In this document: positions 1 through 64,000 of the stretch, piece by piece
Position numbering within the stretch: position 1 is the first letter of the stretch
Layout of the letters: each line of letters opens with the position of its first letter
Source of the DNA: Malacoraja senta
Taxonomy: Eukaryota
Assembly (NCBI GenBank): GCA_038087875.1
Contig: JAXLNO010001166.1
Span: forward strand, 558,001 to 622,000
Direction of reading: 5' to 3'
Length of the DNA: 64,000 nucleotides
Translations under genes and position numbers: made by a program
Notes under the pieces: generated by a model
Database searches by the model: none
Told to the model about the DNA's origin: nothing
The model's input: the letters and a program-made list of their open reading frames with translations, nothing else

Positions 1-497
1 TGTCAAGCTTGAAACTGGTCAGAAAATATTTACAAGGATGTTGCCAGGACTAGAGGGTGTGAGCTACAGGGAGAGGTTGAGTAGGCTGGGTCTCTATTCC
101 TTGGAGCGCAGGAGGATGAGGGATGATTTTGTAAGAGGTATACAAAACCATGAGAGGAATAGTTCGGGTAGATGCACAGTCTTTTGCCCAGAGTAGGGGA
201 ATCGAGGACCAGATGACATAGTTTCAAGGTCAATGGGATAAGATTTAATAGGAATCCGAAGGGTAACGTTTTCACACAAAGTGTGGTGGGTGTATGGAAC
301 AAGCTCCCAGAGGAGGTAATTGAGGCAGGGACTATCACCTCGTTTAAGAAACAGTTAGACATGTACATTAATATGACAGGTTTGGAGGGATATGGACCAA
401 AGGCAGGCAGGTGGGACTAGTGTAGCTGGGACATGTTGGCCGGTGTGGATTAGTTGGGCCGAAGGGCCTGTTCCCAAACTGTATCACTCTATGACTC
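1..497 (+). mobile_element. CR1 LINE 3' fragment
   Basis: Degenerate RT C-terminal coding sequence (gagctacagggagaggttgagtaggctggg...), CR1 3' UTR and tail ctgtatcactctatgactc. Confidence 0.85.
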
Positions 498-1055
498 CAT
501 AACTAAAAGTCATGGAAGGAAGGAGATAAGTTTCATTGGAGATGGGTTGTATGATGTGAAAGTGTTCATCGAATGTAAAATTTCTGTTTGCATTCGACTA
601 GGTCAGTTTATCTTGGCATTACATTCAGCATATACATTGTGGGCCAAAGGGTGAGTTCCTGACCTGTAATATTCTGTATATGATAGACTACAAAGCACAC
701 ATTCACCCTGCCTCTGTTCCTGTACCTCTTCTGACTGATCTGTTGGGCTGAAACTCCAGCCCCAACCTCTTACACAATGTGAGACTTGTGGAATGACAAA
801 TACATTTCCATCACTTAGTGACTGGAGCACCTCAGGCACTGGGCCAAGTGTTTGCTGATAAACTGTCCACTATTGCCTGGGGTCTTGAGTGAACAAGGAA
901 CTCTTTCAATACCTTCTCAACTATCTAAAAGATCAGGTAACAGGGTGGAACGTAATTAATTCAATTTGAAGTTCATATTTATGTTATAAAATTAGATATG
1001 ATAAATATAGATTAATTGCATAAATGTATCTGTCATTGATAAACTTGATCTGTTC

Positions 1056-1205
1056 ACACCAATTTGAATCACATGCTCCGTTCAAAATTCCTCCATTCAC
1101 ACCATTCTGAATCACATACCCCATTCAAAAATGCACCCACCAACACCATTCTGAAGCTTATACCCATTCAAAAAATTATCCATTCACACAATACTGATTC
1201 ACATA
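1056..1205. repeat. Degenerate ~43-bp tandem repeat, about 3.5 copies
   Basis: Recurring acaccattctgaatcacatacccattcaaaaat-like units. Confidence 0.5.
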
Positions 1206-1211
1206 CCAAAT

Positions 1212-1338
1212 GTGTAGGAAGGAACTGCAGATGCCAGTTTACACGGGAGACAGACACAAAATGCTGGAGTAACTCACAGGCAGCATCTCTGGAGAGAAGG
1301 AATGGGTGAAATTGTGGGTCGAGATCCTACTTCAGACC
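1212..1338 (-). mobile_element. Penelope pLTR-derived short repeat, degenerate hammerhead core
   Basis: gtgtaggaaggaactgcagatg...gggtcgagatcctacttcagac, same family as 35829-36021. Confidence 0.7.
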
Positions 1339-1479
1339 AAGATGTGTTCAGATCCAATAGACTACTTTTAAATTCTGTGCATTCACATTTCCATCCAAAT
1401 CCCACTGACTCACATTTCAGTCAACATCTCCATTCTCATTGACATGCGATTTACACATAGGCCATGATGATTTTTCCCC

Positions 1480-1597
1480 AAAGGATCTCAACCCAAAACA
1501 TCACCCATTCCTTCCATCCAGAGATGCTGCCTGTGCCTCTGAGTTACTACGACATTTTGTGTCTATCTTCGGCTTAAACCAGCATCTGCAGTTCCTT
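1480..1597 (+). mobile_element. Penelope pLTR-derived short repeat
   Basis: aaggatctcaacccaaaacatcacccattcc...accagcatctgcagttcc. Confidence 0.65.
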
Positions 1598-2104
1598 TGT
1601 TTACATTAAGAATTCCTTGGACTTGTTTAGCATGGTTTGAACTCATTGTTTGAAAGCAGAATTCATTAACATTGTCCAATAGGGAGTGTGAGTATTTCTT
1701 TAAGTAAATGCCACAATTTGTTTGCTTTTCCTTGTGAAAGGCTGTGTTTGGTATTGGGTTTCCTGAATTCAACTGTAATCAATATCAGACTGACAGACAA
1801 AAAGCCTTGATCTCACCATTAACTATAGAGTAGCATGCAGTCTAGTTCAGGCTAGGCTGTGATGTCTCCCAGTAAATGGAAATAGCTCTCAAACATACCA
1901 TGTGCAAACTGATCCTCAAAGTTCGGTCGTGTGAGAAAGGTATTGTAGAGTGTGTGTCTACTTACAGCTAAAGCACAACAAGAGGTCAGTGCACTTGTAT
2001 CAGAGAAATTGATTAAAACATTTTTAAATAACCTACGCCTTTCCAGAGAATGCCATCTTGTAACAAAAGGCCTGTTATCAATAGATTATGAGAGGTGGCT
2101 GTTG

Positions 2105-2430
2105 ATTGAATTGAATTGAATACTTTATTGTCACATGTGACAAGTCTCAGTGACATTCTTTGCTTGCACACACAAGGTATGGAAATATTTGCTCATAAAG
2201 GGCGTTTACAAAGTTACAAATTCCCGTCCCCCACGCCGGGTCCTCCTTTGCTCCTTCCCTCAGCAGCGGCGTCCTCAATTCCACGAGTCCGTTCTCGTCC
2301 ATCGGTCGGCGCCATCATCGACCGCCACACTGGCCTTTTCATTAACGCTGTCGGGTCCTCTCCGGACGCCTTCGTGGCACCGGCCCAGGCCCCAGTTGCG
2401 GGCTCCATTCACTCAGGCAAGAAGTAACTG
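2105..2430 (-). mobile_element. 3' end of unclassified non-LTR element
   Basis: (ATTCA)n-type tail and tttattgtcacatgtgac motif shared with 7030-7112. Confidence 0.5.
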
Positions 2431-2609
2431 AGTTATGTGCAAAGCTTTTTTTTTTCATATCTACATTCTCAGTCAGAGAGCCACGGGTCAATATCCCACC
2501 AAAGAAACATCAGTGGAATCTAGTGCTATACAGGGCGTTCTGCAGAGTTTGTGATGCAATTTTACTACCACATGTTAAACCAAAATACTACCAGGCCGGC
2601 ACAATAATA

Positions 2610-2940
2610 ATAATAATAATAATGGATGGGATTTATATAGCGCCTTTCTAATACTCAAGGCGCTTTACATCGCATTATTCATTCACTCCTCAGTCACACT
2701 CGGTGGTGGTAAGCTACTTCTGTAGCCACAGCTGCCCTGGGGCAGACTGACGGAAGCGTGGCTGCTAATCTGTGCCTACGGCCCCTCCGACCACCACCAA
2801 TCACTCACACACATTCACACACATTCACACGCAGGCAAAGGTGGGTGAAGTGTCTTGCCCAAGGACACAACGACAGTATGCACTCCAAGCGGGATTCGAA
2901 CCGGCTACCTTCCGGTTGCCAGCCGAACACTTAGCCCATT
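2610..2940 (-). mobile_element. SINE or LINE fragment with L2-type tail
   Basis: (ata)n tail followed by ttatatagcgcctttct...ctcaaggcgctttac, typical of L2-tailed elements. Confidence 0.55.
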
Positions 2941-2944
2941 AACT

Positions 2945-3515
2945 GGCAGAGCTGCTCCCTCAGTGCTAGAGAATATTGTGAGCAATTCTGGGCACTATAT
3001 CTGAGAAAGGATGTGCTGGCTCTGGAGAGTGTCCAGAGGAGGTTTACAACAATGATCCCAGAAATGAGTAGGTTAACCTATCATGAACATTTGTTAGCAC
3101 TGGGCCTGTACTCTTTGGAGTTTAGAAGAGTGAGGGGAGACCTCATTAAAACCTACAGAATAGTGAATGGTTTGGATAGAGTGGATGTGGAGAGGATGTA
3201 TCCACTAGTGAGAGAGTCTAGGACTAGAGGTCATAGCCTCAGAATTGAAGGACATTTTTTTAGGAAGATGAGGAGAAATTTCTTAAGGCAGAGGGTGAGA
3301 AATCCATGGAATTTGTTGCCACAGAAGGCTGTGGAGGCCGTCAGTGGATATTTTAAAGTCAGAGATAGATAGATTTTTGATTGGTACAAGTGTCCAAGGT
3401 TATGGGGAGAAGGCAGGAGAATTGGGGTGAGGATGGAGAGATAGATCAGTAATGATTGAATGGTGGAGTGGACTAGATGGGCCGAATGGCCTAATTCTAC
3501 ACCCATTCCTTATGA
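2945..3515 (+). mobile_element. CR1 LINE 3' fragment
   Basis: ORF 3013-3372 (LESVQRRFTTMIP...RTRGHSLRI) is CR1 RT C-terminus; CR1 3' UTR follows. Confidence 0.9.
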
Positions 3516-3529
3516 CCTGGCCTTGTTCC

Positions 3530-3760
3530 TGCCCTCAAGTACTGTCCGTGTGGAGTTTGCACCTTCCCCCTGTGACTGCGCTGGCTTCCTCCAGGTGCTC
3601 CAGCTTCCTCGTACACCTTAAGCACGTGGTGGCTTGTTGCTTAATCGGCCTCCGTGAAGTCAAAATGTGATGCATAAATGTGATAACACTGAACTGGTGT
3701 GAACGGATGGTCAATGACTGGTGTGGATTCGGTGGGCTGAATGGCCTGATATATATTTCA
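3530..3760 (+). mobile_element. HE1-like SINE, partial
   Basis: ctgtccgtgtggagtttgcac...tcggtgggctgaatggcctg body and tail. Confidence 0.6.
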
Positions 3761-3869
3761 GCCCTCTAAAAAATAATCCCAAAACGTTATTTAAGGAATA
3801 CAGGTTAATCCCAGAATCCTCATTGATATTTTTCTTGCAGTTGATACCACTGAAGAACACAGATCATCT

Positions 3870-4170
3870 GTCGCTCATCACATTTCCCTTTGAATGAAAA
3901 TTGGAAGCAGTGTTTGAGAGTGTCAGCTGTGAGGACAGGTTGGACAAACTTAGATCATTTGCTCTTGTGGAGTTGGAATATGAGGGGGATAAAGGACACC
4001 TGATGGAAGTATATATAATTATGAGAGACACAGAGTAGAGAGGAGTAAATCTTAAATGATTTTTTACACAGAGAGTGGTGGGTGCTTGGAGCATGCTGTC
4101 AGAGGAAGTAGTGGAAACAGATATGATAGCAATGTTTAAAGGCATTTAAACAGGCATGTATGTGGTACTG
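3870..4170 (+). mobile_element. CR1 fragment, degenerate
   Basis: gaggacaggttggacaaactt...ttttacacagagagtggtgggtgcttgga. Confidence 0.65.
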
Positions 4171-4469
4171 CTCTATGTTTTATGTTAACTAATAAATTGA
4201 TTTAGACTGTCGTGCCACACAGTGGCTCTTTTATTTTTTTTTAAATTATTATCTTTTTTATCAATTTATACTCTGTTTATGGGCCTGTTAGGCTGCTGCA
4301 TGTAATAATGTAATTGTTCTGTTGTTGGAACATTTAATTAGACATTTCATTAAAGAAGCTTAATTCAGATTCAGATTCAACTTTATTGTCATTGTGCAGT
4401 GTACAGTACAGAGACAACGAAAACTTGTCTCTCTTGGGTCCTGACATGTGAACAGAGAGGAAATGAAGG

Positions 4470-4605
4470 GGTGTGTGGAAAGGAACAGCAGATGCCGGTT
4501 TAAACCAAAGGTAGACACAAAAATCTTGAGTAACTCAGCGGGAAAGGCAGCATCTCAGGAGAGAAGGACTGGTGAAGTTTTGGGTCGAGACCCTTCTTCA
4601 GTCTG
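4470..4605 (-). mobile_element. Penelope pLTR-derived short repeat
   Basis: ...ttttgggtcgagacccttcttcagtc, the reverse complement of the ctgaagaagggtctcgacccaaaa core. Confidence 0.7.
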
Positions 4606-5064
4606 GATAGACCATGTGCAGGAAGATGGGATTAGTTTGTAATGGCAACATAGCCAGCACAGACATTGTGATGCTAGAGCTTATCCCTGTGTCATCCTGC
4701 TCAATGTTCTTTCTTTATTCATTCAATAGTGTTTACATTTCAAGAAATACTCAGTGGTTCTAAATGTTTTTAAAATGTTGTGAAAGGTTTTGCAAGAATG
4801 AATCTATATATTTTACATTTTTCTCAGTTTTTCATATTCTGATTTACATTGTAAAGAATCTCATTGCGTACGCACACAGAAACCAACCAAACAGTATCAT
4901 ACTTCAAGGCCAGAGTTTATGTTGCACTTGAACCTGCAAACACCCTTCTTGGTATAACTTTATCAGTGTAACCATCTGTTGGCTTGTTACCTATTTGTTT
5001 ATCGAAGCAGCTTGCTGTTAAATAAAGGTGTTATATTTACCTCAGCTTCTCACGATGCAGCAGA

Positions 5065-5435
5065 TCCGGACCTCATTGAAACTTACCAAATAGTGAAAGG
5101 CCTGGATAGAGTGGATGTTGAGAGGATGTTTCCACTAGTGGGAGCATCTCAGAAGAGGGCAAAGCCTCACAATTAAAGTACATTCCTTTAGGAAGGAGAT
5201 GTGGAGGAATTTCTTTATTCAGAAGGTGGTGAATCTGTGGAATTCTGCCACGGAAGGCTGTGGAGGTTGTCAATGGATATTTTTTAAGGCAGAGATAGAT
5301 AGATTCTTGAATAGTACGGGTGTCAGGGGTTATGGGGAGAAGGCAGGAAAATGGGGTTTGGAGGATAGGATAGATCAGCCATGAATGATGGGATGAATGG
5401 CCTAATTCTGTTCCTATCACTTATGATCTTATGAT
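5065..5435 (+). mobile_element. CR1 LINE 3' fragment
   Basis: DLIETYQIVKGLDRVDVERMFPLVG and CR1 tail. Confidence 0.85.
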
Positions 5436-5734
5436 TGAGTAAATAGCTGTCTGCAGTATTAACAATGACAAAACAAGTATATAGCTCAGTGTAGCATGCT
5501 AAAGTCTTGGTAAAACTTGTTCAAAAGTATTTTAATAAATGCTCATAATTCAGAAATGACATTGGTGGATGAACAATGAAATTCTCAGTCTGTTGCACAT
5601 AAAATACTTCCAGAGCTATTACACCACAGCTTTAATAATGAGTATTGTTACCAGTGATCTGTCGGGTCAACAAAACACAGCCCCCATACGTTACCGTGTT
5701 CCATAAATATTCACTGGACATGGTACTGGGATGT

Positions 5735-5975
5735 TGTCTATGTGGAGTTTGCATGTTCTCCCTGTGACCACGTGGGATTTCTCCCGGTGCTCCGGTTTCC
5801 TCGCACATCTCAGTGATGTACAGGTATGTAGGTGAGTTGGCCTTTGTAAAATTGCCCTAGTGTATCAAAAGAGGATGTGAAAGAGGGACAACATAGAACT
5901 GGTGTGTAGGATGGTTGGTATCAACTCGATGAGCTGAAGGCTCAGCATCCATGCTGTATCACTCAACTAAACTAA
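5735..5975 (+). mobile_element. HE1-like SINE, partial
   Basis: tgtggagtttgcatgttctccctgtgaccacgtggg... Confidence 0.65.
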
Positions 5976-6169
5976 GCAATATTATGTAAGCTGTGGTGTA
6001 GAGCATGGTTCGTATTAAAAACAAAGATCCTTGTTGACTGGCCCATCAAATACTTGAAGCACTGAGTGAAGCAGTAAATGCAAAGGCAATTACTTCTCCA
6101 CTACACCATCAGGTATGTGAACAAGGAATGCAGGTTACAGTATGTGACAAAGAGAAGTGGCAAAATAAC

Positions 6170-6352
6170 TAGGAACGAACTGCAGATGCAGGTTTAACCC
6201 GAAGATGGGCTCAAAAAGCTGAAGTGACTCAGCGGGTCAAACAGCATTTCTGGAGTCTGAACAAGGGTCTCATCCCGAAATGTCACCTATGTCTTGTATC
6301 CAGAGATGCTGTCTGATCCGGTGAGTTTCTCCAGCTTTTTGTGTCTATCTCT
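6170..6352 (+). mobile_element. Penelope-derived repeat with inverted arms around a degenerate hammerhead core
   Basis: Head-to-head arms flank ctgaacaagggtctcatcccgaaatgtc. Confidence 0.65.
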
Positions 6353-6774
6353 GGCAAGATATGTATATGATGTTTGAGAGGCTTTTAGATCGACAAACTG
6401 ATCTACAGGAAATAGAGGGATATGGATCATATTGCAGTTGGATGGGATCAGTTTAGCATCTCATCATGTTCACCACAGACATTGTGGGCCAAAGGGCCTC
6501 TTCCTGAGATGAATATTTTTATGTTTTTTATAAAATAAGTTTAGTAATCAGCTGTAAGCCCCCTTGAACAGACTGCATCATTCAATAACATAATGTCCAA
6601 TCTGATTTTGATCAGTTTACTGCATTATTCCTGCTACCTTTGATTCATTTCTGATCTAAAACTCTCTATATCTCAACCTGGAAAATATTCATGCACCTTG
6701 TCTTCACAGCTGGAATAGAAAGTTCAGGCAAATCATACACCTCCTGGAAAATAAATCTTCTTCGTAACTATTTT

Positions 6775-7112
6775 AAAGAGGGACCCAACATGGGAGGACT
6801 GCCGAGAACAAAGATAACAAAGAGGGTCCTAGGGTTGTGGGGGAGGGGGGCGCGGATAACACAGGTGAACCCAACATGGAGGGGCTGCCGAGAACAAAGA
6901 GGGTCCCGGGGTTGGGGGGGCTGCGGATAACACAGGTGAACCCAACATGGAGGGGCTGCCGAGAACAAAGAGGGACCATTGGGGACTGTAATGATTACTT
7001 TGTAACTGTGTCGACACCCTATACATGGTGACTCTTTCTATACCTTGTGTATGTTATGCAAAACAAAGAATCTCACTGTGACATGTCACATGTGATAATA
7101 AAGTATCAATCA
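6775..7112 (+). repeat. About 70-bp tandem repeat (x3) in the 3' end of a non-LTR element
   Basis: cccaacatggaggggctgccgagaacaaagaggg repeated three times; tail ...gtcacatgtgataataaagtatcaatc. Confidence 0.7.
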
Positions 7113-7249
7113 GTCAAATAGGCGACCTTTTATTCCAAAATGTGGCGCAATGTATGACTTTGGAATCACAGGGTAACTGCAGTGAAGACAGCACTTGAAA
7201 AATTTATGGCTGAATGTAAAGCCATCAGTCAGCATTGATACAATAAAGA

Positions 7250-7745
7250 GCATAGAACATAGAACAGTACAGCACAATAACAGGCCCTTTGACCCACAAT
7301 GTTTGTGCCGAACATGATGCCAAGACCAATTGTTATCTGCTTGCACATAATCCATATCCATCCATTCCCTGCATATACATGTGCCTATCTAAAAGTCTCT
7401 TAAATGCCACTATCATATCTGCTTCCACCACCACCCCCGGCAGCACATTCCAGTCACTCGCCACCCTTGGCGTAAAACACTTGTCCTGCACATCTTTTTT
7501 AAACTTTGCCACTCATTGTAAAGCTATACCTGCTCTTATTTGATATTTCCTTCCTGGGTAAAAAGTCTGATGGTCTACCCTATCTCTACTCCTCCCAGTT
7601 TGATATATTACTGTCAGGTCTCCCCTCAATCCCCGACATGCCAGAGAAAACAATCCAACTGTCCAGTGTGTCCAACTTCTCCCTGTGGCTAATACCCCAC
7701 TAATCCAGGCATCATTCCGGTGGACCTCCTCTGCATCCCAAAGGA
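7250..7745 (-). mobile_element. CR1 LINE 3' fragment fused to TM exon
   Basis: Minus strand tgcagaggaggtccaccggaatgatgcctggattag..., with tail (atagaac)n at about 7250-7265. Confidence 0.8.
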
Positions 7746-7941
7746 AGCTGATTGTGCTTCATGGTCACTGCAGTCGTCTCCTGGTCTCTGCTGTTGTCAG
7801 CTGGTCCCTGTTCATTGAAAGGTTTTATCTTTTTCCTCTTCTTCCAGCAACCAATTCCAAGGATGATCCCCAGGAGAATGAGAGGAACAATTACAGCTCC
7901 AGTCACGATCCTAATCTTTATATCTTCTTTTGCTGTCCTCT
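7712..7941 (-). pseudogene. Transmembrane plus cytoplasmic exon of MHC class I-like gene A
   Basis: Acceptor tgccaacag| at 7942, phase 1. Encodes (E)RTAKEDIKIR-IVTGAVIVPLILLGIILGIGCW-KKRKKIKPF... Phase-compatible with the alpha3 exon at 19786-20058. Confidence 0.7.
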
Positions 7942-8569
7942 CTGTTGGCATATATAGTGCATTTTAAACATTTATTGATCAATAACAACTTTGTAATGAT
8001 TTTATTATCTAAATTAAACTAGCACTGTTCATATCTAATTTAAAAAGTAGTAAAGTTCTTGATTTATGTATTTATACAGAGGATGGATGTGCTTAAAATG
8101 ATCAATGAAAAATCATTAAGCTCATATTAGTATTATGGTATTGAGATTTTATCTGCAGCATTTAATTAAGAATTTAAAGAATCAAGTACGTCAGAAATAG
8201 ATGACTATTTGCAGTGTAGAGGTCAACAAGGCCATTTTCTTATGTTGATTATTGTTATTATAGCAAATAAGTGAACCCATTTATAGTTGATAAAACTTCA
8301 AAGGTTTTAAACTTTGCTGATATTTCAATGATAACTGAGTTTAATTTTCTCTCTCGCTCTCTCGCAACAGATTTTCTCTCTCGCTACTTCAGACTGATAA
8401 TGGGGTCGGTTATGGCACCACTATTGGTCTTTTGTGTAACTAACTACTATCAGAAAATTAGCTAGATGCCCAAGGAAGAAGATAAGAGACCTTGGCCAGG
8501 ATCAGCTTCCACTGTTCCTACATTTGGATGAGTGAGTTAAGGGTGACATGAGAATAATTTTGACCATAA

Positions 8570-8917
8570 GATATTGGAGCGGAATTATGCCTTTCAAGTC
8601 CATTGAGTCTACTCCACCATTCAGTCATGGCAGATCGATTTTTACTGCTAAATCCCATTCTCCAGCCTTCTCCCTGTAACCTTTGTCACCCGTACTAATC
8701 AAGAACCTATCAATCTCTGCTTGAAAAATATGCAATGACGACGCACACAGCTGTTTGTATCAATGAATTCCACAGATTCACCACCCTGTGACTAAAGAGA
8801 TTCCTCCTCATCTCCATATTGAAGGTAGGTATTTTTATTGTGAGGCTGTGCTAGACTCTCCCATTACTGAAAACATCCTTTCCCATCAACTAACCAGGCA
8901 TTTCATTATCTGGTAGG
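8570..8917 (-). mobile_element. CR1 fragment, left part; continues at 18583
   Basis: Sequence is contiguous across the hAT insertion: ...ttcattatctggtagg|tttcaatgagatt... Confidence 0.8.
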
Positions 8918-9849
8918 CAGGGCCGGATTTACATATAAGATGGACAAGCTTCAGCTTAGGGCCTCGAGATCTAGGAGGGGCTCGCAGAGCCAGATTTACC
9001 ACTAGGCTTCATAGGCTGAAGCCTCGGGCCCTGAAATATAGGGGGGCCTCCGGCCAAGGCAGGACACCAGCCATTCAACTCTGGGCGGGGCGGCCCCCTC
9101 TCTATCTCTATCTCCGTCTGTCACTCTCCGTGTCCGGGTCTCCGTTCTCCGCTCGCTCCTCATCCGCCGGCACGGCCGGCCTCCTTGTACATGCGCACTG
9201 CTACGGCCAGCACGTCCTCCCCTGCACATGCGCACAACCACGGCCCGCACATCATCGGCCACCCTGAGCATGCGCACTGCCACGGCAACTGGTCAGCGCT
9301 GGGTACTTTCTCCCTCGCTTTGAATTGTGGGAGATTTGGCCGCCATTGCTGTCCGGTTGCTGCCTCGCCGCAACCGCTGAAAACTAACACAGAATCACTC
9401 CCTGACCCTGGATCAGGAGTAACTCCCTCGAGTAACTCTCGCTTCTGTTTTCCTGGTCCTCCATAAATATTCTTTTTTTTTAAATTTTTTAAATTATTTT
9501 TATTAGAAGTACGGTAAATTACAGTAATACACAACACTTATATCTTAATACATTTTTTATACCGCTTCATTTTTTTGAGCTTTAAGAGAAAGATAGAAGT
9601 AAGAAAAGTAAAGAAAGTGCGCAAGAGTCGTGAAGTGCAAGAGAGTGTTGGGAAAAGAAAGCCACTTAGAAAAGAAGTTAGAGAAGGAAGTAAAGTAAGA
9701 AAGTAGATCCTAGAAAAGAAAGAAAAAGAAAGTAGGAACAATCGCAGAAAGGGAACCACCAACCAAGTCTGTTTTTATTGTTTTACCTCCCATTACCAGG
9801 TCCTGATACCATTTCTTTATTTATTTATTTTTTAAATTACTATTGCACC

Positions 9850-12800
9850 TCATGCTTGTAATAGGTCCAAAAACGTAGACCACGTCTTTTTGAATTGGTC
9901 TGCTTTACCTGCTAAGAGGAATATCTTCTCTTCCAGATGTAATGTTTCCAACATATTTGATGTCCACATTTTTATTGTTGGTGTGGGCGCATTTTTCCAG
10001 AATTTAAGTATGAGCCTTTTTCCCATTATTAGCCCGTAATTGAATAAGTTCTTCTGATACACGTTTAATTCAGGGATACCTTCCGATATTCCAAAAATGA
10101 TCCATTCTGGTTTTGGTACCAGTTTTATTTTAATTAATTTTGAGAAAATATCAAATATTTCATACCAGAATTTTTGGATTTTTGTACAAAAAACAAAAGA
10201 ATGCGCTATGGTAGCTTCTTGACATAGACATTTATCACAGATTGGTGAAACATTAGGAAAGATTTTATTTAATTTAGTTTTTGAATAATATAGTCTATGT
10301 AATGTTTTGAATTGGATGAGCGTATGCCGTACGTTGATCGAACATTTATGCACCTGTAGTAAGTGGTTATCCCAGCTCTCTTTTGAAATTTTTATAGCTA
10401 ATTCTTGTTCCCAGTCTCTTCTAATTCCATCTGTTGTGGGTATTTCTATGTTTAAAATGATATTATATAAGTACGATATTAGATTAGCTGATTCCGCCTT
10501 TGTCTTCATTGCTTCATCTAGTAAGTCGGAAGGCATATTATGATAGTCTTTTGTATATTTTTTCAGGTAATCACGAATTTGTAGATATTTAAAATATTGA
10601 TTATTTTTCAGATTATATTTCAGTTGTAGTTGTTGAAATGATAGTAATTTTCCCAATTCATACAGATCTTCGAGCATTTTGATTCCCATTCTTTCCCATT
10701 GTATAAATGATTTGTCTATGGTTGAAGGTTTAAACGATGGGTTATTAACTATTGGTATTGAGAGAGATAGGTTTCTTAATTTTAGATTCTGTTTTATTTG
10801 TTTCCATGTTCTAATTGTGCTATTTATAATTGGGTTTTTATTATAATTTTTATTATTCAAATTTATTGGAGAGAGAATAAATTTATTACTATATTACTAT
10901 AATTACTATATTACTATATTACTCCTATATTACTCGGGGAACAGTCCCCTTTTTCCATTATAATCCAGTCCACCTGCTGGGCAGAATTGTCCAGCAGGTG
11001 AATCATATTTTTAATATTTACTGCCCATTTATAATACATAAAGTTAGGGAGCGCGAGACCACCCGACTCTTTTTGTTTATTAAGGTGTGCACTTTGTATT
11101 CTATGGGATTTATAATCCCATATAAAATTTGTAATGTCTGAGTCCAATTTTTTGAAAAACTTTTTTGGGAGATATATAGGTATTGATTGAAATAGGTATA
11201 GGATTTGTGGTAAGAAAATCATTTTTATAGCATTTATTCTGCCTATTAAGGACATCGGAAGTGTTTTCCAGAATTTAATCATATTATTTAATTTCTTAAG
11301 TAAGGGATTATAATTGGCTTTAAACATATCCTGGTAATATCTAGTAATTTCAATTCCCAAATATTTGAATTTTTCTGTAGCTATTTTAAAGGGGAATTTC
11401 CTGAGGTGTGTTGAGTCTTTTGGTTTTATCGACATAATTTCACTTTTGTTCCAATTTATTCTATATCCTGAGAAGGATCCAAAGTTCTCAATTAAATTTA
11501 ATATATTTGGTATACTAATTTGTGGTTTTGTGATGTACAGTAGTACATCATCGTCATATAGGGATATTTTGTTATTTGAGTATTTTGTATTATAACCGTA
11601 AATATCCATGTGTGTTCTTATTTTTTCAGCAAGGGGTTCAATTACTAAAGCAAATAACAGCGGTGATAATGAACATCCTTGTCTATTGCCCCTTGATAGT
11701 TCAAATTTCGAGGATAATATATTAATAGTTAGTATTCTAGCCGTAGGTTTGTTATATAATAGTTTTATCCATGCAATGAAGTTCTCTCCCAAATGGAATT
11801 TTTGCAATACTTTAATCATATAGTCCCATTCTACATGATCAAACGCTTTTTCTGCGTCCAATGAGATGATAGATAACTCTTGGTCCTGAGATTTATGTGA
11901 GTGCATTATGTTAAGCAAACGTCTCAAATTATTAAATGAATGTCTCTTAGGTATAAATCCTGTTTGATCCTCATTTATTAGTCTACTAACATACCTGCTT
12001 AGTCTACTGGCTAGTGTTTTCGCTATTATTTTTTGATCCGTATTTAACAAAGCAATAGCTCTAAATGATCCTGGTTCTTCTATATTTTTATCTTTTTTAA
12101 GTATTAATATGATCGTTGATTCTGCTAGTGTTTCAGGTACGTTTTGCTCTTTAAAAGCATGTGTATACATTTTCTGTAATCGTGGAGTAACTATGTCATA
12201 ATTTTTTTTATAAAATTCATTACTGAATCCGTCTGGTCCTGGTGTTTTTCCATTCTTTAGTGTTTTTATTGTGTCTTCTATCTCCTTAGAAGTAATTTGT
12301 GCTCCCAGTTCCTCTTGTTCCCTCAGTTCTAATTGTGGTAGGTTACAGTTATCTAAAAATTCTGAGAGTTTATTATTGTCTATTAACGTTTTAGATGTGT
12401 ATAGATTCTGGCAAATCTTTTATTGATATCCTTGGGTAGTGTTAATAATTCCCCTCTGTCTGATTTAATCTTTAATATTGCATTCTCTTTTTCCCGTTTT
12501 TTCAGTTGCCGTGCTAGGAGTTTGTGGGGTTTGTCCCCGAATTCGAAGTGTTCTTGTTTTGTGATTTGAAATAATGTTATAACTTTCTCTGACAGTAATT
12601 TATTTAGCTTGAATTTCAATAGTAGGATTTTATTATGTTTATCCATAGTTAGATCTTTAGCATTATCTGTATCTAGTTGTTTTATTTGTTCTTCTAAATG
12701 TCTTTGTTCATTCTTATTCTTTTTATTTTGATAAGCTTGGAATGAAATAATGACTCCTCTAATAAATGCTTTGAAGGATTCCCATAATAGCGTGGGGGAA

Positions 12801-13669
12801 ATATCTGGTGTATCATTTATCTCAAAAAATAGATCCATCTGTTTTTTTAGATATATACTCCCTTGTGGGTCTTTTAAAATTTGCGAGTTAAATCTCCAGA
12901 ACGATTTATTCATAGACATTCCTTCTAGTTTTAAAACAAAAGTTAACGGAGAGTGGTCTGAGATCGCATTAGTGTGGTATTTAGCATTCATAGTGTGCGG
13001 AATTAATTTTGTATCCACAAGAAAGTAGTCTATCCGTGAGTATGTTTTATGCACCGTTGAATAAAACGAATAATCCCTTCCCATCGGGTTTGCAATCCTC
13101 CACACATCTGCTATATTTGTGTTTTCCATATATGTATGTAAAAGTTCACTGGTTTTAGATTTCATATTACCTTTTTGTTTTTGCATCGATTTATCTAGAT
13201 AAGGGTCTAAAACACAGTTAAAGTCTCCTCCAATTATAACATCTTGATAATTAAATTCTGCAATTATATTCAGAATTTCATTAAAAAATTGAGGGTTATC
13301 GAAATTGGGCGCGTATATATTTACCAGCGTAATTGGCGTATTATTGATCTCTCCTGCTACTATAAGGTATCTCCCTTCCTTATCTAAAATAGTATTCTTT
13401 GATTTAAATGGAATTCATTTACGAATGATGATTGCAATGCCTCTAGATTTGGAGGTGAATGAAGAGTGAAATGTTTGTCCTATCCAGTTCGCCCTCAGTC
13501 TCTTCTGATCTTGATGTTTAAGATGCGTTTCCTGTAGAAACGAAATGTCCGTGTTGTATGATTTCAACTGAGCTAGTATCTTGCCCCTTTTAATAGGTTC
13601 ATTAATACCCCTTATATTCCAGCTACATAGTGTGATTCCTCCCATTTTCTTTTGATTATCATCATACAT
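9850..13669 (-). pseudogene. L1-A ORF2 (APE endonuclease, RT, Cys-rich C-terminus), disrupted
   Basis: SWNIRG/LQETH, GGDFN, YSRIDY, SDHSP, QGCSLSPLLF, YDDD, CDKC...H...C. Nonsense at 13415-13417 and frameshifts near 12380 and 10900. Confidence 0.9.
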
Positions 13670-14027
13670 TTTTACCAATTTTAATGATCTTATTTATTAT
13701 GGTGCATTCATACCTCAGGACTCTGGTTATTTTGGGGGCATTTCTATTATAGACTTCCTTGGTAGTTCTCCTCCGCGATTGTCCTTGGAAAGAAAACACA
13801 TAGATGTGACGTATTGTGATAAAAATAAAAAATAAAAGTATATCAAATAAGTGTACGGTGTCTGAGATTTCAACACCGTAGTGAGTGTCCCACTCGTCTG
13901 TGGGGTACGACATCGATATCGCTTCCGGCGTAGATGTTATGATGTTAGCCCCGCTGCCTTTATTACCCAAAACCTAGGGGGTCGGTACCGTTTCCAAATC
14001 AGTTCTATTTCACCCCGTTGCAGTATA

Positions 14028-14673
14028 TATATATGTTTCATTCTGACTTCAAATGTATTCAGTTACATATATTCCTCACTCTTTATCTCTTAACTATTTT
14101 GAATTGGTTTTAGTATTGTTAAAAGTGAGCTGTTCGCTGAAAGGGTTAACCGGAGTCAGGCTCCTGGAGTTGTGCCAGGTGCCTAGTCTCCTCCCCTCCC
14201 CACTCGAGCTGCGGAACATATATGATTACTGTTGTCTGCGTTATAAGGCAGGCAACACATTTTTATCAGTTTCAATTGCTATTTCTATATTAATATTGTT
14301 AATTATTAATTAATATTGATTCTCCATATTTTGTAAAACTATATAAGCCATATATATGTTTCATTCCGACTTCAAATGTATTCAGTTACTAATATTCCTC
14401 ACTCTTTATCTCTTAACTATTTTGAATTGGTTTTAGTATTGTTAAAAGTGAGCTGTTCGCTGAAAGTGTTAACCGGAGTCAGGCTCCTGGAATTATGCCA
14501 GGTGCCTAATCTCCTCCCCTCCCCACTCGAGCTGCGGAACATATGTAATTACTGTTGTCTGTGTTATAAAGCAGGCAACACATTTTTATCAGTTTCAATT
14601 GCTATTTCTATATTAGTATTGTTAATTATTAAATATTATTGATTCTCAATATTTTATAAAACTATATAAGCCA
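14028..14673. repeat. 323-bp tandem duplication in the L1-A inter-ORF spacer
   Basis: 14028-14350 and 14351-14673 align end to end with scattered substitutions. Confidence 0.92.
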
Positions 14674-14922
14674 TGTGATGTTTTCCGCTCTCAGCACATC
14701 AGATCGTCAGTCCCATGTTATCAGTCTTTCCTCGTTTGAGCACAGAGTGTCCTTGAGTTAGATGCCGCAATGTTCAAGGGGAGATAATAATGTCTAGACA
14801 CGTCTCCTGGAAAATCTGTTGCGTGTGATGATTTTAAAAGATTGATGTTCAGTTATTCACTTTTCTTGTGATATTCTTGATGGGGGAATAAACAAATTAA
14901 TTTGTTCATGACGTCTTGGTGA

Positions 14923-15933
14923 TCAATCTTCACTTGTTGCTGCCTTGGCCACGATTTCTTGAGCGTATTTAAGAGATTCTGCCGAGTTAATGAATGTTTT
15001 TGACTTTCCCATGAAAGTAATACGCATCCTGGCCGGATAATACACTCCACATATGACACCCTTGACACCGTAAAGAACTTCTCTGGTCTGTGAGAACTTT
15101 CTTCTCTTTTGCACAATCTCGTAAGGGTAGTCCCGTAGGAGTTTAATAGAATCATTTCTGTACATCATCTCCTCTCCGTATTTGATGTTTTTCATCAGCG
15201 CTTCCATTGTTGGGATATCCCGAAGTTTAACTATGATCTGTCGTGGGTAGGCATGTGCACCTTGGGATCTTGGTTTAAATCTGGGTAGTCGATGTGCTAC
15301 TTCAATTACAGGTGCCTCAGGTAGTTTGAGTACGTGTTTAATTAGATTGGCAGTGAACTCACAAGCATTGTCCCCCTCAGCTCCCTCTTTTACTCCACGT
15401 ATACGTATATTTTGTCGTCTTGAGCGAGCTTCTAGGTCAACACATTTATCAGACACTTTTGTAAGATGGCTCTTGAGGCTGTCTATTTCTAACTTCATCG
15501 TCTGCATCTCTCCGGTCATCTCTTCCACAACAGCTTCCATATCTTTCACTGCAGTTACATTTGCAGAAACAGTTTCATGCACAGCCTCAAACATCTTTGT
15601 GGTCTCTTCTGCCATCTTATTAATTTTCCCCGTTAATTCTTCTTGCACATCATCCACTCTTTTTTTCAGAGCACCAATGCCCGCAAGTATTTTTTCATTA
15701 CCGGCCATCAAATTTATGTTTCCAATTTTGAAGTCATTTTTCAAATCTCTTACCGAGTTTTTTAACTCCTCCAATTCGGTTTTCTCTTTTGTGGTCATCT
15801 CAGTCTTAGATCGTGTGTCCTTTCCAGAAACCACTCCAGAGGTCCGTTTTGCAGTTTCTTGATGTTCCAGAGTCTTCAGCGATTGTTTTGTAACTTTCCT
15901 CTGTGGGCTCTGACCTGGAGATGTACTTTTCAT
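14923..15933 (-). CDS. L1-A ORF1p (coiled coil, RRM, CTD)
   Basis: 336-aa open frame; LEARSRRQNIRIRGVKEG, IEVAHR, PRQIIVKL, YPARMRI. Confidence 0.88.
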   Translation of the reverse strand: MKSTSPGQSPQRKVTKQSLKTLEHQETAKRTSGVVSGKDTRSKTEMTTKEKTELEELKNSVRDLKNDFKIGNINLMAGNEKILAGIGALKKRVDDVQEELTGKINKMAEETTKMFEAVHETVSANVTAVKDMEAVVEEMTGEMQTMKLEIDSLKSHLTKVSDKCVDLEARSRRQNIRIRGVKEGAEGDNACEFTANLIKHVLKLPEAPVIEVAHRLPRFKPRSQGAHAYPRQIIVKLRDIPTMEALMKNIKYGEEMMYRNDSIKLLRDYPYEIVQKRRKFSQTREVLYGVKGVICGVYYPARMRITFMGKSKTFINSAESLKYAQEIVAKAATSED

Positions 15934-16684
15934 TTAAAATGACTTTCCCTCCGTTAAATTCACGGCTCTTACTGATGACGTCATCAGCGCCGCGACATGA
16001 GACTCCGGTAAGTTTTTAAAAACGGTCCCGACCTCCAGACCCGATTTTAACGCGAAAAATCGCGATTTTTTTCAGCGGAGCTAAAAAATTTGCGACTGCT
16101 AGCAAAGCATGTCGCCACCGGAAGTCCTCCATAAATATTCTAAAAGGAATTTAAACTGGAGGTGGTAGAGGGATGAACAATAACAGCCTATTGCATTTTA
16201 TCTATTTATTTATTGTGTATATATATGGTCTATGGTATATAAACACACTGAACTTTTATCTCCTGTTCTGTGTTATGTTCACATATTCTGTTGTGCTGCA
16301 GCAAGCAAGAATTTCATTGTCATATCTGGGACACATGACAATAAAACTCTCTTGATTCTTGACTTGGACTTAAGCAAAAAAGGGTTCTTGGGGAAAAAAG
16401 AGGTACCTTAAATTTAGTTGCGTCTGGTTGGGTAACTATGGTAGGGTGAAGAATATTCCATGCTTTAATTGTGCGGGTGAACTCCACAGAGCAGCCAGCA
16501 ACTCAGGATAGAAGAAATTGTGTGACGTTTCGGGTAGATACCCTTCTTTAGACTCCCTCTGGTTTTAGTGTCTTTAGTTTAATTTGAAGATACAGCGTGG
16601 AAACAGGCCCTTCAGCCCACCGAGTCCACGCCGACCATTGATCACCCGTACACTAGTTCTTTCCCACACATTAGCGAAGTAAGT

Positions 16685-16900
16685 CAAGAGTCAAGAGTGT
16701 TTTATTCTCTCACGTCCCAGTGAGAACAATGAAATCCTTACTTGCAGCAGCACAACAGCATATGTAAACATAGTACTCTGTAAACAATGTTATAAACGAG
16801 AAAACAAAATGGTGTATATTTATATATGAATATATAACTATATAAATATATGTGTGTGTGTGTGTGTGTGTGTGCGTGTGTGTGTATGTGTGTGTGTGTA
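16685..16900 (-). mobile_element. Rex1-like 3' tail plus (TG)n microsatellite
   Basis: caagagtcaagagtgttttatt tail; (tg)n at about 16851-16898. Confidence 0.55.
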
Positions 16901-17289
16901 TAATATATATACCCACACACACACATACAATTTCCCTCCTGGGATTAATAAAGTTCTATCATATAGTATCGTGTGTGTAGGAAGGAACTGCAGATGCTGG
17001 TTTAAACTGAAGATAGACACAAAAAGCTGGAGTAACTCAACAGGTCAGACAGAATCTCTGGACAAAAGGAAAATATTACGTTTTGGGTTGGGTCTGAAAT
17101 AGGTTCCTGCACACCTTTGGAATGTGGAAGGAAACAAAAGCACCGGGAGAAAACCCATGCGATCAAAGGGAAAAGGGGAAAACTCCATACAGACAGCACC
17201 CATATTCAGGATCAATTCCGGGTCCCTGGCACTTTTAGGCAGCAACTTTATGGCCAATGTACAGCCCCATAGTCTTGAACTTAATTAAA

Positions 17290-17890
17290 AGGACAAGTGT
17301 AGCATTCCCTGCGATTGCAAGGGAAAGTGCCAGGAGAGGGGGTGGTTTGGGTGGGAAGGGACGAATCGACCAGGGAGTTACGGAGGGAGCGGTCTCTACG
17401 GAAAGCCAACAGGGGAGGAGATGGGAAGATGTGGCCAGTGGTGGGTCCCATTGGTAGACAAAAAAGCTGGAGAAAATCAGCGGGTGAGGCAGCATCTGTG
17501 GAGCGAAGGAATAGACGACGTTTCGAGTCGAGACCCTTCTTCAGATTGATGTCGGGGGGGGTGGGTGACATGAAAAAGAAAGGAAGAGGCGGAGACAGTA
17601 GGCTGTGGGAGAGCTGGGAATGGGAGGGGAAGGAGGGAGAAAGCAAGGACTACCTGAAATTAGAGAAGCCGATGTGCATACACTGGGGTGTAAACTACCA
17701 AAGCAAATATGAGGTGCTGCCCCTCCAATATGCGGTGGGCCTCACTCTGGCCATGGAGGAGGCCCAGGACAGAAAGGTCGGATTCGGAATGGGAGGGGGA
17801 GTTGAAGTGTTGAGCCACCGGGACATCAGGTTAGTTATTGCGAACTGAGTGGAGGTGTTGTGCGAAGCGATCGCCAAGCCTGCGCTTCGG
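17290..17890 (-). mobile_element. Penelope-like element remnant in partial tandem (GIY-YIG C-terminus, pLTR with hammerhead core, linker fragment)
   Basis: Minus-strand translation RRLGDRFAQHLHSV...VAQHFNSPSHSESDLSVLGLLH...RILEGQHLIF; pLTR at 17455-17550; PGTFPCNRRECYTCPF at 17290-17450. Confidence 0.8.
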
Positions 17891-18582
17891 TTGATCATAC
17901 GCTGAATAATCCAACCACATTTTTGTTTGGAAGTGGAAAGAAATAATAGAAATTGCATTCATTGCAACGTGTAAAAAGAGTTGAGATACAGTATTATAAT
18001 TTTGCTGCATGTCATTGTGGTATATATCATGTCCTGATTGGTGAATATGTTTAGTTTGTAGCTTTATTTGAAGCAGAAATAATATATGAGTGCTTCATTG
18101 AGTATAATTCCGACAGGTAACTATGCACTTTGTCCAAGCACATTATCGCACGCGCCATGCAAGCCGTCTTAAATAACCACCTAAACTGTAATTTGGCAAC
18201 TTAAAAAGCTGCCAAGGTTGCCCGGCTGACAACAGAGAAAAAAAATTAAGTGAGAGCCCTGCAAGGTGCATAGGCCTTTCTTACATATGCTGTCACAACG
18301 CACTGTAGTCTCTAAACAACCCTTCAGTAATTTTCCTTGGCCTCCATTTCAGAATAATAGTGTTTTAACCCAATAACTCGACACTAGCACAGGCAATAAA
18401 TAAATAAATAAATAAAGCCCAGCTTTCCAGCCCCTTATCTCATTGGCCACGCTCGGCTGCAAATCGGTGTCAATCTGGTGGACCATCTTCCTCTAGTCGT
18501 GGGGATGGGGGATTGGGGGGGGGGGGCTCACAAGTGGACAGCTTAGGGCCTCTCTTCATCTAAATCCGGCCCTGCTGGTAGG

Positions 18583-19010
18583 TTTCAATGAGATTACCCC
18601 CTCATCCTTCTAAATCCCACGAGCACAGGCACAGAGACATCAAACATTCCTCATACGTTAAATCAATCATCCCCAGGACATACTTCCTCTGGACCCTCTC
18701 CAAAGCCAGCACATCCTTTCCAATATGGAGCCCAAAATGGCTCACAATATTCCAAATGTGTCCTCACCAGTGCCTGATAAATCCTCAGCATTATATCATT
18801 GTTTTTATATCCTAGGCCCCCCGAAATGAATGCTGGCATTGCATTTGCCTCACTTACCACCGACTCAATCTGCAAATTAACTATTTGGGAATCCTGCACT
18901 AGTACTCCCACTTTGGAGCTCAGATTTCTGAATTCTCTCCCCATTTAGAAAATAGTCTATGTCTTTATTCCGACTGCCAAAATGTAAAACCAGACACTTG
19001 CTACACTGTA
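18583..19010 (-). mobile_element. CR1 fragment, right part
   Basis: IMLRIYQALVRTHLEYCEPFWAPY (ORF 18663-18944). Confidence 0.85.
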
Positions 19011-19024
19011 TTCCATTTGGCTCT

Positions 19025-19320
19025 GCTTTGCCCACTCGGTGGAACTGCTGCCTTACAGCACCAGAGACCCGGTTCAATTCTGACTACGGGTCCCGTCTGT
19101 ACAGAGTTTTGTACCTTCTCCCCCGGACCTGTGTGGGTTTTGCCTGGATCTCCGGTTTCCTCCCTCAGTCCAAAGACATACAGGTTTGTAGGTTAATTGG
19201 CTTGGTATAATTGTAAATTGTCCCCTAATAAGTAAGATAATGTAAGTGTGCAGGGATCGCTGGTTGACGCAGACTCTGTGGGCTGAAGGGCCTGTTTCTG
19301 CGCTGTATCTCTTAAACTAA
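19025..19320 (+). mobile_element. HE1-like tRNA-derived SINE
   Basis: ctgctgccttacagcaccagagacccggttcaattc head (B box), body, CR1-like tail ...ctgtatctcttaaactaaaa. Confidence 0.85.
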
Positions 19321-19380
19321 AACCACATTCCATTGACTATCAATAATTCTGGGCAATTAGATAACCACAAATTAATAATG

Positions 19381-19680
19381 GGTGGCACAGTGGCGTAGCG
19401 GTAGAGCTGCTGCCTTACTGCACCAGAGACCTGGGTTAGATCCTGACTACAGGTGCTGTCTGCAAGGACATTGTACGTTCTCCCTGTGACTGCGTGGGTT
19501 TTCTCCGGGTGCTTCGGTTTCCTCCCACACTACAAAGACATACAGGCTTGTAGGTTACTTGGCTTAGGTAAAATTGTAAATTGTCCCCAGTGTGTTGGTT
19601 AGTGTAAATGTACGGGATGATCACTGTTCAGTGAGGACTCAGTGAGCTGAGGGGCCTGTATCTGCACCATATCTCTAAAG
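19381..19680 (+). mobile_element. HE1-like tRNA-derived SINE
   Basis: ggtggcacagtggcgtagcggtagagctgctgcc A box, gggttagatcc B box, CR1-like tail. Confidence 0.88.
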
Positions 19681-19785
19681 TTTAAAATCTAAATCCAGAG
19701 TTGAGTTAAGAGTGTGTTGAGGCTGTTATCTCAGTCCAGGAGGTTTATGGTCTCAAGTGATCAGCCTCATTGACTTGCCACTTAC

Positions 19786-20058
19786 CCTGTGGAACATTGA
19801 CTCCCTGCAGCAGAGTTGCATGTTCGATGTAACAGGAGAATTTTGCCACATCTTCTCTATTCAGTTGAATTGTATTCTTCAGCTGGTAAGTCCCATCCCA
19901 ATTGGGCAACAGATCACTGGATTCAGACTCGTGGACCCCCTCACCATCTCTCAGCCACGTTACATCGATGGCCCGTGGCTAGAAGCCTGTGACAAGGCAG
20001 GAGAGTCTCAGTGATTGTGACCCATCACGTTTAATCCCAATAAACACCTCAGAGGTTT
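19786..20058 (-). pseudogene. MHC class I alpha3 (C1-set Ig) exon of gene A, with in-frame stop
   Basis: cttgcag| acceptor and |gtaagt donor, 273 nt, phase 1-1. TSEVFIGIKRDGSQSLRLSCLVTGF*PRAIDVTWLRDGEGVHESESSDLLPNWDGTYQLKNTIQLNREDVAKFSCYIEHATLLQGVNVPQ. TAG at 19979-19981 replaces the Tyr of GFYP. Confidence 0.88.
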
Positions 20059-20184
20059 CTGCAAGTGTAAGAAGCGTCAGAATCAGTGAAGACATGAACA
20101 AAAGCCTTCAATTGTAAGATCACTGCAACTCACCACTTTCCCAATCAGAGTTTTTTCTCTGGCTGAACTAATTTTCCAGCCTAG

Positions 20185-20308
20185 ACCCAAAATGCTGGAA
20201 TAACTCAGCAGGTCAGGCAGCACCTCTGGAGAGAAGGAATGCCCAGAGATGCTATCTGACCCACTGAGTTACGCCAACATCTTCGGTGTAAACCAGCATC
20301 TGCAGTTT
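20185..20308. mobile_element. Penelope-derived inverted-arm repeat lacking the core
   Basis: gctggaataactcagcaggtcaggcagcacctctgg arm followed by its reverse-complement arm. Confidence 0.6.
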
Positions 20309-20624
20309 TATCTTGCACAAAGTTTACAGCCTTTTCTCTCTTCATTTTGCATTTCTGGCAAAACAACAAAACATTTCGTTTTAATATCACTAACGCTCCT
20401 TATCATAGCTCCAGACTTTAACTGACAGCGCAGATGAAAGGGGAATGCAGGGCCCAATGGAGGAGTATAACTCACCATTGGGATTGATACTGTAGACATG
20501 ATTGCTTCTATTTGTTCATGAATCTCTGCTGAATAATAACACTAAATATTCCAAGAGGGAATGGGAGGAAGAAGTTCTTAAAATAGAGAACTGTTGGAAA
20601 TTGGATGTCACCATCCTAAGGAGT

Positions 20625-21838
20625 AATAGTAAGATTAAACGAGAACTTACCAGTTTGAAGTTTGATCTTTATTTTATGAGGAGTTACGATGAGGGATTAC
20701 GTGAAGAAGACCCCGTCCATCCGCATGCGCGTCAATCTTCAAAGCAGCAGTGTGAAATCACAGGTAATAGTAATTGAAGTATAATAGTAAGATTAGAGAA
20801 GACTAGAACTACCAGATGACCTTTATGAGGGTTGGGAGCGGAGGGCACGTAATCCCTCATCGTAATTCCTCATAAAATAAAGATCAAACTTCAAACTGGT
20901 AAGTTCTCGTTTAATCTTACTATTTTACTTCGGAGTCACGTGAGTGACTACGTGAAGATTTCAAAGCTCTGTGATTTCATGCCGCAGATTCAAATCCAGG
21001 CGTCTCACTGCATCGATTGACTCAGAATGAGTAAATAATCAATAATGCATCAAACCATAACATTGCTTTAAACGCATTAACGGTTTATTTTGTAAAGAAA
21101 CAATAGCAATCCCTTCTATCCCAGGGGGAAACTATAAAACTGAACTCAAAACTTAATGGGCAAATACCCCCGGTTTGGCAATTGGTTTATGATAAAACTT
21201 TTGGAACATCAATTCATTGGACCATCCTGTGGCCGCGAGAATATGGTCTCTAGGGACGTCCATTACCCTGGCCGCTGAAGTTGATGCCGCCCTGGTGGAA
21301 TGAGATTTAAAATTGTCAGTGTCAATCCCAGCATAAACCAGAACCTGCTTTAGCCACCTTGAAATAGTCTGAACTGACAACTTTCTATGCATTTTTTTGT
21401 GGCTAATAAACAATGCTGATTCTGCACCTCTTAGGGTTCTGGTAGCCTCGATGTAATATAACAAACATGACACCACACACAGGCGGGAATCCGTGGGGTA
21501 TGCCGAAAAAGTAATCTTACACCCTGTCGCCCCTAGTCTACTCTGCTTGAGCAAATCATAGATGTAAAAACTGACGGCATCAGCTGACACTTCCATCCTG
21601 TCTAGTCGCAGCTTCTGTAATGTCTGCACACTTTGGGCTGAAACCAACGCCATAAGCATGACTACCTTCATGGTGACCTTGGCCAAAGACAGGGCTGTGA
21701 CAGGAGTCTACTGACAACGGAGCATAAGAACTTTGCTTACATTCCAGATTACCGAATACCTGGGCCTGGGAGGATTGGAATTAAAAATTCCATTCATAAA
21801 TCTAGAAACTGAGGCGCCATGTTGGACTAACAGACGTG
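20625..21838 (-). mobile_element. DIRS-type tyrosine-recombinase retrotransposon, 3' part
   Basis: YR coding remnant. Terminal 20625-20703 is the inverted complement of internal 20846-20923 (ICR architecture). Confidence 0.85.
21153..21835 (-). pseudogene. DIRS tyrosine recombinase, 5'-truncated
   Basis: LCVVSCL, LFIS, SRWLK, KSHSTRAASTS, GWSN..FQKFY catalytic motifs in ORF 21153-21686; homology extends to about 21835. Confidence 0.85.
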
Positions 21839-22120
21839 CACCTAGCTCCGCTCCCGAAAAATTTCACGATTTATCGTGTAAAACGGGTCCATAAATCAGG
21901 ACTGGATTTAAAAACCTTACCGGAGCTGCTGGTCGCCGGGCTGATGACGTCATCAGTAAGCACGATGTTTTAAACGGTGGTTTAAAGCCTTTTAAATGAG
22001 TAAACTGTCTCCAGCCAAGAGCCCTCAGAGATCAGTGAAAAAGCTGCTGAGAAACCAGAAGAAGTCTGAAGGTCAAGTTACCTCTGAAGTTTTTGAAGTG
22101 GCTGCAGAAATGGATACAAG

Positions 22121-25100
22121 TAGCAATGTTACAAAATTTTGAGATTTTAAAAATCAAGTCTGTAATTTATCCCATCAGATAAAGCATTACAAGAAGTTTA
22201 ATTTGACACCTAATTCACTTTGATATCTTCAGTATTAAAAAAGTTATGGCCATTTTCATACTCGGAAATTAGCATCTTGTTCCCTATTGCCTTTCCATTG
22301 ACTTGTCTCAAAAGCTGTGATCGAGGACAGTCAAAAGCCCATAACTTTCTTAAAAATTAAGAGAACTGAATGAAATTTTCAGTTATTATAGATTGAAGCA
22401 TTCTGAAACAAATATAAAATAATCTTACTTGGATGACCTGAAATTGCAGCATATAATTAGTTAGTTACTTAATTGTAGCTAATTACAAAATTGACCGATG
22501 TGACGGAAATAGTAATAAACACCCAGACTGCTTTGAAAATTCAAAAATGTGATATTCTCAAGATCAGAACTTTAATATTATTGTATTATATGCTGTAAGT
22601 CCGTAACAGATAGGTAATTAATTTACAATTTCTAGCAAAAGACCAAATCTTTAAGGAGAAGATCAGCTGCTAGCTGGTACATTGGCATATCAAAATCAGT
22701 AGCATCATCATACTCGTCAGATTGCAACCAATAAGCAACTCTGTACACCTTGTTTTTCCTCAACTTTTCAATTTTGGCATTGTAAACTACAGGTTTTTGC
22801 TCTTCAAACCACACATGACATGCCTTTCTGCCCACTACTTTCCCATTAAGTATGTCCTGTAGATCATCACATTTGGAGTAGTCCAAATTTGGATAATCTC
22901 TGCGAATGCTGTTTAAATCAGTCTCTTTCAATTTTTTTTCTATTTTTTTCCTCTCTTTCGTGTCCCGAGCATGCTCCTTGCCTTTCTGTCGCTTGATGAT
23001 TTCTGCTCTCAATTCCTTCTGTTTTTTCTTCCGTCTGTTCCTCTGCACTCTCCCCAATTTCATTGCCTTACAGAGCACCTCCTCCCTACGATGCTCCTCG
23101 AGATTATCAAGGTAATTGACTGTTCTATTCTTGCAGGCCCGCATCCTACATGACAAATAACACATGGTGGCATTGGGAGATTTCTGTTTCGATGAGCTAA
23201 ACATCCCCATTATCTCCTCCGCATCAATGTTGTGTGATCTTGCTGATGCAGTCTCCTCCTTCAGTTTCTCAGTAACATCAAGTTCAAAGTATTTACTATA
23301 TTGCCTCTCCAACACAGTGATGACAGCTTGAAGACAGCTCCTCATCTTTGAACTGAACTGTGGATGTATTGGTAGCTCCCAAAGTTTTTTCAATGTGGCG
23401 TCAAGATGTACCTCCTCACCGAAGAAATCTTCCCTTGCCAATATGATGTTCTCTGGATTTTCTGTGGCTTCCTTTAGAGCAGCAATCACCCCTTTAACCA
23501 CTTTGATGCCATCAACATGGTTGATCTGATTCTGGCTTGAAGTGTAGAAGCGTTTCATCCAAGGCCCAGTCAGATATTTGCCAAGTAAGCCCAATATCTG
23601 AAGTTCTACTTTTGCTTCAGCCTGGGTGAAGTCATGGAGGATGGCGCTTTTCAACCCCCCACAGGATGTTCCGCTATTCAGCAGTGCAACAAAGTCATCA
23701 TAATATTCTATCAGCTTGCCACTAATATGAAACAGTATGTGCAATCTGTTGCCACGGTACCGTGGGAGGACACCTCGGGGGATGTTCCTGTCATCTAAAA
23801 ATGCGACAAATCCTTTTGGGTCCCCTTTTCCGTTTTTGTATCTAAGTTTGCTCATCTGCAGTATGGCATTTACTGCTAGACAGTCTTTCCCAAATAAGAA
23901 TTGTCCTCCGGATTGTTTCTGCATTTTTAGGGCTGAGCGAACTGATGTAGCAATGGAGTCAAGAGGATGCAAGTGGCAGTAGAGCTCGTTCAAATATTTA
24001 CCCCACTCACTACTCACAATTCTAATAGCAGCATGATTAGCTGCACACCTGTCACTCATTGTGTTTGAAATGTTGTCGATTATCTTTTGTCTTGTATCTT
24101 GAAAATTTGTTTGCTCATTAAAATAAATGTAAGTTTTACACAAATTGTCAATTGTTTCGCAAATATGTTGTGCATAGTCCTCAGCAGTCCCACCAGCCAA
24201 TTCATCAACTGCTGCAGAGAGACAGTTGTTTGTGGTGGTGAAATGAACACTGTTAATGTGGGTCTCTTCCTGGGTGGTTGCATCAAACCCAACAGTCAAA
24301 CCGCTTGTTGCAAGGAGCATCTCTGCTGTTTGCAACTCAGCAATAGCTCCCAATTCTCGGGCCATAACTTCAACTGCACTGCGTCGAGGAACATAATCCT
24401 GATGAAGTCCACTCCGCTTGTAGAACTGGCTTATCAGGATTGGAATGTTTGCTGTGGGAGTTTTGTTTACAATACTGTCAAACACATGCATCCTTATTGT
24501 TGAGGAGTAGGTTTTCTGGCCCACCTTTGCCTTGACAATACTGGCAGCCTGCAGATTTTCGATTGTTTCTTTGAGGACAAGATTGTCAAATTCGAGGCGT
24601 CTCACATCCTCTTCCCTGTCCTTTAAATTTTCATGAACTTTTCTGTACTGGTGAATTGAAACAGTTTTCCTCCTTTTCGTACTGCCACGAAACATCAGCA
24701 ATTGTCTGTGTGCTTTTTTAAGTTTCAAAAACTCTGCCTTGGTGTTAGCAAGCACTCGTGCAGAAGTATTATCACGTAATTTGGTTTTGAGTTCCTGAAT
24801 CTTTCTGTCCTTTAAATCTATTTGGTTTTGCTTTCTCTTTAAGGCTTGATTAACTATACGTTTGGGAGTTTTCAACCGTGCCCTAAGTTCACTGATCTTT
24901 GTGTGATACTTTGTTGAAAGAGCAGCCCTGGATTCGTACATATACTTTAGTCTTTTCGTCAATTTTTGTTTCCCTGGTGAAAGACTTAGAAATTCTCTGG
25001 TACATCTTTTTGAAACACTAGATGTCGATGGCATTGGTTCAGGTGAGGCAGCAGGTGTCGTTGGCATTGCTAGATTCAGTGGAGGATGCAGACTATGACT

Positions 25101-26393
25101 GTCATCGCCCATGTCCTCAGTGTCTTGAAATATGGGCACTTGGCTTTCGGCAGATGTCAAGGATTCAGGATCTTGAGCACCAGGCAGTGGAATGTCATCT
25201 AAAGAAATGTGTTGACTGCCTTCCGGAAGTTTAAAAGTTTCATCACAAATTTCCATAAATACTCCAAGTTCCTTGGGATTGGTGAGTTTTTTAAACTTAA
25301 GCAAAGTCCGGTTAACGAGAGTCTTCACTTTTAACTTAACAGTAACAAATGAATAGCCTTCTGCATCCGACAAAGAGAAATGTGAACTCAGCGATTTCTC
25401 TGTTTCAGGCAGACTTTTTCCAAACGAGGTATACAAGCACAAGATGTGTCCATTTTTAAGATCCCTCTTAGACTCAGGCATGACAGAGAACTTCTCTTCA
25501 AGTTGAACTCTAGCTATGCCTGCCTGGGCTTTTGGATTGACAATTTTGCATTTCTTCTTTGGAGACATCTATTTACAATGTAAATTTAAAAAAAAACACT
25601 GAACATCATTAACAGAAACAAGTTATTATTTGCAGCTTTAGAAAAAAAGGTAGAAATGATAAAGTTAAATGCTAAAACAAATAGTAAATACTCAACAAGA
25701 AAATCATCAGTTTCATCTAAATTCAATTACTAGATTTAAACATCTATCCATTTATTTAAGAATAGTTTAACATTTTTAAAAAGCTTAAGTGTCCAAATAA
25801 CATTCACACAAGAATTCACAATATAACATAATTTTTAAATCTAATTTTCATGAATTTACAGGCCAAATGGAAGGAATTGAATGTTTAATACCTGTAAATT
25901 AATGGGAATTTATATCATCTTGCGAATGGGGATTTCTGGAACGCGATTATTTGGAACGTTCATTTGCGGTGAATTTAACCCCGTATTGGCATGAAAAATA
26001 CTGCCGTTAATTCGGGGGGAAAAATCACCGTGTCGCATGAAAAAAAGTGAATTAAAGGCCTCTTAAGCAGAACGTTTATACATTAAAATAAAGCACATTC
26101 GTTTACCTTTCCCTTGTGTGAAATCCGTCCCCGTTGTTGGCGTTGACGCTTCAGAAGATGATTTTAAAATGATTCCAACGCTGAACTTGTTGGGAGATTT
26201 TTTAAACAAACTACGCAAAACGGCACCCGGAACGATTCTTTCACCGAGGCTGGTACTCCAACAAAATATAATTCAGCACAAGGAAGGAGAAACCGCGTTT
26301 TAACCCCGCCCCCCCCTTAAAGGCGCCAAAATCGCGCACACGGCCAGTGGCAGAATTACAGCGCGACTGAAGGTAAGTTTTGTAACATACCTA
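22121..26393 (-). mobile_element. Autonomous-looking hAT-type DNA transposon with 7-bp TSD (hATw-like)
   Basis: TIRs tagcaatgttacaaaa and ttttgtaacataccta (14/16 match); TSD atacaag at 22114-22120 and 26394-26400; removing the element restores the L1 ORF1 frame MDTRSQTESGKDKEF. Confidence 0.88.
22632..25568 (-). CDS. 978-aa DDE transposase, hAT/P-type with CxxH insertion domain
   Basis: Uninterrupted ORF inside the TIRs. Candidate catalytic motifs GFDATT, MSDRCAANH, HNIDAEEIMGMFS; CHLH motif; N-terminal PKKK basic stretch. Confidence 0.85.
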   Translation of the reverse strand: MSPKKKCKIVNPKAQAGIARVQLEEKFSVMPESKRDLKNGHILCLYTSFGKSLPETEKSLSSHFSLSDAEGYSFVTVKLKVKTLVNRTLLKFKKLTNPKELGVFMEICDETFKLPEGSQHISLDDIPLPGAQDPESLTSAESQVPIFQDTEDMGDDSHSLHPPLNLAMPTTPAASPEPMPSTSSVSKRCTREFLSLSPGKQKLTKRLKYMYESRAALSTKYHTKISELRARLKTPKRIVNQALKRKQNQIDLKDRKIQELKTKLRDNTSARVLANTKAEFLKLKKAHRQLLMFRGSTKRRKTVSIHQYRKVHENLKDREEDVRRLEFDNLVLKETIENLQAASIVKAKVGQKTYSSTIRMHVFDSIVNKTPTANIPILISQFYKRSGLHQDYVPRRSAVEVMARELGAIAELQTAEMLLATSGLTVGFDATTQEETHINSVHFTTTNNCLSAAVDELAGGTAEDYAQHICETIDNLCKTYIYFNEQTNFQDTRQKIIDNISNTMSDRCAANHAAIRIVSSEWGKYLNELYCHLHPLDSIATSVRSALKMQKQSGGQFLFGKDCLAVNAILQMSKLRYKNGKGDPKGFVAFLDDRNIPRGVLPRYRGNRLHILFHISGKLIEYYDDFVALLNSGTSCGGLKSAILHDFTQAEAKVELQILGLLGKYLTGPWMKRFYTSSQNQINHVDGIKVVKGVIAALKEATENPENIILAREDFFGEEVHLDATLKKLWELPIHPQFSSKMRSCLQAVITVLERQYSKYFELDVTEKLKEETASARSHNIDAEEIMGMFSSSKQKSPNATMCYLSCRMRACKNRTVNYLDNLEEHRREEVLCKAMKLGRVQRNRRKKKQKELRAEIIKRQKGKEHARDTKERKKIEKKLKETDLNSIRRDYPNLDYSKCDDLQDILNGKVVGRKACHVWFEEQKPVVYNAKIEKLRKNKVYRVAYWLQSDEYDDATDFDMPMYQLAADLLLKDLVFC

Positions 26394-29239
26394 ATACAAG
26401 ATCTCAGACAGAGTCTGGTAAGGACAAAGAGTTTGATGACTTGAAGAAATCTGTGAATGATATGAAAGATATGAAAGATGAGATTTTGAATGAAAATAAA
26501 ACTCTGATGGAAAATATGCGAAATATGATGGAAAAAATGGAAAAGATGATGAGAGTTCAAATGCTGGTAATGATGCTAGTAATCAGAAGGTGATTGATTC
26601 ACTGGACATTATGAATAAACGAATTGAGGATGTGAAAGATGGACTATCGGCGAGAATGGACAAGATGGATGAAACTACTACGGACAGGTTCACGGCTGTA
26701 CTTGAAACAGTAGCTGCAAGTATGCGCACAATTACGGAATTGGAGAAAAACACGGCTCGAGTGGTTGAAGACATGGCGAAAATGAGGCAAGAACATGAGC
26801 AAATGAAGCAAGAAAATGAACAAATGAACAGATGGTGATTCAACTGGGGAAAGTCTCAGACAAATGCCTGGGCCTGGAAGCTCGCTCTAGATGCCAGAAT
26901 TTGAGAATTCTTGGAGTCTCAGAGGGAGCCGAGGGGGAGGATGTTCGTGAGTTTGCCATGGGCTTACTTAAACAACTGCTTAATCTTTCCAAAGAACCGA
27001 AAATCGAAGTGGCTCATCGTGTTCCAAGATTTAAACAGAGATCTGGTGCGGGAAAAAAATCATCCACGTCATATTATTGTGAAATTTCGGGATATTTTAG
27101 AACTGGAAGATGTTATGAGCAAAATCAAATACGGAATGCACCTGCGGGTGGACAATGACAATATTAAGATATTCAGGGACTACCCGTATGAAATTGTGCA
27201 AAAAAGAAATAAATTGGAGAAGGTTAAGGATCTCTTAAGAGGGAAGGAAGGGATCAGATACGAGGTTTTTTATCCAGCTAAAATGCGTATTTCTTTCAAG
27301 GGTTCTGAAAAGTCATTTGCAAAGCCTGAAGATGCGTTCAAATATGCCCAAAGTATCGTTGAAAAATAGAAATCAAATGGGGGTTTTGGCAGATCTGAAC
27401 CATTCCAAGTAATGCTTTGTCTGGGGATGGCTGGACTGTTATCTATGGAATTTTGAATCAAGGACACTTTCTGTTCAAAATGAGTAAACAGCTGAACAGA
27501 AGGGAATGGTATATACCAGAAGCAGTTATCTGTTAATAGACTATAATATTAAAATCAATTGTAAGAACTTATCCTATTAATAACTTAATAAGTTATTCAT
27601 GTTAGATTAGAATACTAACAAAAATAAAATAAGAAAATTTAAAATAAAAAATAATGAACTAACATACTAATATGAATTTTTAATAAATTGAAACCTTATC
27701 TATAAGTGGGAGGAGGGGATGAGAAACGAGCACCTGGCTTATGCCCAGGGGCACGTCTCGTTAACCCCTTCAACCAACAGTTGACTATTATTGAAGTCAA
27801 AAGTATCTGTTTAATAATTAGTAGCTAAAATTGCGATATATACATGATATGTTATAATGAAATATATAGGGTAAAACTGTATTATATATCTGAATGTGAG
27901 GCCCCGTTTTAATATTTTAATATGTTATGATTAACCAAGAGAGCGGAGCTATTTGTTTAACATCACAATGGAAGTCGAAACAAGGTTTTTTCCCACCTAC
28001 AGGTGGGCCACTTGCTACAGTGCCGACTATATTAGACACTGTATTTTCACTTTTTTAGTTTTTTTTTTATTATTACCACATAAATCCACATGTTTGTGTT
28101 TTGTGTTTAGTGATAAGCGTAAAATGGATATACCAACAAAACTTAGAAATTCAAAAGTTCCCCCAATACCCAAAGACCTGGGATATGGATGCACCACAAG
28201 ATTTAAAGGTACTATAATTATTCAAAATGCAAGATGCTAAACAAAAGAACCTAGGAGGAATCTTATTCTGTAGTTGGAATATAAGAGGTATTAACGAACC
28301 TATTAAAAGGGGTAAGATACTAGCTCAGCTGAAACTGTACAACTCTGACATTATCTTCTTACAAGAAACTCATTTAAAATCTCAGGATCAGACAAGGTTG
28401 AGGGCGAAATGGATAGGTCAAACATACTATTCTTCATTTACTTCGAAATCTAGAGGTACGTCAATCATTATAAGAAAAGGTATACCATTTAAAGCAAAGA
28501 ATATCAGAACAGACATCGAAGGGAGATACTTAATAGTTAATGGAGAAATTCATGATACTCCAATTACCTTGGTAAATATATATGCGCCTAACTTTGACAA
28601 CCCTCATTTTTAAAATAAAATTTTGAACATAATTGCAGAGTCTAACTATCAAAATGTTATAATAGGAGGAGACTTTAACTGTGTTTTAGATCCATATTTA
28701 GATAAATCAAGCCAAAAACAGAGGGAATATGAAATCTAAAACCGGTGAACTTCTCAATACTTACCTAAACAATACTAATATAGCAGATGTTTGGAGAATT
28801 GTTAACCCAACTGGCAGGGAATACTCGTTTTATTCAATGGTACACAAAACATACTCACGTATAGATTATTTCCTGCTGGATACAAAATTAATCCCTCATA
28901 CTTTTAACCCAGCATACCATACAAATTCGATTTCAGACCATTCTCCACTAACTTTCTTTTTAAAACTGGAAGGAATGTCTAAGAATAAATCGTTTTGGAG
29001 ATTTAATTCTCAAATCCTAAAAGATCCATAAGCGAGTATATATTTAAAAGAACAAATGGATGCCTTTTTTCAAATAAATGACACTCCAGATATATCGTCT
29101 ACTGTATTATGGGAATCTTTTAAAGCATACATTAGGGGTATTATAATTTCCTCCCGAACTCCAAACACGTACAGGTTTGTTGGTTAATTGGCTGGGTATA
29201 AATTGTCCCTAGTGTGTGTGGGACAGTGTTAGTGCATGG

Positions 29240-30640
29240 GGATCGCTGGTCGCTCATTCTCTCTCTGTCTCTCTCTTCCCCTTAAACTCTCCCTCTGTTC
29301 ATCTCTCTTTCTCTCTCTCTCTCTGTCACACTATCTCCCTCTCCCTCTCTATACCTCTCCCTCTCTCTCCCTCTCCCTCTCTCTCCCTCTCCCTCTCTCC
29401 CTCTCCCTCTATCTCCCTCTGTCTCTCGTTCTCCCCGCTCTCTCCCTTTCTCTCTATCGTACTCTCTCGCTTTCTCTCTCATTCTGTCTCTTTCTCTCTC
29501 TCGTTCTCTCTCTCTCTCTCCCCCTTCTCTCTTTCCCCCTCTCTCTCCACTCTCTCTCCACTCTCTCTCCTCTTCCTTTCTCCCTCCCTCTCTCTCTCCC
29601 CTATCTCTCTCTCCCTCTCCCCCTCTCGCTCTCCCCCACTCTCTCTCTCCATCTCTCTCCATCCCTCTCTCTATCTCTTCTCCCTCTCTCTCTCCCCCCT
29701 CTCTCGCTATTTCTCTCGTCTCTCTCTCTGTCTCTGTCTCTCTATCTCTCACTCGTTCTCTCTCCCCCTCTCACCCTCTGTCTCTCGCTCTCCCATCTCT
29801 CCCTCTCTTTCTACCCTTTCTCCCTCTCCCCTGTCTCTCTCCACTCTCTCTCTGTGTCCCCCTCTCTCTCTGTCCCCCTCTCTCTCTGCCCCCTCTCTCT
29901 CCCTCCCTCTCTCCTCTCTCTATTTCTCTCNNNNNNNNNNNNNNNNNNNNNNNNNNNNNNNNNNNNNNNNNNNNNNNNNNNNNNNNNNNNNNNNNNNNNN
30001 NNNNNNNNNNNNNNNNNNNNNNNNNNNNNNNNNNNNNNNNNNNNNNNNNNNNNNNNNNNNNNNNNNNNNNNGTCCCTCTCTCATTCTATCTCTCTCTTCC
30101 CCTCACTCTCTTCCCCTCTCTCTCTCTCTCTTTCCCTCTCAATTTCCCCTCTCTTCCATCTCTCTCTGCCCCTCTCTCTCCCCATCTATTTCCCTTCTCC
30201 CCTCCCTCTGTCCTCTCTCTCTCTCTGTCCCTCTCTCTTTCTATCTCTCTCTGTCACTCTCATCTCTCTTCCCCTCTCTCTCCCCCCTCTCTCTCCCTCT
30301 TTCTTTTCCCTCTCTCTCCCATCACAATCCCCTCCCCCCTCTATCTCTCCTTGTCTCTCTCTCTTCCTGTCTCTCTCCGACTCTCGCTCTCCCCATCTCT
30401 TTCTCCCGTGTCTCTCCCCTCTCCCTCTCCCTCTCCCCTCTCCCTCTCCCCCTCTCTCTCTCTCCCCTCTCTCCCTATCTCCACCCCTCTCAAGCCCTCT
30501 CTCTCTCCCCTTCTCTCCCACCCTCTCTCTCTCTCCTTTCTCCCCCTCTCTCCCCCCCACTACTCCCCTCTTTCTCTCCCCCTCTCTCTCCCCGTCTCCC
30601 TCTCTCCCCGTGTCTCACTCTCTCTCCGTTTCTCCCTCTC

Positions 30641-30698
<58 letters not shown>

Positions 30699-33076
30699 AT
30701 CTATATATCTCTCTCTCTCTCTCTCTCTCTCACTCACTCCACCTCTCCATCTCTCTCTCCCCACTCTCTCCCCTCTCTCTCCCCCCTTCTCTCCCTCCCT
30801 CTCTCTTTCATTCCCCTCCCCTCTCTCTCCCACTTCCCCTCTCTCACCCACTCTCTCTCCCACTCCCCTCCCAACTCCCCCTCTCTCTCCCCTCTCTCTC
30901 CCCATCTGCCTCCACCTCCCCCACCCCAGAGAGAGAGAGAGAGGTAGGAGAGGGGGAGGGGGAGCGAGAAATAGAGAGATAGAGAGCAGTGAGAAGGTGA
31001 GAGAGAGAGAGAGAGAGAGAGAGAAGAGAGAGGGAGAGAAAGAGAGAGGTGGAGAGAGATAGAATGGGGGGGGGAGAGAGGGTGGAAGGAAAGAGAGAGG
31101 GAGAGAAAGAGAGTGAGCGAGAGAATATGTGAGAGAGAAAGAGAGAGAGATGGAGAGACAGAGACAGGGTGAAGGAGGGAGAGAGAGAGAGACAGAGAGA
31201 GGGGGAGAGGGAGAGGGGAGTGAGTGATAGATGGAATAGAGTGATAGACAGATAGAGACAGAGATGGAGATAGTGTTAGTGTGCGGGGATCGCTGGTCGG
31301 CACGGGCTCGGTGGGCCGAAGGGCCTGTTTCCGACCTGTATCTCTGAAGCGGAGAGTTTGGGGCCTGGTTCAAGATGGCTGACTTCTGCCTCCTGTTTCC
31401 GACCTGTATCTCTGAAGGTGAGAGTTTGGGGCCTGGTTCAAGATGGCCAACTTCTGCCTCCTGTTTCCGACCTGTATCTCTGAAGGGGAGAGTTTGGGGC
31501 CTGGTTCAAGATGGCTGACGTCTGTTTCCGCTCTGTATCCAAACTAAACACAGTTTCCTTCCTTTGCCCCCTCCCCCCCAGCATGTGGATCATGTCTCCC
31601 CGCGAGTGTGAGAGTCGTCCTCACCACCTCCTCCCTGCTCACATTCTACCTGGACATTCTACCCTGTACTGTCTCCACTCTCCCCCTCTCGCCCCCCTCT
31701 CTCCCTCTCTCTCCCCCTCCCTATCTCCCACCTCCCTCTCTGCCCTCCCTCTCACCCCCTCTCTCCCCTCCCTCTCACCCCCTCTCTCTCCCTCCCTTTC
31801 CCCCCTCCCTCTCTCCCCCCTCCCTCTCTCCCCCTCTCTTTCCCTGTCTCTCTTCCCCTCTCTAACTCCCCCTCTCCCCACCCCCTCTTCTCCCTTGAAC
31901 CCCCCTCTGCCTCTCGCTACCGCCCCCCATTGCCGCCCCATCCCCATCTAACCCCCCCTCTCCCCACCCCCTCTTCTCCCACCTCTCCCCCTCTGTCCGC
32001 CCTCCCCATCACCTCCCTCTCCCCCTTTCTCTGTCACCCATCTCCCTCTCTCCCCTCCCTCTCTCATCCCTCCTTCTCTCCCCATCTCATCCTCCTCTCT
32101 CAACCCTCTCTCCCCTGCCTCCTCCCCTCTCTCTCCTCCCACTCTCTCCCCCCTCTCTGGCCCTTCTCTCTCTCCCTCTCTCTTTCTCTCCCTCTCTCTC
32201 CCCCTCCTCTCTCCCACCCTCCTCGCTCCCCCCTCAACCCCCTCCTCTCTCCCCCTCCACTTTCCCCCCTGCTCTCTTTCTCCTTCTCCCCCCACTCCCC
32301 CTCTCTCTCCCACCCCTTTCTCCTCCCCTCTACCACCTCCTCTCTCCCCCTCTTCTCCCCCTAATCTCTCCCCTCCTAATCTCCCCCTCCTCTCTCTCTT
32401 CTCCTCCTCTATCCCCCTCCCTCTCTCTACCCCCAGTCTCCCCCCTGCCTGTGTGTGTGTGGGGGGGGGGGGTGAGTCGCTGTCTCCATCTCTCTCTCTC
32501 TCTCCTGCCATCCATCTTTCGCCCAAATCCTCAATTTTCACTCAATTCTACATTTTCCCCTCAATGTCTCNNNNNNNNNNNNNNNNNNNNNNNNNNNNNN
32601 NNNNNNNNNNNNNNNNNNNNNNNNNNNNNNNNNNNNNNNNNNNNNNNNNNNNNNNNNNNNNNNNNNNNNNNNNNNNNNNNNNNNNNNNNNNNNNNNNNNN
32701 NNNNNNNNNNNNTCTCCTACCCTCCCCACCCCACCCCAACGCGGACAAGAGAGAGAGGGAGAGAGACAGAGAGAGAGAGTGAGGGGGAGAGAGAGAGGGA
32801 CAGGGCGAGAGAGCGGGGGANNNNNNNNNNNNNNNNNNNNNNNNNNNNNNNNNNNNNNNNNNNNNNNNNNNNNNNNNNNNNNNNNNNNNNNNNNNNNNNN
32901 NNNNNNNNNNNNNNNNNNNNNNNNNNNNNNNNNNNNNNNNNNNNNNNNNNNNNNNNNNNNNNNNNNNNNNNNNNNNNNNNNNNNNNNNNNNNNNNNNNNN
33001 NNNNNNNNNNNNNNNNNNNNNNNNNNNNNNNNNNNNNNNNNNNTTTTCTCTCTCGCTCTCTAACTCTCTCCCTCAC
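29240..33076. repeat. Very long low-complexity (CT)/(GA) tracts with N gaps
   Basis: Polypyrimidine 29240-30928, polypurine 30929-31265, polypyrimidine 31650-32430; gaps at 29931-30071, 32571-32712, 32821-33043 (and 33077-33237). Confidence 0.95.
31324..31545 (+). repeat. About 67-bp tandem repeat (x3) in a SINE tail
   Basis: cctgtttccgacctgtatctctgaag..gagagtttggggcctggttcaagatggc repeated. Confidence 0.85.
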
Positions 33077-33240
33077 NNNNNNNNNNNNNNNNNNNNNNNN
33101 NNNNNNNNNNNNNNNNNNNNNNNNNNNNNNNNNNNNNNNNNNNNNNNNNNNNNNNNNNNNNNNNNNNNNNNNNNNNNNNNNNNNNNNNNNNNNNNNNNNN
33201 NNNNNNNNNNNNNNNNNNNNNNNNNNNNNNNNNNNNNGAT

Positions 33241-33450
33241 CTAGCACCAGTCTCCAGAACAGGTCCTCTGACGTCACCTGTTGCTAAGGGGAGGTGGGGG
33301 ACCTCTGATTGGTCGCTGTGTACCCCCCATACAGCATCATCTGTTGTCGGGGAATGGAAGGGGGCTACTGATTGGCCGAAGGGGAAGCGGAAGATCCAAT
33401 CCGATTGGCTGCCGCACCCCATCGTGACGTCACCTGTTGCCAGGGCGGAG
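33241..33450 (-). promoter_or_regulatory. Candidate MHC-type SXY promoter (three X boxes, two CREs, four CCAAT boxes)
   Basis: Minus strand: CCCTGGCAACAGGTG-ACGTCA (33445-33425), CCCGACAACAGATG (33351-33338), CCCTTAGCAACAGGTG-ACGTCA (33290-33269). CCAAT/ATTGG near 33308, 33371, 33396, 33404. CpG-rich. Confidence 0.6.
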
Positions 33451-35184
33451 CGCGGCGCGGAGAGACTGCGGCCGCCCGCCCGCCTCTGGGATGGATGCGC
33501 TCAGGGCGGGGATTTATTCATGAGCAGAAGCACTGAGGTGAGCGGATATTTCACCGCGCTCTTTCACTGCTCCCTGAACTTGGACTGGGTCACCGCATAA
33601 ATAAATGTGTTGGTGCAGCAGCTGAGAATACTCAGCAAAAACCCGACGTAGTGAAAGATATATTGAGAATCATTCAGATCCTTTCCAATTCCTGTGATCT
33701 GATAATAGACGAAGTCTACAACCAGCGTCAGCCACAGGAGGATGAAGCTGCCGGAAATGGTGACGAGTAAAACCATAGACCTCCTCCTGCTCTCCATCTC
33801 CGGGTCACTGCGGTTCTCCCCCTTGCTCTCACCCCTCAGCTCCTTACGGACCCGACTGGCCACTAAAATGTGGCGGACTGTCAGAGCGTTGAGCAGCAGG
33901 ATTACAGCGAAAGGGAGGAACGGAGTTAAAACCGTGTCGATCCAGTCAAATGCCACCCACCCGGGGTCACTGTAATAACTGTCCACCGGGTCACAGCCCC
34001 ACGGGACATTGTCGATGATATATCTGGGTTCATTTGTGAAGTAGCGGGAAGGTTTTTCAGACAGAGCAGAACGCCGGCTGTTGCCAGAACCACGGCCGCA
34101 GTTTTCCCGCTGCAATATTTAGTTTTCAGCTTCTGGCAACAAATGGCGACAAAGCGATCAAAGGTGAAAGTGACGGTGAACCAGACAGAACAGTCTGTAG
34201 CTGCATACATCAGCACTTCGTTAACACTGCACACAGGGGTGATGGACAGGAAACTCCAATAAAAGTAATGAGATCGGATCTGAAACAAAATGACCCCGGT
34301 GATGAGGACCAGTAGATCGGCCGCTGCCATGGCCACCAGGTAGCGAGTGGTGCAGGTGGAGAGGCCGCACTTTCCCCGGGACAGGATCACAATCGCCACT
34401 AAATTCACTGCGGAAAGACAAGGGAACGGACACTGGGCATTTACTCAACACGGTCTCCGGGGCTGAACACCGGCTCGACTTTCAGCTCAAGATCAGGAGT
34501 GTTGGAGTCGGTGCGCGGGTGCTGCAAGTTTAACAATGTCAGAGCCGGCTCCGACTGTGCCCGACCTGCCTGCCTGCTTCAGGGGACAAGAGATAAGGTG
34601 ACGGGCGGGTGGGGTAAAGGGCGGGGAGGGAACGAGCAGCCATCCACCCGCTACAATAGGCGTAATGATCCTTTCTATAGTGAACCCTGCTGCTGCTCAC
34701 AGTCTGTGATGGGGCCGCTTTCACAGACTTAACCGTGAGCGGCCGGCCGCGTTTAACCAGGGCTCTGGGAACTCGGCATCTGATGGGGACGAGGAGGGAG
34801 ACTTCCAGAGGGAAGGCAGGGACAACATGGAATCCGGCAACAGAGTGGTTCCGTTAATGGATTCATTCCACAGTGAGGTCAGTAGACAACAGGTGCAGGA
34901 GGAGGCCATTTGGCCCTTCGAGCCAACATCGCCATTCAATGTGATCATGGCTGATCATCCCCAATCAGTACCACGTAAAGCATCCAGAGAACCGGCCTCC
35001 ACCGCCCTCTGAGTCAGAGAATTCCACACTCATCACTCTCAAGCTTCCACTGAGGTTATCCCAATGGCTTCTTGATGCAAACTACTTCATCTATTGCATT
35101 ATCCCCAAACTCTGCCCTTCCAGAACCAGGTTAGCATTCAGCACAGATAAGGCAAATTATTCAGAAAGGACTTTACACAAGAGT

Positions 35185-35385
35185 AGACAAAAGTGCTGGA
35201 GAAACTCACCGGGTGAGGCAGCATCTATGGAACGAAGGAAACAGGTAACTTTTCGGGCCGAAACCCTTCTTCAGACTGGAAATAGTTACCTATTTCCTTC
35301 GCTCCATAGATGCTGCCTCACCCGCTGAATTTCACCAGCATTGTCTACCTTCGATTTTCCAGCATCTGCAGTTCCTTCTTAAACA
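35185..35385 (-). mobile_element. Penelope-derived hammerhead-core repeat with inverted arms and TSD
   Basis: Direct repeat ctttacacaagagt at 35171-35184 and 35386-35399; minus-strand core ctgaagaagggtttcggcccgaaaagtt. Confidence 0.75.
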
Positions 35386-35404
35386 CTTTACACAAGAGTG
35401 CAGC

Positions 35405-35660
35405 TCGTATGAGCAGAATTAGGCCATTCGGCCCATCATGTCTACTCCGCCATTCTATCATGGCCGATCTATCTTTCCCTCTCAACCCCATTCTCTTGCC
35501 TTCTCCCTGTAACCCCCCGACACCCGCACTAATCAAGAATCTATCACTCTCCGCCTTAAAACTATCCATTGACTTGGCCTCCACCCCCGTCTGCGGCAAT
35601 GAATTCCACAGATTCACCACCCTCTGTCTAAAGAAATTCCTCCTCATCTCCTTTCTAAAG
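35405..35660 (-). mobile_element. CR1 3' fragment
   Basis: FRKEMRRNFFRQRVVNLWNSLP and CR1 3' UTR. Confidence 0.85.
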
Positions 35661-35828
35661 GTAAAGGTAAAGCTGGGGGAAGAACGCACTACAATGGCCG
35701 CCATATCCAATCAGCCCTGATATTCCTCTTTCTCTCCCTCCCCACACAAGGTGCCCTTCACACTTCCCTCCTGAAGCAGAGGCCAATTGTTGCAAATGAG
35801 AGTCCACCCCTTCTGAAATCCAGACGGT

Positions 35829-36021
35829 CGACGCAGAAAGCGGAGTAACTCAGCGGGAGAGGCAGCATCTCTGGAGAGAAGAAATGGGACTGAAGAAGGG
35901 TCTTGATCCGAAACGTCACCCATTCCTTCTCTCCAGAGATGCTGCCCGTCCCGCTGAGTTACTCCAGCACTTTGTGTCTATCTTCGATTTAAAACAGCAT
36001 CTGCAGTTCTTTCCCACACAC
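35829..36021 (+). mobile_element. Penelope-derived hammerhead-core repeat with inverted arms and TSD
   Basis: TSD gaaatccagacggt at 35815-35828 and 36022-36035; core ctgaaga-a-gggtcttgatcc-gaaac-gtc at 35890-35917. Confidence 0.8.
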
Positions 36022-37667
36022 GAAATCCAGACGGTGCCAGGAATGCAACATATTATCCCCATGTATGGACGGTGTGGGATATATGTACCAAAGCACAGAG
36101 ACAGGGGGGGGGGTTGAGTTAGTCGGGTTAGTTTAGACATACAGCGGCTAATTTCTGCAGACTCAAGATGGTGCAGGTGAAGTAACAACACACACACGCC
36201 GGTAGAACCGCGGCCACTGGTTCAGGAGATCGATCCAATTATTGACCAACAGGCTGTGGGTGGAATCCGACTGTGACAGACAGACTCCACAGTGAGACAC
36301 AGTGTCCACAGGAGCGGCTGTTCACTCTGATCAATAACTCAGACACAGTGAACTTCACAATGTTAACCCCTCTCTCCCAGTCACACCGTCCCGGAGAACT
36401 GCCTGCCTGCCTGTCCCGAGCACTGGGACAACTCTGGGCAAGGTCCCATTGAAGGCAAGAACAACATTCTAGTGGGTCCCGGCCGGCAGCAGTGAGAGAA
36501 AAAGAGGGTTAGTTTCAGCTGTCTGAAAATAAGAAAAAGCACAGCGTTAATTCACAAATATTTCACTAAGAGGATTGATATTCTTCACATATTCTTGTAC
36601 AACGATCATCAGTTGGGAATTTGTAACATGATGAGAATCAGGTCAACACCAGTTGACACACGGATGGAGTTATAAAACTTGAATTGTTCTGCTCACTTAC
36701 CAGGGACTCCAACGGCAGCAATGATCACGTACAGGATTTTCTCCACGTCGGAATATTCCCGCAGCTTTTCTCCCATTTCTCTGCCCAGCGACGTGTCCCC
36801 GTGAGCTACCGGTAATGTCTCGGAATGAAATGCTGAGGCAGAACATTCCTGGAGATTTTATACCATTTTCCGTCTCCACCGGGACAGTGACGTTTCAACA
36901 GAGTTTAAAAATAGAGATTTAGAAATGATTCACAAACAGATGACATCAGCCCAGTGAAATCCCTGCTGAGACAGGTTGTGATTTATTCAGGGAATTGATT
37001 GAGAAACTCCAAAGACTGGGAATTGTGGCGATAGATACTGAGGGATGGAAATTGGGAACGGCGGCATTGTTCCAGCAAAGGGGATATTGTTACAAACTCC
37101 ATCAGATCCAACTCTCCACCTCATGTTGTTTGTCTGATTTCCTTCAATCCGTTTCACTCAGCAAGGCAATGCCAAATTCCAGGGACCCCCTCGTGGATTC
37201 TGGTGCGCAGTTTGAAGGTGGACTGGACTGGGCGACCTTTGTGCACAGGTTGAGGAATTATTTCAACACATCACCTCAGACTAAAATGCCCCCCCCCCCA
37301 CTCTGCTTCACCACTCAATATGATCGCGGCTTCACTGACTGTGACCTCTACCCCACACTCCCGCTGACTGACCCCGGGAACCATTCACTCCCTGCTTGCC
37401 TGGAATAGATATGACTATACCATGGGACAATACCATTCTCTGCCTTCCTTCATCAACTCTGTGGAGGAACGACCAAAAGACTCACGACACTCCGAGAACA
37501 GAAACATTGCCGCCTCAGACTTGTCCTCAACCTAAATAAAACAGCGAATGATGCAGCACCTCTCCCTCCCCTCTTTCTCTCTCCCTCCATCCTTACTGCT
37601 GTCACTCTCTCTGAACTGTTACTCTCTCCCCTACGCTCTCTATTCCCCCTCTCTGGGCTGCCCTTTC

Positions 37668-37816
37668 TCCGCCCACTGATGGAGGGACACAGTGAGATAG
37701 TACTGATGGAGGGATACAAATGGGGCAGAACTGACGCAGGGACACACTGTGGTGGTACTGATGGAGTGACACACTGTGGTGGTACTGATGGAGGGGCACA
37801 CTGTGGTGGTACTGAT
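37668..37816. repeat. About 27-bp minisatellite abutting the 5' LTR
   Basis: cactgtggtggtactgatggag(t/g)gaca-type units, about five copies. Confidence 0.8.
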
Positions 37817-38393
37817 TGTTATGCGCTCCCCCCCCCTGGTGAAGGCTATGTACTTACCTTTCTCTGTTTCTTTCCCGAGTGCAGGCCTTGTGGCTGTGAG
37901 TCTGGAATCAAGGGGTTAAAAGGCTCCTGTACCCAATTGGCCAAGCTGCGACAGGTGACGGGTGACTCATCTGAAGCTTACATACCAGAGTCATCCCAGG
38001 ATTCTCTCTCTCCTTCGTCGACCCTGACTTGTGAGCTGACTGCTGGAGTGAGCTGCGGAAGGCCTGGCCACCTGGCATAGAACTTTGTGTACTTTCACCC
38101 TTACGAAATATTGAATTGGGACGGATAAGGGCTTATCTAGTGTTTTCGTGTATTTTGTTTCAGGGTTATATCTCTTTAGGCAGGTTTTAGGGTCTCCGGT
38201 TCGACGGTCCATCACGTGGCTGGCTGCAGCACTGTTAAATTGTTTGTCAGTCCATCCATATCCCTGACTGGGTTGTTTGAATCAGGTTTGGGTTTTGTGT
38301 TCAATTGAATAATTAAAACTACTTTTGAACTTGAACCTGGTTTTTGAATTATGTTACGCGGCTCTGAAGTACCTGTATTCGGGAGTCGTAACA
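37817..38393 (+). repeat. 5' LTR (577 bp)
   Basis: tgttatgcg...gagtcgtaaca; aligns to 43166-43737. Confidence 0.93.
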
Positions 38394-38396
38394 AAA

Positions 38397-38409
38397 TGGG
38401 GGCTCGTCC
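38397..38409 (+). other. Primer binding site complementary to the tRNA-Pro 3' end
   Basis: tgggggctcgtcc three nt after the 5' LTR. Confidence 0.8.
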
Positions 38410-38559
38410 TAAGTTTTGAGGACCCTAGACGTTTTTTTTTTTTTTTTAGTAGGCTTCTGGTGAGTAAGGAAGTCTGTGTTGTGAGGGAAAATTTTCTTCC
38501 CTGTTTGTGGTAGCATTGGTGGCCCAGGGTTTAGCTGGTGCTTTGGTGCTACATTTGAT

Positions 38560-40405
38560 ATGGAGTTTAAAGGGAAGGACTTTATTGAGGCTCCTAGTCG
38601 GGAGTTGTTTGATAGATGTACGAAGGAGCATTTGATTTTTCTGGCTGAGAACTATGAAGTGCCTATTAACCCACATTCAAGGAAACTGTCCATTAAATGG
38701 GTGTTGTGGGCTGCGTTGGTGGAGGGTGGGGTTTTGCCTGGCTGTGCAGAAAGTCCCACACCTGTTCAGCCTGATCAGGACATGGAGGCAGTCATTAGGT
38801 TAAAGGAGTTAGAGCTGGCAAAAGCAGAGGAGGAGACCAAAAGAGCAGAGATTCAGCTGCGTGGGGCTGAGGAGGAAACCAAGAGGGTAGTGATTAGGCT
38901 GCGGGAGAAGGAATTGGATGCCTCCCGGGTTTCTTCTAGGGAACGGGAGTTTGATGCGAGCAGAAATATTCGTTTGGTTCCACCGTTCAGTGAAAGAGAT
39001 GTTGATAAATATTTCACTTTGTTTGAGCGTGTGGCTATATCACTGAAGTGGCCTAGGGACGTGTGGACCTTGCTATTGCAGTGTGTCCTTGTGGGTAAAG
39101 CACGGGAGGTGTACTCGTCTTTGTCTGTTGAAAGCAGTCTGGACTATGAGTGTGTGAAGTCTACAGTATTAAGGGCTTATGAATTAGTTCCAGAGGCGTA
39201 CCGGCAGAAATTCCGGCGCTTTAGGAAGTTTGATAGTCAGACTTATGTGCAGTTTGCTAGGGAGAAGGAGGCACTTTTTGATAGGTGGTGCACTTCTCAA
39301 GGAGTGAAGGATATTGGGCAACTGCGGGCCTTGATGATTATGGAAGAATTTAAGAACTGTCTCCCTGAGAGGGTTACTACTTACCTTAATAAGCAGAAGG
39401 TGAATGAGGTGTCTAAGGCCGCGGTGTTGGCAGATGAGTATGTATTGACTCATAAAACTGATTTTGTTGGGCGCTCCAATAGTTTTGGTGCACGGCCGGT
39501 TGATCATGGTGGTGTCGCCGGTGGCAGTGTCAAAGGTATTTCTGTGCCTGCAAGTGGCAGCACGTTGATACAGGGGGAGGTCCGAGCTGATAAGGTTGAC
39601 GGAAATTTGAGGACTAACGAAGGTCATGTGTGCTACTATTGTAGAGGGAGAGGGCACATGTTAAAGGCGTGCCCCGTTCTGAAGCAGAAAAATGAAAAGC
39701 CTGTGGCTTTGGTGGGTACACAGAAGGCACCTGTGGTACCTGAGGTGCCTGAGTCTGATGAGTGTAGGAATTATTCTGCGTTCATCATGAATGGTTTTGT
39801 TTCTCTGGAGGATGGGGGTGATAGAGTTCCAGTATCCATCTTACGTGATACTGGCGCTACTCAGTCCTTTATATTGGATAGTGTACTGCCGTTTTCTGGG
39901 GAATCATCGGTTGGGTCAAGTGAGTCTCGAGTCCGAGTTGGTTTCAGGCCAGGTAACTGTTGGGTTACAGCCGTGTTTTCCCGTTGGGGGAGTTTCAGTA
40001 ATTTTGGGGAATGACTTGGCAGGAGGTAGTGTTATAGTTACTCCTGAGGTGATGGCTGTTCCGATGGTGCAGAGTCCGGATAGATTGGCTATGCAGCATC
40101 CAAGGGTCTTCGCAGCTTGTGCTGTCACGAGGGCTATGGCTAAGAGCCAGGCGAAGTTTGGGGATGTAGTGGACCCAAGTGAGAGCATTTTGCGGGATCA
40201 GGATGAGGGATCCTGTGTTGTGAAGGGTGTTTCTGCATCTCAAGATGGGATAGTGTCTGGAAATGGGCCGGTGTCACTGTCACGTGACCGGCTGGTTGAG
40301 GAGCAAAAGAGTGATCCAGGTTTATCTGATCTGTTCGACTGCGCGGTGCCTGAGGGGGATATGGATCCACAGCAAAGGGGTATTTTCTATGGGAGGGCTT
40401 ACTGA
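38560..40405 (+). pseudogene. Gag (SCAN-like domain, CCHC knuckle) and protease, frameshifted
   Basis: EAYRQKFR...LMIMEEFKNCLP...AAVLADEY; CYYCRGRGHMLKAC; LRDTGATQS. Frameshifts near 39920 and 40380. Confidence 0.85.
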
Positions 40406-40422
40406 TGCAAAAGTAGTCTCCC

Positions 40423-43095
40423 TTGGATATATCTGGGCATGATGATTGGAGCGTGGTTGATCAGATTGTGATACCTCGTCGGTATAGGGACGAGATACTC
40501 TGTTTGGCTCATGATGGTCCTCTGGGTGGACATTTGGGGGTCAATAAGACGTATGACCGTATCTTACGGAATTTTTTTTGGCCAGGGTTGAAAAAGGACG
40601 TGAAACAGCAGTGCAGGTGTTGTCACATTTGCCAGGTGGCAGGAAAGCCGAACCAATCGATTGTTCCTGCGCCTTTATATCCAATCCCTGTGGTCGGTGA
40701 GCCGTTTGAGCGAATTTTACTTGATTGTGTGGGTCCTCTACCTCGGACAAAAGTGGGCAACAAGTTTTTATTGACAATTATGTGTGCGGCTACCCGCTTT
40801 CCGGAGGTGGTCCCTGTGCGTAGAATTACTGCCCCTATCATTGTGAAGTCTCTCACTAAGATTTTTTCGTTGTTCGGTTCGCCCAAGGTGGTGCAGAGTG
40901 ACCAAGGTTCCAACTTCATGTCGAAGGTTTTTGGTCAGGTAATGAAGTTGCTTGATATTAAGCATTGTTACTCCAGTGCGTATTACCCTGAGAGCCAGGG
41001 AGCTCTCGAGAGGTTTCACCAGACTTTGAAATCGATGTTGAGGTCTTACTGCCTGGAGTTTGAAAAAGACTGGGATGAGGGGGTTCATCTAGTTATGTTT
41101 GCGGTGCGTGCGGTCGTGCAGGAGTCTTTAGGGTTCAGTCCTGCTGACCTGGTGTTCGCGCATACTGTACGTGGTCCGTTGACGGTCCTAAAGGAGAAAT
41201 GGTTGCAGGAGGATACCAAACGAAGTATTTTAGACCACGTCTGTACCTTTCAGTCTAGACTGAAGAGGGCATGCGAACTGGCAATGGGTAATCTTGCTTC
41301 TGCTCAGTCTAGGATGAAGGGGTGCTTCGACAGGAAGGCTTCAAGTAGGAATTTTTCTCCAGGTGACAAGGTCCTGGTGTTGTTGCCCATTCCTGGTTCC
41401 AATCTACAGGCTCGGGATAGCGGTCCCTATCCGGTGGTTAAGAAGGTTGGTGAAAGGGATTATGTTATTGGTACCCCTGATCGAAGGCGAAAGACTCAGC
41501 TCTGTCATGTCAACATGATGAAGCAGTACCATGAGCAGGAGCCTGTGGAGGTTGATGGGGAGGTGCTGTGTCCTTCGGTTTTGGCTGCAGTGGTGCTGCC
41601 CCCTGACACGGGTGCTGATGTGGGTGAGGCACGGTTGTCGGAGGCAGTGACGCAGGGATGGCTGTGTAACTCTGAGGCTTTGGAGTCGCTTCCCTTGCGG
41701 TTGTCTCATTTGACTGAGCATCAGCGGGGTGATCTGCTGGCTTTGGTGGAGTCAAATGGGTCACTGTTCTCGGATGTGCCTTCTCAGACATCTGTGCTGC
41801 AGCATGACATTGACGTGGCCGGTGCTGCGCCAATTAAACAGCATCCGTATCGGGTCAACCCTGACAAGCGTCATCGTCTATGGAGTCAGGTTGACTATAT
41901 GCTGCGGCATGGCATTGCTGAACCTAGTTGTAGTCCGTGGAGTTCTCCGTGTCTACTGGCTACGAAGGCTAATGGGGAGGACAGGTTTTGCACGGACGTT
42001 CGGAAAGTGAATGGTGTAACTAAGCCGGATTGCTATCCTCTCCCACGAATGGAGGATTGTGTGGATCGTGTGGGAAGTGCATCTTTTGTGACTAAGTTGG
42101 ACTTGTTCAAAGGGTATTGGCAAGTTCCTTTGACTAGGTGGGCGAGGGAGATCTCAGTGTTCGTTACGCCTGATAACTTTCTGCAGTACACAGTAATGGC
42201 ATTTGGGATGCGCAATGCGCCGGCAACCTTCCAACGGTTGGTGAACATTGTATTGTCTGGTTTGTCGTTCTGTGAGGCATACCTTGATGATTTGGTTGTG
42301 TGCTCCATGTCGTGGATCGAACACATCGGTCATCTGAAGGAGGTATTTCATCGTCTAGCGGAGGCAAAGCTCAATATCAATCTGGGGAAGTGTGAGTTTG
42401 GCCAGGCCACGTTAACGTATCTGGGTAAGGTGGTGGGCCGGGGTCAGGTTCGCACTCTCAAGGAAAAGGTGGAGCATATTGTCGCATTTCCTGCTCCAAC
42501 CTCGAGGACTGAACTCCGTAGGTATCTGGCTATGGTTGGGTACTATAGAGGATTCTGTCCAAACTTCTCTGCGGTAGCTGCCCCTTTGACGGATTTGCTG
42601 AGTCCGAAGGTAGCTTTTGTGTGGTCCGCAGAGTGTCAACAAGCCTTTGATCATACTAAAAGTCTTCTGGTGCGCGCACCAGTGCTTGCGGCGCCTGATT
42701 TTGATCGTACATTTAAGCTGGCAGTGGATGCTAGTGATCGTGGGGTTGGGGGAGTTCTTCTACAGGATGATTCAGATGGGGAGGAGCATCCAATTTTGTA
42801 CTTCTCAAAGAAGTTTAATCGTCATCAGAAGTGGTACTCCACCATTGAGAAAGAAGCCCTTGCTATTTTAATGTCTCTGAATCATTTCGAGATATATGTT
42901 GGCTCCTGGAATGTCCCTGTCATCATACTCACGGATCATAATCCGTTGGTATTTTTGAAAAGTATGAAGAATAAGAACCGGCGGTTAATGAGCTGGAGTT
43001 TGCAGCTGCAAGACTACAACCTAGAGGTCAGGCATATCCGTGGCAAGGATAATGTCTTGGCTGATGCCTTGTCGCGCCAGTGGAGTTTCAGCTGA
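40423..43095 (+). CDS. Pol: integrase, RT, RNase H (open 890-aa segment after a TAG at 40414-40416)
   Basis: AH..GGHLG...C..C zinc finger, LDCVGP, QSDQGSNF, GALERFHQTLK; then RT (DLFKGYWQ, YLDD) and RNase H (DASD, EKEAL, TDHNPL, ADALSR). Confidence 0.9.
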   Translation: MDISGHDDWSVVDQIVIPRRYRDEILCLAHDGPLGGHLGVNKTYDRILRNFFWPGLKKDVKQQCRCCHICQVAGKPNQSIVPAPLYPIPVVGEPFERILLDCVGPLPRTKVGNKFLLTIMCAATRFPEVVPVRRITAPIIVKSLTKIFSLFGSPKVVQSDQGSNFMSKVFGQVMKLLDIKHCYSSAYYPESQGALERFHQTLKSMLRSYCLEFEKDWDEGVHLVMFAVRAVVQESLGFSPADLVFAHTVRGPLTVLKEKWLQEDTKRSILDHVCTFQSRLKRACELAMGNLASAQSRMKGCFDRKASSRNFSPGDKVLVLLPIPGSNLQARDSGPYPVVKKVGERDYVIGTPDRRRKTQLCHVNMMKQYHEQEPVEVDGEVLCPSVLAAVVLPPDTGADVGEARLSEAVTQGWLCNSEALESLPLRLSHLTEHQRGDLLALVESNGSLFSDVPSQTSVLQHDIDVAGAAPIKQHPYRVNPDKRHRLWSQVDYMLRHGIAEPSCSPWSSPCLLATKANGEDRFCTDVRKVNGVTKPDCYPLPRMEDCVDRVGSASFVTKLDLFKGYWQVPLTRWAREISVFVTPDNFLQYTVMAFGMRNAPATFQRLVNIVLSGLSFCEAYLDDLVVCSMSWIEHIGHLKEVFHRLAEAKLNINLGKCEFGQATLTYLGKVVGRGQVRTLKEKVEHIVAFPAPTSRTELRRYLAMVGYYRGFCPNFSAVAAPLTDLLSPKVAFVWSAECQQAFDHTKSLLVRAPVLAAPDFDRTFKLAVDASDRGVGGVLLQDDSDGEEHPILYFSKKFNRHQKWYSTIEKEALAILMSLNHFEIYVGSWNVPVIILTDHNPLVFLKSMKNKNRRLMSWSLQLQDYNLEVRHIRGKDNVLADALSRQWSFS

Positions 43096-43165
43096 ATATT
43101 TTCTGGGATTTGGTGGTGTTTATTCTCTCTTCTTCCGAAACGTATTCAGTATCTTTGGGTGGGGG

Positions 43166-43737
43166 TGTTAGGCGCTTCCTCCCCTGGTGAATGATATGTA
43201 CTTACCGTTCTCTGTTTCTTTCCTGAGTGCAGGCCTTGTGGCTGTGAGTCTGGAATCAAAGGGTTAAAAGGCTCCTGTACCCAATTGGCCAAGCTGCGAC
43301 AGGTGACGGGTGACTCATCTGAAGCTTACATACCAGAGTCATCCCAGGATTCTCTCTCCTTCGTCGACCCTGACTTGTGAGCTGACTGCTGGAGTGAGCT
43401 GCGGAAGGCCTGGCCACCTGGCATAGAACTTTGTGTACTTTCACCCTTACGAAATATTGAAATGGGACGGATAAGGGCTTATCTAGTGTTTTCGGGTATT
43501 TTGTTTCAGGGCTATATCTTTTTAGGCAGGTTTTAGAGTCTCCGGTTCGACGGTCCATCACGTGGCTGGCTGGAGCACCGTTAAATTGTTTGTTAGTCCA
43601 TCCATAACCCTGACTGGGTTGTTTGAATCAGGTTTGGGTTTTGTGTTATTGAATAATTAAAACTATTTTGGAACTTGAACCTGGTTTTTGAGTTATGTTA
43701 CGCGGCTCTGAAGTACCTGCATTCGTGAGTCGTAACA
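43166..43737 (+). repeat. 3' LTR (572 bp)
   Basis: tgttaggcg...gagtcgtaaca. Confidence 0.93.
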
Positions 43738-43825
43738 CGCTGCGCCATGCGTCTGACGTAATGATGCGCATGCGGCGGGACGGGGTCTTCTTCACGTAGC
43801 CACTCACGTGACTCCGAAGTAAAAT
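43738..43825 (-). mobile_element. DIRS 5' terminus fragment cut by the Gypsy insertion
   Basis: Minus strand attttacttcggagtcacgtgagtggctacgtgaagaagaccccgtcc matches the ICR at 20921-20958 and terminal sequence at 20698-20730. Confidence 0.8.
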
Positions 43826-43874
43826 CCTTGATTTAAATCAGAAAATTCAAACACAATTCGCAGCAATCGAACGG

Positions 43875-44060
43875 ATGCCTCGCAGCGTCAGAGACCCGGG
43901 TTTGATCCCGACTACGGATGCTGTCTGTGTGAACATCGTACATGTGTTTTATCCGGACGCTGGTCTCCACCCACATTCCAAAGTCGTGCAGGTTTATAGG
44001 TTAATTGCCCCCTGTAAATTGCCCCTAGTAAGATGTGTAAGGTGCCAAAGTGGGATTGAG
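43875..44060 (+). mobile_element. HE1-like SINE, partial
   Basis: cagagacccgggtttgatcccgactacgg head. Confidence 0.7.
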
Positions 44061-44660
44061 ATATCAAATTACACTGCGTTGAAACGGGCTTTTCGGCACA
44101 GCATGCCCCATCTACATTAGTCCCAACTCCCCACGCTTCGCTCATAACCCTCTAAACCTATCCTATGCATGTACCTGTCCATTGTCTGTTTATTGTTATG
44201 ATAGTACCTGTCTCAACCTCCTTCTCTGGCAGCTCGTTCCATATACCCACCACTCTTTGTGTAAAAATGTTACCTCCCAGGTTCCTATTAAATCTCCCCA
44301 CTCACCCCCTCTCACCGTAAACCGATACCCTCTGGTTCTCGAGTCCCCTATTGGGGGCAAAAAACTCATGTGCATTTACCTGATTGATTGATCTCATAAT
44401 TTTGTAAACCTCTTTCAGATCACCCCATCCTCCTGCACTCTAAGGAATGAAATCAGTGCCTTCTCAACCTCACCCTCCCTGAACATACACTCAGTGACTT
44501 GCAGAAAAGTTCAGCAAAGGAACAGACCCTTGGGCCCACACCTTCTGTTCCAAACGTGATGCCAAGTTCAACTAATCTCCTCCACCAACACATGTTCCGT
44601 ATCCCTCCTTTCCCTGCATATCTATGCCTTTCTAAAGACTTCAAATGCCATTATCAAGTC
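44060..44660 (-). mobile_element. CR1 fragments, degenerate
   Basis: cccaccactctttgtgtaaaaa...ctcccaggttccta and 3' UTR motifs. Confidence 0.6.
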
Positions 44661-46149
44661 TCCTTGTAAATCTACTCTGGACTCTTTCCAGCTGGTGTGT
44701 TAAAAACAAAGTGCATGAAGAATTCAGTGTGTCAGGCAGCATCTGTGGTGGGAATCGACTGACAAGTTTTGAAGTCACCAGTCTGAACAAGAGTTCCAGC
44801 CTGAAATGTCGTTGGTTCATTCCATCCCACAGATGTTGCCTGACCCACTGTGTTCCTCCAACAGTTTTGCTCAACGAACGAATATCTGCAGTTTCTAGTA
44901 TCCCCAGAGATCTGTTAACTGTTACCATTCATTTGCCCTATTTTATTACATTTTGTATTACATTTCTGTTAAATTATGTTGCAGTCTTGGAAATGTTTTC
45001 ACCTCAGCTGCAAACCTGCGTTCCTAGTGTACATTTCTACTTTAATCATGCTAAATTATGATCACTGCCATCAAATAACCTCATCACTACCACTATAATA
45101 CTACTCCCATCTTGCAGCCAAGCAATACCCACCATTTTCTATACAGTCGCCTTAATACAATTTCTTAAATGAATTTGAGAACCTCTGCACTCTGCTTCAG
45201 TGACAGGTAATATTAAGTGTAAATTCACAACTATTTATTGTTCTGGGGTGGGTTATTTTGCACCATATAAACAGGCCAAAATATTTCTCCCGTATCCCTA
45301 AGTTTATTTGATATACGATGATCAATACAAATCAATGGATCATTTAAATGTTTACTGTGCTGATGGGGACCATTCATCCTATCAGGCCAATGCCACCTCT
45401 CTACTGGAGAAAATCACTTGTTCAACCCCAGCCCTTCGACTGTAGTTTTGCATGTTTTTGCTCACAAATAGTTTATCCAATTCTCTCTTTGTAATGAAAG
45501 ATAAATAGGATTCGGATCAATGAACGGAGAAAGAAAATTGCAGGGGTACAAATGACTATCTTTATTACATCAAATTACAAGACAAAGCATTAAAAAAGCA
45601 ACGAATCTCATGGCTTTCAGCTCAATGTGTTAAATGATAGAAGCCGTGGCAAATACCATCAAGTCTCACAGTCTTCTGCCCATTGGAGACTCCTATTTAT
45701 GATGGCTGGTATAGAGATCTTGCGGGCCCAACCACTGTCCTTCAAAGGTTCTGCATTAAATCAAGCACCGAGCTATTCTTGCATGTCTCGGAGATAAGAA
45801 AGGTTTAACTTATCCTTTAGCTACACTAAATATCCTTGTAGGCTGCTCCATAATTTCCCAGTTATTCTAAGGTGAGCCCTCAATCATCTAATTGTTTCCC
45901 AAAGCCAGCCTACCTGCTTACCATAAAGTGCTGTTAGCAGAAAATGTAATCTTAGGTGAAAACCCCGTTTACCTTTTCCAGTGCATGAAGGGCCCAACTA
46001 CACAACATCTACATGCCATACACTTGAAATTCCAAAGGCACGTTGCATAGAATTCCTTGTCCGCTCTCAAACCCTCCAGCAAATTGAGCAGCCTCCCTAT
46101 CCATTCTTCCATTCAAAGATTGATCATTTTCCAGAGCTCGTAAGAGGGA

Positions 46150-46645
46150 GCACATAACGCCTATTCTGGCCTCCCTCCACTGGCTGCCTGTGTACTTTAG
46201 AGTTCATTTTAAGATTCTTATATTTGTTTTTAAATCTTTAAATGGTCTCGCCCCGCCTTACCTCTCTGAGCTGCTTCATCCCTACGCTCCTGCTCGGTGC
46301 CTCAGGTCAGCTGATCAGCTGCTCCTGGAGGTACCGAGGTCTAAGCGGAAGCTCAGAGGGGATAGAGCCTTCTCTGCTGCTGCTCCGACATTATGGAACA
46401 CTCTACCTTTGAACATTAGACAGGCCCCTTCACTGTCCATTATCAAAACTAGTCTTAAAACCCTTTTCTATTCCTTGGCTTTTGACCCTGCATGAGACTT
46501 TGCTCCTGTTTTAGTGTTTCTATTGTCTTTTATTGTTTTTACTGTCTTTTAATGTTTTTATTGTTTTATTTTATGTTTATGATTAGTCATGTACAGCACT
46601 TTGTTGCAACAGTGGTTGTTTTTATAGTGCTCTATAAATAAAGTT
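46150..46645 (+). mobile_element. L2 LINE 3' end
   Basis: HITPILASLHWLPVYFRVHFKIL...DRAFSAAAPTLWNTLP; aataaa(gttca)n tail. Confidence 0.88.
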
Positions 46646-47098
46646 CAGTTCAGTTCAGCTCCAAGAACTTAATATGTGATTCACCACCCTCTGACTCTTG
46701 AGATTCCTCCTTATCCCTTTCTAAAGATACATCATGTTATTCTGAGAAATGTGTTTGCCAAGACCATGGCATCTGCAGTTTTAGTCTCCTGATCTTAGGA
46801 AGAATGTTCTTGTTATGGAGGGAGTGCTGTGAAGGTTCAGCAGATTTCAGGGATGGGAGGACTAATGTATGAAGGGCGATTTGGGCGATTAGTTTTATTG
46901 TGATTAGGACCATTCAAAATCAACTACAACATTCTTATGGGTCTGTACAGATTGAAGAGAGTCAAGAGTGTTTTATTGTCATATGTCCCAGATAGTACAA
47001 TGAAATTCTTACTCACTGCAGCACAATGGAATATGTAAACATAGTACATGGTAAACAATATGAAAAACGAGAAAGAGAAAAACAAAATCAGTGTGCAC

Positions 47099-47131
<33 letters not shown>

Positions 47132-49752
47132 CACAGGCACACACACACACACACACACACATACACATATATGTGTATATATGTACGCATACATATATTC
47201 AAGAGGGAAATCCGGTCAGTTCAGGGCCCAGTGGTCGCAATCTGATGATCAGGCTTCAAGTTGAGATGAAGAGCGATTACTTCTCCCACAGAATGATGAA
47301 GGTGTGGAATGTTATACCACTGGAAGCAGTTGAACACAGATCATTGAATTTATACAAGGAGTTATATGTTATTTGTATGGTCAAAGGATCAGAGAAATAA
47401 AAGGATCAAGCTATAAATTTTAGGTCACAATTGATCACATGGAATAATAGTTGAGGCTCAAATGCCTGAATTCCTATTACTTTTATATTCTGCATTTCAA
47501 CATGTTTGTATTTATCGTGGCCACATTTCCTCTGCATCGAAGAACATGATAACTGGGATGCTTAAAAGGAACCGAGACCCTGGTGCCAATGCCTTTTTGC
47601 AGATAAGACAGATGCATACATTGGTTTGGTGTTCACAAAGCGAGGACAAATCAGAAATAATTTTCTGAACATGCCATCCATTGCTATTTCAATGTGCTTA
47701 CACAAGATGCAAAAAAATAATACTATATTAATCTATATTAAAAAATGTTTGGATAAAATAAACAAAACACGGTCATCGAATGTCCCTGGGTAAATCGTTC
47801 ACACCCTGCCCTCCACTCCTTTGAGAAGTGGCTGAAGGGTGATATTAAAATACATAAAGCTTTTAAATGAATCACTATGGTGAAAACATTTCCACCATAA
47901 AATCCAGCAGGGAATTCTACAGAGAATGCTCCCTCTCCTCCCCTCCCACCCAATGCTGGTGAGAATGGGGATCCAGATCAATGAATTGCATTTAGGGGAA
48001 GGCTGGGCAAACACAAAAGAGAAAAGAAAAGTCGGTTCTACATTGGAGAATCCAGCACAGACTTGCCAACCATGTTGCAGATCGCATAAGGTGGGAAGAG
48101 GCTCATGTGGACCATATGCACCAGTATTGGCAGGATAGGCAGAGTGGCCTGTTCCTACACACTTGTCTCCACTACAACCTTGTATTACTTTGACTGCCAA
48201 TTCATTTTTGATCATTTTGTTCCCATTCATTCTTTAAAAAATACAAAATCAACTTTGGCGTAAGATAACTGTGATTGATGCTGTTGCAAATAAATGGAGG
48301 CCTTACGTTTTCTTAACAACAATTTAATTTTGCGCCTTGCATATTATATCTTTCATATTATATCTTGCATATTCCATATATCTTGCCTTTACTTCGCAAC
48401 ATGAAGCCACTATAAAACAGGGTGCAATCCAATGTGTTTACTTGGATTTCATGCCAATCTATTTCCAAAAATCTTATACTCAATGATCTATTCATCAAGC
48501 ACATTCTACAGGCAACTATTAGTAGGTGAAATCTCAAGAGCAGAACTTGTACCAAATGAGCCACATAAAATGAACTTGATCACTGTGCCACCAATCACTG
48601 TGGACAATTTTATATTCATATGGATGATAAATTCTTTGCATTAGATTAGAAATGTACAAAGTACAAACAATCAAGACTTTTTGACATCATCAAATAACCA
48701 AGCGTTATGTAACAACATTTATTGGTGCTGTGTCTCAGACTAAATGCAGTGTTAAAACAACATATATTCTATCCAATAATGACTGTAGCTAATGGAATCT
48801 GCAACTAAAAACAGAAGACTGAAAGCATTCAATGGCTCAAGCAAATTATTGGGACAAATGGTTGATGTCACAAATAGGGTCAAGAACCTGCACCAGGCCT
48901 ATGAGGGAAGAGGATGAATTGCCAATATATAGCAATCAGGGAGGGATAGGACAGAGGCTGGTAGATCAAACGTAGAACCAGGTGGGGAGAAGATAATGGG
49001 TAGATGGAAACAGGTAGGAGAGGAGGAGGGAGAGGTGAACAACAGGAGAATAAACTGTTCAAATGAGACAGAGGTTCACTTGCACCTCTTTCAACTTTCT
49101 CTACTGCATTCATTGCTTACACTGTGGAGAAACTAGCTTAGATGTCAACCATTTTGTACAGCACATCCCTTTGAAGTAAAGATCATCCTGAGATCTGTTG
49201 TATGGTATTTTAATACCCCTTCCCACTCTCACACTGACCCATCTGTCGTTAACCTTGGGCACAGAAAGTTTTAAGTAAAATATCTCATAATCCACCTGGG
49301 TAACTTTATATGAATATAAAGTTTTCACATTTCAGCTTATCCATACCACTGGTGTTCATTTGTTCTCCCACAACCACCCCTACACCAACTTTGCTCCATC
49401 TGCCCATCATCCCCTCCCCAGCTGATTCCACCTGCCACTTACCAGCCTCTTCCCCATTCCTCCTTCAAACTGTTAGAATCTACCCATCCTCTCCTTCAAT
49501 TCTAATGCAATGCCTTGACTTGAAATGTTGGTACATGTCATTTGCTTCCACAGATGCTGTTTGACCAAGTACTTCCACTGGCCTTTCTTTAGTCTAAAAT
49601 TCTTGTTGGAAATAACCACAAAGTCTTACTGTATCTATAATTGAAACCATTTAATTGGTGCTTAGAGAGCTTTCTAAAATCATGAGGGCGATTGATCAGG
49701 ATTTATTTTACCCAGGGTAGGGTAATCAAGAACCAGCAAAAACAGGTTTAAG

Positions 49753-50378
49753 CAGTGTTCAATGCTAATTTTTTAGGTGTCGGAGCTGTCAAAGAGGGGC
49801 ATTTCAGATTTTGCTGGAGGGGGGGGGGCAAGCTAGTCTCCCTAGAGGGTCAAACAAGATTATAGCCTATTACTACATCCCAGTGTATAGCTAGTACATT
49901 AAAACATATAATACTTAATTTAATGATGACAAAATATTGCACGGTTGCACTCACTGATTATCATGAAATATAATTATGAAGCAAGTAAAGAAAAATACGG
50001 TTATCATGTATTTTTACAGAGGTGCCGGTAAACACCGACTCGCCCTGACTATCCTGCAGCTCTGGGCCTTCACACACACACACTCTCTCACCCTCACACC
50101 CATTTACCTACACACACACCCACCCACCAGAGTTCCAGGCTCAGCTCCAGGCCCACAACCACAAACGATGCACACATCACATGGTCTGTCTCTGCTGCAT
50201 CATAGTGTTCCCTCCTCCTACAGGGAACCTCAGTAGTGATGGATCTTCCCCTTACCCCTCTTTTAATCAGGTTACCCCGACCACACATCCGCTAGTTAAA
50301 ATTCCACCCTGTTTATTTTTTCTTTAACAGAGGTGCCGGATCGGTGCTCAGGTGAGCTCTGGCAGCACTGCACCCCTG
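49753..50378. mobile_element. Non-autonomous hAT-like MITE inside a CR1 fragment
   Basis: 8-bp TSD ggtttaag at 49745-49752 and 50379-50386; CAG...CTG termini with imperfect TIRs. Confidence 0.72.
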
Positions 50379-50834
50379 GGTTTAAGGTGAGGAGGAAGAT
50401 TTAGTAGGAACCTGAGAGGCAACCTTTTCTACTAAGAGGTTACTGGGTGTATGGAATGAGCTGCCAGCGAAGGCAGAATAACAACATTGAACAGACACTT
50501 GGACAGGTACATGGATAGAACATGTTGAGAGGAATGTGGGCCAAACGCTGGCAAATGTGACTAACCTAAATGTAGCATCTTGTTCAGCTTGGAACATTAG
50601 GCTGAAGTACCTACTTCCATGCTATATAGTTTCATGACTCTTTGTTAGATGAACATAAACATGGCAAATGGAGTTTAATAATGGAAAATATGTGCGCACA
50701 CACTCTGGTAAGAGCAATTAAAAGAAGCTATTATCTAAATGGAGTGAGATTGCAAATGAGTGGAGCACAAGAGATTCAAGTGCTTAAAGTGCAAAACAAA
50801 AAGCCAGCAGGTAGATGCAGCACACAACGCAGAA

Positions 50835-51450
50835 GGTGAGTAGCATATTGGCTTGTACAAAAGACTGTGGGTTAATAACTGGAAAAAGTTAATCCTAAAA
50901 TTCTGGAAAAATGCTCCAATACCAACTATAAACATGTGGATTTCAAATATGTTCGAAACATTACACCTAGAAGAGATAAGACTCCTCCTGACAGGTAAAC
51001 CAGATCACTTCCACCTGACGTGGTCTGCATTCATAGAATTATTACAAGTATAGGGTGCAAAAGTACTTAAAAAAAACAAAAAAAACTGAGGTCAGGTAAA
51101 GGGGGATGAAAGCTGGAGAGTAGGTATATCCCATTTGCGTGATGCTTATAACAAAGTATTTGTTTTTCTCTTTTTCCTCTTCTTCTTTTTTCTTCTTCTT
51201 TAGGGTCTATCTCTTAATCCTTTCTTTTTAATTTCTTTCTTACAGGGTCTTTGTTCTTTCTTGTTGTCATGTTTTTACACCTTCACTATTTTCCTTCACT
51301 TTCTCTTTTTTCTTAATCTCAACCTTTCCTTTTTATTAGTGTAAAAAATGACGGAGTACATTAATTGTAATAAGATATACGTGATGAGTACTAATGTAAT
51401 TGGTTGTAATGTAATGTACTTCTAATTTAAAAAAAATTAAAAAAAAAATT
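50835..51450 (+). mobile_element. L1 3' end fragment
   Basis: KKLILKFWKNAPIPTINMWISNMFETLHLEE (close to the L1-A C-terminus), T-rich 3' UTR, A-rich tail. Confidence 0.85.
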
Positions 51451-52149
51451 TAAAGCATATTGCCATTCAAAGTAGGTTACTATTGTAATTATGGTACATG
51501 ATGTTGCTAAGGACATATCAGGAGCACTGTGCACAGCTTGGTCCTCAAATTTAAGAAAGGATATATTAATATTGGATATCAGCTAGAAGAGATTTCTGGA
51601 ATAAGCAAGTGTTGCCTAACCATGAATGGCTGAAATCACTGGTTCTGTGTCCCTTGGAGATGACAAGAAACAGAGTTAACCTTATGAATGTATTAAAGAG
51701 GCATGATGTGCTGGTGAATTGATGGATAATGCGTGGATATATTCTAAAACAATAGGGAATTGTGTCTTATGTGGAATAAGCACAGTAAAGGAGTTGAGGC
51801 CTCAGTCATATCAGTTGTTATCAACATAAATTGCTAGATAACTCTAATTTGTACAAATGCAGGGCAGACTATTGAGAATTTCTGTCATGTTTGATAAACT
51901 TAATTTAACTCTTTCCATTTATTTCAGTTCCTGCATTTTAATCACATCCATGAAATCTTCTACTCAGCGATTGGTTAGCAGTGCACGTTCTGTTTTGGTT
52001 GAATATTTTGATAATCTGAGGGGGGAAATTAAATATTAGACAACAAAGAAATGGCATAGCAGAGAACAGAACTCAGAAAGATGCAACTAGTTTATTCGCT
52101 TTAACTGTTGATTCATCCCACATAACATCTTCCTTCCAGATATAAAGGC

Positions 52150-52390
52150 ACAGTGCCAGACTCCTGGGTTTGATCCTGACCACGGGTGATGTCTGTACGG
52201 AATTTGTACCTTCTCCCTGTGACTGCATGGGTTTTCTCCAGGTGCTCCAGTTTCCTCCCACATTCCAAAGACAGATGTGCAGGTTTGTAGGTTAATTGAC
52301 GTGTCCCTAGCTTATGTGGGTGATCATTGGTTGGTGCGGACTCATGTTCAGCACAAACGTTGTTGGACAAAGGACCTGTTCCTCTATTAC
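52150..52390 (+). mobile_element. HE1-like SINE
   Basis: cagactcctgggtttgatcctgaccacggg head and body. Confidence 0.7.
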
Positions 52391-52954
52391 AGGGGCATTC
52401 CCATTCACCGTAAAATTCAGCGAACTCAGCACCATTGGGTCACTGGAAATATTCCCTGCCTGACCATCAGATCCCTCCAGATCAGTCAGACAGACACCAG
52501 TTAGGCAGCATCTGCCTGCAAATGATTCATGTCCCTCAAACCCCTGCATCTCAATGCACCCACGAAGGTGCACCCCAGACGCCACCATCCCTGGCAGTGC
52601 TTTCCAGGCCCACACCACATAGTATGTAATAAAAACTTGCCCTTTTTAAAAAACTGCAGCTTCTACTCTGCACTGAATATAATGCAATAATTTAAATGCC
52701 ATAGTAGGTATTTGGTTAATTGGGATAATTTTAGTCAATTGGGAGGTGTGATTGCAAATCTTGTACAATATCATAAACCAAGTAAAATGTGACAAAGTCA
52801 AAATGGCCAGGCACAAAGAACAGAATAATCATGAACATCAATAACATGTCAATAACTAGACTCTCCTTGTGTAAGGCAGCATGCTGTAAGGTTGCAAACT
52901 CGTTTGCTCCCTTAACTTTTAACTTCCACTGACCACTCTTTCATTCAATCAATC

Positions 52955-53512
52955 ATTCAATCAACCTTTATTGTCATCTTGCAAGCAACAGTTGTACAGT
53001 GCAAAATGAAAAAGCGTTTCCCAGGGAATACCGGAGCATCGCACATGAAATTTAAAACATTTCACATATAATAACACTAAAAACAATCCAGTCCCTGATG
53101 GAACAGTATAAATAGTTAAAAAGTAGGTAAAACAACAACGTTAAAATACAGTAAAACCAATCATAAAGATGTCCGGGGCAGCTGATTTGAGTGGCCAGTG
53201 CCAGTTATTGAAGTGGCCAGTGCCAGTTATTAAAGTGTCCGTGCCAAGCCGCAGAATCAGGTGACTGTGAGTACAGAGTGGCTGTTTAGCAGCCTCACAG
53301 CATATGGCAGGAAGCTGTTTAGCAGTCTTGTGGTCCGGGCTTTGATGCTGCGATATCTCTTGCCTGATGGCAGGACATCCAGGTGTATGTGGAGGGGGTG
53401 CAGTTTGTCCTTAGCAATTCTCTGAGCTTTTTTCAGACAGCGGCTCTGGAACAGTTCTTGTACCGAGGGTAGGGAGACGCCAATGATCTTCTCAGCTCCC
53501 CTCACTACCCTT
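52955..53512 (-). mobile_element. Rex1/Babar-like LINE 3' fragment
   Basis: AEKIIGVSLPSVQELFQSRCLKKAQRIAKD...LPSGKRYRSIKARTTRLLNSF. Confidence 0.8.
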
Positions 53513-53514
53513 TC

Positions 53515-56500
53515 AATGTTACTGGTGACTATTTGACTTCAAGACACCGTCTAACTGTTCATAAAGTGTTGATAACACTTTTACACGCCTTAATCGTGAA
53601 AAGGATGGAGACAAGAAGGAAAGGAGGATCCCCAACGAAGGAACTGGGGAAAGCCACAACCACAGCTCCAGCTTCTGATTCCAGCATCATAGAGGCAATA
53701 TCGAAAATGAACGATGAATTGAAAAATGAGCTGAAAAATGAAATGAAAACAAGATTTGGCAGTTTGGAAGAAATGGTGAAAGGAGTTTCGACCAAATTGA
53801 AGGAAGTCCAAGGAAAACTGTCTTTGTTACAAGACGAACTTCGTGAACAAAAGGATCAAATTGATATCTTGCGCACCCTGGGACAGGAGAGAGATTTGAA
53901 GATTGAAAAATTGGAACGGAGAATGAATGAAAACACTTCAGCAATACAAGTCTAAAAATATGGACTTAGAAAACAGAAGCCGTGGTTTGAATTGACGAAT
54001 TGTTGGTTTGCCGGAAGGCCAAGAAGGAAATAACATTATAAAATATGCTTCTAAAATGATAAAGGAAACATTCAACATTGAGCACAATAAAAACCTTCCG
54101 TTCCTGGATAAGGCACACAGGATTCGGAAGAGATCCGGTAATAAACCGAGACACTTGATCATTCGGTTTCATTTTTTTCAAATGAAGGAGAATATTCTCC
54201 AGGCAGCAAAAAAGTTTGGTGTGGTTGAATATGAAGGATGTAAGTTTCGGTTTGTCCCTGATTATAGTTACGAGCTTTTGGAAATAAGAAAGACTTTTTA
54301 TAATGTAATGTCTGATTTGTATAAGAAAAACTGTGCCCAGCTTTATTATCACCAGCTAGATTGCGTATTCGGCTTTTCAATGGTAACTTTCGATTTTTTA
54401 ACAGTCCTCAAGACGCCTCCAGCTTTCTGAAGAGCTACGACGAGGAAGGGGAGTAATTGATAGCTGATTAAGTTATAATTGGAGATTTACTGTTCCTATT
54501 TTGACAACATTTTGTTTGGTAATGATTAAGAATTTAACTGGACGAGTTGTTTTTCTTTTATATATATTCTTTTAAGAATTTATTTGTTAAATCGTGTTCC
54601 CCTGTCGTTAGACAAACTAAGAGAACGCAGTTCTTGTTTTTCATATCTTGACCTTGGATAATAATAAGCCGCATTCCATGCCAGTCTGTATTTTTTTCTT
54701 CTTCTCTCTCAAAGAGATAATAACGAATGTGTTATGACGTAGTGGTTAAATATTATTATTTTTATGCTGAGCGCTGTTACTGGGAGAGATGGGATCAGGG
54801 AGGGGATTAGGTAGTTTGCTGAATGTCTTTTGGTCAGTTTGGGGTTCTACAGGGGTGGGAGGGGGGAAGGGGGAGGGGTCTTTAGTTCCCTATTTAGTGA
54901 TCTCCATTTGTGCAAATTCTGAACTACAAAATTGGCTGAAATGTCGTCACCTGGCTCCGCCCTAGATTTTTCTTCTTCCAGTATTATGAACTTTTACGCT
55001 TCAAGAAATTAACCCATTACATCCCACATGATTTTTACAAGCAATATGGATAACGTTACTAATTTCCTTTCATGGAATGTGAATGGCTTGAACCATCCTA
55101 TTAAGAGGATTTTTTTTTTAAGTGCTTCACAGACTAAATGCTCAGATTATCTTTGTTCAGGAAACTCATGTAATTCACGATTTTTCAAGTTTTGGAGAGG
55201 ACAGCAGTTTCATTCAAATTCACAGGCTAAAGGGAAAGGAGTCTCTATTTTTATTCACTCCTCAATTCCGTTTGTTCACTATGAAACAATTTCTGATCCA
55301 TATGGCAGATTCTTGGTGATTACCGGTGTCCTTTATAGGCAAAATGTCGCTATGGTGAATGTCTATGCACCAAATATTGATCACCCTGAGTTTTTTAAAC
55401 AGTTAATTGCATCCTTTCCTAATTTAAATGAACACTTTTTAATAATGGGTGGAAACTTCAATTGCTGTTTGAATCCCTCGATTGATAGGTCTACATCTGA
55501 TCATGTGCTTCCAAATAAATCAGCTAATTTTATTAATTATTTTTTACTTGACTCGGGAATATTAGAAATTTGGAGATTCTTACACGCAAATGACAACGAA
55601 TTTTCATTTTTCTCTCATGTATATCATAGTTATTCTAGGATCGACTATTTTATACTAGATTCTCGGCTAGTTCCATCGGTCATTGCATGTGAGTATGATA
55701 CAATTGCTATTTCTGATCATGCACCAGTGAAACTATTGATCAAACTACCTGATTCCAAGTTTAGTGCTAAACAATGGCCAATTAATGCTACTTTGCTTCA
55801 AGACTTAAACTTTATTAGTATGAGCTCCTAGCAGCATGGTGCGCTGACAACAACCTGGCCCTTAACTCCAAGAAGACCAAGGAGCTCATTGTAGACTTCA
55901 GGAAGTCTAGGGGCGGCATGCACACCCCCATCCACATTAACGGGAGGGAGGTGGAACGTGTTTCCAGCTTCAGGTTCCTGGGGGTCAACATCTCCGATGA
56001 CCTCTCATGGACCAACGATACCTCAACTCTGGTCAAGAAGGCTCACCAGCGTCTCTTCTTCCTGAGGAGACTAAAGAAGGTCCATCTGTCTCCTCGGATT
56101 CTGGTGAACTTCTACCGCTGCACCATCGAGAGCATCCTTACCAACTGCATCACAGTATGGTATGGCAACTGCTCTGTCTCCGACCGGAAAGCACTGCAGA
56201 GGGTGGTGAAAATTGCCCAACGCATCACCGGTTCCTCACTCCCCACCATTGAGTCTGTCCAAAGCAAGCGTTGTCTGCGAAGGGCGCTCAGCATCGCCAA
56301 GGACTGCTCTCACCCCAACCACAGACTGTTTACCCTCCTACCATCCGGGAGGCGCTACAGGTCTCTCCGTTGCCGGACCAGCAGGTCCAGGAACAGCTTC
56401 TTCCCTGCGGCGGTTACACTACTCAACACTGTACCTCGGTGACTGCCAATCACACCCCCCCCCCCCCCCCCCGGACACTCCTCCCACCAGGATTTATTAG

Positions 56501-59500
56501 ATTTATTTATTTACTGCTCATATTTATGTCGCTCTTCTAGGGAGATGCTAACTGCATTTCGTTGTCTCTGTACTGTACACTGCACAATGACAATAAAGTT
56601 GAATCTGAATCTGAATCTTTATTAAGTTTATGAAAGATCAGATTGCTTTTCACTTCTTGACAAACTCTAATGAAGAGATATCCAATGATATAGTTTGGGA
56701 TGCTTTTAAGGCATATATTCATGGACAAATTATTTCATACTCCGCGGGATTAAAAAAACAAACACAAAAAGAAATACGCACATTGGCTGACGAGATTAAA
56801 GAAATTGATAAAAATATTCAAAAGCTCCTAGTTTAGAGCTCTATAAGAATAGAGTTGAACTTCAATTGAGATATGATTTGTTATTAGTATCACCGATTGA
56901 GAACCAGTTACGTAAAACCAAAAGTAAATTTAATATAAATGACGAAAAATCTGGTAAATTACTTGCTAATCAATTGAATGCAGTGTCGGCCAAGCGTCAG
57001 ATTACTAAAGTGAGTAAACGGGATGGTACAGTAACTGTAGATCATGACGAAAATAATAAATCCTTTCAGGAATTTTATACCTCCCTATACCAATCAGAAT
57101 TTCCTACTGATTCCAATATAATGCATGAGGTTTTAAAGAAACTGAACTTACCAAATTTACCATACAATGAGTCTCTGTTGTTAGATGAACCCATCACGGA
57201 AGAAGAAATACAGAAAGCAATTTTTTCAATGAATTCTGGTAAAGCTCCCGGTTTAGGTGGGTTTACAGTAGAATTTTTAAAGTATTTCTCAAATTTATTG
57301 TCTCCATGGCTATGCAAGGTATTTAAAGAAGCCTTTTTAAGGAATAGATTGCCACAATCTTTTTATGAAGCTTCTATTTCTTTAATTTAAAAAAAGATAA
57401 AGACCCTACTGAAGTGACATCATATAGACCTATATCAATGTTAAATGTAGATTTTAAAATTCTTTCCAAAATATTACCTATGAGATTGGAAACGATTTTA
57501 CCGCAAATTATCTCTGAAGATCAGACAGGTTTTATTAAAAATCGTTACGCATTCTTTAATGTTAGGAGATTAATAAATATTGTATATACAGCGTCTAATA
57601 AAAACCCAGAATGTGTCATCTCACTTGATACCGAGAAGGCTATTGATAGAGTAGAATGGAATACTTATTCAATATACTTGAAAAAGTTAAGATTGGTCCA
57701 AAATTTATCTCTTGGATCAAACTGCTATATCTTATACCTCAGGCTTCTGTATTTACTAATAATCAGAGATCCCCTTTTTTCAGGCTCTTTCAAGGTACTA
57801 GACAGGGCTGTCCCTTAAGTCCTTTACTATTTGATATTGCTTTGGAAACTTTAGCCACTGCTATTAGGGAATCCCCTAATATTTTTGGTATTGTCCGCGG
57901 GAATAAGACACATAAGCTATCTCTTGATGCAGATGATCTGTTATTATTTATTTCTAACCCTGAGAAATCTATTCCGGCAATAGTAGCATTACTTAATCAA
58001 TTCAGTAGTTTTTCTGGTTATAAACTAAATCTTAGTAAGGGTGAGCTTTCCCATTAAATAATTTTGTTTTGAGTTATGGACAGTTTCCATTTAGATTGAC
58101 TTCCGAAAGTTTTACTTATTTAGGTATTAAGATCACCAAGAAACACAAGGATTTATTTAAAGCTAATTTTATTCCTTTAATTGACCATATTAAACATCAG
58201 TTCACTAAATGGTCACCAATGTCCTTATCCTTAATTGGCCGAATCAATACTATTAAAATGTTCATTTTACCTAAATTTCTGTATTTATTTCAGACGATAC
58301 CAATTTTTATTGCCAAACCTTTCTTTGATATTATAGACTCTAAAATTTCTTCATATATATGGCAGAATAAAAATCCCAGACTAGGTAGAAAATACCTACA
58401 GAAATCAAAAAAAAGAGTTGGTTTGGCATTGCCGAACCTTAGACTCTACTATTGGGCAGTCAATGTTCGTTATTTAACATTTTGGACAAAAGATTTAGAA
58501 GATACCCAATGCCCTGGATGGATAAACCTAGAACGTGATTCCTTACAAGGGCTATAATTGGCCTCTATTCTAGGGACCTCGCTACCTTTTACAATTACGA
58601 GATTGAATAAATATATGACGAACCCAATAATAAGACATACGTTCCGAATATGGTTTCAATTTCATACGTTTTTTGGACTATCTGATTTTATCCAAATTTC
58701 TCTTCCAACCATCTAGTACTGATCAAGTTTTTTTGTTATGGAAGAGGAAGGGATTAGTAGCTTTTCGTGATTTGTTTTTGGAGGGTTGTTTTATGTCTTT
58801 CGAACAACTCTCCAATAAATATAACTTAACTAATTCGCACTTTTTTTAGATATTTACAAATTAGACAAAAGGAACTACACCTTTTTCCGCTACCACATCA
58901 ACCCGAAATTTTTGATTTTTTTTTACAGTTGAACCCTTATCAGAAAGGATTAATAACGACTATTCATGAGTTGATTTCAAAATATACAAATAGATACATT
59001 TGATAAAATTAAGAATGACTGGGAAAGAGAACTCCAAATGTCTTTATCTATAGAGAAATGGGAGAGGATCCTTCAATTAGTTAATACCTCTTCAATGTGT
59101 GCAAGACACGCTTTGATACAATTCAAGGTGGTCCACAGAGCTCATATGTCAAAAGATAAGTTAGCTCGTTTTTATGGTCATATAAATCCTACCTGTGACA
59201 GATGTAACTCTGAAGTGGCATCACTGACCCATATGTTTTGGTCCTGCCCTCTTTTGGAAAAATATTGGAAATAAATTTTTGATACTATTTCTGTAGTCTT
59301 AGGTATAGATTTACAACCTCATCCTATTACTGCAATTTTTGGGTTACCAATGTTAGATTCTATTCATTTGTCCCACTCTGCCCATCGGTTCATTGCTTTT
59401 ACCACATTAATTGCCAGAAGATTTATTTTATTTAAATGGAAAGATTCCAACCCTCCGACCACACTCCAGTGGTACTCTGAAACGATATCATGTTTAAATT

Positions 59501-60065
59501 TAGAAAAAATCAGAAGTGACATTGTTGAACCCTTGGTTAAATTTGATAAGACTTGGGGAAAATTTATTGAACACTTTCATACAACATAAATTGAACCCTC
59601 TTTAACCGTTATAAAAATTATTTTACCTTCATAGGGTGGAACGGACTTGACGACAAACAGACTTAAATTGTTGAATTTCTCAGTTCAGATTCGGTTTTGC
59701 TCTGTTTTGTTTTATTTATTTATTTTATTTTTATTCATATTTTATTATTATCAATTTAAAAAAAAAATTTAGTTTAGGGTTTTTTTTTTTTTCTTTTTCT
59801 TTTTGTCGTTTTATCTTTGCTTTTTTTTTACATTTATGTTTCCTTTTAAAGATTTAACTATATTTACATAGGGACCGGGAGGTCTATATTCATTGTGTAT
59901 TTTGACACTGGTCTCATATTAGGTTATACCTGTTATTAATGTGTTTAATCCTGATCCCTATGTATCAATACCATTGTTATGTTTATCATTATTCTTTTTG
60001 CTCTGTTTTTTATGTTTTATTTTTGTTTTTGTTTTTTGGAAAAAAAACAATAAAAAGATTTTAAA
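53515..60065 (+). mobile_element. L1-clade LINE (L1-C, a different family), near full length, defective
   Basis: ORF1 remnants at 53600-54430; ORF2 endonuclease at 55028; RT (RQGCPLSPLLF, DADD); C-terminal CDRC..H..C; A-rich tail. Many stops and frameshifts. Confidence 0.88.
55818..56616 (+). mobile_element. Rex1/Babar-like LINE 3' fragment inserted in L1-C ORF2
   Basis: ORF 55918-56442 (ERVSSFRFLGVNISDDLSW...); (gaatct)n tail; TSD ctttatta at 55810-55817 and 56617-56624. Confidence 0.88.
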
Positions 60066-60074
60066 AGAAAGGTA

Positions 60075-60600
60075 CTGAATAAAAAAGTTGGGATGTTCTG
60101 CTACAGTTGTACACGATGTTGGTGAGGTCACATTTGGAGTATTGTGTTAAGTTTTGGTCACTCCACTATCGGAAGGATGTCATTAACAGGGCCTGCGATT
60201 TAGGGAGAGGATGAGAATGCTTGGACTTTAGTCCTTGGCACGCAAGAGGCTGAGGGGTGATCTTATAGAAGTTTATAAAATCAAGGAGCATAGATAGATT
60301 GAATGCATGGAATCTTTTAACCAGCCTTGTGTAATCAAGAACCAGAGGACTTAGGTTTAAGGTGAGAAGGAAACGAGTTACTCGGAACCAGAGGAAGTGT
60401 AAATATGGAAGAACATTCCAGGGGAAGCAGGTATTAAATAACATTTAGAACACACTTGGACAGGTACATACTGTAGATAGGAAAGGTTCAGAGAGATATG
60501 GGTCAATTGCAGGAAAATTGTAGTTTTGCAGGAACATGGCATCTTGGTTGGCATGGCCAAGTTGAGGCAAAGGGCCCATTTCCATGCCGTATGACTCTAT
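60075..60600 (+). mobile_element. CR1 3' fragment
   Basis: ttggagtattgtgttaagttttggtcactccactatcggaaggatgt... and tail catgccgtatgactctatg. Confidence 0.8.
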
Positions 60601-62504
60601 GGCTCCGTGGGCTTGAAAAGCCAATTCTTTTCTGTTTAACTGCTAAATGATAGTTAATCACCCTCAGTAATAGTGACCACAATGGCAGACCCATGACCAC
60701 GACTGGTTTACAGTGATAATAAGCTAACCATTGCCTCAGTTCAAATATGCATGTCGTTGATGTTCAATGACTAAATTGTTGCTGCTTTCTTAGTTTTGGC
60801 AAGGTTCTGATCTGGGTGCTGGAGCTGTTAGACATCTTGATACCATGAAAGCAGAACCTCCGTTTCAGGAAATATACTTGCTGACTGGTGTCTCAGACCA
60901 GCAATGCCTGGGAACATTGTATTTTGAAGAGGAAATATTACACAACCAAGGCCAAGTGCTCAAGAAAGCAGCACGTCTGTTATTTCAATGAAAACTCTGC
61001 TCTTCATCCATCTTGTCATTTTGATCACCCAGTTTAGTTTATAATATTGTATAACATTTACAATCAATTCTCACAGTTTATGACATTTACAGCTGGCGTG
61101 AAGATGCATCAGTCAATACCTTCTGTCTTCCAATTTAGTTTATTTAATAGAAAGATAGAAACATTAAAAAATATGTGCAGGAATAGGCTATTCGGCCCTT
61201 TGAGCCAGCACCGCCATTGAATACAATCATGGCTGATCATCCAAAATTAATACTCCGATCTGGCTTTCCCCCCAAATCCCTTGACTCCCTTAGCCCTAAG
61301 AGCTAAATCTAACTCTCTCTTGAAAACAGTGGTCCAGATTGAACCTGGGTCTCTGGCGTTGTGAGGCAGCAGTTCTACCAGCTGCACTACCATGCTGCAT
61401 TACGTACAAACTCTAAATCCTACACTGACTTTCCCTTCCACTTGTTATATTCAACACAATAACTCCTTTACACAGGAGGAAAGTGAACTGCAATTCATCA
61501 CCAGAATATCTCTTACAACAGTGTGATCACAGGCAAGAAACCAGTGATATAGATGACTGAATTTACACTAAAACCCTGATCATCCAGCTCTCTTGGGATT
61601 TGGGAAATGGTAGATTTTAAGGACTGCTGCATGTTACTCCAAACATACTTTAATTCGACTAATTTAAGCACTTGTTGAGCAAGTCAGTGGTTGAGGTGCA
61701 TCTGTACACTACTATCAGACTTAAGCGGAGGAATACCCATTGTAATTTGCCTGAAGAGTCTCGAACCAGATTGTCACCTATCCATGGTCTCCAGGGATGT
61801 TGCCTGACCTGCTGAGTTACTATAGCACTGTCCCTCACAGTCTTTCCCAATCTTATAAATCAAAAATAGTCAGCATCTTTCTACATCATAAAGAGTCATG
61901 GAAATATGCAGCATACAAACATGGCCTTTGTCCCACTGACCTGCACCAACCATTCATGTACACTAATCCTACATTTGTCCCACATTCATATCAGCTCTCC
62001 CCACATTGTATCATGCACAATCTATATAACCATATAACCATATAACCATTACAGCACGGAAACAGGCCATCTCGGCCCTTCAAGTCCGTGCCGAACATTT
62101 TTTTATTTTTTATTTTATTTTTTATTTTTTTATTTTTAATAAATACTTCCCCCTAGTCCCATCTACCTGCACTCAGACCATAACCCTCCATTCCTTTCCC
62201 ATCCATATACCCATCCAATCTAGGGGACAACTAACCTACCAAACAATGTTTTGGGGATGTGGGAGGAAACCAGAGCACCTGGGGAAACCCGCATGGTCAC
62301 AGGAACAACATGCAAACTCTACAGATACATCAGCCGATGTTGGTATTTAATTCAGGTCTCTGACTCTACTGTGCTGCTCTGTTTCACATTGTAGTCCACC
62401 TGTCATGTTGTTGCTCATTCATTCGGCTTTCCACCTTGAACCAGTTCTCCCACTACTCACGTTCCCACTTAATTTTGAGTTTTCCAGTAACAGCGGACTT
62501 GGTG

Positions 62505-62810
62505 GCAGCTACTGTGTGCAGCGGTAGAGTTGCTGCCTTACAGCGCTTGCAGCACCGGAGACCTAGGTTCGATCCCGACCACTGATGCTGTCTGTACAGA
62601 GTTTGTACATTCTCCCCGTGACCGCGTGTGTTTTCTCCAAGATCTAAGGTTTCTTCCCACACTCCAAAGATGTACGGGTATGTAGGTTAATTGGCATGGG
62701 GTGTGTGTATAGGATAGTGTTAATGTGCGGGGATCACTGGTCAGCGCAGACTCGATGGGCCGAAGGGCCTGTTTCGTTACTGTATCTCTAAATTAAACTA
62801 AACAAAACTA
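62505..62810 (+). mobile_element. HE1-like SINE
   Basis: gcagcggtagagttgctgcc...ggttcgatcccg; tail gtatctctaaattaaactaaac. Confidence 0.85.
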
Positions 62811-62884
62811 GTAAATGTTAAACTGCAACTAATCTGCCTCATAGCTGACTTGGATCATGAACAGTGCGAGCCCCCAACAGATCA

Positions 62885-63190
62885 GCACAGTGTCACAACT
62901 CGTAGAGCTGCTGCCTCACAGTGACACAGACCCGGGTTCAATTTTGACCTTGAGTGCCATCTATGTGGAGTTTGCACGTTCTCCGTGAAACCGCATTGGA
63001 TCCCTCCAGGGGCTCCGGTTTCCTCACACATCCTAAGATGTGTCAGTTTATAGTTTAATTGGCCACTGTAAATTGCCCCTAGTGGGTGGGTGACTGGATG
63101 AGAAGGTGCAATGAGATAGAATTCATGAGAACAGGTGGTTGGTGGTTGGCATGGACACGGTGGGCCGAAAGGACTGCTTGCATGCTGTAC
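62885..63190 (+). mobile_element. HE1-like SINE
   Basis: gtagagctgctgcctcacag...gggttcaatt head; tail ggtgggccgaaagg. Confidence 0.8.
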
Positions 63191-63443
63191 TTTATAATGA
63201 CTCATTGATATTTCTAGGATTTGGGGCAGTGAACCCATAATATATAACTTTTTTTACACTGAATTCACAATTTTTAAATATCTGATTATCAGAAACATTT
63301 AACAACAGCACAAAGGCTAGTTGACAGTGGTGACTGTCGAGGCATTTCAGGTGTAGCTGCTGCCTTATCCTACTTGAGATCGATCATTTCTTCAAGCCCA
63401 ATACCTTTACTAGCAACAGTTCATCACAATTTTTCCATCTTAC

Positions 63444-63551
63444 CTCTCCTCTTTTTTCTCCACCAAACAATTACTGCCAAGACAATAGCCAGCAATATCA
63501 GCACACACACGGCAATAAGGCCTATGTGCCTGTCTTTCTTTCTATTTCCTT
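63444..63551 (-). CDS. Transmembrane exon of a second type I membrane protein (gene B, probably class I-like)
   Basis: ttatttttcag| acceptor, G|gtaaga donor, 108 nt, phase 1-1. (E)GNRKKDRH-IGLIAVCVLILLAIVLAVIVWW-RKKRR. Confidence 0.75.
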
Positions 63552-63619
63552 CTGAAAAATAAGAATGCATAATTTTACAAATCAATTGCTAAGCTGTGCA
63601 GCTAAATAGATGGGCACTG

Positions 63620-63730
63620 TCTGAAGACTTCAGGGTGAAGAAGGGTCTCGACCCGAAATGCCTCCTATTCCTTTTCTCCAGAGATGCTACCTGACCGCTG
63701 AGTTACTCCAGCATTTTGTGTCTATCTTTG
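63620..63730 (+). mobile_element. Penelope pLTR-derived short repeat
   Basis: gtgaagaagggtctcgacccgaaatgcc...gagttactccagcattttgtgtctatc. Confidence 0.7.
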
Positions 63731-64000
63731 GCGCTTTTCAACATATATAAATATGTTGTTTTGAATCATGGAGTTCTGCAACATGGCAAAGGGGCAATAT
63801 CTGTTCTGTACAACTCTATGATCTATGGTACCATCACAGCCACAACTTAATTCATGAAAGAAGGTGAATTGAAAGCAAAAAGCTTTAACGCTATATAATC
63901 TAACATCTGTTTTGGGGAAAATGCTGGATTCCTTTCAGTAATGGCAGAACATTTGAGTAATAACAAAACAATAAAGTGCATTAACAGGAAAATTGCAGAA

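Follow-up and report, generated by a model that had tools for sequence, protein, structure and literature searches.

The window, i.e. the whole 64,000-nucleotide stretch of Malacoraja senta DNA analysed here, contains a motif module of 213 bp on the minus strand (33450-33238). A receptor pseudogene lies at its high-coordinate side, masked bases and simple repeats lie at its low-coordinate side, and two exons of an MHC class I copy are found farther along the same strand. The surrounding features are as follows:

33500-34410, minus strand: large exon of a GPR139-like pseudogene (Pfam 7tm_1)
33077-33237, no strand assigned: masked stretch (N) of 161 bases, where a start site or leader exon would be expected by analogy with the little skate class I locus L005
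29216-33076, no strand assigned: CT/GA low-complexity tract of ~4 kb, downstream of the module on the minus strand, with three further masks inside
19787-20050, minus strand: class I alpha3 exon with one in-frame stop and 87.5% protein identity to L. erinacea P0003
7715-7951, minus strand: class I TM/cytoplasmic exon, belonging to the same truncated copy as alpha3

Neighbouring pseudogenes and repeats

GPR139-like genes form a family that is hugely expanded in sharks and rays. The copy in the window has two lesions relative to its paralogues: one nucleotide is deleted near 34045, and a stop codon at 33566-33564 ends the reading frame early, its relatives extending ~20 codons beyond the position of this stop. 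Reads and contigs of related skates carry intact versions of the gene, and a possible remnant of its exon 1 is found at ~34615-34715. Three paralogous loci (L002, L003 and L004) match the gene at 86-93% down to 33446-33495, right at the module's edge, and then diverge, one of them running into a LINE where the homology ends. The paralogues share the gene end without the module, and thus the module is not part of the receptor unit. Its origin as a GPR139-like duplication unit or 3′ UTR was rejected on the basis of these three loci. A plus-strand first exon at 33482-33547 is also unlikely, as this sequence is the opposite strand of the coding tail that the GPR139-like paralogues have in common. 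Farther out, a plus-strand LTR retrotransposon of the Gypsy type spans 37900-43600 and has long open reading frames for gag and pol; its LTR pieces at 37991-38215 and 43256-43561 match each other, and strand-specific RNA reads begin in the 5′ LTR.

The alpha3 and TM exons are 84-88% identical to the little skate class I-like protein P0003. They lie 13-25 kb past the module and are of a class I lineage other than the UGA-like one described below. The P0003 locus (L001) holds alpha1, alpha2, alpha3 and TM, and DNA homology to this locus ends at 20575, ~515-525 bp upstream of alpha3. The 64 kb yielded no leader, alpha1 or alpha2 exon when eight class I proteins served as tblastn queries, and a profile HMM of 80 elasmobranch class I proteins, applied to all six-frame open reading frames of the 64 kb, gave no class I 5′ exons. 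The end of homology, the in-frame stop codon and the absence of 5′ exons together indicate that alpha3/TM is a 5′-truncated pseudogene.

The preliminary description of this DNA had the module pointing at the class I exons, as an antigen-presentation promoter on the strand of alpha3. The minus strand is indeed shared, but the exons are those of a truncated pseudogene 13 kb off. A role as ordinary promoter of the alpha3 gene was rejected, since the copy bears a nonsense codon and is without its 5′ exons, and since the X1-X2 box is absent from the promoter of the distant shark Heptranchias (L006), the sole promoter of the alpha3 lineage fetched, although a CCAAT is present there. In L001 the 10 kb ahead of alpha1 hold no module-like sequence. 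The end of an alpha3, a connecting peptide and TM also make up a short class I-like piece at 63427-63588 (minus strand), with the remainder of a gene absent from its vicinity (profile E=3e-5; tblastn E=4e-8 to a sawshark protein). It may be another class I fragment or a processed copy.

At the low-coordinate side of the module, the region of the start site is unreadable because 33077-33237 is masked. Three of the four masked runs in the window are in the CT/GA tract and this fourth one adjoins it. The tract is CT-rich, with a GA-rich part at 32745-32820, and displays spurious 600-aa open reading frames on both strands. Beyond it are a LINE, a DNA transposon and a tyrosine-recombinase element. 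On neither strand does the sequence downstream of the module show a coding exon other than those of transposons, and no MHC gene start is visible less than 200 bp past it, the sequence here consisting of the 161 masked bases and simple repeat, with transposons following.

Composition and spacing of the module

The control of mammalian MHC genes by an enhanceosome of RFX, CREB and NF-Y together with NLR co-activators is well worked out. SXY modules sit less than 200 bp ahead of the point where an MHC or antigen-presentation gene starts; they are bound by the RFX5 complex, CREB/ATF1 and NF-Y, and depend on CIITA or NLRC5. The canonical Y box is ATTGG (an inverted CCAAT) on the strand that reads X1 and then X2. 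A pyrimidine tract 5′ of X1 is a trait of the mammalian S-Y enhancers (PMC2278383), in which spacing is 16 bp from S to X and 20-22 bp from X to Y (PMC4374748), and the factors that bind these enhancers have been named (PMC7281430). The whale shark has orthologues of both CIITA and NLRC5 (PMC8455134).

The module in the window consists of two full X1-X2 composites, one X1-only box and three NF-Y-type boxes. Its elements, in the order in which the minus strand reads them, are:

33425-33450, minus strand: unit A, a pyrimidine-rich tract leading to an X1 half-site GCAAC fused to a perfect CRE; the 16-mer GCAACAGGTGACGTCA is at 33440-33425
33401-33408, minus strand: NF-Y-type box CCAATCGG, beginning 16 nt past the unit A CRE
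33381-33394, plus strand: GGAA-repeat element GGAAGCGGAAG, between NF-Y boxes
33368-33375, minus strand: NF-Y-type box CCAATCAG, 33 bp from the CCAATCGG box
33332-33354, minus strand: unit B, a pyrimidine tract and X1-like ACAACAGATG at 33347-33338, with ATGCTG where a CRE is expected
33305-33312, minus strand: second NF-Y-type box CCAATCAG, 19 nt past unit B and 23 nt ahead of the unit C X1
33269-33300, minus strand: unit C, a pyrimidine tract and a second exact copy of GCAACAGGTGACGTCA at 33284-33269
33247-33252, minus strand: degenerate Y-like box GACTGG, exactly 16 nt past the unit C CRE and 9 nt from the start of the masked bases

An X1 half-site with a 5′ pyrimidine tract, as in SXY modules, is present in all three units. 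The half-site is GCAAC in units A and C and ACAAC in unit B, and pyrimidines make up 70-80% of the 20 nt 5′ of each X1. In units A and C the X2 sequence TGACGTCA starts 8 nt past the G of GCAAC and thus abuts X1; unit B has an X1-like box without a CRE, and therefore no abutting X2. The gap to the next box is 16 nt from the CRE in A and C, and 19 nt in B. No S (W) box was recognised in the module, and the sequence upstream of unit A is GPR139-derived.

The preliminary description spoke of a triplicated module, and this is correct for two complete X1-X2 units, but the third unit is X1-only and the copies are unequal. Two X-like boxes fused to perfect CREs had been noted, and they are the two exact copies of GCAACAGGTGACGTCA; the GACTGG box likewise lies at the offset expected for it. 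A CCAAT-type box was said to follow each X, and the gaps are regular. However, on the strand that reads X1 and then X2, the boxes after A and B read CCAAT, opposite to the canonical ATTGG, and only the box after C has the canonical orientation, in degenerate form.

A plus-strand CCAAT (33396-33400) overlaps the CCAATCGG box with opposite polarity. In reads of a related skate, 33398 A>G destroys this CCAAT and leaves CCAATCGG unaffected. The GGAA-repeat element at 33381-33394 we take to be a putative ETS/EICE-like element. In the related-skate reads, 33390 G>A turns it into GGAAGCGAAAG, which fits the ETS-IRF composite pattern GGAANNGAAA.

Measured between fixed motif points, the six sites of the module are spaced 30, 33, 30, 33 and 30 bp. 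Each step amounts to about three helical turns, which places all of the sites on the same side of the helix.

The motifs are real, and chance does not account for them. The exact 16-mer GCAACAGGTGACGTCA occurs twice in the 64 kb, both times on the minus strand and 156 bp apart, and dinucleotide shuffles give a chance expectation of 0.26 matches even when three mismatches are allowed. The 213 bp hold half of the palindromic CREs in the window (two of four) together with three of the eight CCAATC[AG]G boxes, and these three are co-oriented. Units A and C match at 16/16 positions of the core, whereas in the 40-nt flanks no more than 15/40 and 3/31 positions match. An identical core between unrelated flanks shows that this is not a young tandem repeat, and a recent tandem triplication is ruled out on these grounds. 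The cores of A and C, with one CpG each, look as though they are under constraint and do not stem from recent duplication. The CpG is intact in both CREs, and the observed/expected CpG ratio is ~0.9 at 33338-33637 vs 0.47 across the window. The module was also considered as a piece of a transposon or LTR. This was rejected, as neither the window nor 274 kb of related loci hold a further copy, and the repeats run in direct rather than inverted orientation.

Class I promoters of skates

No promoter analysis of cartilaginous-fish MHC genes was found in the searchable literature, and a search for a description of a shark SXY module or its X-box letters gave nothing usable. The reference loci are L005, the UGA-like class I gene of L. 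erinacea, whose tail ends in a YQNI motif, and L007, its orthologue in A. radiata (thorny skate). They provide a standard from one class I lineage only.

The two promoters (L005 9891-9945 and L007 2890-2946) have the order CCAAT, 9 nt, ACAACTGGTGACGACC, 16 nt (17 in A. radiata) and GATTGT, itself an imperfect Y box. X1-X2 is ~95 bp ahead of the ATG in both loci, and the Y-like GATTGT is ~57 nt ahead of the leader-exon ATG in little skate and thorny skate. This promoter block is kept in both species, and sequence farther upstream differs. A relaxed X1-X2 pattern has four matches in the 338 kb of window and loci, and these are unit A, unit C, L005 and L007.

The X1-X2 cores of the UGA-like promoters and the module agree at 12/16 positions. 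Unit C also has the order of the UGA-like promoter, i.e. CCAAT, X1, X2, 16-17 nt and a Y-like hexamer. It reads CCAATCAG, 23 nt, the 16-mer, 16 nt and GACTGG, and thus fits the pattern CCAAT/X1-X2/16-17 nt/GAYTGK, with GACTGG in the position and polarity of GATTGT in L005. The 16-nt gap is shared by units A and C, and module and UGA-like promoters are oriented alike with respect to the gene strand. The likeness is at the motif level only, and blastn gives no alignment. Other properties differ. The UGA-like promoter is a single unit followed by the ATG of the leader exon, whereas the module has extra units and no visible exon. A leader ATG of the L005 type, ~57 nt after the Y-like box, would fall in the masked 33077-33237. 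The comparison with chondrichthyan class I promoters that was called for in the preliminary description thus gives agreement in X1-X2 with L005 and L007, but not with L006.

Gene order at L005 is also of interest. A GPR139-like gene shares the strand of the class I leader and precedes it by 8 kb, and the order of GPR139-like gene and then class I gene resembles that of receptor pseudogene and then module in the window. NCBI models of little skate LOC129716032 (L005:10001-108607) fuse the class I gene to a downstream GPR139-like gene, with products of 576-663 aa and class I introns of 22 and 18 kb. These fused models imply read-through splicing between class Ib neighbour genes. Outside the module, the 338 kb contain a single further group of three co-oriented CCAATC[AG]G boxes, in an intron of the class I gene (L005:43754-43793, minus strand). 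This CCAAT array may be the promoter array of a transposon.

A probable stranded promoter module and its alternatives

We consider it somewhat more probable than the reverse (roughly 0.55) that the sequence is a real class I-type X1-X2/NF-Y module of two and a half units in helical register, stranded by duplication and insertion turnover in the class Ib region. With no gene start visible after it, the module is probably a stranded or relic promoter. It would have originated as the promoter of a class I copy whose gene body has been lost, or of one whose leader is hidden in the mask, and it would have been orphaned where it now sits, with a dead GPR139-like gene on one side and a simple-repeat/transposon tract on the other, in a class Ib region made up of duplicated pieces. 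RFX, CREB/ATF and NF-Y would assemble on the module into an enhanceosome, which in turn would dock a co-activator of the CIITA or NLRC5 type, and the module would fire toward lower coordinates on the minus strand. Perhaps it still binds its factors; factor binding, direction of firing and relic status are what we infer from motifs and position. The preliminary reading of the sequence as an MHC enhanceosome is consistent with the X1-X2 juxtaposition, the pyrimidine tract, the 16-nt gap and the orientation, all of which match L005 and L007. It is weakened in that no S box is recognised and Y is reversed in two units.

The RNA that bears on these points is stranded polyA RNA of a related skate (or of a paralogue), with reads 90-97% alike, taken from 6% of one run. 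Strandedness was verified on the Gypsy LTR at 37.9-38.4 kb. Read depth over the module is 3.3-3.7, mainly with the first mate on the plus strand, which indicates minus-strand RNA. Minus-strand coverage is unbroken from the GPR139-like exon (depth 1.3-2.8) and ends abruptly at the acceptor of that exon, and at this low depth, from 6% of one related-skate run, read starts do not pile up at the module. Unbroken coverage and no start pile look like read-through over the module rather than silent upstream DNA. Two other runs, X1 and X3, are uninformative on transcription because they cover genic and intergenic neighbours alike; neither has reads over 33238-33410.

Immediately outside the high end of the module, opposite-strand reads climb from 0.6 to 2.9, so that divergent transcription is a weak possibility there. 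This climb would fit a generic CpG-island-type promoter with NF-Y, CREB/ATF, an RFX family member and GC boxes, possibly bidirectional, that serves a non-MHC gene or lncRNA whose first exon is either masked or overlaps the GPR139-like gene on the plus strand. Such a promoter would also account for the CpG ratio of 0.9 and for a plus-strand ATG with a GTGAGC donor-like site at ~33520-33552. NF-Y promoters often carry multiple CCAAT boxes ~32-33 bp apart, e.g. those of cell-cycle genes, and the module resembles them in having three co-oriented NF-Y boxes 33 and 63 bp apart. However, these cell-cycle promoters do not have the X1-CRE composite, which, in combination with the 16-nt gap, is otherwise confined to class I promoters within the 338 kb, and the window has no cell-cycle gene. 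The plus-strand ‘exon’ is antisense to the GPR139-like tail, which is 86-93% alike in paralogues that have no module, and non-transposon coding exons are not seen downstream on either strand. A generic promoter thus appears rather unlikely.

The module could also be a distal MHC enhancer in current use, with no gene or transcript of its own, that boosts class Ib neighbours by looping. No adjacent exon is visible, core motifs and CpGs are kept while flanks have diverged, and class I fragments and genes are found around the locus. Intergenic CIITA-binding enhancers are known near human MHC-II genes (PMC2278383), and like these CIITA/RFX-bound elements the module has X/Y motifs away from any gene start. 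The human enhancers, however, were defined by occupancy and function, whereas the module is known here from sequence motifs. Since its geometry is that of a proximal promoter and the window has no intact class I gene, current use as a distal enhancer is less probable still than a generic promoter.

Although minus-strand polyA RNA runs unbroken and at similar depth from the GPR139-like exon through the module, which begins within ~50 nt of the end of GPR139-like homology, it is improbable that the sequence is non-functional GPR139-like 3′ untranslated or read-through sequence with a motif cluster produced by local duplication, as L002-L004 have no module after the same gene end, and a 16/16 core between unrelated flanks, co-oriented NF-Y boxes, three-turn spacing and the promoter match would be unexpected in neutral sequence.

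With the stranded class I-type module as the preferred reading, there is the further question of whether it is at work. It is doubtful, if conceivable, that the module is a working multimerised class Ib enhanceosome platform, with phase-locked RFX/CREB/NF-Y sites every three turns that recruit a CIITA/NLRC5-type co-activator. Cartilaginous fish are the oldest living lineage that has an MHC. If such a platform does operate, then together with the UGA-like promoter it would mean that the MHC enhanceosome design predates the split between cartilaginous and bony vertebrates, and that skates expand this design by multiplying units. The module had been called ancient in the preliminary description, an age that we infer and do not observe.

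The more useful product of the analysis is the promoter pattern that the module shares with real skate class I genes. It provides a concrete cis-element for cartilaginous fish, i.e. an X1-X2 composite, a fixed 16-17-nt gap and a Y-like box, which two skates carry at a real class I gene and which occurs multimerised in the window. The copy in the window illustrates how regulatory modules can be stranded in a duplicating, transposon-rich class Ib region.

The SXY kind of module is itself known; what is new is an SXY-like design in a cartilaginous fish, multimerised and without a gene. Its differences from the mammalian SXY modules are several. No MHC gene start is visible within 200 bp, and binding and dependence on a co-activator are predicted from motifs. 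No S box is recognised in the module, and the UGA-like skate promoters instead have a CCAAT 9 nt upstream of X1. The Y box is reversed in units A and B and degenerate in unit C. In addition, X2 is a perfect palindromic CRE, and there are two and a half units where SXY has one. The module nevertheless resembles the mammalian SXY modules of the HLA-DRA and H2-K type in its basic plan: an RFX-type X1 follows a pyrimidine tract, a CRE-type X2 abuts it, NF-Y boxes lie about two turns past X2, and the composite is strictly spaced (PMC2278383, PMC4374748, PMC7281430).
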